A DNA stretch of 32,000 bases from Planctopirus limnophila DSM 3776. Lineage in GTDB: Bacteria > Planctomycetota > Planctomycetia > Planctomycetales > Planctomycetaceae. The first letter of the stretch is position 1, and the number at the start of each line of letters is the position of its first letter. The notes under the pieces were generated by a model. The model was not told the DNA's origin, ran no database searches, and was given only the letters and a program-made list of their open reading frames with translations. The translations under genes were made by a program, and so were the position numbers. Below are positions 1 through 32,000 of the stretch, piece by piece. The stretch covers positions 5,310,001 through 5,342,000 of the forward strand of contig NC_014148.1 of NCBI RefSeq assembly GCF_000092105.1, written 5' to 3'.

Positions 1-37
1 ACGGGAGTTGGAAGTTGGGAGTTGGGAGTTGGGAGTA
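1..37. repeat. Tandem GGGAGTT/GGAAGTT heptamer-like repeat, C-free on + strand from base 3 (C/A-rich, G-free on - strand), truncated by window edge
   Basis: Read directly: gggagttggaagttgggagttgggagttgggagt. It is the reverse complement of the AACTCCCAACTCCC motif at 10924-10940. It lies about 50 nt downstream of the stop of the minus-strand gene 91..648. Confidence 0.8.
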
Positions 38-90
38 CACAGCACGCATGGGATGAGGCGCACTGAAACTTGGAAATCCTTGAATCGGAA

Positions 91-648
91 TTATTCTGAC
101 TTGGTTGGTTCAATGGGAGTGGCAGGGATGGTTGCGGGCTGGGCATCCACTGCATTCGACTTGGTGGCTTGAACTTCGGCTGTGCTGGGTGTTGGGGCTG
201 GTAGTTTGGCAGGGACGGCGACTTTCACATAGCCCGAAATGCCAATGATGATGGCCCCCAGAACGATGCCCACTGTCTGCCAGTAAGCCATGCGCGTGCG
301 TACTTTTTCGGCCAGTCCAGAGCGTCCCACGAGCAGCGACGAGAGGAAGAACAGGCCAAAGGCCAGCAGCATCTTGGTGCCAATCAGGGCATGATAGATC
401 GGCTGTCCTTTATGTTTGGGCATCGCCTGGAAGTAGTTATAAAAACCACTCACCAGGAAGAGCACAATCCCGATGTGTACAAACATCTTCCATCGGGAAA
501 TAATGGCGGATCGTAAGGCGAGATGCTGATCTTCAGGCAGCTTGCTCACCACGGGATAGATCACAAATCGCAAAAAGACACTCCCCCCGATAATCACGAC
601 GGCAGTTCCGATATGTGTCCAGCGGGAGAGGATGTCAACGGCTTCCAT
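91..648 (-). CDS. Integral membrane protein, about 4 predicted TM helices, Pro/Thr/Ala-rich C-terminal tail; function unknown
   Basis: 185-aa ORF with four long hydrophobic segments (GTAVVIIGGSVFLRFVIYPVV, VHIGIVLFLVSGFYNYF, MLLAFGLFFLSSLLV, VGIVLGAIIIGISGYV). No competing ORF is plausible. Confidence 0.7.
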   Translation of the reverse strand: MEAVDILSRWTHIGTAVVIIGGSVFLRFVIYPVVSKLPEDQHLALRSAIISRWKMFVHIGIVLFLVSGFYNYFQAMPKHKGQPIYHALIGTKMLLAFGLFFLSSLLVGRSGLAEKVRTRMAYWQTVGIVLGAIIIGISGYVKVAVPAKLPAPTPSTAEVQATKSNAVDAQPATIPATPIEPTKSE

Positions 649-1029
649 TTACTTAAACCTTATGCAAATAATGTGTTATGGCAGATTAATCAGCGAAGTT
701 CAGTCGGTCGTATGGAGGCTAGGGAAGACCCAGCCTGTGGGATGCTCCGGCTCACATCCTTCGGCGGATGACATGAGACGAATCAGCCACGAGAGCATAA
801 CACGCTTCGGCTTGAACTTCTCAAAAGTCTAGCCACCACAAAGTTTTGCACCACTGAATCCTGTTTTTGCTGGCCTTGTGAGGTTCCCGATCGCTCCAGC
901 GATTGTCTGGCGGGTTGTGTGATCGCCATGGACTGGAGCAGTGATGGGCGGGAACAATCGAGAAACTGGTTACTCTTTCGCGATGTCGTCTGCTAAACTG
1001 GGGGACTTCTCAATACTGGCAGATACCAA

Positions 1030-2694
1030 ATGAAACGTTCTCGACCTCCCCGCCGCACAACATCTCTGGTCACTTCTTCACGAAATCAGGGTTCCAAATC
1101 AGCCCATCCGGATCAACCGGGCGAGGCCTCTGCGGGCGAACGTCTGCAGAAGGTTCTGGCAAGTGCCGGGTATGGATCACGCCGAGCCTGTGAAGAATAC
1201 ATCGAAATGGGCCGCGTGACGATTGATGGTGTGGTGGCGAAGGAATTGGGGGTGCGTGTTGATCTTTCCCGCCAGAAGGTCGCTGTCGATGGCGAAAAGC
1301 TGCGTGTGGAAGAAAAGCGTTACTTTCTCTTTCATAAGCCAGCAGGTGTGCTGTGCACAAATTCTGATCCTGCGGGTCGAACTCGTGTGATCGATTGCTT
1401 CCCGCCGAATGTCGGTCGGCTCTTTACGGTGGGCCGGTTGGACGATGGGACTGAAGGTTTGCTGATCGTGACCAACGATGGCGATCTTGCCGAGAGACTT
1501 ACACATCCCAAGTTTGGTATTCCGCGGATTTATCGTGCTGTCGTGGCGGGTAATCCTTCGACGGAGGCAATCAATCAGCTTCTTGAAGGGCTGTACTTCG
1601 CGGAAGGCCGCTTCCGCATGTCGAGCGTTAATCGAGTGAAGTCGCAGGGGTCTGCGACTGTGCTCGAAATTACCATGCGGGAAGGACAGAACCGGGAAAT
1701 CCGCCGGTTGCTGGCTCGCGTGGGGCATAAAGTGATGAAGCTCAAGCGGACTCATTTTGGCCCGATCAAACTGGGTGATCTCGAACGCGGAGCTCATCGC
1801 AAACTCTCGGAAGAAGAACTCAGCAAACTGCAGGATGTTATCACGGGCAAGTGGAAGGAACCGGCTCCCCGCAAGCCGCAGCGTACCCGCGATGCTGGTA
1901 AAGCGACTTCAGCGGGAGGGGTAACCAGAGCCTCGTCGTCTCGTGCAGGAAGTGCAGGTGCCACGCCTCGCGCCAGGCTGGAGCGCACGGCATTACCAGC
2001 GACGGGACTGGAACCACTGACCATTCCGGGCTCGAAACTCAAACGCCTGGGAAGCTCAAAAGCGTTGAAATCACAGGTATTGAACTCACCTGAGGCTAAC
2101 CCCAAGCGTCGCGAAGATTCCCGCTCGTCCGGTGGATCTCGTTCTTCAGAAGGATCACCAGCGCGTCGTACCGGGAAAGGCTCAATGGCTCCGGAAGCTC
2201 GGCAGAAGCCCGCCTCGCGCACTTCGGGAGGCTTTTCCAAGGGCCGTCCGGGCAGCAGGACGACGGATCGCAATCTGGCCCTTAACGACAATCCGCCAGT
2301 GATGGACGATGGCAGCACGCGATTGAAGCGGCGTGTGCTGGATGGTGAAGGTTCGGTGATTTCGAGCAAAAAGCTCAGAGGGGCAGCACCGCGCCTGAAC
2401 TTCCCGCAGAATGTACGGGGCAACGACGCTGCCGATGGAGACGAAGCTCTCAATTCACCACCACTGAGCCTGCTGAAGAGTGGCCGACGAGTCCCGCGGA
2501 CGAAGGATCACGTCATCGCACATCGATCGGCCAATAAAGAGACCGCTGCTGAAGCGACTCCCGAAAAAGTTGTTCGCAAGAAGACCTCTGCCAAGTTTCC
2601 AGGATCTCGAAAAGCGACAACGGCGGGGCGCTCATCAACCAGCGCTCGAAACAAGAAGTCGTCGAGTTCATCGAGTCGCAAGCGGAGTGATTAG
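1030..2694 (+). CDS. rluB: RluB/RsuA-family 23S/16S rRNA pseudouridine synthase (S4 domain plus catalytic domain) with about 280-aa Ser/Arg/Lys/Gly/Pro-rich C-terminal extension
   Basis: S4-like RLQKVLASAGYGSRRACEEYIEMGRVTIDG, then HKPAGVLCT and the catalytic GRLD motif (FTVGRLDDGTEGLLIVTNDGDL) and REGQNREIRR. The ATG start is at 1030. Confidence 0.9.
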   Translation: MKRSRPPRRTTSLVTSSRNQGSKSAHPDQPGEASAGERLQKVLASAGYGSRRACEEYIEMGRVTIDGVVAKELGVRVDLSRQKVAVDGEKLRVEEKRYFLFHKPAGVLCTNSDPAGRTRVIDCFPPNVGRLFTVGRLDDGTEGLLIVTNDGDLAERLTHPKFGIPRIYRAVVAGNPSTEAINQLLEGLYFAEGRFRMSSVNRVKSQGSATVLEITMREGQNREIRRLLARVGHKVMKLKRTHFGPIKLGDLERGAHRKLSEEELSKLQDVITGKWKEPAPRKPQRTRDAGKATSAGGVTRASSSRAGSAGATPRARLERTALPATGLEPLTIPGSKLKRLGSSKALKSQVLNSPEANPKRREDSRSSGGSRSSEGSPARRTGKGSMAPEARQKPASRTSGGFSKGRPGSRTTDRNLALNDNPPVMDDGSTRLKRRVLDGEGSVISSKKLRGAAPRLNFPQNVRGNDAADGDEALNSPPLSLLKSGRRVPRTKDHVIAHRSANKETAAEATPEKVVRKKTSAKFPGSRKATTAGRSSTSARNKKSSSSSSRKRSD

Positions 2695-2870
2695 GCGGGG
2701 AGCGTGCGTGGAGCAAACGCGAGCCGTGGCCAATACTCACCCGCAGCATCTTGAGTTTTTCAATCATTCAGAAGCCCTAGAAATCAGACGTCCCGAGCAT
2801 GCCCTCCAGCCCTACTGAAACCTCTGCTTCGGCTTGTCACATCCCTTCCCTTGGGCTGCCTGGACAGGTG

Positions 2871-3740
2871 ATGTCTGCCGTCCAGCAGAAGGCACGCGTG
2901 CTGCTGCACGAGGCCATGGCGAAAAATACATTTCGCCTGCGGCTCGATTGTGTTGAGCTGGCGACCAAGATCACTCCGGGGCAGTTCTTCATGGTGAAAA
3001 TCCCGGGAGAGAACGATCCGCTTCTGGGCCGACCGTTTGCGCTGTTTGATATCTGCAGGGATGAAGAAGGACGTGTTGCCGGGCTGGAGTTCGGCTACGT
3101 TGTCGTGGGTAAAATGACCGGTCGCCTGGCTCAGCTTCAGGCGGGAGATGAAGTGGAAATCTGGGGGCCACTTGGCAACGGCTTTCCGGCATCACCGGGC
3201 GGGCGGCTGGTTTTCGTCGCTGGTGGGATTGGGCAAACGCCCTTTCTGGCACTCGCCCGCGAAGCTCTTGGAGTACAGAGTTATCCCCAGCAGAATCCGC
3301 GAAAAGTGGTTACGCCCAGTTCCGTCACACTTTGTTACGGAGCGAGGAATGCTGAGTTTCTGGCGGGTGTCGAAGACTTCCAAAGTGTTCCCGGCCTGAA
3401 GGTTGAACTGGCCACCGATGATGGTTCACTGGGGCACCATAGCTATGTCACTCAATTACTGGAAGAACATCTCAAGGCTCCCGGTGAGCCCGTGACCATC
3501 TATGCCTGCGGGCCAGAACCGATGCTCAAAGCTGTGCAGAAACTGGCACTGTCGTACAACGTCACCTGCTGGTTATCGTTAGAAACCCCAATGGCGTGCG
3601 GCTTTGGAGCCTGCTTCAGTTGTGTCGCCAAAATCCGGGAAACGACTCCTTCGGGTGAGGAAAGCTGGGATTACCGACGCACTTGTGTCGAAGGGCCCGT
3701 CTTCGAAGCTCGCGAACTGATCTTTGAAAATCATCCTTAA
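2871..3740 (+). CDS. pyrK: Dihydroorotate dehydrogenase electron-transfer subunit (PyrK-like FAD/NAD-binding, 2Fe-2S)
   Basis: Ferredoxin-reductase-like RPFALFD, GPLGNGF and VFVAGGIGQTPF motifs, plus the C-terminal cluster motif MACGFGACFSCV...C. The ORF opens at 2799 but the ATG at 2871 (MSAVQQK) gives the typical length. The start is uncertain. Confidence 0.85.
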   Translation: MSAVQQKARVLLHEAMAKNTFRLRLDCVELATKITPGQFFMVKIPGENDPLLGRPFALFDICRDEEGRVAGLEFGYVVVGKMTGRLAQLQAGDEVEIWGPLGNGFPASPGGRLVFVAGGIGQTPFLALAREALGVQSYPQQNPRKVVTPSSVTLCYGARNAEFLAGVEDFQSVPGLKVELATDDGSLGHHSYVTQLLEEHLKAPGEPVTIYACGPEPMLKAVQKLALSYNVTCWLSLETPMACGFGACFSCVAKIRETTPSGEESWDYRRTCVEGPVFEARELIFENHP

Positions 3741-3819
3741 ATTTCAACTCGTTACCCAATATCCCGCTGGTGACCTCTAATCGAATTCGCTTCCGCGTCC
3801 AGAATGGCAGTTTTCTCTC

Positions 3820-4926
3820 ATGTTTGTCGATCAAATTGAAATTACCTGCAAAGGGGGCGATGGTGGCCCCGGATGTTCCAGCTTCCGGCGGGAAGCGCAC
3901 GTCCCTCGAGGCGGCCCCGATGGTGGTGATGGTGGTCGCGGCGGGCACGTCGTCATTATCGCTGATGAAAATGTTGACAGCCTCGTGCACCTGGTCGGGA
4001 TTCGTCATTGGTTTGCCAGCAATGGGAATCCCGGGACCAGTTCGCTCAAGACGGGTAAAGATGGCGAAGATCTCGTCATTCGTGTGCCGATGGGAACCAT
4101 TCTGCGTGATTCTCAGCGTGGCTTCGTCCTGCGTGATCTGACAGATCATGGCGATACGGTGATCGTCGCCAAAGGGGGCGAAGGGGGCTATGGCAACACG
4201 CGTTTCATGTCATCGACGAACCGCGCCCCGCGCGAATTCGGGCCGGGTGAACCTGGTGAAAAACGTGAGCTGCTGCTGGAGTTGAAAGTCGTCGCCGATG
4301 TGGGACTGATTGGAAAACCCAATGCCGGTAAATCGACGCTTCTTTCGCGGATGACACGGGCGACTCCGGAAATTGCCAACTACCCGTTCACGACGAAACA
4401 CCCGAATCTCGGGATTGTCCGCGTCGGTTACGAGCGGCAATTCGTGATGGCTGATATTCCCGGGCTGATTGAAGGAGCCCATGCGGGAGTGGGGCTAGGT
4501 CATGAATTTTTAAGGCACGTCGAGCGGACTCGCGTGCTCGTACATCTCGTTGAACCCAATCCGGATGACCAGACGGACCCGATCGAGAACTATCTGCAGA
4601 TCCGCGAAGAGTTGCGGCTTTACGATGACGATCTGGCCCAAAGACCTGAAATTGTCGTCATCAGCAAGTCGGAACTGCTGGATGCCGATGCTGCTAAAGA
4701 GCTGCTTGAAGAGCGGATTGGCAAACCCGTCCTGCAGATTTCAGCGATGACAGGTAAAGGACTTCCCGTACTGACCAAACAGATCATCGAGATTCTTGAT
4801 CGTCTGAAACAGGCTGAGGAAGACGCAGAGGCGGAAGCGGCTTACCTTGCCAGGAAAACATCGTCTGAAGCAGAGGCTCCCATCGCGCCGGCTCCTGTCG
4901 ATTCATCTGCAGAAAATGCTGAGTAA
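3820..4926 (+). CDS. obg: GTPase Obg/CgtA
   Basis: Canonical N-terminus MFVDQIEI..GGDGGPGCSSFRRE..PRGGPDGGDGGRGG. G-domain motifs GKPNAGKST, DIPGLIEGA and ISKSEL are present. Confidence 0.97.
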   Translation: MFVDQIEITCKGGDGGPGCSSFRREAHVPRGGPDGGDGGRGGHVVIIADENVDSLVHLVGIRHWFASNGNPGTSSLKTGKDGEDLVIRVPMGTILRDSQRGFVLRDLTDHGDTVIVAKGGEGGYGNTRFMSSTNRAPREFGPGEPGEKRELLLELKVVADVGLIGKPNAGKSTLLSRMTRATPEIANYPFTTKHPNLGIVRVGYERQFVMADIPGLIEGAHAGVGLGHEFLRHVERTRVLVHLVEPNPDDQTDPIENYLQIREELRLYDDDLAQRPEIVVISKSELLDADAAKELLEERIGKPVLQISAMTGKGLPVLTKQIIEILDRLKQAEEDAEAEAAYLARKTSSEAEAPIAPAPVDSSAENAE

Positions 4927-5061
4927 GGTGTCTCGAAAAGAGACGAGGCAAATTTTGAAGTCTCTTAGGCGGGCAGGCTGGTGGTCGTCCACTTGCAACC
5001 AGTGCTGACGAACGTTGAAATCTGAGTTGTTCCATCCCGAGGCTTCACCGAGGACTGATCT

Positions 5062-6015
5062 GTGGCGATGTACGACCAACTCTGCCTGCTCAGTGGCAGA
5101 GCTCACCCGAAACTCGGCCACGAAATCGCCAGCTATCTGGGAATCAACCTGGGGGCTGTCGAGCTCAGTAACTTTCCGGATGGTGAAATCTCTTGCCGGC
5201 TGTACCAGAACGTCCGCGGGGCGGATGTCTTTCTCGTCCAGCCCACGGGGCCCGCAGTCAATGACAATCTCATGGAACTGCTCGTTCTGATTGACACCTG
5301 CAAACGGGCGAGTGCTGCCCGTGTGACGGCTGTGATCCCTTATTTTGGCTATGCCCGGCAAGACCGCAAAGATATGGGGCGTGTTCCCATTACGGCAAAA
5401 CTGGTCGCCAATCTCATTACGAAAGCCGGGGCTGATCGTGTTCTGACCATGGATCTCCATGCGGCTCAGATTCAGGGATTCTTCGACTGCCCCGTCGATC
5501 ACCTTTACGCAGCACCGATTCTTGATGAATACTTTCGTTCACTGAATTTACCGAAGTCGAATCTGGTGATCGTGAGCCCGGACGAGGGGAGCATTAAGCG
5601 GTCTTTGCAGCATGTCGAGCACCTGGGTGGCTCGTTTGCGATTGTGGATAAGCGTCGCTCGAACGCCTTTGAAACTCGTCAGGAGAACCTGATTGGTGGC
5701 CCGATTGCCGGGAAAACCTGCATTATTTTCGACGATATGATTACCACGGCTGGCTCGATGGTGGGCGCCGTGAAGGTTGTGGCCCAGCATGAGGCCGCCG
5801 AGATCTATGTGGGAGCGACACATGCGATTATGTGCGGTCAGGCCGCTCAGAGGCTGGTCGAAGCACCGATCAAAGAAATTGTCGTTACGAACAGCCTGCC
5901 GCTGACCCCTGAGCAGAAGCTCCCGAATCTCAGGCAGGTTTCTGTGGCACCACTGCTGGGTGAAGCCATTCGCCGAATTCATAGAAATGAATCTGTCAGT
6001 TATCTTTTTGACTGA
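5062..6015 (+). CDS. prs: Ribose-phosphate pyrophosphokinase (PRPP synthetase)
   Basis: FPDGEISCRL, PYFGYARQDRK, LTMDLHAAQIQGFF and IFDDMITTAGS motifs. The GTG at 5062 has GAGGA 7 nt upstream. An alternative ATG lies at 5068. Confidence 0.95.
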   Translation: MAMYDQLCLLSGRAHPKLGHEIASYLGINLGAVELSNFPDGEISCRLYQNVRGADVFLVQPTGPAVNDNLMELLVLIDTCKRASAARVTAVIPYFGYARQDRKDMGRVPITAKLVANLITKAGADRVLTMDLHAAQIQGFFDCPVDHLYAAPILDEYFRSLNLPKSNLVIVSPDEGSIKRSLQHVEHLGGSFAIVDKRRSNAFETRQENLIGGPIAGKTCIIFDDMITTAGSMVGAVKVVAQHEAAEIYVGATHAIMCGQAAQRLVEAPIKEIVVTNSLPLTPEQKLPNLRQVSVAPLLGEAIRRIHRNESVSYLFD

Positions 6016-6308
6016 AGGGCGTGCTGCCAGATTCTTTCTGCCATCAATCTCAATTTCGTGGCGAGAACGACATTTTCGGTAAATGCGAATCCATTTCGTC
6101 ATCTCCGGAATGGACTGCTTAACCTGCCTGAAAAACCCGAAAAAGCCGCTGCACTCGATAATCTGGAGTGGGAAGCGAAGCACATTGCGGGTATTTTGGG
6201 GATTTGTGCATCGCTTATTGTACGCATATTGATGTGTTCACCTTTCAGTTCCCTCTCTGGGTCGATTGCCTGTCAATCTACTTGGCACGCAAGATCTGCG
6301 AGTCGCTT

Positions 6309-8123
6309 ATGTCGATTGGAATTTCTCCCTGTCCCGGCTGTGGCACATTGCTGCTCGATGACACCGTTGAGTGCCATCGCTGCCATCATGTGTTTGATCG
6401 AGAGCGGGCTGAAGAGCTGGCGATTCAGCCTTTGCCGACCGACGAGGCTGTGATTGAAGATCTGGGGAGTTGCCACAATTGCGGTGAAGCGGTTCGTAGT
6501 GGCCTGGTGCGGTGCTGGAATTGTGGAGTCTTCCTGCGAGCGGATATTCAAGCCGCCTTTGATGAACGACAGAGCGATCAACGCTCGCCGGCAACGCCAA
6601 CGGATCGTAATCCGCAGTCACGCTCCATGCTGAAGGCCGAACCTCACACGCCGGCTTCGCTTTCCGAGATCGATAAAAACGCTCAGTTAGCAGCTTACTA
6701 CGCTCAAAGGAATGGGCATGGCTTAGAGCCCGGAGCCAGTCCACTCATTTCGGATCAACCCCTCGTAGAAGCCAGCGGGGTGGATCAGAGTGCCGAGGAT
6801 GAAGAGGACGATTTCGAACTTTCTGGGGATATTTTCCTCACTGAAGCCACGATGGCCATTGAGCCGCCACCAATGGCTTTCCCCCAGGTGAATGAGACCT
6901 CAGGGGATACTTTTGCACTGAGCGAAATTCCGCGCCTGGAGCCGGAATCGGTCGATGGATCGACGATGGAAGAGTCGATCGAAACGATTCCCATGATGTC
7001 ACTCGATGGGAGTGGGGCTGAAACTTCTCCACAGGAAGAACTGATTGGAACGCCCGAAGTGAGCGATGCCAGTCATCCCGCTGAAGAGATGTCCGAAGAT
7101 GATCTCCTCCTGCACATTGCTCTTTCTGAAGAGAAGGAAGAGCAGGAACTGGCACTCAAACCGCGCAAGAAAGGTTTCCTGACCACTTGTGAGGCTGGCT
7201 GTAAAGTCCGTGTGATGGATCATCATCGCGGCAAAGTTGGCAAGTGCCCCAAATGCGGTGCGAAGCTGGTTGTTCCCTTACGCAAAACGACGAATGCCGG
7301 TGCTGAAGAAGAAATTCCGCTTGATCCGCCCATCAATCTGGAAGCAGTGGGCAAGTTCGTCCACATCATTCAGGATGTGGCACTGCACACGATTGCCAAG
7401 GGGAAACTGAAGCTCAAAGCAGCCGCACATGCCAAAGACTTTTCGCTGATTGATCTGGCGATTGATCCACAGGCACTGGTGCTCCTGGAATGGCCCAAGG
7501 GGACTTTGCTCAAGCCAACAGCGAAGAAGATCCCCGAGTTTCGAGCAGCTCTCAAATCTCGACTGATGGCCAAAAAAGACGAGACCGATCTCAGCCCTGC
7601 CACGATCACCATCGTGCCCGTTGCTGCTGAGTCGATGGCGATTGTCCAACCCACGATTGCCGGAGGAAATGAATCGCTCCAGAGTTTGGCTGTCTTTGGT
7701 GAAGGACGCATTGCCCTCGAACTGATCTCGGGTGAAGAAGGTACGCCGCAAAAGTTTCTCTCGTTTTCATTAAGTCAGTTTCGCACTCTGGCTAAGGCGA
7801 TAAGGGAAGGGACTAGTTGGACGAACTTTGCCGAAGGATCTGGCATTCCTCTCCAGAGTGAACAGTCCACTTTGGCGTGCCATTATCTCGAGACGCCGGT
7901 CTTTGAACTTCAGCACCTGGCGTATTATCAGACCGACAAAAACTTCACTCTCGAACTCTCGGGCTACCGCTGCCAGAGTTGTGGTCTGGTCGTCTCGGAG
8001 AATGGTCGCAAAAAAGAGAAAATTGGCGACAAAACGCCGGCGTCGATCAAATCCGCCAAGTGCCCCAAGTGTCAGAAACCTTTTGGCTATGGCCCGCTCT
8101 ACACCCTCAAGCGTGGTCGTTAG
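6309..8123 (+). CDS. Hypothetical protein with four CxxC...CxxC zinc-ribbon motifs and an acidic low-complexity central region
   Basis: CPGCG..CHRCH, CHNCG..CWNCG, C(x3)C..CPKCG and CQSCG..CPKCQ were read in the translation. The first in-frame ATG is at 6309 (MSIGISPCPGCG); the ORF opens at a GTG at 6168. Confidence 0.75.
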   Translation: MSIGISPCPGCGTLLLDDTVECHRCHHVFDRERAEELAIQPLPTDEAVIEDLGSCHNCGEAVRSGLVRCWNCGVFLRADIQAAFDERQSDQRSPATPTDRNPQSRSMLKAEPHTPASLSEIDKNAQLAAYYAQRNGHGLEPGASPLISDQPLVEASGVDQSAEDEEDDFELSGDIFLTEATMAIEPPPMAFPQVNETSGDTFALSEIPRLEPESVDGSTMEESIETIPMMSLDGSGAETSPQEELIGTPEVSDASHPAEEMSEDDLLLHIALSEEKEEQELALKPRKKGFLTTCEAGCKVRVMDHHRGKVGKCPKCGAKLVVPLRKTTNAGAEEEIPLDPPINLEAVGKFVHIIQDVALHTIAKGKLKLKAAAHAKDFSLIDLAIDPQALVLLEWPKGTLLKPTAKKIPEFRAALKSRLMAKKDETDLSPATITIVPVAAESMAIVQPTIAGGNESLQSLAVFGEGRIALELISGEEGTPQKFLSFSLSQFRTLAKAIREGTSWTNFAEGSGIPLQSEQSTLACHYLETPVFELQHLAYYQTDKNFTLELSGYRCQSCGLVVSENGRKKEKIGDKTPASIKSAKCPKCQKPFGYGPLYTLKRGR

Positions 8124-8310
8124 CAGGCCTCGAACATGGACGGTTTGAACGATACAATCTGAATCGAGTGAGCTCGTTTCATACGTTGCTCCAATGAGCA
8201 CCAGATCACAGATTCTGGTCTGTGGTGAACTTCCTCTGGTATTTGTCCTGTAATTTCGGTCGAATTCATTGGTCTCTCACGTGGGATGTGCCTGCAGAAA
8301 GTGACTACCT

Positions 8311-8775
8311 ATGAAACCGATCCAGCGTGATTCGTCGGCGGCACGAAGTGCGGTCTCTTTGCTGGCCGTCACTTTTGTCATCATCTGTGGATTGGTCGCC
8401 TGTTCGACCATTGTGCTCACCTCTTCCGATCAAGTACTGATTCCGCTGGGGATCTGTTTGTTTGTCTTTTCGCTGATCGGCTGGATGTGTTATCGGTTTG
8501 TGGTGGCGACGGATCGTCCGGTGAGTGAGCGGATGTTGTCATCGTTGTGGATTTATCGTTCGCAAAAAGCCAAAGTCACTTACGAGTTGAAAAAGATGCA
8601 TCGCATCACTCCGGAATCCACCGGGCCGAGGCAGCCTCCCACTGCCGAAGCTTTACGGGAAGCGAAAGAAACGTTTGCCCGCTGGGTGCCGGCAAGTCAT
8701 GGTCGCAATGCCAGTCAGGAAACTTCGCCAGGGGCTCCACAACTTCCCAAACGAAGAAAGTACGGGCATGACTGA
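8311..8775 (+). CDS. Small membrane protein (2 TM helices), function unknown; first gene of an overlap-coupled trio
   Basis: Hydrophobic segments AVSLLAVTFVIICGLVACSTIVL and LIPLGICLFVFSLIGWMCYRFVV. Its stop overlaps the next gene's start (ATGACTGA). Confidence 0.6.
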   Translation: MKPIQRDSSAARSAVSLLAVTFVIICGLVACSTIVLTSSDQVLIPLGICLFVFSLIGWMCYRFVVATDRPVSERMLSSLWIYRSQKAKVTYELKKMHRITPESTGPRQPPTAEALREAKETFARWVPASHGRNASQETSPGAPQLPKRRKYGHD

Positions 8776-9232
8776 ATCAACAAAGGATTCACCATCAGCC
8801 GCCATGCCTCAGATGATTTCGCTGAGTGAAATCGAAGCTGTCGCCTGTCCGTGCGGCTGGGCCCAAAGGGCCTTTGGCCATGATGCAGGAACCAGCGTCA
8901 GTGTGCATTACACACAAATCACCAAAGCTGCCCGTACGCATTACCATCGAGAACACCAGGAGATTTATGTTGTCCTCGACCATGCGGCTCACGCCACGAT
9001 TGAACTGAATGGCCAGAGCTATCCTTTGACGAAACTGCTGGCGATTTCCATTCCGCCCCTGGTGAGGCATCGAATTGTGGGTGAGGCCACGATCATCAAT
9101 ATCGTTTCACCCCCTTTTGACCCAGCCGACGAATGGTTCGACTCAAGTGACATGAATTGTGACGAGATGAACGCCGACATGAACACTGCTGATACATCCA
9201 GCGCGCTGCCGATGGAAATCCACCATGTCTAG
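8768..9232 (+). CDS. Cupin-fold protein
   Basis: THYHREHQEIYVVL followed by ELNGQ...ISIPPLVRHRI resembles the two cupin motifs. The ATG at 8768 overlaps the upstream stop by 8 nt. Confidence 0.65.
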   Translation: MTESTKDSPSAAMPQMISLSEIEAVACPCGWAQRAFGHDAGTSVSVHYTQITKAARTHYHREHQEIYVVLDHAAHATIELNGQSYPLTKLLAISIPPLVRHRIVGEATIINIVSPPFDPADEWFDSSDMNCDEMNADMNTADTSSALPMEIHHV

Positions 9233-10853
9233 TCGTGCCGATGTTTTTTCAGCTGGCTTATGGCTTCGATTTGGTCGGCCCTCCCGGTATCTGTTGTTTT
9301 TGCTGGCAGGCTGTTCACTGATGATTTCGGGCTGCGGCGATCGGCCAGCCGTCAGTCAACCTGCGGGCGATCAAAATGCAGATCGTCAGGTGGCCAGCCC
9401 TGCGTCATCACAGGTAACTTCAAACAGCCAGGACTCAACGACTTCCAGAACGAGTCAAGCCGCCCAGCGACGAGTGGCAGAGATTGCCAGCAATATGCAG
9501 GATGAGCCGGAGATGGTCGTCCCGGATGCGGATCCTCAGGCGTTTGCTTCATCGCAGACGGGCGGAGAATCGAACCCCCGTGCGCAAATGGCTGCACGGC
9601 CTGCCGGGCCAGAACTGGCCACTCTTCCCGCTCCAGCGAAAACTCCAGCAGAACTCGAAGCGCTGGGGTTTCGGGTGATCACTTCGCCGCACATCGTCAT
9701 CGTGACCGATCTTCCACTAGCCGAAGTTGCCAAACTTCCCGAACTGGGGGAAGCGCTGCTCCAGCGACTGCAGAGCGATTTCCACATCAAGTGGCCCGAG
9801 AATCAGCAATTGACGGGCTATGTCATGTCTGACATGACGAGCTTCCGCGAGACAGGGCTGTTGCCAGAAGATTTGCCGGGCTTTCTGCATGGTCGACATC
9901 GGGGGAGTGAGTTCTGGATGAAAATGCAGGCCACGCCTTACTACTTGAGGCATCTATTCCTGCATGAGCTTACTCACGTGGTGACTTTGATTGGAGTGCG
10001 TGAAGATTTGCCTGTGGGATTTAAGGAAGGGATTGCCGAGTGGTACGCCACAAACTTTATAGACGAAGCGGGCAAGCCCTATTTTGGAGTGCTTCCCGGC
10101 AGGCCCGAAGATTTCGCTGGCTGGGGGCGGATTGGCCTGATTCAGGAAGATCTTGCTACAGGAAAAGGACGTTCGTTTGCTGATTTACTGACAATTGACG
10201 CCCACGAATTTTCTACGAACGACGACTATGCCTGGGCCTGGCTCTGGATTCAGTTCTGCAGCCAGCATCCCACCTATGGGCCGGATTTCGCCAAGCTACG
10301 AACATCTCGAACATTGGAGGAATTCCTCCAATCGGCCCGCCGAGCTGATCAGACATCGACGACATGGCTTTCCAGCGATTGGTTACGGCTCTCGACAGAT
10401 ATTTGTTTTGGTTATGATACCGCTTTGGCTGCGACGTTACATCGCCCCATGGAACCCCTGGCGGTTCAACCGGTCACACGCTCGATTGCAGCGAAGGCGG
10501 GCTGGCAATCGACGGGCCTGCTGGTTCCTCAAGGCACCACGATTCGTCTGCGTGCCAAAGGACAAGTCGAGCTGAATCGCACCACTCGCCCGTGGATTTC
10601 GCAACCACAAGGGATCTCGGTGGATTATGCGAATGGCCAGAAACTGGGACGGCTCATGGCCTGGTGGGGGATTCCTGACCTGCCACTCACAGCCCACGGT
10701 GCGGAATTCACAGAAGTCATTCCCGCAGGTCAAATCGCCCGACTGACCGCCCCTCGCGAGGCAGTGCTCTTTCTGCGCATCAACGACCATTTCTACGATC
10801 TCGCCAATAATTCGGGGGAGTATGAGGTGGTGATTGAGCAGGATGTGGAGTGA
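9225..10853 (+). CDS. Exported (lipoprotein-like signal) HExxH putative metallopeptidase, DUF1570-like, with C-terminal PA-IL/LecA-like beta-sandwich motif
   Basis: N-terminal LLFLLAGCSLMISGCGD, then LFLHELTHVV (HExxH). The C-terminus LRINDHFYDLANNSGEYEVVIE resembles the LecA ...YNDVPGTYGNNSGSFSVNI signature. The ATG overlaps the cupin stop (ATGTCTAG). Confidence 0.75.
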   Translation: MSSRADVFSAGLWLRFGRPSRYLLFLLAGCSLMISGCGDRPAVSQPAGDQNADRQVASPASSQVTSNSQDSTTSRTSQAAQRRVAEIASNMQDEPEMVVPDADPQAFASSQTGGESNPRAQMAARPAGPELATLPAPAKTPAELEALGFRVITSPHIVIVTDLPLAEVAKLPELGEALLQRLQSDFHIKWPENQQLTGYVMSDMTSFRETGLLPEDLPGFLHGRHRGSEFWMKMQATPYYLRHLFLHELTHVVTLIGVREDLPVGFKEGIAEWYATNFIDEAGKPYFGVLPGRPEDFAGWGRIGLIQEDLATGKGRSFADLLTIDAHEFSTNDDYAWAWLWIQFCSQHPTYGPDFAKLRTSRTLEEFLQSARRADQTSTTWLSSDWLRLSTDICFGYDTALAATLHRPMEPLAVQPVTRSIAAKAGWQSTGLLVPQGTTIRLRAKGQVELNRTTRPWISQPQGISVDYANGQKLGRLMAWWGIPDLPLTAHGAEFTEVIPAGQIARLTAPREAVLFLRINDHFYDLANNSGEYEVVIEQDVE

Positions 10854-11017
10854 TGGATTGGGTATTTGGTTTTGGGTATTTGGTATTTGAGGAAGAAGAG
10901 CCTTTCACCAGCAGTTTTGACGCAACTCCCAACTCCCAAACACCAAACACCAAACACCCAACACCCAATACCCAACACCCAATATCAAATCCCACACTCC
11001 CCAAAATTCCCATCTCC
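10841..11017. repeat. Strand-asymmetric low-complexity element: 60-nt C-free G/T-rich tract (10841-10900) followed by 95-nt G-free C/A-rich heptamer-repeat tract (10923-11017)
   Basis: Read directly: GGGTATTTGGTTTTGGGTATTTGGTATTTG ... CAACTCCCAACTCCCAAACACCAAACACCAAACACCCAACACCCAATACCCAACACCCAATATCAAATCCC. The arms are imperfect reverse complements. Confidence 0.85.
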
Positions 11018-11092
11018 GACTTCATCTGCTAGACTGGCTGTTTGGGTCGATCATGGCCCCCGACTTTTTGACACATGTTCTTTGAGAGTTTT

Positions 11093-12289
11093 ATGAATTC
11101 GCTGGATTTAATCGCCACGACGGCTTTCGGACTCGAAGCTGTTGTCTCGCGAGAACTGGCTGCCATGGGCTACCACGAGCAGCAAATTGAAGATGGAAAA
11201 ATTACCTTCAAAGGTGATGCGCTCGCTGTGGCGCGAACCAACCTCTGGCTGCGCTCTGCAGATCGCGTTCTGCTACAAATCGGAAAGTTCGTCGCCAAGG
11301 ATTTCGACGAACTCTTCGATCAGACCAAAGAACTCCCCTGGAGCGAATGGCTCCCGGAAGATGCTGCCTTTCCTGTCACAGGGAGTTGTGTGCGATCGCT
11401 GTTGCACAATCCACCAGCGGTTCAAAGTCTCGTCAAAAAGGCGATTGTGGAAAGCCGCAAGCAAAACAGTCAGCGGCACTGGTTTCAAGAAACCGGCTTT
11501 GAATATCCCATCGATGTCTCGATCCTGCGCGATGTTGTCACGTTGACCATTGATACTTCAGGCCCTGGTCTGCACAAGCGAGGCTATCGCAAGCAAGGGG
11601 GCGCAGCTCCTCTCAAGGAAACTCTGGCAGCGGCACTGGTACAGCTCAGTTTCTGGAATCGCGAACGCCCTTTTCTCGATCCTTTTTGTGGCAGTGGAAC
11701 GATTCCTATCGAAGCAGCATTGATTGCCAAAAACCGGGCCCCGGGATTGGATCGAAACTTCCAGGCGGAACGCTGGGAACGTCTGCCCGTCGAAAACTGG
11801 CTCAAAGCCCGTGAGGAAGCGCGCGATCTGCAGATTTCCAAACCGACGACATACCCGCTGTTTGCCTCGGATATCAGTCCCCAGGCTGTCCAATTGACAG
11901 AAGATCATGCCCGGGCGGCCGGTGTGGCGGGCATGCTGCATGTCACACAAATGGATGTGCTCGAACTGAAAGATTCCCGGGATTACGGCGTAATTGTCAC
12001 CAACCCCCCTTATGGCGAGCGTTTGGGTGATCGAGAATCAGCAGAAGCCATTTACGATGATATGGCCGATGCCTTTTCACCGCTGAAGACGTGGTCGATC
12101 TATGTCTTAACTGCCGATGTGGGCTTTGAACGCTTTTTCCGCCGCCGGGCAGATCGTCGTCGGAAGCTCTATAATGGCCGCATTCAGTGCCAGTATTATC
12201 AGTACATTGGCCCGCGACCTCCCGGTTCGGTAGACCCTCGTGCTGATGAAGGTCTAGCCGGTGCTCCCTACGATCCGTATCAATCCTGA
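11093..12289 (+). CDS. THUMP-domain class I SAM-dependent RNA methyltransferase (RlmL/YpsC-like)
   Basis: N-terminus [22 protein letters not shown] resembles E. coli RlmL [29 protein letters not shown] (SAM site) and TNPPYGERL (NPPY catalytic motif) are present. GAGAG lies 5 nt upstream of the ATG at 11093; the ORF opens at 11075. Confidence 0.9.
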   Translation: [398 protein letters not shown]

Positions 12290-12376
12290 GTCTGTTCTGT
12301 GCTGACTCTCAAAATCCAGATGAGCTTGGCCAGTATTTCACAAATACCCAACATCAAACACTTAAAGATTTGACCT

Positions 12377-12748
12377 ATGACACGTCGCGTACTGAATGTC
12401 GGCCAGTGTGTGCCGGATACGATAAAGATTACGAATTTTCTGAAGTCGAGCTTCGATGTGGAGATCATTCCTTCAGCCACTGCTCCGGAGACAATCGATC
12501 TCCTGGGTAAGTCGAGCTATGACTTGGTACTGATCAATCGCAAGCTCGATGCCGACTACACCGACGGCATGGATATTATCCGCCAGATGAAATCTGATGA
12601 GCGGTTCCAGAAGATCCCGGTGATGCTGATTACGAACTATCCTGAGTACCAGCAGGAAGCCGTCGCGATTGGTGCAGCCTATGGCTTTGGCAAAGACGAG
12701 CTTGGTTCTTCCGACGCCGTCGCCCGCTTAACGCCGTATCTGGGCTGA
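12377..12748 (+). CDS. Stand-alone receiver (REC)-like domain protein lacking canonical phospho-acceptor residues
   Basis: CheY-like layout: VLNVGQ (in place of DD), DLVLIN (in place of the acceptor D), IPVMLIT (T present) and GAAYGFGK (K present). Confidence 0.7.
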   Translation: MTRRVLNVGQCVPDTIKITNFLKSSFDVEIIPSATAPETIDLLGKSSYDLVLINRKLDADYTDGMDIIRQMKSDERFQKIPVMLITNYPEYQQEAVAIGAAYGFGKDELGSSDAVARLTPYLG

Positions 12749-13121
12749 TGAACCTCATCTCTCGATTGGCAGAAGCAATCAGCCGTTTAGAAGTCAGAGG
12801 TCGGCGATGCCTGACAAGGATCCATCCCGATGTGTGCAGCCATCTCTGACTGTTTCCTTCGAATCGACAGCTTTGGGTGGGATCGAGCTCACTGTCCACT
12901 TCAGAAAAAACTTGGTTAAGTTTTCGAAAGGTTGCTGATTCCTCCTGTTCAATGAGAGTCTTCGAAGTATTATCACTGCGCGGTTGGCAGGAGACTGAAC
13001 TTCCATCTGCCAAGGTTCTTGAGCCAGTAACGCATTTGACATCAGAAAAACAGTAAACAGTTATAACGGCAGATAGGAAAGAGTGCAGTCCGGTATTTGC
13101 CGGAAAGCAAGCTTCACTGAA

Positions 13122-13176
13122 GGCCGACGCAGAACAGCTCTCTTCATGGGCTGGTCTGCGTCGGCCTTTTTCGTTT
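13122..13176 (+). terminator. Rho-independent terminator, + strand
   Basis: A perfect 12-bp stem GGCCGACGCAGA (13122-13133) / TCTGCGTCGGCC (13155-13166) is followed by TTTTTCGTTTG. Confidence 0.75.
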
Positions 13177-13424
13177 GTGGTGATTGAGAATCTGTCTGAA
13201 TTCATGCCGGATTCTCGTTCAACTTCCACAACAGCGGAACCTTGGGGCGTATTTAGAAGCCCACATTGGCAAAAACCGTTGCTTAACCGGCACCACAGAG
13301 ATCCGGAATCGCATCAAGCAAACAAGTTGGCATGAGAGAGACTTGTCATCAGGAACAGTTCTCATTTCGCAACAAACTCATTCACTCCACGCTCCCATGA
13401 CATCATTGATTTTCGGAGAATTCC

Positions 13425-13823
13425 ATGGCACGCATTGAATCCATGCTCGTGGATCAGATTTCTGTTGTTAACTCGGAAGGAGAGCCTTCAATAATCCTTG
13501 TCATCCAAAGTTTCCTTTTTCACCAGGGAGCAAAAATCCCCGGTCGATGCTGGATGGAAACTCCGGAAGGGCATTCGGTCAACAAAAGCGGCCCCTTTGA
13601 ATTCACGATTCAAAGTACCGGAGAAGTCTGCATGTGCCGACTTCATACGACCCAGACTTATCATGCGATCCAGATTGACTCACGAAAAGATCTGGCATCG
13701 ACAGTTCCAACTGTGGAACAGCAAGAATCCAATCGAGATGAAGAGCCACCGTCCCTTCTCCGATGGCGACCGACCTTCTCCATTGAGCATGATGAATTGG
13801 AAGTTACCCATGCCCCCTGCTGA
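13425..13823 (+). CDS. Hypothetical protein (no recognisable family)
   Basis: 132-aa ORF with GGAGA 5 nt upstream of the ATG and a balanced amino-acid composition. The competing +1-frame ORF 13498..13908 starts at TTG and looks basic and out of frame. Confidence 0.35.
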   Translation: MARIESMLVDQISVVNSEGEPSIILVIQSFLFHQGAKIPGRCWMETPEGHSVNKSGPFEFTIQSTGEVCMCRLHTTQTYHAIQIDSRKDLASTVPTVEQQESNRDEEPPSLLRWRPTFSIEHDELEVTHAPC

Positions 13824-14082
13824 TCTTCCAGCCGATAACGATTCTCCTTTGCAGCAGCCTGAAAAAGCATTGCCTTCCATTTCGAGGCAAGAAATAGACA
13901 TTCGTTAAGGCCTGTAGAATCTCTCTCGAATTCACATCGTATGCTACATGCCCAGATATTGGATTGGATTCAAGGACCGACTTCCCAGGTTATTTGGTCG
14001 TGGCGGCGTAATAACCAGTATTTTATTGAGCAAACAATTCATAAATTGGCTGCCACAGGAATATGAAATCTGAGCGTAACGT

Positions 14083-14122
14083 TAAGAAAAATGTCCGGCG
14101 ATCCATCTGGTTCGCCGGACAT
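14083..14122 (-). terminator. Rho-independent terminator, - strand, ending the DUF2294/DUF3309/GY-rich unit
   Basis: An 11-bp stem ATGTCCGGCGA (14091-14101) / TCGCCGGACAT (14112-14122) is followed on the minus strand by TTTTTCTT. Confidence 0.8.
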
Positions 14123-14187
14123 TCTGCAAAATGAAGAAAACGGATCATCTCACGAAAAGTACGAGAGCTTCTGGATACAGATGACAG

Positions 14188-14766
14188 TTACCGATCACTG
14201 ACCTGTTCATCATCCCTGCGCACTGTCTGTGAGTCGTCCGCTGGCAGTGTGGCCAGAGTAGGCTCACTTGCCTGCCCAGGGATTGCCGAAACGACTGCTG
14301 CTGTCGAAGTGGTGGTGCAACAGGAAGGTTGTGGAACGCAACAGGCTGCGACTTGTGTCGTATAGCCAGCCATAACAACTCCTATTGTCTGGCAGGCGGC
14401 GACAGGTTGCTGATAAGCGACACAACTATATTGCACTTGCGGTCGATAGTATCTTCCACGCCGTCCACGATCGTAGGTGTTCGGCCCATAGGTATAACCA
14501 TTCTGATACCGATAGCCAGACCATCCGGGTTGGTTGTATCCGCTACCATATCCGTAAACCGCCTGCTGGCGGTAGCCACCATTCCATCCGTTTCCGTAGT
14601 ACTGATTTCCATAGTATCGATTGGATGCGTTTCCATAACCCACCCGAAACAGCTGCGCTTCTGCGTCAGGACATCCCATAAACAGGGTAAAACCCGTAAT
14701 CATGGTTCCCAAGACATACTTCCATAAAGAGCACATGATTGATACTTTCTTAATCCTTGGATTCAT
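14188..14766 (-). CDS. Secreted Gly/Tyr/Asn-rich low-complexity protein with Cys-rich C-terminal part
   Basis: The signal peptide MNPRIKKVSIMCSLWKYVLGTMITGFTLFMGCPDAEA-Q comes from the ATG at 14766. It is followed by YGNQYYGNGWNGGYRQQAVYGYGSGYNQPGWSGYRYQNGYTYGPNTYDRGRRGRYY and then ...AACCVPQPSCCTTT. Confidence 0.65.
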   Translation of the reverse strand: MNPRIKKVSIMCSLWKYVLGTMITGFTLFMGCPDAEAQLFRVGYGNASNRYYGNQYYGNGWNGGYRQQAVYGYGSGYNQPGWSGYRYQNGYTYGPNTYDRGRRGRYYRPQVQYSCVAYQQPVAACQTIGVVMAGYTTQVAACCVPQPSCCTTTSTAAVVSAIPGQASEPTLATLPADDSQTVRRDDEQVSDR

Positions 14767-14799
14767 ACAGTTGGCTGCAAATGCGGCCAGATTCACATC

Positions 14800-14955
14800 T
14801 CAGATGCGTTGCATCAGAAGGAGAACGATCAGGATCACGACAATGAGCCCAATCCCTCCGCTTGGATACGCCCCCCAGTTGCGACTATAACCCCAGGTGG
14901 GCATCGCACCGATCATCATGAGTATGAGCAATACAATCAGTACAGTTGTCAGCAT
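14800..14955 (-). CDS. DUF3309-family small membrane protein (51 aa)
   Basis: MLTTVLIVLLILMMIGAMPTWGYSRNWGAYPSGGIGLIVVILIVLLLMQRI matches the DUF3309 pattern (GALPxWxYSRxWGYxPSGG...LLLxGRI). AAAGGAG lies 7 nt upstream of the ATG at 14955. Confidence 0.8.
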   Translation of the reverse strand: MLTTVLIVLLILMMIGAMPTWGYSRNWGAYPSGGIGLIVVILIVLLLMQRI

Positions 14956-15059
14956 GCAGAGACTCCTTTCTATCAATAAGGAAAGCTCAGTCTTGGAACA
15001 CGAGGTTGTTCCATAGTGTGATGTGGCTGCAAGCAGGCAATAAGCGCTGCCACGTCTCT

Positions 15060-15473
15060 CTAACTGGAAGAGATCTCGCCGGTCCATTTGGAGGCTGGAA
15101 TTCCACTTGCTAGTCGGAAGAGTTGAATCACTGTTCCATTAACAAATGTATGAGTTACGACACCATTGTCGGTCTCAAACTCCACAGCGGCATCTTGAAT
15201 CGCTACGCCTGTTACACGCTGAAGTTCCTCTCTCAAGGCGGGAAGAGAGCACATGAAGAGTCGGTTGTGGTATTCTTGAACCTGAGCAGCGCCCGTTTCA
15301 GTCTGCGATAATGTCACCTCGACGGGTGACAACGCATCGATGAGAGTCACGATTAATGTCGCCTGATCAAGCGTGACTGTGACTTTGGTTGGCGCATGTC
15401 CCGACATTTCCAATTGAAACCTGGTGATGACATCCTTGACTTGTTGCTCCATCGACTTGGTTTTTGGGGGCAT
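15060..15473 (-). CDS. DUF2294-family protein (paralogue 1)
   Basis: It shares the layout of the clear DUF2294 protein at 16454: ...GHAPTKVTVTLDQATLIVTLIDALSPVEVTL...LREELQRVTGVAIQD... Confidence 0.75.
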   Translation of the reverse strand: MPPKTKSMEQQVKDVITRFQLEMSGHAPTKVTVTLDQATLIVTLIDALSPVEVTLSQTETGAAQVQEYHNRLFMCSLPALREELQRVTGVAIQDAAVEFETDNGVVTHTFVNGTVIQLFRLASGIPASKWTGEISSS

Positions 15474-15609
15474 AACGATATCCTTGCCATTCTTCTCTGG
15501 GGGTTCGCCGCAGGCTGTTTTTTGAAAGGCTTATGCCCGAGCGGAGGAATCCTGGTGCTCCTGTGAGCAAACATTGCACAAGCGCAGGCATGCCAACAGT
15601 GAACCGGAT

Positions 15610-15873
15610 CTAAAACACTCGAATCTTGTTAATTACAGGTACGCCGTCGGCGTACTCCAGCAGCACTGATTGTGCTAATTGTTTGATGTAATACGAATCC
15701 GTTCGTCCATGGATCAGTAAGTGTGTTGACGAACGCAGCACTCGAATGCCGCGAACACTTCCGTAAAGTCTGCGAGTGACAAGATCAGTCAACTCCGGGA
15801 GGTCGATGGGTACCATTGACGCTATCGCTCTCTCGCTCTGGCATTCGGACTGCCGATTCATTGATATTTCCAT
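15610..15873 (-). CDS. BON-domain-like small protein
   Basis: IRVLRSSTHLLIHGRTDSYYIKQLAQSVLLEYADGVPVINKIRV fits the BON pattern (x-V-x-L-x-G-x-V-x-S...K..A...GV..V.N.I.V). Confidence 0.55.
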   Translation of the reverse strand: MEISMNRQSECQSERAIASMVPIDLPELTDLVTRRLYGSVRGIRVLRSSTHLLIHGRTDSYYIKQLAQSVLLEYADGVPVINKIRVF

Positions 15874-16050
15874 TCTGCTATCAATAGATGGTGAAACTCT
15901 CAGGATGTGGCTTATCGCGTGATGACGGAGAAATAGCTGTGATCGATGTCACTAAGTGGATTCCCTCAGTTCGTATGATGAGATCCACGATGACGTCATA
16001 TGACATCGTGCATGCAACTTAAGATCATCAAGCGTCGGTATCTAATACCT

Positions 16051-16103
16051 GAAAAACAAAAACCGACATAAAAAGATCCCGGGCAGGGAACTCTTTATGT
16101 CGG
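16051..16103 (-). terminator. Strong Rho-independent terminator, - strand, with no annotated gene feeding it
   Basis: The minus strand reads CCGACATAAAGAG-(15-nt loop)-CTTTTTATGTCGG (13 bp, one G.U), followed by TTTTTGTTTTTC. Confidence 0.8.
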
Positions 16104-16453
16104 CTTACAGATGATCATGCCTTCCGGGATGACCCGGCCTGCATTTTCTCTTGTCTTCCGAGGGATATTTTCAATGTCGCTGATAGACGAGACCGTTCTG
16201 CGATAATGACTGGCCGTGAAAAATATAGGTACTATGAATTCTTCAGCCAAGTCATGCTTCATGGTACCCTGTGGCATGATGATGAACAGGGACAATGGTC
16301 ACATTTTCTGAGATTGTGGAAAATCGATTCATTCCTTTTTTCATTTCTTTAGGTTATGAAGGATGAGTGTTCTGACAATAGATCCCCTTCCGTACAGCAA
16401 TAGATGACACGTTGCTTGTGAATGATTTGAATGGATATGCAAGGTGAGTTCAG

Positions 16454-16855
16454 ATGACCAAACCAATCATTGAGCCAAAAACCGCGGGAGAGATTGCTTC
16501 TTCCGTATGTATTGCCATGGCCCGTTTTGAGCAGGATTTCATGGGCCGCGGACCTAAAGACATCCATGCGCATCTGGTGGGGGATCTGCTGATTGTTCGA
16601 CTCCAGGGTGTTTTGACAGCTGCGGAACAACAATTGATCAAGACCTTACCCCCGGGAAAAGGTCGTGATCTGCTTAAAGAAGTGCGCACTCAACTGATTG
16701 AGACAGCTCGGTCGCAGTTGGAAGAGATGGTTGAACAAACCACTGGAGTGGCGTCAATCAGCCTGCATCACGATATCAGCACCAAGACTGGTGAAGAGAT
16801 TGTGATTTTTACTCTGGCCCGGGCTCCCGTTGTCAGAGAGACACGCCGGCGTTGA
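16454..16855 (+). CDS. DUF2294-family protein (paralogue 2)
   Basis: FEQDFMGRGPKDIHAHLVGDLLIVRLQGVLTAAEQQL...GRDLLKEVRTQLIETARSQLEEMVEQTTGVASISLHHDISTKTGEEIVIFTL is a textbook DUF2294 signature. AAGGTGA precedes the ATG. Confidence 0.9.
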   Translation: MTKPIIEPKTAGEIASSVCIAMARFEQDFMGRGPKDIHAHLVGDLLIVRLQGVLTAAEQQLIKTLPPGKGRDLLKEVRTQLIETARSQLEEMVEQTTGVASISLHHDISTKTGEEIVIFTLARAPVVRETRRR

Positions 16856-17167
16856 TGGCGCAGGCACGAATGCCAGCCAGCTCTACCAGGGGATTAACGC
16901 GTGCTCATTGGTGGTATTCATCCAGTCGCGCTGCGGGCGAAGGTTGCTCGTGCCGCCATTGTGAGGTATTTACCTCAACTGTTTGTTTTTGAAGACAAGT
17001 AAAATCTCGATTTGGTTGCCGATCCGTCGGCAGAACTTTCCATGAATCGCCTGCCTGGAAGATCGCTTGGCGAACAGGTATCACTTTTCCAAGGGTTTAC
17101 CACCTGGAGTAATGGCTAAAGAATGTCGATTGACCTGTTTGCACCATGGAGTAAGGCAATCGGATGT

Positions 17168-18346
17168 TCATTGCAGGGCCTGGATGGCTTTCGCAGGATG
17201 AGCGACTGTCGCGTAGATCTCACGAATTTTCTGAGTCATATACTCATGACGAAAGACGTCCTGAAATAATTCTCGCCCCCGCTGGCCGTATTGCTGGCGA
17301 AGGAGCGGATTTGCCAGCAACTCGATGGTCGCTTTAGCCAACCCTGGCACATCACCTCGCGGCAACAGATAGCCAGTTTCACCCGGGCGGACGATCTCGC
17401 TGGCACCGTCGATGTCGTAGCTGATGACGGGCTTGCCTGCCAGCAAGCCCTGCGGCAAGACGCGGGCTAACCCTTCCCATTCGCTGCAATGGACCACGAC
17501 ATCCATCGCATGAATGAGCTCCGGGATCTGGCTGGGTGGCACGAGGCCGGTGAAGACGAAGTGATCCGTCAGACCGAGCCTCGCGATCTCCGCCTGATAC
17601 TGCTCCCGGAGAATACCATCACCAACGAGAAGAAACTTCACCTGAGGTTGTTGCCGGACGATTTCGGGAGCGGCGGCAATGAGGTACTGATGCCCTTTGA
17701 GGTGGAACAGCCGGGCGATCTTGCCGACGACAAGATCGCTCTCGCTCAGGCCGAGTTGAGCGCGGATTTCGGCCCGACTCTTGACTGGCGACAAATAGGG
17801 TTGGACATCGAAGCCGCTGCGGATGGTCGTGAATTTCTCTCGCGGGGCCACTCGAGCAGCCACGTATTGCTCGGTCATCGCATCGGAAACGCTGATAAAG
17901 TGAGCCGTCTGCCGGCCTGCCCGTTGTTCGAGAAAACGATAGAGACGATAGGCGGGAGCTGACTGCCCGTAATGAAACGAGGCTCCATGAATGGTATGCA
18001 CAACGGGGACACCTTCCACAAACCCTGCCTGCCTGCCGATGATCCCCGCCTTCGAGGCATGGGTATGAATCACGTCGGGCTTCAAGGTGCGAATGAGCCG
18101 CCTGAGTTCCTGGTACGCTCGCCAGTCTTGCCAGGGGCGAATGGCACGATGCAGTTCGGGCATGACAATCAAGCGGGCACCCGATTTCGCCGCCCGCTCT
18201 TCGAGCGAACCTTCCGGCCCCAGGCCCGGCCCGGTGACAAGTGTGACCTCGTCGCCGAAAAGCTGCACCTGATCCTCGACATTCGAAACGGTATTCTCCT
18301 GCGCACCGCCGACAATCAATCGAGTGATGAAGTGCATTGTATGCAT
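17168..18346 (-). CDS. Glycosyltransferase family 4 (group 1 GT)
   Basis: N-terminal GGAQ (GT4 N-domain) and C-terminal E..G.....EA/ GKPVISYDIDGASEIV..GETGYL (EX7E-type region). The 392-aa length is typical. Confidence 0.9.
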   Translation of the reverse strand: MHTMHFITRLIVGGAQENTVSNVEDQVQLFGDEVTLVTGPGLGPEGSLEERAAKSGARLIVMPELHRAIRPWQDWRAYQELRRLIRTLKPDVIHTHASKAGIIGRQAGFVEGVPVVHTIHGASFHYGQSAPAYRLYRFLEQRAGRQTAHFISVSDAMTEQYVAARVAPREKFTTIRSGFDVQPYLSPVKSRAEIRAQLGLSESDLVVGKIARLFHLKGHQYLIAAAPEIVRQQPQVKFLLVGDGILREQYQAEIARLGLTDHFVFTGLVPPSQIPELIHAMDVVVHCSEWEGLARVLPQGLLAGKPVISYDIDGASEIVRPGETGYLLPRGDVPGLAKATIELLANPLLRQQYGQRGRELFQDVFRHEYMTQKIREIYATVAHPAKAIQALQ

Positions 18347-18440
18347 ACGGAGCCAGCTTTATCGCACAGTTGTTGGGTGGGGTGCGTGATTCAGGTAGGG
18401 TGCATGGAGTCCTCGGAATGCACCAGTATTATCTATATAA

Positions 18441-18486
18441 GGTAAAAATGAAGGACACTTCCATGACTTGGCGTGTCCTTCATTTT
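18441..18486 (-). terminator. Rho-independent terminator downstream of argG
   Basis: AAAATGAAGGACAC (18445-18458) / GTGTCCTTCATTTT (18473-18486) form a 14-bp stem with a 14-nt loop. A/T runs on both sides could allow bidirectional action. Confidence 0.75.
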
Positions 18487-18538
18487 GATAATTGTCGCGA
18501 TCGGTTCGCTGAATCGGCAGGCGGGAGCCTGCCCTACT

Positions 18539-19753
18539 TTAATACTTTCTGGCGCGAGCGCGGGCCTGGACGCGGCTGGGGAGGCCCATGATTCGCAGGA
18601 AGCCTTCGGCATCGGTCTGGTTGTACGAACCGCCACCTTCCATGCTGGCAATCGCTTCGTCGTAGAGGCTGTTCGGGCTGGTGCGGCCCTGATTGATGAT
18701 GTTTCCCTTGTAGAGGCCCAGCACCACTTCACCTGTCACAGGCTGTTGAGCTTCCTTGATGAACGCGAGCAAGGCATCCATCTTGGAGACGTACCAGAAG
18801 CCGTAATAGACCATCTGAGCGACTTCTGGCGAGAGCCGATCGCGCAAGTTGACCAGATCGCGGTCGAGGGTGAGTTGTTCCAGCGTTTGATGAGCATGGT
18901 ACAGCACAGTCATGGCTGGTGCTTCATACACGCCCCGGCTCTTCATGCCGACAAAACGGTTCTCGACAATATCAATCCGGCCGACACCATTGCGGCCGGC
19001 AATCTTGTTGAGTTCCAGCACAATCTGCAGTGGCGAGAGCTTCTTGCCGTTCACTCCGACAGGAATCCCCTTTTCGAATTGAATCGAAACCGATTCCACA
19101 GCATCAGGGGCGGCTTGCGGCGAAACCGTCATGCCGAAATCGACAATATCGACGCCGCAAACGTTGGGATCTTCCAGCTTGCCCGCTTCGTAACTGATAT
19201 GGAGGCAGTTCTCGTCAGAGCTGTAGGGCTTGGCAGCGGACGCTTTGACGGGAATGCCCTTCTGTTCGCAATAAGCGATCAGTTCTGTACGGCCAGGGAA
19301 CGCCTTGCGGAACTTTTCGATTCGCCAGGGAGCGATGATCTTGATATCCGGGTTGAGTGCTTCCGCAGCCAATTGGAACCGGCACTGGTCGTTCCCCTTG
19401 CCGGTCGCACCGTGAGCGTAGGCATCGGCACCGACTTCGCGGCAAACCTGGAGGCAGACCTTGCTGATCAATGGCCGGGCGATGGAGGTGCCCAGCAGGT
19501 AAATGTTCTCGTACTTGGCCTGCCACTGGAGGACGGGGAAGGCGAAGTCGCGGCACATCTCTTCCTGGGCGTCGACAATCCGAGCCGACTTGGCCCCGCA
19601 ATCGTGAGCCTTCTTCAGAATGGCTTCGCGGTCTTCGCAAGGTTGCCCCACATCGACGTAGACGCAATGTACGTCATAACCTTCATCCTGCAACCAGCCG
19701 AGGATGACCGATGTATCTAATCCACCCGAATAAGCCAGCACACAACTGGGCAT
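18539..19753 (-). CDS. argG: Argininosuccinate synthase
   Basis: AYSGGLDTSV (ATP-binding), ...AHGATGKGNDQCRF..., YSSDENCLHISYE and GRIDIVENRFVGMKSRGVYE. Confidence 0.97.
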   Translation of the reverse strand: MPSCVLAYSGGLDTSVILGWLQDEGYDVHCVYVDVGQPCEDREAILKKAHDCGAKSARIVDAQEEMCRDFAFPVLQWQAKYENIYLLGTSIARPLISKVCLQVCREVGADAYAHGATGKGNDQCRFQLAAEALNPDIKIIAPWRIEKFRKAFPGRTELIAYCEQKGIPVKASAAKPYSSDENCLHISYEAGKLEDPNVCGVDIVDFGMTVSPQAAPDAVESVSIQFEKGIPVGVNGKKLSPLQIVLELNKIAGRNGVGRIDIVENRFVGMKSRGVYEAPAMTVLYHAHQTLEQLTLDRDLVNLRDRLSPEVAQMVYYGFWYVSKMDALLAFIKEAQQPVTGEVVLGLYKGNIINQGRTSPNSLYDEAIASMEGGGSYNQTDAEGFLRIMGLPSRVQARARARKY

Positions 19754-19977
19754 TGCCGATGCTCCGTAACAGATTCTTTTCCCATTCGGCTGAAAACAGC
19801 GTTGTGAATGGGTTTCGTTGAACTGGGCAGATCACCTGCTTCAACTCGGGAGAGAAATCCCAGTTGAGGCAAGGTGTTCCGGCAGGCGACAATCACCTGC
19901 TGATGTCTGAAACCTCAGTTTAAGCATTGCCGAACGAAAGCGGTATTGTCAGGCTGAAGTGAACGTGTTTTCCCGGT

Positions 19978-20886
19978 TTGGCAGAAGGAGTTCAGTGCGT
20001 GCTCGATCTCTCGGTCGTTGAACGGCTTGGTACACTCGAACTGCAAGTGCGTGCTGTGGTTGACAGCCTGGCTCAGGGGAGGCATGCGAGTTCCTCTCGC
20101 GGATTTTCCATCGAATTCGCCCAGTATCGCGAATATACGCCCGGCGATGATCTGCGGTATGTGGATTGGAAAGTCTTTGGCAAGTCCGACCGGCTGTATG
20201 TCAAACAATTTGATGATGAAACCAGCTTTGGCTGTCAGATTCTGATCGATTCCAGTGAATCGATGGCTTTTCGTTCTCCGGCAGTGCCGTGCAGTAAGTT
20301 TGAATATGCTCGGCTCCTGGGTGCTTCGCTGGGATTGGTGATTCTCCAGCAGCAGGATCATGTGAAACTCCATGTGCTGGCTGAGTCTGCCGCACAAGCG
20401 GGCGGCTTTGCCAGGAGTTGGCCCGCGTATCGCCAGATGCTGGCCGAAATTGAACAGATTCAACCCGAGGGGAAGGGGAACCCTGGTCAATGCCTCATTT
20501 CGCTGGGGAATCAGAATCGACGTCGAGCCGTCATGGTGATTGTGACCGATGGGCTGAGTGATCTTCAGGAATTGATCTCCGGCCTGCGTCAATTGCGCTA
20601 TGGCCGGCACGATGTCCTCCTGCTGCAAGTGATGGATCGCTGGGAGAGAACCTTTCCGATGACGGGTTGGACGCAGTTTATCGGACTGGAAGAGTGGCCC
20701 GATCGCACGACCAATGCGCCATCGATTCGCGAAGGCTATCTGGCGGAGTACCAGTCATTCCAGCAGCAGTTGAACTCGGCCTGCCATGAAATGAAGATCG
20801 ATTTCTTCCCGATTTCGACCGATATGTCGCTGGATCAGGTGTTGCGATCCGTGTTGCAAAGGAATCCAGAACTCCTTCCTCAGTAG
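19978..20886 (+). CDS. DUF58-domain protein (vWA-like, normally MoxR-associated)
   Basis: GRHASSSRGFSIEFAQYREYTPGDDLRYVDWKVFGKSDRLYVKQFDDET...ILIDSSESM is the DUF58 core. The ORF opens at TTG 19978. The GTG at 19999 has AAGGAG 8 nt upstream and may be the true start. Confidence 0.85.
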   Translation: MAEGVQCVLDLSVVERLGTLELQVRAVVDSLAQGRHASSSRGFSIEFAQYREYTPGDDLRYVDWKVFGKSDRLYVKQFDDETSFGCQILIDSSESMAFRSPAVPCSKFEYARLLGASLGLVILQQQDHVKLHVLAESAAQAGGFARSWPAYRQMLAEIEQIQPEGKGNPGQCLISLGNQNRRRAVMVIVTDGLSDLQELISGLRQLRYGRHDVLLLQVMDRWERTFPMTGWTQFIGLEEWPDRTTNAPSIREGYLAEYQSFQQQLNSACHEMKIDFFPISTDMSLDQVLRSVLQRNPELLPQ

Positions 20887-20948
20887 TCTTTTACAGAGTT
20901 TAATGCCGTTGATTGTTCTACAAATTGGCAAGAAACCTCTTCTCGTAA

Positions 20949-20977
20949 TTGACACTGAGTCTCAATGTCAGCATTAT
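20949..20977 (+). promoter_or_regulatory. Sigma70-like promoter candidate upstream of hemP (TTGACA-N17-CATTAT)
   Basis: TTGACA at 20949-20954 and CATTAT at 20972-20977, 41 nt before the ATG at 21018. The spacer is bracketed by TGACA...TGTCA inverted pentamers. Promoter rules in this lineage are not established for me. Confidence 0.3.
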
Positions 20978-21017
20978 ACTTGTGGAGACGTACTTCACTG
21001 GACCATTGAGTCGGGAA

Positions 21018-21227
21018 ATGCCTGAGCTAAACCCATCCTCGGAACCTAGCCACCAGAATGCAGCGGGCGAGAGTCTCGAAACTCGCACCAATTTCACTTC
21101 CGGTACGACTTCTGCCGTCGACTCATCCAGTTTGATGAAGGGGCAAAAAGAGCTCCTTATCAATCATCTGGGCGAAATTTACCGCCTCCGAATCACACGA
21201 AACGGAAAGTTGATTCTTCACAAGTAG
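21018..21227 (+). CDS. hemP: Hemin uptake protein HemP-family small protein
   Basis: The C-terminus [24 protein letters not shown] matches the HemP signature (I.H.G..Y.LR.T..GKLILTK). ATG at 21018. Confidence 0.75.
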
Positions 21228-21493
21228 CAGCGGGGCTGCCTTCCAGATCCACGCGTTATCGGGCTGAAGCGCATCCTCCACCGCTTTGTACCCGTCAGAT
21301 TTTCTGCCACAAATCTGCAGAACTTCTTCATGGGGAGCAAACTCGTCATGACGCAAACCGCGTCAGACGACTAAAATTCAACTGTCACCAGAAACGCAGA
21401 TATTTCTGGCAGTGATCCTGCCATCCTCGTTTCTGATCGCTCGCCCCGACTTTGCCCGGGGAACACAGGCAGTTGACGAAGGATCGGTCAAAA

Positions 21494-22096
21494 ATGTCTT
21501 CCGGAGCTTTACCCCCAAGTTCAGCAACACATCCGACGAGCAGTTCCTCCATCACTTCTCCGGGAGAATTGCTGAAACAGGAACTGTTGCTGCAGCAGGG
21601 TGGGCCCTACTCTCCCGCGATACCAATCTCGATCTCGTGGACAATCCCGGATGTCAGCCAAAACTCCACCCCGGCAACTCCACCCCGTGACATTTCCATC
21701 ACAGCCCAGGTGATTGCCTCTCAGCCTTTTGGCTGCGCGCTGGAAGAAATCGAACTTCAGGCCAGTCATCTCACCAATGCCTCGATGGACGTGTTGAAGA
21801 AATGGGCCAATGCTCTCTGCCAGAAAGTGACCTATCTGCTCGAAAGTCTGGGGCCTCTGGAATTCGATCAGGATGGTCAGGAAGTCCTGATTCGATCAAT
21901 CCCTCCCAGTTCGCTCACTTCGGCCAAGCGATACTACGAGATTCGACTGACAACACTCGGCCAAGGACGTTTTATTCTCGGTCGATACGAGGCTGTTCCG
22001 GGGCAATCCCGTTCGCGACAACCGCTGGAACTCGGGATCGAGCAGATTGTTCGTCTGGGAAACGATCTTGTCGCCACGCTCCCTGAATCTGCCTGA
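21494..22096 (+). CDS. Hypothetical protein, Ser/Pro-rich N-terminus
   Basis: 200-aa ORF from the ATG at 21494 (the ORF opens at 21452) with protein-like composition. No family was recognised. Confidence 0.55.
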   Translation: MSSGALPPSSATHPTSSSSITSPGELLKQELLLQQGGPYSPAIPISISWTIPDVSQNSTPATPPRDISITAQVIASQPFGCALEEIELQASHLTNASMDVLKKWANALCQKVTYLLESLGPLEFDQDGQEVLIRSIPPSSLTSAKRYYEIRLTTLGQGRFILGRYEAVPGQSRSRQPLELGIEQIVRLGNDLVATLPESA

Positions 22097-22384
22097 AGAC
22101 CCAATCGAGCGATTGTTTCACGATAATGCCCCGCGTTGTGTGGACTGCTCAGTTTTTTACGGCTTAACGGCATTTCCTGAGTCGATCTATTCACTTGAGC
22201 ACAGGATCGTTGCCTCGTGTAACGAAACAGTCTCGACAGGCTGTTCACAATCAACTAACACTTCCGCTCGTCAAGCCGGTTTCATGATGAACCACCGGCA
22301 GAAATGTCCAGATTTCACCCCACGAACACAGCATGGATGCTGTCTGAAGCCATCAGGCGACAGACATCGTGAGGAACCGTTCGT

Positions 22385-24271
22385 ATGCCATTTCGACAAC
22401 TGATCATTCCACCGATCTACATTATCCTGTACGGATTCACATATCTTCTGGCCTACTCTCTGCGCTTCGATTTCGAAGTTCCCAGTGAGGTCTGGGGGAG
22501 ATTTCTAGCCACTTTTCCACTGGTGATTGCCACCAAGTCGCTGGTGAATCTATTGACTCGTCAATGGCGCAGGAAGCACCGTTACACCTCGCTGGTTGAT
22601 GTCATCTACGTCACCGGAGATGCCTTTTTTGCAGCGACATTACTTTTGGCCATCAATGCCTTTCTGCCCTCGGGAATCGTGATTCCGCGATCGATTGTGT
22701 TGATCGATCTGATGCTCACAGTTCTGGCAATTGCCGGCCTGCGTTCGATGATTCGCAGCTATTGTGAGGTGATTCATCCTAAGCTCCACCGCAGGCTGGG
22801 TGGTATGTCGCAACTGACTCCACGCCGGGCTTTGATCTACGGTGCAGATGCCAGTGCAGTGGCAATTTTCCGCGCACTCAAAAGCGGCAACGAAGAGTAT
22901 CGCATCTGTGGTTTTATCGATCCTGAAGGTTTCTCTCAGTCGAGCATTATTGGCGAAGCCGAAGTCTTCAGTGGCCAGATCGATCTTGCAAAAATCGCTA
23001 AAAAAGTCCGAGCGGAAATGTTGCTCATACCGGCATCGACGCCCGGGCGAATCGTGCGAGAGTTACTCGTGCAATGTGATGACCAACATCTTCTGGCCCA
23101 TGTGATCCCGGGTGTCGATGAAATCGTCAATGGACGCATTCGGCTGGCGACGCGGGAAGTGACCATCTCCGACCTGTTACGCCGCGAACCGACAAAGCTC
23201 GATTTTGAAAGTATGCGGAGTTACATCTCTCGTCGCCGTGTGCTGGTCACGGGAGCTGCGGGAAGTATTGGCTCAGAGCTGTGCCGACAAATTCTGGCTC
23301 TGAATCCGGAAAGTCTGATTCTGCTCGATCAATCCGAGCCTGGCATTTTTGCCATGGAACAGGAGTTCCAGACGCGTACGACGGGTGGCACTCGACTGGT
23401 TTACGAGATCGCCGATATGCGCGATCAACCCACGCTCGAACAGATCTTCGATACCTACAAGCCCCAACTGGTTTTCCATGCAGCGGCATATAAGCATGTT
23501 CCTCTTATGGAAGCCAATCCGCAGGAAGCGATCCGTAACAACATCTTCGGTACAAAGGCACTGGTCGATGCTGCTGATCAATTTGGCGTGGATCGCTTTG
23601 TGTTGATTTCGACCGATAAAGCTGTGCGTCCCACCAACATCATGGGCTCTACAAAACTCTTTGCCGAGAAATATCTGCAGGCGACTGCCCAGAAATCCAA
23701 AACCGAATTCATGACGGTTCGCTTCGGGAATGTGCTCAACTCGGCTGGCAGTGTGGTACCGACATTCCGCCGACAGATTCTCGAAGGTGGCCCGATCACT
23801 GTCACGCATCCCGAGATGGTGCGGTTCTTCATGACGATTCCTGAAGCCGTTCAACTCGTGCTGCAGGCAGGGGCCATCGGACAAACCGGCGGCGTCATGA
23901 TTCTGGATATGGGCGACCCGGTGAAAATTCTCGATCTGGCCCGCGATATGATCTATCTTTCCGGGCTCAAGTACCCGGACGATATCGACATTGTCTTTAC
24001 TGGTCTTAGACCCGGCGAAAAGCTCTACGAAGAACTCTTCTATGAATCCGAAGTCTCGGCCGAGAAGATCCACGAAAAGATTTTCATGGCCCACCGGGCT
24101 CCGATTTCACCTCGTCTGGTGAAGGAAGCTCTCGCTCGTCTGCAGTCAGCCGTCGAACTTTCCCGGGAAGCTGCCGCTGCGACTTTGCGTGAGATCACGG
24201 CTGAGTTCGTGGCAATTGATGAGGGGACATCTTCCGAGCACATCAGCCAGCCCACTCGCAAAGCGGCTTAA
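22385..24271 (+). CDS. capD: Membrane-anchored polysaccharide biosynthesis protein, CapD/WbpM/PglF-type NDP-sugar 4,6-dehydratase/epimerase
   Basis: N-terminal TM helices, then VLVTGAAGSIGSELCRQI (Rossmann), FHAAAYKHVPLME, STDKAVRPTNIMGSTK and RFGNVLNSAGSVVP. Confidence 0.93.
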   Translation: MPFRQLIIPPIYIILYGFTYLLAYSLRFDFEVPSEVWGRFLATFPLVIATKSLVNLLTRQWRRKHRYTSLVDVIYVTGDAFFAATLLLAINAFLPSGIVIPRSIVLIDLMLTVLAIAGLRSMIRSYCEVIHPKLHRRLGGMSQLTPRRALIYGADASAVAIFRALKSGNEEYRICGFIDPEGFSQSSIIGEAEVFSGQIDLAKIAKKVRAEMLLIPASTPGRIVRELLVQCDDQHLLAHVIPGVDEIVNGRIRLATREVTISDLLRREPTKLDFESMRSYISRRRVLVTGAAGSIGSELCRQILALNPESLILLDQSEPGIFAMEQEFQTRTTGGTRLVYEIADMRDQPTLEQIFDTYKPQLVFHAAAYKHVPLMEANPQEAIRNNIFGTKALVDAADQFGVDRFVLISTDKAVRPTNIMGSTKLFAEKYLQATAQKSKTEFMTVRFGNVLNSAGSVVPTFRRQILEGGPITVTHPEMVRFFMTIPEAVQLVLQAGAIGQTGGVMILDMGDPVKILDLARDMIYLSGLKYPDDIDIVFTGLRPGEKLYEELFYESEVSAEKIHEKIFMAHRAPISPRLVKEALARLQSAVELSREAAAATLREITAEFVAIDEGTSSEHISQPTRKAA

Positions 24272-24445
24272 AGCCTGTTCAGAGGCGAAAGTTCTCTGTT
24301 GATCAGCGAATTCCTGTTTGACTTCGGCTTGTTCCGTGGTGGAAGATCATTTCCTGGAATACCGGCAAGGCGAGATTGCGCTGACGACCGGTTGACCGAC
24401 GATGGGTTGACCAGGGATAAACTTCGGGACGGGCGGGAATTGAAG

Positions 24446-25567
24446 ATGGTTACGGAGCGGAGGAATCGCCGCCGTCATTTTCTGTTGAGGGGTTGGCATC
24501 GCCTGCAGATTGAAAACAGGCTTCAGGTGCGTTCATCCCGCCTGCTCAAGAACTTCAGGTCGTCCGTTGAAAGACCCCAGAAAGTCGTTTCACGGGCACG
24601 GATTTCAGGCGCTTACTGGCATCCCAACTGGCCAGGTTCGGTCACTCTCACTATTCGTGGTCGAGACTCTTTCGCCTGCGATGCCTCGATCGATGTCATG
24701 ATCGAGAGACCGTTTGCCTGGATCGGCACTTCGGTTCAATCGGATATTCGACTCGTCGATGAAGCTCGTGCTCACTTTGAGAACCTGATTGTCTGGACAT
24801 CCGCCGGTGTGGCACTTTTCGAATTTCGCCCACAGCCTTCAAAAGGTCTTGATCAATCGGCTCCCACACTGACACAGCATTGGTTGTCACCCCGCTGGTG
24901 GCAAACTCGGGCCAGCCACCCGTGTGGCCGCATGGAATTGCTGTTCCCATTCCTGAAAAAATCAGTCCCTGTTCCCGCATTGAATTCTCTTGACATCAAG
25001 GCCATAAAAACCTCTGTGGATCGTTCGTTCCTCAAGAGTGGCCCCAGACTCGCATTCGTGCTTTGCAACTCCCGTATGAATCCAGCGAGTTCAACCAGCC
25101 CCGGTTCTCAAAACGACAATTCATCGACATCGCACGCCGACACTTTCGTTATCAACAAACACCTGACGATTGTCGGGAGTGATCCACAGTGCGACTGGCA
25201 GCTCCCTTGCTCTGCTCGAACGACGCCCATGGCTCATTTTCTGAGTCCGTGGCAAGCCCTGATCATTCGGGATGCGTCGGCATTGGGAATTGTCTCACTG
25301 AACCATCTGGCCCCAGTGCATGTGAATGGAGAGGCTTGCCATGCCGCCTTGCTGGAAGTTGGCGATCTGGTCTCATTCGGTGGACGCACAACCTATGAAG
25401 TGGTCGTGAATCCCGAAGCGATGTCACCAGAAGCATTGGTAGCAGACGACATCACAGGTTCGATGGATTTAGAGGCTGGGAAGGCGATCTCGCTACCAGT
25501 CTCATCACAGAATCTCAGCCCCGCCGAGTCACCTGCCGGATCTCTCGACGAGCATCCTGTGCCTTAA
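24446..25567 (+). CDS. Hypothetical protein with two degenerate FHA-like domains
   Basis: PFAWIGTSVQSDIRLVDE...HFENLIV and LTIVGSDPQCDWQL...HFLSPWQALIIRDASALGIVSLN...VHVNGEACHAALLEVGDLVSFGG resemble FHA cores. The start is uncertain: TTG 24299 or ATG 24446. Confidence 0.55.
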   Translation: MVTERRNRRRHFLLRGWHRLQIENRLQVRSSRLLKNFRSSVERPQKVVSRARISGAYWHPNWPGSVTLTIRGRDSFACDASIDVMIERPFAWIGTSVQSDIRLVDEARAHFENLIVWTSAGVALFEFRPQPSKGLDQSAPTLTQHWLSPRWWQTRASHPCGRMELLFPFLKKSVPVPALNSLDIKAIKTSVDRSFLKSGPRLAFVLCNSRMNPASSTSPGSQNDNSSTSHADTFVINKHLTIVGSDPQCDWQLPCSARTTPMAHFLSPWQALIIRDASALGIVSLNHLAPVHVNGEACHAALLEVGDLVSFGGRTTYEVVVNPEAMSPEALVADDITGSMDLEAGKAISLPVSSQNLSPAESPAGSLDEHPVP

Positions 25568-25997
25568 GCTTCTCCCGCTTGTCGTGCAGCTTGCGCCCTT
25601 TGGCGAGTGCAATTTTGATTTTGACGAACCCTCTTTGCAGATACATTTCCAGCGGCACAATCGTAATGGATCGTTCGCTGGTTCTGCCGCAAAACTTCTT
25701 CAGTTCCCGCCGGTGTGCCAGCAGCTTTCGCGTTCGCTTCGTTTCATGATTCAGCCATGAAGCCTGAGGGTATTCGTTGATATCGCAGCCGACCAGATAC
25801 AACTCGCCGTCCTGGACTCGCACCCAGGCTTCTTCAATCGATACCTTCCCGGCACGAATACTTTTAACTTCACTTCCCATTAAAACGATGCCGCAATCCA
25901 ACTGATCCATCAGTTCGTATTCATGCCGCGCACGACGATTCCGGCAGACCGAGATATTGTTCGGCTTATCGTCTTCTGGTTTTGATTTTGCAGCCAT
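25515..25997 (-). CDS. smpB: SsrA-binding protein SmpB
   Basis: NRRARHEYEL..CGIVLMGSEVKSIR, GELYLVGCDINEYPQAS..NHETKRTRKLLAHRRE and ALAKGRKLHDKREKLK. Confidence 0.95.
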   Translation of the reverse strand: MAAKSKPEDDKPNNISVCRNRRARHEYELMDQLDCGIVLMGSEVKSIRAGKVSIEEAWVRVQDGELYLVGCDINEYPQASWLNHETKRTRKLLAHRRELKKFCGRTSERSITIVPLEMYLQRGFVKIKIALAKGRKLHDKREKLKAQDARREIRQVTRRG

Positions 25998-26099
25998 CTG
26001 ACTTAACCTGACCTGGCTTCAATACTCGCCAGCACCAACGTCTTCACTTCAGAGTGTTCTGGGGTGAAAACGTATCGAACCTTTGCCAACACCAGGCAC

Positions 26100-27041
26100 C
26101 TATTCTGCAAACAACGCTTCCGCGAACTGATCGGGATCAAAAACTTCCAGATCATCAATTGCTTCACCGACTCCCACATATTTAACGGGAATACCCATCT
26201 GCTGTCGAATGGCGACAGCCACACCACCACGGGCTGTCCCGTCGAGTTTGCTGAGAATAAGGCCCGTCGTGCTGACAGCTTTCGAGAAGGCCTGGGCCTG
26301 ATTGAGTCCATTTTGACCTGTCGTCGCATCGATCACCAGGAGGGATTCATGTGGCGCATCAGGAATCTGTTTGGCAATCACCCGGCGAATCTTCTCCAGT
26401 TCCTGCATCAGGTTCTGCTGATTGTGCAGTCGTCCTGCTGTATCGATAATCAGGACATCGACACCCGCTTTGACGGCGGCTTCACAACCGGCAAAGGCCA
26501 CAGCCGCTGGATCTGTTCCGGCTGGTTTGGTGACAATGTCACAGCCCAGCCTCTGGCTCCAGAGTGTCAACTGCTCGACGGCGGCTGCTCGAAAAGTGTC
26601 TCCTGCGGCCAGTAACACGGTTTTCCCTTGCGAAGTTAGCAGCCGGGCCAGTTTGGCAATGGTGGTTGTCTTCCCGGTTCCATTCACACCGGCTACAAGA
26701 ATGACCGTTGGTCGGCTTTCTGAAAAATTCAGCGGCGAAAGTGGCTGTTCCGGATCGTAAGTTGTTGTAGAAGTCCCCTTGAGTATCGATTTGACGGTCG
26801 CTCGCACTGTGGCCCACAGTTCATCGACTTTCATCGTGCGGCCCAGATGCTCCTGCCTCAGATCACTCACAATCCGCGTAGTGGCAGCCACCCCCATATC
26901 GGTCTGAATCAGTCGGGCTTCGAACTGCTCAAGATGTTTCTCAGACAGAATCTCTCCCGATTTGAAGAGATCGCGAATATCTGTCCGCAGTAGCTGAGAT
27001 GTCTTTTTCAGCCCGGCTTTTAGCTTGTCGAAGAAACCCAT
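26100..27041 (-). CDS. ftsY: Signal recognition particle receptor FtsY
   Basis: MGFFDKLKAGLKKT N-terminus and NG-domain motifs GVNGTGKTTTIAKLA, AAGDTFRAAA, DTAGRL, SKLDGTARGG and VGVGE. AAGGAA lies upstream of the ATG at 27041. Confidence 0.95.
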   Translation of the reverse strand: MGFFDKLKAGLKKTSQLLRTDIRDLFKSGEILSEKHLEQFEARLIQTDMGVAATTRIVSDLRQEHLGRTMKVDELWATVRATVKSILKGTSTTTYDPEQPLSPLNFSESRPTVILVAGVNGTGKTTTIAKLARLLTSQGKTVLLAAGDTFRAAAVEQLTLWSQRLGCDIVTKPAGTDPAAVAFAGCEAAVKAGVDVLIIDTAGRLHNQQNLMQELEKIRRVIAKQIPDAPHESLLVIDATTGQNGLNQAQAFSKAVSTTGLILSKLDGTARGGVAVAIRQQMGIPVKYVGVGEAIDDLEVFDPDQFAEALFAE

Positions 27042-27515
27042 AACCCCAATTCCTTGCCAGAGCCGCTGCAGCGCACTCCTGGCGAACATCGCGACATTGG
27101 CGAAACATTCTGATTAGTTCTCAAGACCGGTTCAGCTCACTCGACCGGTAAGTTCTGATTTCATCGGCATCGTAACAGATCTGCTCCCGAGCGCCACGCG
27201 CTGGCCAGAACTTACCGACCGGTCGTTAACAGAAAACTGGCCTGACGAGTTTCAGACTTTGAAAAACATCAATGTGCCATGCTTGCAGCTCTGGGCAAGC
27301 ATGATTTGGCAACCAGGTGTTACTGCCTCGGAAACTTCTCAGAAATTCAGACTCTGAGAGATTACCACAGATGGTGGCCACCGAATGACAAACGACTCGC
27401 GCCTTGGGTTCGCAGCAGCAGCTGACAATCAGCGAGAACATTTCCTGTTGAATTCAGGCGTGAACTTACTGAAGGCCGGGCATGAGCCGGCCTTAATTTT
27501 CAGGAACAATTTGAA

Positions 27516-27588
27516 TGGAGCGGAGGGGAGTCGAACCCCCGACCTCAGCATTGCGAACGCTGCGCTCTCCCAACTGAGCTACCGCCCC
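27516..27588 (-). tRNA. tRNA-Ala (anticodon CGC), CCA not encoded
   Basis: The reverse complement is GGGGCGGTAGCTCAGTTGGGAGAGCGCAGCGTTCGCAATGCTGAGGTCGGGGGTTCGACTCCCCTCCGCTCCA. It folds as a cloverleaf with the G3:U70 Ala identity pair, anticodon loop TTCGCAA and a GTTCGACT T-loop. Confidence 0.95.
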
Positions 27589-27804
27589 GATCTCGCATGA
27601 ATGAATTTTATCTGGTTCGATCATCGGCGGAAAGGCTCTACCCGGTTTTGTTACCCAGCACCTTTTGTTGAGTGGAGTTTGACGCTGAAGGGGATGACCG
27701 GAGGTGAGAGATGTTCCAGGCAGGAGCCGGTGATGGTGATGTCGTCTTCATCGCCCACGAAGCAGGTCTCGGGGGCGGAGATGCCGCTGACAGCACACTG
27801 GCAG

Positions 27805-27845
27805 GGTTCTGGAGACGGTTCGGGACTGGGCTCGGGGCTGGGTTC
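27805..27845. repeat. About 3.4 copies of a degenerate 12-nt tandem repeat (GGYTCNGGRVMB); encodes (EPSP)n on the - strand and (GSGx)n on the + strand
   Basis: Read directly: ggttctggagac ggttcgggactg ggctcggggctg ggttc. Confidence 0.8.
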
Positions 27846-27948
27846 AATTGATCTTTGTGGAAACACAGATAGCCCGCGACACTCCCTGTTTCGGGCCTGG
27901 TCGGGGGCTATCTTGAGCTGTTACTTGAAGAACAGAAGCATGCCACTA

Positions 27949-28470
27949 TCAGAGATGCATGAGATAGACGATGTTTTTGTCGATATCAACGGCGATCTGA
28001 AGTCCAGTGTGATCCTCGTAGTATTTGCCGTTCTTGATTTGATCGACACTCTGCAGGAGCCTGCCGAATGCTTTTGTCGACTTTCTCGCAGTTATCGACA
28101 TGGTTGAGGGTGGAGGGCTGGTGGGTTTGGACGGCCAGTTCTTATACTTCATATTCATATCGGGATGAAATTCCATGAGATCTCCGAACTTTTCGATATC
28201 AGCTTTCTCCGCCTTGAAAATGAGGAATTTGTCCACATCCTGGAAGCCATAGGTGTGGAAAGAGATTTCCGTGGCTGATGTCGGCACTCCGACATTCCGG
28301 GTGATCTGGAGTATCTTCTGATAACAGGGGTGTTTCACTGCTTCCTGATAGGAGACCTTCCAAAGATCCGTTCTGTCCGTCTCGATGGAACACCCGCATG
28401 GCAACAGCACCAGACACATGATCAGAAAACAGCGGATATCCATGGATCTCAAGATGTTCCAAGTATTCAT
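27949..28470 (-). CDS. Exported, probably lipid-anchored hypothetical protein
   Basis: N-terminus MNTWNILRSMDIRCFLIMCLVLLPCGCS (signal with Cys). AAGGAA lies 6 nt upstream of the ATG at 28470. No family was recognised. Confidence 0.6.
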   Translation of the reverse strand: MNTWNILRSMDIRCFLIMCLVLLPCGCSIETDRTDLWKVSYQEAVKHPCYQKILQITRNVGVPTSATEISFHTYGFQDVDKFLIFKAEKADIEKFGDLMEFHPDMNMKYKNWPSKPTSPPPSTMSITARKSTKAFGRLLQSVDQIKNGKYYEDHTGLQIAVDIDKNIVYLMHL

Positions 28471-28574
28471 GGAATGTTCCTTAATAGGCTGCCAGTAGAA
28501 TCGTTGGGTGGATGTCAGTGAACATTATTGTCATACCACACATCGAATGATCGTTTATCTCTGATTACATATAA

Positions 28575-29621
28575 TTAATGCTTCAGCTCATTTAGGTAAT
28601 TTTCCAGTAACAACTGCTCCCGCTTCAATTCCGCCTTCTCGACGGGCAACCTCCACTGGAATTCGCACGTGGAGGCGATCCTCTTGTCTTGGCGGCCCCC
28701 GTCGATTCCGTATTCGCCCGCAAGGATCATTCGATAGGCTATAGGTCGGCTGCAATCGAAGATCCTGCCGAGGGGCAACGTCAGACGATGCGTGGTCTTG
28801 GCGGGGATGAGGATCGTCGTTAAGCCCGCTTCGTCCTTTAGGCTTTTCCCGAAGCGGGTTTTCACCACCGCGTGGAGTTCCTTCTCGGGGGTATAGGCAA
28901 GTGATCCGTTCGGGAACGCCGTCACGACCTGGAGTGAGGTGATCTTGAACTGTATCGGTTGGGCCGACTTGTTTTCGATGGAGATCCGCGTGGCGAAGTC
29001 TGGTGGGGTCTCCGTCTCGCCGGTGGAAGTAGCAATATTCCCGGTGATCTCCAGATCGAGATTGCCTGTCTTCCAGGAGACTGCCGATTCGGAGGGCTGC
29101 GTCTCCTCAGCCGGACGCGTTTCTACGATCGTGAAAGGGATATTGACAATCCTGGTGCCGCAATCGATGTCGACCGAGTACTTTCCGCTGGCGGTCAAAT
29201 CATGGCGCTCGTTCAACAGGGCGGTTCTTGTGAAGGCCTTGAGGTGCGGGTCGAAGGTGTCGGCGAACTCGAAATCGCGGATTCCTAACTTGGGATTCCA
29301 CACGTTTGATATGAGAAAATCGTGGAGCGCAACATGAGGAATCGACGTGCCATTCTCCCCCTTTACGGTGAATCGGAAGAGCTGATGTTGCCATTGGCCT
29401 TGAATGGCTTTGGCTTGAGGTGTGCGGCGATAATGAATTGTGACCTTAACCGGTTCGCCAGCGAGATACTCCCGGCCTCTTTTCGGAGAAGCGATGTGGA
29501 TCTCGTATCCATTCTCCGTGGCGATCCATTCTGGGGCAGGCGCGGCTACTTGATTGGATTGGGCTTGAGCACGAATGGAACCGATCAAGGCAAGTAATAT
29601 CATCGCGACGAACATCCGCAT
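28575..29621 (-). CDS. Secreted hypothetical protein (about 348 aa, beta-rich)
   Basis: Signal peptide MRMFVAMILLALIGSIRAQA-QS. GAAGGTG lies 6 nt upstream of the ATG at 29621 (the ORF opens at GTG 29630). No family was recognised. Confidence 0.7.
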   Translation of the reverse strand: MRMFVAMILLALIGSIRAQAQSNQVAAPAPEWIATENGYEIHIASPKRGREYLAGEPVKVTIHYRRTPQAKAIQGQWQHQLFRFTVKGENGTSIPHVALHDFLISNVWNPKLGIRDFEFADTFDPHLKAFTRTALLNERHDLTASGKYSVDIDCGTRIVNIPFTIVETRPAEETQPSESAVSWKTGNLDLEITGNIATSTGETETPPDFATRISIENKSAQPIQFKITSLQVVTAFPNGSLAYTPEKELHAVVKTRFGKSLKDEAGLTTILIPAKTTHRLTLPLGRIFDCSRPIAYRMILAGEYGIDGGRQDKRIASTCEFQWRLPVEKAELKREQLLLENYLNELKH

Positions 29622-29787
29622 GGCTGTCACCTTCGTGGGTTCAATCTCCGATCATCATTCCTGAAATTCTTCAATGCAGAAACTTACTTGGCAAACATTT
29701 TGAAAAGAAAACCGCCTTTACTCGTCTAACGGCTCATATTTCGTTTCACTGGGCAATAGGGATGTGGGTGACCGCGTGACCACCAAA

Positions 29788-30396
29788 TCAACCTTGAATT
29801 GATGGAGTCTTTCCAACTCCTTCCAGGCATTTTTTTCGGGCGAGTTGAGCGCTTTCCGCCTTATCACCCTCTGTCTTCTGGAGAATCAGGATCTGCTCCC
29901 TCACCTCTGGAAACCGCTCTCGAAGCATTCCCTCAAGAAGCGTTCGATGTCTATGATATGCCGATGATTCAAAGCTGACCCATTCGACGGCGGGCCATGT
30001 CATCACTTCCAGAAGATCCGCATATGGGATGTAGCTACAGGAGTCTGAAAGCATATAGACGCGCAGCACTCTGTCCTTGTTGGGAAAATTCTGGATCAGT
30101 TGGCTGGGCTCAAGGCAACCCGGCTTCGAACTATCTCCTGTTCGATCGTAATAGAGAGTTAGTCGTTCGATGCGAGACCCTGACAGTTGTTGAATGGGGC
30201 TCCGCCATGCCTTGCTGTCGATCAATGGCCAGTCCACATCACCATTGATCGAGCTGAACGACCATTGCTTGAGATACTCTCTGGTCATCCGGTAGCGGCC
30301 GTAGGAATCGATGACGGAATAGCTGAACGACAACAGCAGGAGACAGGCAAGCGATGCCAGAGTAATCCATATCCATCGTTTCCGATTTCGTGACAT
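29788..30396 (-). CDS. N-terminally membrane-anchored hypothetical protein, paralogue family member P1
   Basis: The TM anchor is WIWITLASLACLLLLSFSYSVI. The shared motif is IQNFPNKDRVLRVYMLSDSCSYIPYADLLEVMTWP. Confidence 0.65.
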   Translation of the reverse strand: MSRNRKRWIWITLASLACLLLLSFSYSVIDSYGRYRMTREYLKQWSFSSINGDVDWPLIDSKAWRSPIQQLSGSRIERLTLYYDRTGDSSKPGCLEPSQLIQNFPNKDRVLRVYMLSDSCSYIPYADLLEVMTWPAVEWVSFESSAYHRHRTLLEGMLRERFPEVREQILILQKTEGDKAESAQLARKKCLEGVGKTPSIQG

Positions 30397-30406
30397 CGCA
30401 CACCTG
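30250..30406. repeat. Copy A of a 157-bp direct duplication (6 mismatches vs 31224..31380)
   Basis: Aligned base by base at a constant offset of 974 nt. It covers the 5' UTR end and the first 49 codons of P1. Confidence 0.9.
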
Positions 30407-30588
30407 CCTTTTTGAAAGTAAAGAATCCATCAAGGTAGGACTTCTTCCGTTTCCACAATATCAAGAATTCGTCCAGACCACTCGGGCACATCGGGCGTCA
30501 TGGCCAGCGCGGGGGAGACCGATCCATTCGGTTGGGAGGGGCAGTCGGCCCGGGGACGCGGCAATACTCCGCGTTCAATAAACAAGGC

Positions 30589-31200
30589 TCACATTGACAA
30601 AGGATCTTTTCGCTTCTTCGCGATAGTTCCAAGTTCTTGCCAAAGCAGCTCGACATACTTTTTAAGATTACGGCCATGCCTTTCGTTTATCTGTGCCTGT
30701 TCAATCGAAAACAAAATAGAAATCACGCGTTCAAACTCCTCGCCAGGAACATTTTGCAAACATCCGTCGCTTTCGATCGTGACCTTGTTGTGCGGCCATT
30801 TGGTCAGATGGAAAAAGACGGCGGGGATCTCGGACTGTTCGACAGATCCAGACAACACAGTGTGAGTCACGCCATTTTTCAGAGGGAAGCTGTCGATGAT
30901 TGGCAGAACCCGTACCACCCGTTCAATCCCCGTGTAGGGCAACTCCGGTTCGACGAAGAAATCCACTTCGGTTGGATTGGTGTCGAACCATGCCACGAAT
31001 TGTAAGGGAAGTTGCTGCCGCAGTGCGGCTGGCAGATAGCTCCCCTGTTTAGTGGTGACATGTAAACCATTTTGGCGAGACGTGTGAATGTATCTCCATA
31101 GGACAGCCCGTTCATACGTTTGCTTGACGATCAAGACAAGTGCCACCAGAAACAGTCCTGTCACCACGTACCGCATGATATGATCACGGGAAGTCGTCAT
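30589..31200 (-). CDS. N-terminally membrane-anchored hypothetical protein, divergent paralogue P2
   Basis: The TM anchor is YVVTGLFLVALVLIV. The motif is IDSFPLKNGVTHTVLSGSVEQSEIPAVFFHLTKWP. GAGGA lies 6 nt upstream of the ATG at 31200. Confidence 0.65.
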   Translation of the reverse strand: MTTSRDHIMRYVVTGLFLVALVLIVKQTYERAVLWRYIHTSRQNGLHVTTKQGSYLPAALRQQLPLQFVAWFDTNPTEVDFFVEPELPYTGIERVVRVLPIIDSFPLKNGVTHTVLSGSVEQSEIPAVFFHLTKWPHNKVTIESDGCLQNVPGEEFERVISILFSIEQAQINERHGRNLKKYVELLWQELGTIAKKRKDPLSM

Positions 31201-31370
31201 GGCGAGTCCTCAGTTTTAGTTCGCGAGCTGAACGACCATTGCTTGAGATACTCTCTGGTCATTCGGTAGCGGCCGTAGGAATCAATGACGGAATAGCAGA
31301 ACGACAACAGCAGGAGACAGGCAAGCGATGCCAGAGTGATCCATATCCATCGTTTCCGATTCCCTGACAT
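31197..31370 (-). pseudogene. Truncated 5' copy of a P1-like gene (57 codons: TM anchor only), stop overlapping the P2 start (ATGA)
   Basis: MSGNRKRWIWITLASLACLLLLSFCYSVIDSYGRYRMTREYLKQWSFSS is near-identical to P1 residues 1-49. Homology then breaks abruptly into RTKTEDSP-stop. Confidence 0.55.
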
Positions 31371-31380
31371 CGCACACCTG
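31224..31380. repeat. Copy B of the 157-bp direct duplication
   Basis: See copy A. Weaker similarity continues about 30 nt further upstream (30407-30436 vs 31381-31410). Confidence 0.9.
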
Positions 31381-31502
31381 TGTTTTCTTGAATAAAGCAA
31401 TGGCTCAAGGCAAAAGTCTTTTGATCTGCACAGTATTTAGAATCCATTAAGAAGCTTGGATAATCTTGTAAATCGACAAGCTGCCTGCGATTGTCCTCTC
31501 GG

Positions 31503-32000
31503 TTAGAACTCAGTTCTCGCTGGGGGAGAGTTTAATTCGATGTATCTTCTCACCTCTCGATGTGCTTCGGCTAAGGAGTCGTTAGAGGCTTTTGAATTCA
31601 TGACATTCAGCAGGCGCTCCCTGAGGCCGGGGAAATGTTCGCGGGAAAGGTTCTCTCCTGGGAAAAAAAGTGCATTGCACCGGAATGATTCGAGATTGGG
31701 CCAACCCAATACCTCCACGATGTCGGCGTAGGGCAGATTGCCGGTCGGAAACGCGATCTCCACATGCGTCACAAGCGACTTTTCCGGGAAGTTGTGAATC
31801 GAATGACTGGGCTGTTGATACCCCGGAAATGCATAGCTGCTTGTCAAACTTGATTGCGATGGCGAAATATCTGCATACGAGATTAATAGTTCGTCACACA
31901 TACGAGTATCACCCAAGATCGCCAGCGTGGTATCCTGGAACTGGCCGATCCGTGTCCTTTTCTGGGGTAACAACTTGCGCGCATCGTAAATTAAACAGAT
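31503..32000 (-). CDS. Paralogue family member P3, 5'-partial (reading frame open to the window edge)
   Basis: IHNFPEKSLVTHVEIAFPTGNLPYADIVEVLGWP...EHFPGLRERLL aligns with P1 IQNFPNKDRVLRVYML..IPYADLLEVMTWP...ERFPEVREQIL. No in-frame stop occurs between 31973 and 32000. Confidence 0.6.
   Translation of the reverse strand: MCLIYDARKLLPQKRTRIGQFQDTTLAILGDTRMCDELLISYADISPSQSSLTSSYAFPGYQQPSHSIHNFPEKSLVTHVEIAFPTGNLPYADIVEVLGWPNLESFRCNALFFPGENLSREHFPGLRERLLNVMNSKASNDSLAEAHREVRRYIELNSPPARTEF

Follow-up and report, generated by a model that had tools for sequence, protein, structure and literature searches.

In Proteus mirabilis the adjacent genes IdsD and IdsE each contain a variable region that sets strain identity, one of the two partners is a membrane protein, and self-recognition requires export by the T6SS. 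The GT27-type polypeptide GalNAc-transferases combine a GT2 domain and Glyco_transf_7C with a C-terminal lectin. Orphan CT/immunity modules have been described for the polymorphic toxin loci CdiA, Rhs and MafB (PMC4436062, PMC3150448). Such toxins are defined by an N-terminal secretion or trafficking region, a toxic C-terminus from a shared pool and a downstream cognate immunity gene; their orphan modules are alternative C-terminal cassettes that lack the N-terminal module, share the homology region with the main gene and carry a small gene of their own (PMC4436062). In the T6SS clusters of Vibrio cholerae, arrays of orphan immunity genes arise by sequential displacement of effectors (PMC5361080).

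Here we analyzed a window of 32,000 nucleotides from the genome of Planctopirus limnophila DSM 3776 (NC_014148.1:5310001-5342000). The region from 27.6 to 32 kb is the partly decayed, strain-specific and tRNA-proximal end of a hypervariable locus that is confined to the freshwater genus Planctopirus. The layout of this locus fits that of polymorphic toxin and orphan immunity loci, and by analogy a related function may be proposed.

The gene block beside tRNA-Ala

Beyond the 5' side of tRNA-Ala(CGC) six ORFs follow each other on the minus strand, as stated in a sequence-only reading of the window (Table 1). They comprise Plim_4172–4175, one fragment and one gene cut by the window edge, and their dN/dS values of 0.15–0.38 identify them as coding. 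The tRNA gene, whose 5' end adjoins the block, is the constant right-hand edge of the variable locus and is also located beside ftsY in the loci L005 and L086. Several of the loci used for comparison are contigs from MAGs or read assemblies.

Table 1. Features of the tRNA-proximal block (positions refer to the window).
Feature	Position	Strand	Remarks
tRNA-Ala(CGC)	27516-27588	minus	ARAGORN; Rfam tRNA 64.4 bits
Head remnant of the GT2-head-tail gene	27663-27842	minus	within a 71-aa ORF (27651-27866)
A173 (Plim_4172)	27949-28470	minus	small; hydrophobic, Cys-containing N-terminus
B348 (Plim_4173)	28575-29621	minus	100% identical to Plim_4173
Displaced C-terminal remnant of the C gene	29718-29834	minus	other frame after frameshift
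C202 (Plim_4174)	29788-30396	minus	C-type; family HMM E 3e-70
T4 tail remnant	30433-30549	minus	last ~39 codons, …PDVPEWSGRILDIVETEEVLP, then stop
D203 (Plim_4175)	30589-31200	minus	D-type, orphan here
E67	31197-31400	minus	duplicated C-type 5' module (promoter-proximal region and ~57 codons)
F	31503-32000	minus	F-type, N-terminus lost to the window edge; family HMM E 1e-35

Searches of the block proteins against Pfam, NCBIfam, PADLOC and PHROGs revealed nothing above noise, as had been supposed from the sequence, and the component models of PADLOC-DB 2.0 gave zero matches to the five proteins at E<=1. In every ORF with a readable start a single hydrophobic segment was found at the N-terminus, which supports a predicted anchoring of the products in the membrane. 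The anchor is flanked by K/R on either side, the partner domain may face either side of the membrane, and an export of the products is putative; the evidence for an action in the envelope ends at the membrane anchor or signal peptide. The block had also been described as richer in A+T. This is correct to a small degree, with a G+C content of 0.47-0.55 versus 0.52-0.585, but the drop is confined to codon positions 1-2, and GC3 is the same as in housekeeping genes (0.55-0.68 versus 0.54-0.69) and in the core genome, so the block carries no foreign-DNA signature. The gaps between the genes, which had been read as short or overlapping, measure 102-192 nt, and two of them hold remnants of a larger gene. 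The sole ATGA overlap, between E67 and D203, is a rearrangement joint rather than operon coupling.

The two genes closest to the tRNA differ from the remaining ones. A173 had been called lipoprotein-like. A lipobox ([LVI][ASTVI][GAS]C) would be expected where the signal peptide ends, but both candidate sites in its N-terminus (...CLVLLPCGCSIE), LLP|C and PCG|C, miss the motif at positions -3 to -1. The protein is known only from this strain and one close relative and is missing in L005, L086 and L095; in P. ephydatiae its position corresponds to G232 and D'. B348 has a signal peptide of the Sec type (…RAQA/QS) and is all-beta, probably with two beta-sandwich domains followed by a C-terminal helix. 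The AF2 model of this protein is poor (pLDDT 50), and Foldseek found just generic two-beta-sandwich matches with TM scores of 0.2-0.28. B348 is unrelated to the variable tails described below, and the small protein next after it differs by genome (A173, F or G232), always with a hydrophobic N-terminus.

C202, D203 and F belong to a single N-terminally anchored family without any match in Pfam, NCBIfam, PADLOC, PHROG or structure searches. The suspected paralogy was confirmed by pairwise comparison (C with F, E 1e-12; D with F, E 0.004) and by a common family HMM, which within the window matches C, D, F and E67 alone; A173 is outside the family (hhalign probability 0.2%). An exhaustive HMMER search yielded just 11 genuine representatives, and all that could be placed are from Planctopirus or Planctopirus-like contigs. 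C202 has orthologues with 84-97% identity and is cut short by a frameshift near codon 188. In the alternative frame the displaced remnant reads KNAWKELERLHQFKVDLVVTRSPTSLLPSETKYEPLDE up to its stop, a sequence that corresponds to the C-terminal ends of the orthologues with 225-240 aa; in this region the window agrees at 100% identity with independent read assemblies. F is 93% identical to L005 1543-2223 (226 aa, N-terminal anchor), and its full-length orthologues (226 and 220 aa) contain one N-terminal hydrophobic segment each. No tail precedes F in L005 or L092.

D203 shows 97-98% amino acid identity with L086 6174-6785 and L097 4395-5006. In P. ephydatiae and in the MAG L097 a gene with a T1 tail stands directly before D, and in the window positions 31201-31231 still contain the last codons and the spacer of such a gene; collinearity with L086 and L097 stops at 31231. 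E67, which had correctly been taken for a 5' gene fragment, is not a gene, but a recombination joint fused via ATGA to the start of D203. It is a direct repeat of the C 5' region (31224-31397 versus 30250-30423, 174 nt, 93% identity), and BLASTP with C202 gave 86% identity across 57 aa. Similar fragments are also present in L005, L097 and L092.

A two-gene module in related genomes and its remnants

Comparison with related genomes revealed a module of two genes. The first gene encodes, when intact, ~835 aa with a GT2 glycosyltransferase domain, a PEPS-repeat linker, a head and a tail. The N-terminus contains Glycos_transf_2 (65.8 bits, cut-off 23.3) and Glyco_transf_7C, and in L096 and L097 neither a signal peptide nor a TM segment or a known trafficking domain was detected. 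Between loci the GT part is 81-86% identical. The heads of the variants share 80-90% identity, the ~290-aa tails ~20%; in the comparison of the P. ephydatiae copy e677 with both P. hydrillae copies, identity is 0.8-0.9 at residues 250-385 and 0.07-0.4 at residues 395-677. The tails match no Pfam family and have no relatives on plasmids or phages, and the best PDB profile match has an E of 0.066. They are homologous to each other at 20-50% and do not represent unrelated folds. The second gene encodes ~200-240 aa with a single N-terminal membrane anchor and starts 2-33 nt downstream.

Five tail types are each combined with a certain partner: T1 with D, T2 with D', T3 with H230, T4 with C and T5 with P0023. 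We found seven junctions of this kind in six loci: e677 and the full gene of L097 are followed by D after 15 nt, hyd1 by H230 after 2 nt, hyd2 by C after 33 nt, a T2 remnant by D' after 6 nt, the tail in L089 by P0023 after 31 nt, and the T4 remnant of the window by C202 after 33 nt. Whenever a tail or tail remnant has a same-strand gene after it, that gene is a member of the anchored family; the sole exception is in L086, where an LRR gene on the opposite strand comes after the tail remnant at 2720-2917. The pairing recurs, with T2 before D' in L005, L086 and L095, and T4-type tail ends before C-type genes in L095, L097, L091 and the window. No graded correlation was found between the divergence of the tails and that of the partners (Spearman -0.13, n=10).

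In the relatives the array starts at the far end with a full-length gene and its partner, followed by modules of a tail remnant and an intact small gene; L097 together with L005 shows this order, in which the orphan modules come after the full gene. Further copies of the large gene resemble cassettes which have lost the 5' part and kept homology to it. One of them, hyd2, has its start in the head and C as its next gene; the L089 copy begins within the GT domain, and T2 remnants precede D'. The window, up to position 32000, contains two remnants of the large gene and no full-length copy. The head remnant reads PEPSPEPS...CQCAVSGISAPETCFVGDEDDITITG and matches residues 247-294 of e677 (tblastn, 71% identity, E 6e-13) and hyd1 (90%); at the DNA level it shares 85-90% identity with the heads in L086, L096 and L097. 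The T4 remnant matches residues 334-372 of hyd2 (tblastn, 77% identity, E 8e-15). Left in the window are D, F and the frameshifted C, all three orphans without a large partner, together with the duplicated C 5' module and the two remnants; B348 and A173 fall outside the two-gene module.

The ftsY/tRNA-Ala site carries another gene combination in each Planctopirus genome examined (four besides DSM 3776). Tails are truncated or interrupted by stops, while D' has a constant length of 203 aa in seven sequence clusters (including P0008 and P0010-P0014). The dN/dS values are 0.38 for D' and 0.15-0.28 for C, F and B (C202 0.23, F 0.15, B348 0.24-0.28), compared with 0.00-0.03 for housekeeping genes; the value of 0.92 for D derives from very few substitutions. 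D203 differs from its P. ephydatiae counterpart with a dS of only 0.014 versus 0.13-0.21 in the flank. B and C have a dS of 0.41-0.51 to L005 versus 0.058 for ftsY. Within C and D' the variable segment sits inside a conserved scaffold, with dS values of 0.5-2.1 in the central segments and 0.08-0.28 in the anchor module. Rearrangement runs through conserved modules that occur repeatedly, namely the head and the C 5' module, and old, divergent alleles are imported.

Possible functions of the locus

The reading that we favor, at somewhat less than an even chance, is a Planctopirus-specific array of variable-tail genes and immunity-like specificity partners. The small anchored proteins would be the partners of the variable tails, and orphans may be kept because they still neutralize or recognize tail variants from neighboring Planctopirus strains; the locus would then serve antagonism between strains or self/non-self discrimination. 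We count in favor of it the conserved head with a variable tail, the adjacency of the two genes, the recurrent pairing of types, the asymmetric decay, the cassette-like copies and the exchanged alleles. Counted against it are the GT2 N-terminus, the lack of a toxin match, the mutual homology of the tails, the missing graded correlation of tail and partner divergence, the misfit of B348 and A173, the absence of a tail before F in L005 and L092, the frameshift in C202 and the dN/dS of D. In addition, tandem duplication of the two-gene unit could produce the same pairing without any interaction. The earlier suggestion of an accessory, rearranging immunity or decoy array is consistent with this reading and fits the related genomes best, but the self-contained envelope system attached to it does not, and an envelope role is putative.

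Alternatively, the locus could direct variable surface glycosylation. The GT2 fusions would then select their substrate through the variable C-terminal domain, the anchored proteins would be acceptors or cofactors, and diversity would stem from the pressure that phages or grazers exert on the cell surface and not from bacterial antagonism. An intact catalytic domain (GT2 and Glyco_transf_7C) is joined to head and tail, a GT1-like and another GT-like gene are located directly upstream in L096 and L097, and the window contains capD-type and GT4 genes. Hypervariability is classic for glycan loci, and the architecture resembles that of polypeptide GalNAc-transferases. We nevertheless consider this explanation unlikely. 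In the extra copies, which start at ETRLYHQ or in the head, the half of the GT domain responsible for catalysis is missing, and they therefore cannot work as enzymes; in P. ephydatiae even the sole full tail gene has no 5' half of the GT domain and still maintains an open frame of 677 codons. Furthermore, the small genes stay intact after loss of the enzyme gene, which is unexpected for a mere substrate.

Somewhat more doubtful is that the locus has no present function and consists of lineage-specific genes decaying at a recombination hot spot, the module pattern being the trace of old tandem duplications. The frameshifted C202, the E67 fragment, the head and tail remnants, a codon usage less adapted than in housekeeping genes, the poor or moderate AF2 models of the block proteins and the unlike gene content of each genome point in this direction. 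However, full-length frames of D', C, B and D are kept in three named species and several MAGs, the decay is selective, with the large gene lost and the small gene kept, and dN/dS values of 0.15-0.38 at dS up to 0.5 argue against neutral decay.

We regard it as improbable that the six ORFs of the window form a self-contained, undescribed envelope system, as originally proposed. An N-terminal signal or anchor on all products, the common orientation of the genes and the collinearity of D-C-B in P. limnophila and P. ephydatiae agree with such a system. Yet the ORFs are not conserved as a unit: order and content vary in L005, L086 and L095, A173 is nearly strain-confined, F is found at a different locus in P. 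ephydatiae, two members are broken, and the gaps carry debris of the key GT2-head-tail gene, which is missing from the window as an intact copy.

It is very improbable that the block is a mobile island, genomic or defensive, with tRNA-Ala as its integration site. Adjacency to the tRNA, strain-variable content and the fact that 20 other Planctomycetaceae lack the block at their ftsY loci would suit such an island, but the block meets the 5' and not the 3' end of the tRNA, an att-like or tRNA-derived repeat is absent from 27-32 kb, neither the block nor the P. ephydatiae locus, which is complete, contains an integrase or transposase by Pfam/NCBIfam, PADLOC, PHROG and searches for plasmid or phage relatives gave no matches, GC3 equals that of the core genome, and all Planctopirus genomes seen share one site for the locus, so that neither tRNA nor composition held up as marks of mobility.

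Comparison with known systems

Like tRNA-linked islands, the block is located beside a tRNA gene and has strain-variable content; unlike them it is found 5' of the tRNA, and neither an integrase nor an att repeat nor a deviating composition was detected. The large gene shares with the GT27 enzymes the order GT2, 7C and a non-catalytic C-terminal domain that possibly confers specificity. In contrast to these enzymes, its C-terminal region is no ricin-type lectin by Pfam, is polymorphic and has a partner encoded by the downstream gene.

The Ids system and the Planctopirus module both consist of two adjacent genes, each with a variable region, and one membrane partner. The genes are not known to be related in sequence, and for Planctopirus an interaction of tail and partner is putative. 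As in the V. cholerae arrays, partner genes outlast the displaced cognate large gene, and alleles are near-identical to pairs elsewhere (D203 and the e677-D pair). Differences are that T6SS or other delivery genes are lacking, that the window additionally contains the non-family genes B348 and A173, and that immunity is putative.

Several features separate the locus from polymorphic toxins. The conserved module is a GT2 domain with a beta-rich head and not a secretion or filament domain, the tails have no known toxin domain or shared-pool origin, a demarcation motif of the VENN or PxxxxDPxGL type is absent from the large gene, all partners belong to one N-terminally membrane-anchored family, and no gene for a secretion apparatus is found near the locus. 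The organization is nevertheless similar in four respects: the large gene combines a conserved N-proximal with a sharply variable C-terminal region, a variant-specific small gene is positioned immediately downstream, orphan modules without the 5' part retain a stretch of homology, and the repertoires of close strains are strongly unlike each other.

The minus-strand ORFs beyond tRNA-Ala(CGC)

Six consecutive same-strand ORFs had been proposed beyond the 5' side of tRNA-Ala(CGC), and they are present at 27949-32000. Their placement outside known families was borne out, as searches of Pfam, NCBIfam, PADLOC and PHROGs returned noise only. An RNA-family search found nothing besides the tRNA, and no mention of the locus tags Plim_4172 to Plim_4175 was found in the literature. 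Each ORF readable from its start contains one hydrophobic segment, in line with the claimed N-terminal signal or anchor, but K/R residues lie on both flanks of the putative anchors of C202, D203 and F, compatible with either membrane side for these domains. The segment of B348 is a classical signal peptide. A173, described as lipoprotein-like, contains no canonical lipobox.

Features of the window and of the P. ephydatiae loci compared with it (L086, complete genome; L092, second locus)
Feature	Sequence	Position	Strand	Remark
Receiver-domain-like 123-aa ORF	window	12377-12748		
Gly/Tyr/Asn-rich protein	window	14188-14796	minus	hydrophobic N-terminus
~135-aa paralogue-like ORF	window	15060-15473	minus	
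~135-aa paralogue-like ORF	window	16454-16855	plus	
tRNA-Ala(CGC)	window	27516-27588	minus	
Head remnant	window	27663-27842		
A173	window	27949-28470	minus	Plim_4172
B348	window	28575-29621	minus	Plim_4173, 100% identical
C202	window	29788-30396	minus	Plim_4174
T4 tail remnant	window	30433-30549		
D203	window	30589-31200	minus	Plim_4175
E67	window	31197-31400	minus	
F	window	31503-32000	minus	cut by window edge
Segment replacing 5' half of GT2 domain	L086	2720-4047		
Third tail remnant	L086	2720-2917		43% identical to the C-terminus of e677
N-terminally anchored LRR protein	L086	2977-4047	opposite	
D allele	L086	6174-6785		
Spb1_17860, solo F-type gene	L092	10001-10834		~1.3 Mb from the ftsY locus

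The G+C content of the block is slightly below that of the flank, as had been judged by eye, but its GC3 (0.55-0.68) equals that of the housekeeping genes (0.54-0.69). The deficit therefore sits in codon positions 1 and 2, i.e. in amino-acid content, and this comparison revealed no foreign-origin signature in block composition. The spacing of the block genes is 102-192 nt and does not agree with the short gaps of the sequence-only reading. An ATGA overlap exists between E67 and D203, but it coincides with a recombination breakpoint; collinearity with relatives on the D203 side stops at 31231. A second stretch of lower G+C content (0.48-0.50) at 12300-17150 comprises long non-coding gaps and small ORFs, among them two paralogue-like ORFs on opposite strands. 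Two ORFs of about 200 aa in this stretch have a GC3 of 0.45-0.48, lack a Pfam match and lie outside the anchored family described below. The ~200-aa ORFs at 12.6-14.8 kb, considered as further family copies, gave no match to the family HMM.

The B348 sequences form three clusters, all with at least 85% identity. A sequence search against the PDB returned noise only, and Foldseek with a poor model (pLDDT 50) gave only generic two-beta-sandwich matches. The only weak Pfam match is WxLIP_PGBD (E 0.0046, below cut-off). The UniRef label of Plim_4173, 'Intracellular proteina…', presumably stands for a BsuPI-like proteinase inhibitor, a match that Pfam does not return. A relationship of B348 to the variable tail of the large gene was rejected.

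The anchored family and the large gene

The internal paralogy seen in the block was confirmed for C and F, which are clear paralogues (E 1e-12), while D is distant (D versus F: E 0.004; profile-profile E 2.5e-4). C, D, F and E67 are joined by one family HMM that has no other match within the 32 kb; in E67 the 5' module of C is duplicated over 174 nt with 93% identity. A173 was rejected as a cryptic member, and so was a kinship of the family with the TM-anchored LRR neighbour in P. ephydatiae (hhalign probability 0.3%). Using a moderate model of D203 (pLDDT 69), Foldseek against PDB and BFVD found nothing below E 0.1 (TM at most 0.28).

Database searches covered 1.84 billion representatives (exhaustive HMMER) and 5.8 billion proteins (word-indexed). 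The exhaustive search yielded 13 representatives, two of which were repeat-driven false positives. P0021 and P0024, a eukaryotic insect-allergen-repeat protein and a low-complexity repeat protein, are both long and repetitive, and their scores (E 1e-10 to 1e-4) were summed over many weak repeat matches; both were rejected, a point to keep in mind for hit counts. The placed members belong to P. limnophila, P. ephydatiae, P. hydrillae or 'Planctomyces sp.' MAGs (~96% flank identity), or lie on read and metagenome contigs with other parts of the locus. The DSM 3776 block proteins were otherwise found on short read assemblies only, among them L002, which spans A173-B-C-D, and a metagenome scan gave one locus. 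The ftsY neighbourhoods of 20 other Planctomycetaceae (288 kb) contain no block component and lack the tRNA as well, and no relatives were found on plasmids or phages.

At the same site, other Planctopirus genomes contain a large gene next to family members. The left boundary of the site is conserved; in L086 and L096 it consists of AP_endonuc_2, HEAT and TspO genes. In the intact copy (L096, L097) a complete GT2 glycosyltransferase domain comes first (Glycos_transf_2, 65.8 bits, cut-off 23.3, with Glyco_transf_7C), and no signal peptide was predicted for this copy. The GT2 domain is followed by a linker with PEPS repeats and a beta-rich head, which is 80-90% identical between copies. In the last ~290 residues identity drops abruptly to ~20%, with the motifs VLDR, DSP, MYxPxGxIWV and PxW kept. 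Neither a Pfam family nor a solved structure matched these tails. In the extra copies the 5' catalytic half is missing, and the reading begins in the middle of the GT domain or in the head.

Gene arrays, in the first four rows from the distal end to tRNA-Ala with ftsY beyond; several of the loci compared are MAG or read-assembly contigs
Locus	Array
P. ephydatiae, complete genome (L086)	e677 (large gene, 677 aa), D, C, B, G232 (new family member), T2 tail remnant, D', head remnant, tRNA-Ala
P. hydrillae (L095)	head plus T3 tail, H230 (family); part head plus T4 tail, C; T2 remnant, D'
Pond MAGs (L097 into L005)	full-length GT2-linker-head-T1 tail gene (one frameshift), D, T4 remnant, C 5' fragment, B, F, C, T2 remnant, D'
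DSM 3776 (window)	F, C 5' fragment, D, T4 remnant, C (frameshifted), B, A173, head remnant, tRNA-Ala
Unrelated read assembly (L089)	T5 tail, P0023 (family, ~21% identical to D'), start of another large-gene copy

Wherever a same-strand gene follows a tail or tail remnant, it is a family member located 2-33 nt downstream, and tail type and partner type recur jointly across genomes. Graded co-variation of tail and partner was rejected, as their divergence showed no quantitative correlation. The locus tends to break assemblies: for three Planctopirus genomes, known from short-read assemblies or MAG contigs, the sequence stops inside it (L005 and L095 at position 1, L097 at its end), at repeats of the head or of the C 5' module, so that automated comparison will tend to under-report it. 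In place of the 5' half of its GT2 domain, the large gene of P. ephydatiae has a segment with a third tail remnant and an LRR protein on the opposite strand; the remaining frame of 677 codons is still open. The solo gene Spb1_17860 of this species is followed by a C-type 5' fragment, as is F in the window (31332-31958, 91% identical), which indicates that this unit moved between loci.

Selection and allele history

Compared with orthologues by the Nei-Gojobori method, dN/dS was 0.15 for F, 0.23 for C, 0.24-0.28 for B and 0.38 for D', and 0.00-0.03 for ftsY, smpB, capD and argG. C202 contains a frameshift near codon 188, with the orthologous C-terminus in another frame at 29718-29834, and independent read assemblies match the window at this site. 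Judged from these comparisons, the block genes are real but fast-evolving, and some are broken. Pure decay of a locus with no function, to which we assign a low probability, is contradicted by this purifying selection.

Relative to the nearest genome, dS was 0.41-0.51 for B and C and 0.058 for ftsY. In C and D' the dS of the central ~80 codons is 0.5-2.1, compared with 0.08-0.28 for the anchor module. Since dN/dS does not reach 1 and it is dS that is raised, positive selection on the variable segments was rejected; we read this pattern as mosaic import of old alleles rather than recent positive selection. The D203 protein is 97-98% identical to the P. ephydatiae allele with a dS of 0.014, far below that of the flanking core genes (0.13-0.21), which suggests a recent transfer of the D allele between P. 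limnophila and P. ephydatiae. Window positions 30197-31231 were also aligned with 4364-5397 of the MAG contig L097.

Polymorphic toxin loci as a comparison

The best-supported mechanism, which we propose tentatively and by analogy, is that the locus may work like a polymorphic toxin system. Possible, but rather unlikely in this specific form, is a new polymorphic effector-partner class in Planctopirus with a conserved GT2 module in place of a secretion domain, cassette-switched tails and tail-specific single-pass membrane partners. Silent 3' cassettes would recombine into the expressed gene and switch the ~290-aa tail, the single-pass membrane family would confer tail-specific recognition or protection, and the block in the window would represent the set of protectors that a single strain has gathered. 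If so, Planctomycetes would gain their first defined system of kin discrimination or antagonism, possibly one acting by glycosylation of its target.

The main rival, a variable glycosylation locus, is improbable in our estimate, since the cassettes are non-catalytic and the partners survive loss of the enzyme; if right, it would represent a new way to generate surface diversity. It ranks before pure decay. The self-contained envelope system of the sequence-only reading retains little probability, being contradicted by the comparative data, and the same data leave next to none for a tRNA-integrated island.

Planctomycetes contain many 'hypothetical' genes, and to our knowledge almost nothing is defined about strain competition or recognition in this group. 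Across the genus, the locus bears the genetic marks of a polymorphic compatibility system: the head is conserved and the tail variable, each tail type has its own partner, orphan modules occur, alleles are old and have been exchanged between species. None of the known toxin, immunity or secretion families matches its parts, and the conserved module is an enzyme. [quoted passage not shown] P. limnophila is reportedly genetically manipulable, so both the toxin-like and the glycosylation reading are testable.

Polymorphic toxin loci, reviewed in PMC4436062, likewise combine a conserved N-terminal part with a variable C-terminal part, a variant-specific small gene directly downstream and orphan modules that have a stretch of homology in common. 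They differ in that their N-terminal domain serves trafficking, whereas the Planctopirus locus has an enzyme module, and in that their toxin domains come from a known pool, none of which occurs in this locus. In view of these two differences we do not assign the locus to one of the known polymorphic toxin families. Its intact partner genes, standing beside decayed remnants of the large gene, are a parallel to the orphan immunity arrays described for V. cholerae (PMC5361080).

Follow-up and report, generated by a model that had tools for sequence, protein, structure and literature searches.

The window, that is, the whole stretch of DNA analysed (32,000 nucleotides of Planctopirus limnophila DSM 3776, contig NC_014148.1, positions 5,310,001 to 5,342,000), ends in an array of small minus-strand genes bordered by a tRNA gene. 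All features are given in window coordinates and lie on the minus strand. Reading inwards from the window end, the array comprises P3 (31503..32000; the C-terminal 165 codons of a family member of approximately 220-226 aa), a truncated copy of P1 (31197..31370; a 57-aa ORF whose stop overlaps the P2 start as ATGA), P2 (30589..31200; 203 aa, intact, P2/P4 clade), the 3' end of a gene encoding a CT-B-type C-terminal domain (30433..30588; about the last 36 codons, upstream of P1) and P1 itself (29718..30396; a family member of approximately 225 aa with a +1 frameshift). These are followed by S351 (28575..29630; 351 aa with a signal peptide), which is found downstream of P1 in most loci, by Lp173 (27949..28470; a 173-aa lipoprotein-like ORF) and by the second of the two gene remnants in the window (27654..27920). 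This second remnant derives from the large partner gene, of whose conserved region it keeps a PEPSPEPS linker and CQCAVSGISAPETCFVGDEDDITITG, and is cut off beside tRNA-Ala(CGC) (27516..27588; ARAGORN and Rfam). It matched the 677-aa protein of a related locus, L007, with a phmmer E-value of 4.6e-26. No intact gene for a large carrier with a variable C-terminal domain (CT) is in view for the window array of P3, truncated P1 copy, P2 and P1.

The tRNA was the sole match in the Rfam search, PADLOC defence models gave no match, and scans for sigma-70 promoters and terminators returned sites no commoner than in shuffled sequence. A Pfam search with S351 gave no family over threshold. S351 weakly resembles (E 9e-4) the gene upstream of the CT-bearing protein in a distant locus, L014, and may have an accessory role. 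The Lp173 slot is occupied in P. ephydatiae by P5, a CT-C remnant and P4.

Sequence comparison confirmed that P1, P2 and P3 are homologous beyond chance, as an earlier note on this DNA had proposed from a shared core motif; the peptide strings that it quoted were all found in the minus-strand ORFs 29788-30396, 30589-31200 and 31503-31973/32000. BLASTP gave E=1e-13 for P1-P3 and E=2e-3 for P2-P3, with P1-P2 at just 0.15. A cross-clade HMM was built from P2/P4/P5-type sequences only, with the anchor cut out, and was run against a test set of 1416 sequences. P1-type sequences were matched at 1e-8 to 1e-9 and P3-type sequences at approximately 1e-3, and the top unrelated ORF in this set scored 0.019. 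Alignment of the two P clades with hhalign gave 96% probability and E=3.5e-9. Columns I101, P105, K107, W134, P135 and F162 are invariant in four P subfamilies. The family is tiny: about 20 clusters in billions of proteins, all Planctopirus-like, with at least seven subtypes elsewhere and intact frames from three named taxa as well as from several metagenomes. A known domain, which the note had weighed against its proposal, did not emerge, as the P proteins matched no family in Pfam, NCBIfam or PADLOC at E<=0.1-1; nor did they match known immunity families (Pfam Imm*, SUKH, SuFu, Cmi, etc.). One further candidate, the 1084-aa repeat protein P0020 (family-profile E 1.5e-5), was judged spurious, its sequence containing low-complexity DNFPAFP repeats. 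For P0014 and P0022 no contig position was found.

Family members are single-pass membrane proteins with a basic N-terminus, one TM helix, an alpha/beta domain of approximately 150 aa and then two long helices. Judged from charge bias, the alpha/beta domain is probably on the periplasmic side; predicted topology is ambiguous for P2-type members. The P3 N-terminus with its anchor is beyond the window end, where the earlier note had placed it: the frame stays open up to base 32000, and the complete orthologues (L001:1543-2223, 226 aa; P0015, 220 aa) have a basic N-terminal stretch and a hydrophobic anchor.

The relationship of the three copies stood, but the note had missed both a frameshift in P1 and a fourth copy, the truncated P1. 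The +1 frameshift lies in an A7 run at 29830-29836, which is A6 in five orthologous loci. As sequenced, the P1 ORF stops at 29788 (202 aa); the intact form is approximately 225 aa and ends at 29718. The P1 homologues P0001-P0003 run on as ...LARKNAWKELERL..., which corresponds to the window ORF 29718-29867. The truncated copy is seen as a direct repeat of 174 nt with 93% identity (31224-31397 against 30250-30423, the P1 5' end). It retains the basic N-terminus, TM and juxtamembrane helix, followed by eight foreign residues, and at its junction P1 codon 49 runs straight into the final bases of a CT-A gene together with the spacer in front of P2. A deletion may have joined the P1 copy to the end of the CT-A gene, such that the large gene was lost and P2 was retained.

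In related loci, the large carrier is a glycosyltransferase (GT2)-linker-Ig/PKD-like protein that ends in a CT of approximately 300 aa. Its N-terminus consists of GT2 and Glyco_transf_7C domains, of which the GT2 domain is truncated in P. ephydatiae. Six CT paralogues are 79-92% identical in the first ~90 aligned residues but only about 15-35% identical in the ~300 that follow, the conserved body with sharply divergent C-terminus that is characteristic of polymorphic toxin systems. The CT variants are homologous to each other and are not unrelated folds. The carrier contains no signal peptide, TM or hydrophobic segment that would mark a secretion or trafficking module, and we know of no case of an N-terminal GT2 domain acting as a toxin-trafficking module. 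Searches of the CT against Pfam, NCBIfam and PDB sequence profiles returned no toxin domain or catalytic motif. The best PDB profile match was a ribosome-inactivating protein (2g5x, E 0.021) with an aligned Q...R pattern; this was rejected as a chance match because the catalytic Glu is not conserved. In other Planctomycetaceae, the same GT2-PKD scaffold bears unrelated C-termini. Those of the GT2-PKD relatives P0027 and P0028 weakly match Pfam DUF2380 at E 0.002 and 0.018, below threshold. DUF2380 is the SitA6/pMF1.20 nuclease-toxin family (PMC12077181, PMC6091211).

Seven pairings of a CT variant with a downstream P gene were found in the related loci, in both isolates and metagenomes, the two genes overlapping by 4 nt at the closest and lying 33 nt apart at the widest. 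CT-A is followed by a P2 orthologue in L005, L007 and L008. CT-B is followed by P1 in L002, L004 and L009, and CT-B remnants hold this position in the window and in L005-L008. A CT-B-like tail precedes P0018 in L015, CT-C precedes P4 in L001, L005, L007-L009 and L013, CT-D precedes P6 in L009 (ATGA overlap), and CT-E precedes a P0019-type gene in L016-L018. In L019, 24 nt separate the P3 orthologue from a CT-G gene upstream. The earlier note had suggested looking for neighbouring polymorphic-toxin genes upstream of base 32000; within the window there is no such gene, and the CT-G gene of L019 is a candidate in the corresponding position. Wherever an intact CT gene has visible downstream sequence, a P gene is next; for the distant CT gene in L014, no P-like start was found in the 145 nt downstream. 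The pairing is also concordant by clade (6/6; chance 1/20): CT-B, CT-D and CT-G, which have a 2-residue insertion, go with the P1/P6/P3 clade, and CT-A, CT-C and CT-E, which lack it, go with the P2/P4/P0019 clade.

Remnants and orphan modules accompany these pairs. The CT-B remnant at 30433-30588 matches the C-terminus (...TPDVPEWSGRILDIVETEE..P) of two intact CT-B genes, L002:1-1032 and L009:2031-3164. The second of these is a start-less orphan module, which begins within the conserved stretch and is devoid of the GT2/linker part. DNA copies of the conserved region flank the L007 array too (4596-4966 and 10718-11088, 88% identical). Orphan modules that keep part of the conserved region are thus present, together with poly-immunity-like arrays. 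The variable array has a fixed edge at the tRNA-Ala, whose position is identical in L001, L007 and L009, and gene order at the same tRNA-Ala varies among five genomes.

We tentatively favour the reading in which the P proteins act as cognate partners, similar to immunity proteins, within a cassette system like those of polymorphic toxins. The locus layout is that of toxin/antidote cassette arrays, with a putative antidote role for P. Each P subtype would be the cognate partner of one CT variant, most likely as a neutralising, immunity-like protein that binds it; the CT would be toxic and exported, and would be met by the P domain on the periplasmic side. CT-plus-P modules would be swapped by recombination in the conserved stretch ahead of the CT, and displaced modules would pile up as orphans beside the tRNA-Ala. 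The window may be an orphan array of this kind, with just a CT-B stub left before P1. Planctomycetes are documented to have polymorphic toxin systems in which cassettes recombine and poly-immunity loci occur (PMC3482391). Several results count against the favoured reading: the CT variants are mutually homologous and match no toxin domain, the carrier has no export signal, P5 and P0017 follow no CT gene, CT tails and P domains do not correlate in identity, no core window of the P genes has pN/pS above 1, predicted topology is ambiguous for P2-type members, and the CT-C 'remnant' evolves under purifying selection (omega 0.11-0.26), as a dead stub hardly would. The suggestion in the earlier note of an array of immunity or receptor-decoy genes is supported as to architecture, since distinct CT variants adjoin P subtypes in related loci and orphan modules and CT remnants exist; as to the effector it finds no such support, with no toxin domain or export signal found for the CT.

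With somewhat less confidence, the locus as a whole could be an undescribed polymorphic effector/partner system. A GT-Ig scaffold would carry swappable beta-rich CTs of approximately 300 aa (a new family), the anchored partners would have a new alpha/beta fold, and the modules would be shuffled and hoarded beside the tRNA-Ala, either as a new toxin/immunity class of Planctomycetes or as a kin-recognition code. If so, it would provide a new immunity-like fold family and a new variable effector domain on an unexpected carrier, a glycosyltransferase-Ig scaffold whose versions in relatives appear to bear other toxin-like ends. It would also provide a compact, tractable set of cognate pairs for the study of specificity evolution; P. 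limnophila is transformable. Should this be wrong, the locus would remain a clear example of cassette shuffling and maintenance of old alleles at a tRNA-flanked hotspot.

Among known systems, CDI (cdiA-CT/cdiI), Rhs and other polymorphic toxins (Zhang et al. 2012, PMC3482391) share with this locus a conserved body with an abrupt variable C-terminus, a small cognate gene directly after each variant, start-less orphan modules with a piece of the conserved region, strain-specific content and a recombinational history. In contrast to these, the Planctopirus carrier has a GT2 plus Ig/PKD-like N-terminal part in place of TPS/FHA, Rhs/YD, PAAR or LXG, and neither a recognisable export signal nor a demarcation motif such as VENN. 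The CTs differ in being mutually homologous (at the low identity given above) and in matching no toxin family, and the P partners are outside known Imm families. The SitA/SitI systems of Myxococcus (SitA6 being DUF2380; PMC12077181) comprise many paralogous toxin/immunity loci per genome and function in kin discrimination. The likeness is to the DUF2380-like C-termini of P0027 and P0028, but these matches are sub-threshold and belong to distant relatives, not to the Planctopirus CTs. SitA proteins are moreover lipoproteins delivered via outer-membrane exchange, and nothing comparable was seen at the Planctopirus locus. Colicin M immunity protein Cmi and the T6SS immunity proteins of the Tsi/Tai/Tli classes are small proteins held at the inner membrane, with a periplasmic domain that guards against envelope-targeting toxins. 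P has no sequence or fold similarity to them, and its orientation is deduced from charge bias. To our knowledge, interbacterial conflict and recognition have hardly been studied in Planctomycetes, and little is established about how these bacteria export their large secreted proteins.

Less probably, CT and P form a non-lethal recognition or docking pair, in which the CT would be a surface or periplasmic ligand and P its membrane receptor or anchor, serving kin or self recognition, adhesion, or holdfast or aggregate specificity. Proteus mirabilis IdsD/IdsE is a pair of this type, in which both the exported protein and its membrane partner are polymorphic and specificity resides in their variable regions, killing not being a necessary outcome. 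P is membrane-anchored like the IdsE-type partner, but IdsD/IdsE is T6SS-dependent, IdsE is multi-pass, and neither homology nor T6SS context was found at the P locus. Pairing, polymorphism and mosaic alleles would fit a recognition pair equally, and the CT variants have one common fold-like pattern together with adhesion-typical Ig/PKD-like modules and no toxin domain. However, arrays of orphan partners devoid of ligands, and the precise loss of a large gene with P2 kept, are more typical of immunity hoarding, and no adhesion or recognition domain was found in P.

A similarly low probability is assigned to P being an independent, lineage-specific envelope family that adjoins the CT merely through shared recombining cassettes at a tRNA hotspot. 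In favour of this, P5 and P0017 have no CT gene in front, no library gave a functional match, and a Mantel test that compared percent identities of CT tails with those of P domains showed no significant correlation (r=-0.28). Against it, seven subtypes abut seven CT variants at the close spacing given above, and destroyed CT genes still leave their last codons attached to P.

A degenerate LRR-like or other known alpha/beta repeat with a conventional binding role was suggested by the FP104, WP134 and FP162 motifs spaced about 28-30 aa apart, by the beta-alpha-beta-alpha-beta order in the models of both P1 (full length, pLDDT 70) and P2 (residues 57-203, pLDDT 85, pTM 0.76) and by an LRR protein gene nearby in P. 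ephydatiae, but it is largely refuted and very unlikely: Pfam gave no LRR match, HHalign self-alignment of the profile revealed no internal repeat (E 0.55), and Foldseek searches with the full-length P1 and P2-domain models against PDB and BFVD gave no match at E<0.001, with no LRR among the top matches and none below E=0.08.

Selection was assessed from P orthologues. Omega was 0.13-0.5, and the P genes are therefore taken as real genes. dS was 0.2-0.7 for P1 and P4, compared with 0.06-0.13 for the flanking FtsY and 0.014-0.036 for P2. The P alleles form mosaics, in which codons 111-160 of P1 and codons 81-150 of P4 stand out as hypervariable patches. In sliding analysis of pN/pS within P genes, no core window exceeded 1, and positive selection was not found. 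The paralogues had been called diversifying in the earlier note; in the sense of positive selection this gains no support, and because within-gene pN/pS is below 1 the signal is attributed to mosaic recombination of old alleles. That the P ORFs are decaying, non-functional sequences in a junk-rich variable islet is a marginal possibility: the P1 frameshift, the truncated P1 copy and the abundance of remnants speak for it, but it is opposed by the omega values, by the intact frames in named taxa and metagenomes, by retention of the invariant core residues and by the confident fold prediction.

P1, P2 and P3, three small membrane-anchored proteins, were encoded on the minus strand, as were all neighbouring features. 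P3 (31503-32000) had a frame open up to the window edge. It was followed, after a 129-nt spacer, by a 57-aa ORF (31197-31370), P2 (30589-31200), a 192-nt spacer with a stub before P1 (CT-B, 30433-30588), and P1 itself (starting at 30396). Beyond these lay S351 (28575-29630; 351 aa with a signal peptide), a 173-aa lipoprotein-like ORF (27949-28470), a remnant of the conserved region of a large gene (27654-27920) adjoining tRNA-Ala(CGC) (27516-27588), and ftsY (26100-27089). Over the aligning parts, window DNA was 91-93% identical to the Planctopirus hydrillae and P. ephydatiae loci.

The earlier note had described P1-P3 as tandem paralogues with a common core, and all the peptide strings it quoted were found in the window. 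Pairwise BLASTP returned 1e-13 for P1-P3, 2e-3 for P2-P3 and 0.15 for P1-P2; profiles were therefore needed for the last link. For an unbiased test, an HMM was built from P2/P4/P5-type proteins only, after the anchor (residues 1-45) had been trimmed off, and searched against 1416 sequences. P1-type proteins were recovered at 1e-8 to 1e-9 and P3-type proteins at approximately 1e-3, with the top unrelated ORF at 0.019. Clade-versus-clade hhalign gave 96% probability (E 3.5e-9). The alignment of four subtypes was collinear from the anchor through the C-terminal helices, with I101, P105, K107, W134, P135 and F162 invariant. Judged from these comparisons, the tandem paralogues are genuine.

P1 homologues ran beyond the apparent P1 stop as ...LARKNAWKELERLHQFKV..., a continuation encoded in the window by an overlapping ORF (29718-29867). 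A run of seven A residues at 29830-29836, versus six in five orthologous loci, produced the +1 frameshift. This could be a real frameshift (a pseudogene or slippage-prone switch) or a homopolymer sequencing or assembly error. The 57-aa ORF is a truncated P1 copy with a TM segment, created by a 174-nt direct repeat (31224-31397 versus 30250-30423, 93% identical) that duplicated 27 nt of P1 leader and P1 codons 1-49; its stop overlaps the P2 start (ATGA). At the junction, P1 codon 49 was fused to the very end of a CT-A-type gene (the last few bases with the stop) and the spacer that follows, implying a deletion in which the whole CT-A gene was lost and P2 retained.

Gene context was compared across 19 related loci. 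Upstream of each P gene was the 3' end of a large-protein gene, or a stub thereof. The large protein comprised a GT2 glycosyltransferase part, helical and PEPSPEPS linkers, a Cys-containing Ig/PKD-like stretch (CQCAVSGISAPETCFVGDEDDITITG...VYKVQIFANGEDVTGG...EFTNEW) and a terminal domain, CT, of approximately 300 aa with the closing motif ...F.LMYQP.GG.IWV.L...W.W...LP.W..R.QD. Six paralogous CT variants were 0.79-0.92 identical in the first ~90 residues of the common region and 0.15-0.35 thereafter. CT-A preceded P2 (L005, L007, L008), CT-B preceded P1 (L002, L004, L009), CT-C preceded P4 (L001, L005, L007, L008, L009, L013), CT-D preceded P6 with an ATGA overlap (L009), and CT-E preceded P0019-type genes (L016, L017, L018). 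CT-G was followed by P3 and then P1 (L019), and a CT-B-like tail by P0018 (L015). A P gene came next after every intact CT gene with visible downstream sequence; the closest pair overlapped by 4 nt and the most distant was separated by 33 nt.

P. hydrillae (L009) carried, one after another, CT-D, P6, a CT-B module, P1, a CT-C stub, P4 and tRNA-Ala; the CT-B module began within the conserved stretch and had no GT2/linker part. In P. ephydatiae (L007) a 677-aa CT-A gene was followed by P2, a CT-B stub, P1, S351, P5, a CT-C stub, P4, a conserved-region copy (371 nt, 88% identical; 4596-4966 versus 10718-11088) and tRNA-Ala. The window counterpart of this copy was at 27706-27824. With a copy at its far end by tRNA-Ala, the whole array is bracketed by direct repeats. 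The place of the GT2 5' half is taken by an LRR protein gene running the other way (L007:2977-4047, minus), so the 677-aa protein (L007:4125-6158) begins inside a truncated glycosyltransferase domain. The window retained the CT-B stub and the conserved-region stub and carried the CT-A-removing deletion. The arrangement matches the displacement-and-orphan pattern of polymorphic toxin loci, examples of which are documented for Planctomycetes (PMC3482391).

The best-supported model, to which we assign somewhat less than an even chance, is that P proteins are cognate, immunity-like partners of the polymorphic CT and that the window holds an orphan array. The orphan pattern and the CT-P pairing support the immunity-array architecture guessed in the earlier note. 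CT, a putative toxin, matched no Pfam or NCBIfam family. The carrier had no signal peptide or TM segment. The top PDB profile match of CT, a ribosome-inactivating protein (E 0.021), was rejected as the catalytic Glu was not conserved. Indirect support for a toxin came from relatives of the carrier. The GT2-PKD scaffold was found in other Planctomycetaceae (P0024-P0028, 734-944 aa) with unrelated C-termini, and weak DUF2380 matches were obtained for P0027 (E 0.002, 17.9 bits) and P0028 (E 0.018, 14.9 bits), both below the cut-off of 26.3. DUF2380 is the SitA6 toxin family, which includes the pMF1.20 nuclease (PMC12077181, PMC6091211). The C-termini of P0025 and P0026 showed, by eye only, a Cys...His...Asp pattern recalling transglutaminase or papain-like domains. 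GT2-PKD proteins of this kind, with unrelated ends, were located at L011:6135-8873 and L012:5297-8131. Carrying polymorphic ends may be a general role of the scaffold. A non-lethal recognition or docking pair would share the CT-P pairing; we consider it rather unlikely.

A two-residue insertion before IWV was present in CT-B, CT-D and CT-G (partners of the P1/P6/P3 clade) and absent from CT-A, CT-C and CT-E (partners of the P2/P4/P0019 clade), a concordance of six out of six (chance 1/20). A Mantel test on raw CT and P identities was not significant. The Mantel result would fit an independent envelope family that hitch-hikes on the cassettes, a reading given the same low probability as docking.

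Searches of 5.8 billion proteins by word index returned 4 clusters with P1 and 13 with the family alignment. Exhaustive HMMER profile searching of 1.84 billion representatives gave 12 matches, 11 of them credible (108-243 aa, all with a single N-terminal hydrophobic segment); the twelfth, P0020, was a low-complexity repeat artefact. Named sources were P. ephydatiae, P. hydrillae and a 'Planctomyces sp.' MAG. Pfam, NCBIfam and PADLOC contained no family matching the P proteins; P and CT are both undescribed at family level. From 14 aligned sequences, AlphaFold2 modelled residues 57-203 of P2, its soluble domain, as strand-helix-strand-helix-strand followed by two long helices (pLDDT 85.2, pTM 0.76). 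In the full-length P1 model (pLDDT 70), a long helix spanning the TM and juxtamembrane parts and then a disordered linker preceded the same order of elements. Foldseek against 350,542 PDB chains and BFVD found nothing below E=0.08. The P family is new and very narrow, its fold without match, and a binding domain of known fold is highly improbable. An LRR-like reading (FP/WP/FP every 28-30 residues) was not supported, with no LRR match or internal repeat. Summed charge bias over ten members (N-flank +21, C-flank +8) favours an N-in/C-out topology with a putative periplasmic domain; P2-type members were ambiguous.

Omega was 0.13-0.5 for P genes versus 0.02-0.04 for ftsY; P genes are therefore constrained coding genes, and decaying ORFs, despite the P1 frameshift, are very doubtful. 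dS was discordant with the flank, at 0.2-0.7 for P1 and P4 and 0.06-0.13 for ftsY, and P2 was near-identical between genomes (30589-31200 versus L005:601-1212 and L007:6174-6785; dS 0.014-0.036). This indicates old alleles together with recent cassette transfer, and the low P2 dS relative to ftsY suggests recent horizontal spread of the P2 cassette. Orthologue alignments were mosaic, with hypervariable patches in P1 (codons 111-160) and P4 (codons 81-150). Both pN and pS were raised there (pN/pS peak 0.56-0.76), which points to recombination of diverged alleles rather than proven positive selection. The paralogues called 'diversifying' earlier would be so by mosaic recombination of old alleles rather than by demonstrated positive selection.

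The CT-C stub before P4 was located at L001:3078-3410, L005:2128-2460, L009:3924-4256, L013:15-347 and L007:9779-9991, and its 111-codon frame stays open in four loci. Its omega of 0.11-0.26 (five loci) is left unaccounted for by a dead remnant; it may encode a small protein with a function of its own, from a 74-aa ORF that begins at MYQPTGG.

The secreted S351 usually followed P1, with P3, P5 or the lipoprotein-like ORF as the next gene, and may be a third component of the system. A distant metagenome contig (L014) also encoded the CT domain, there carried by a protein without GT2. The gene upstream of it (L014:144-1181) was weakly S351-like (E 9e-4) and contained an internal two-fold repeat.
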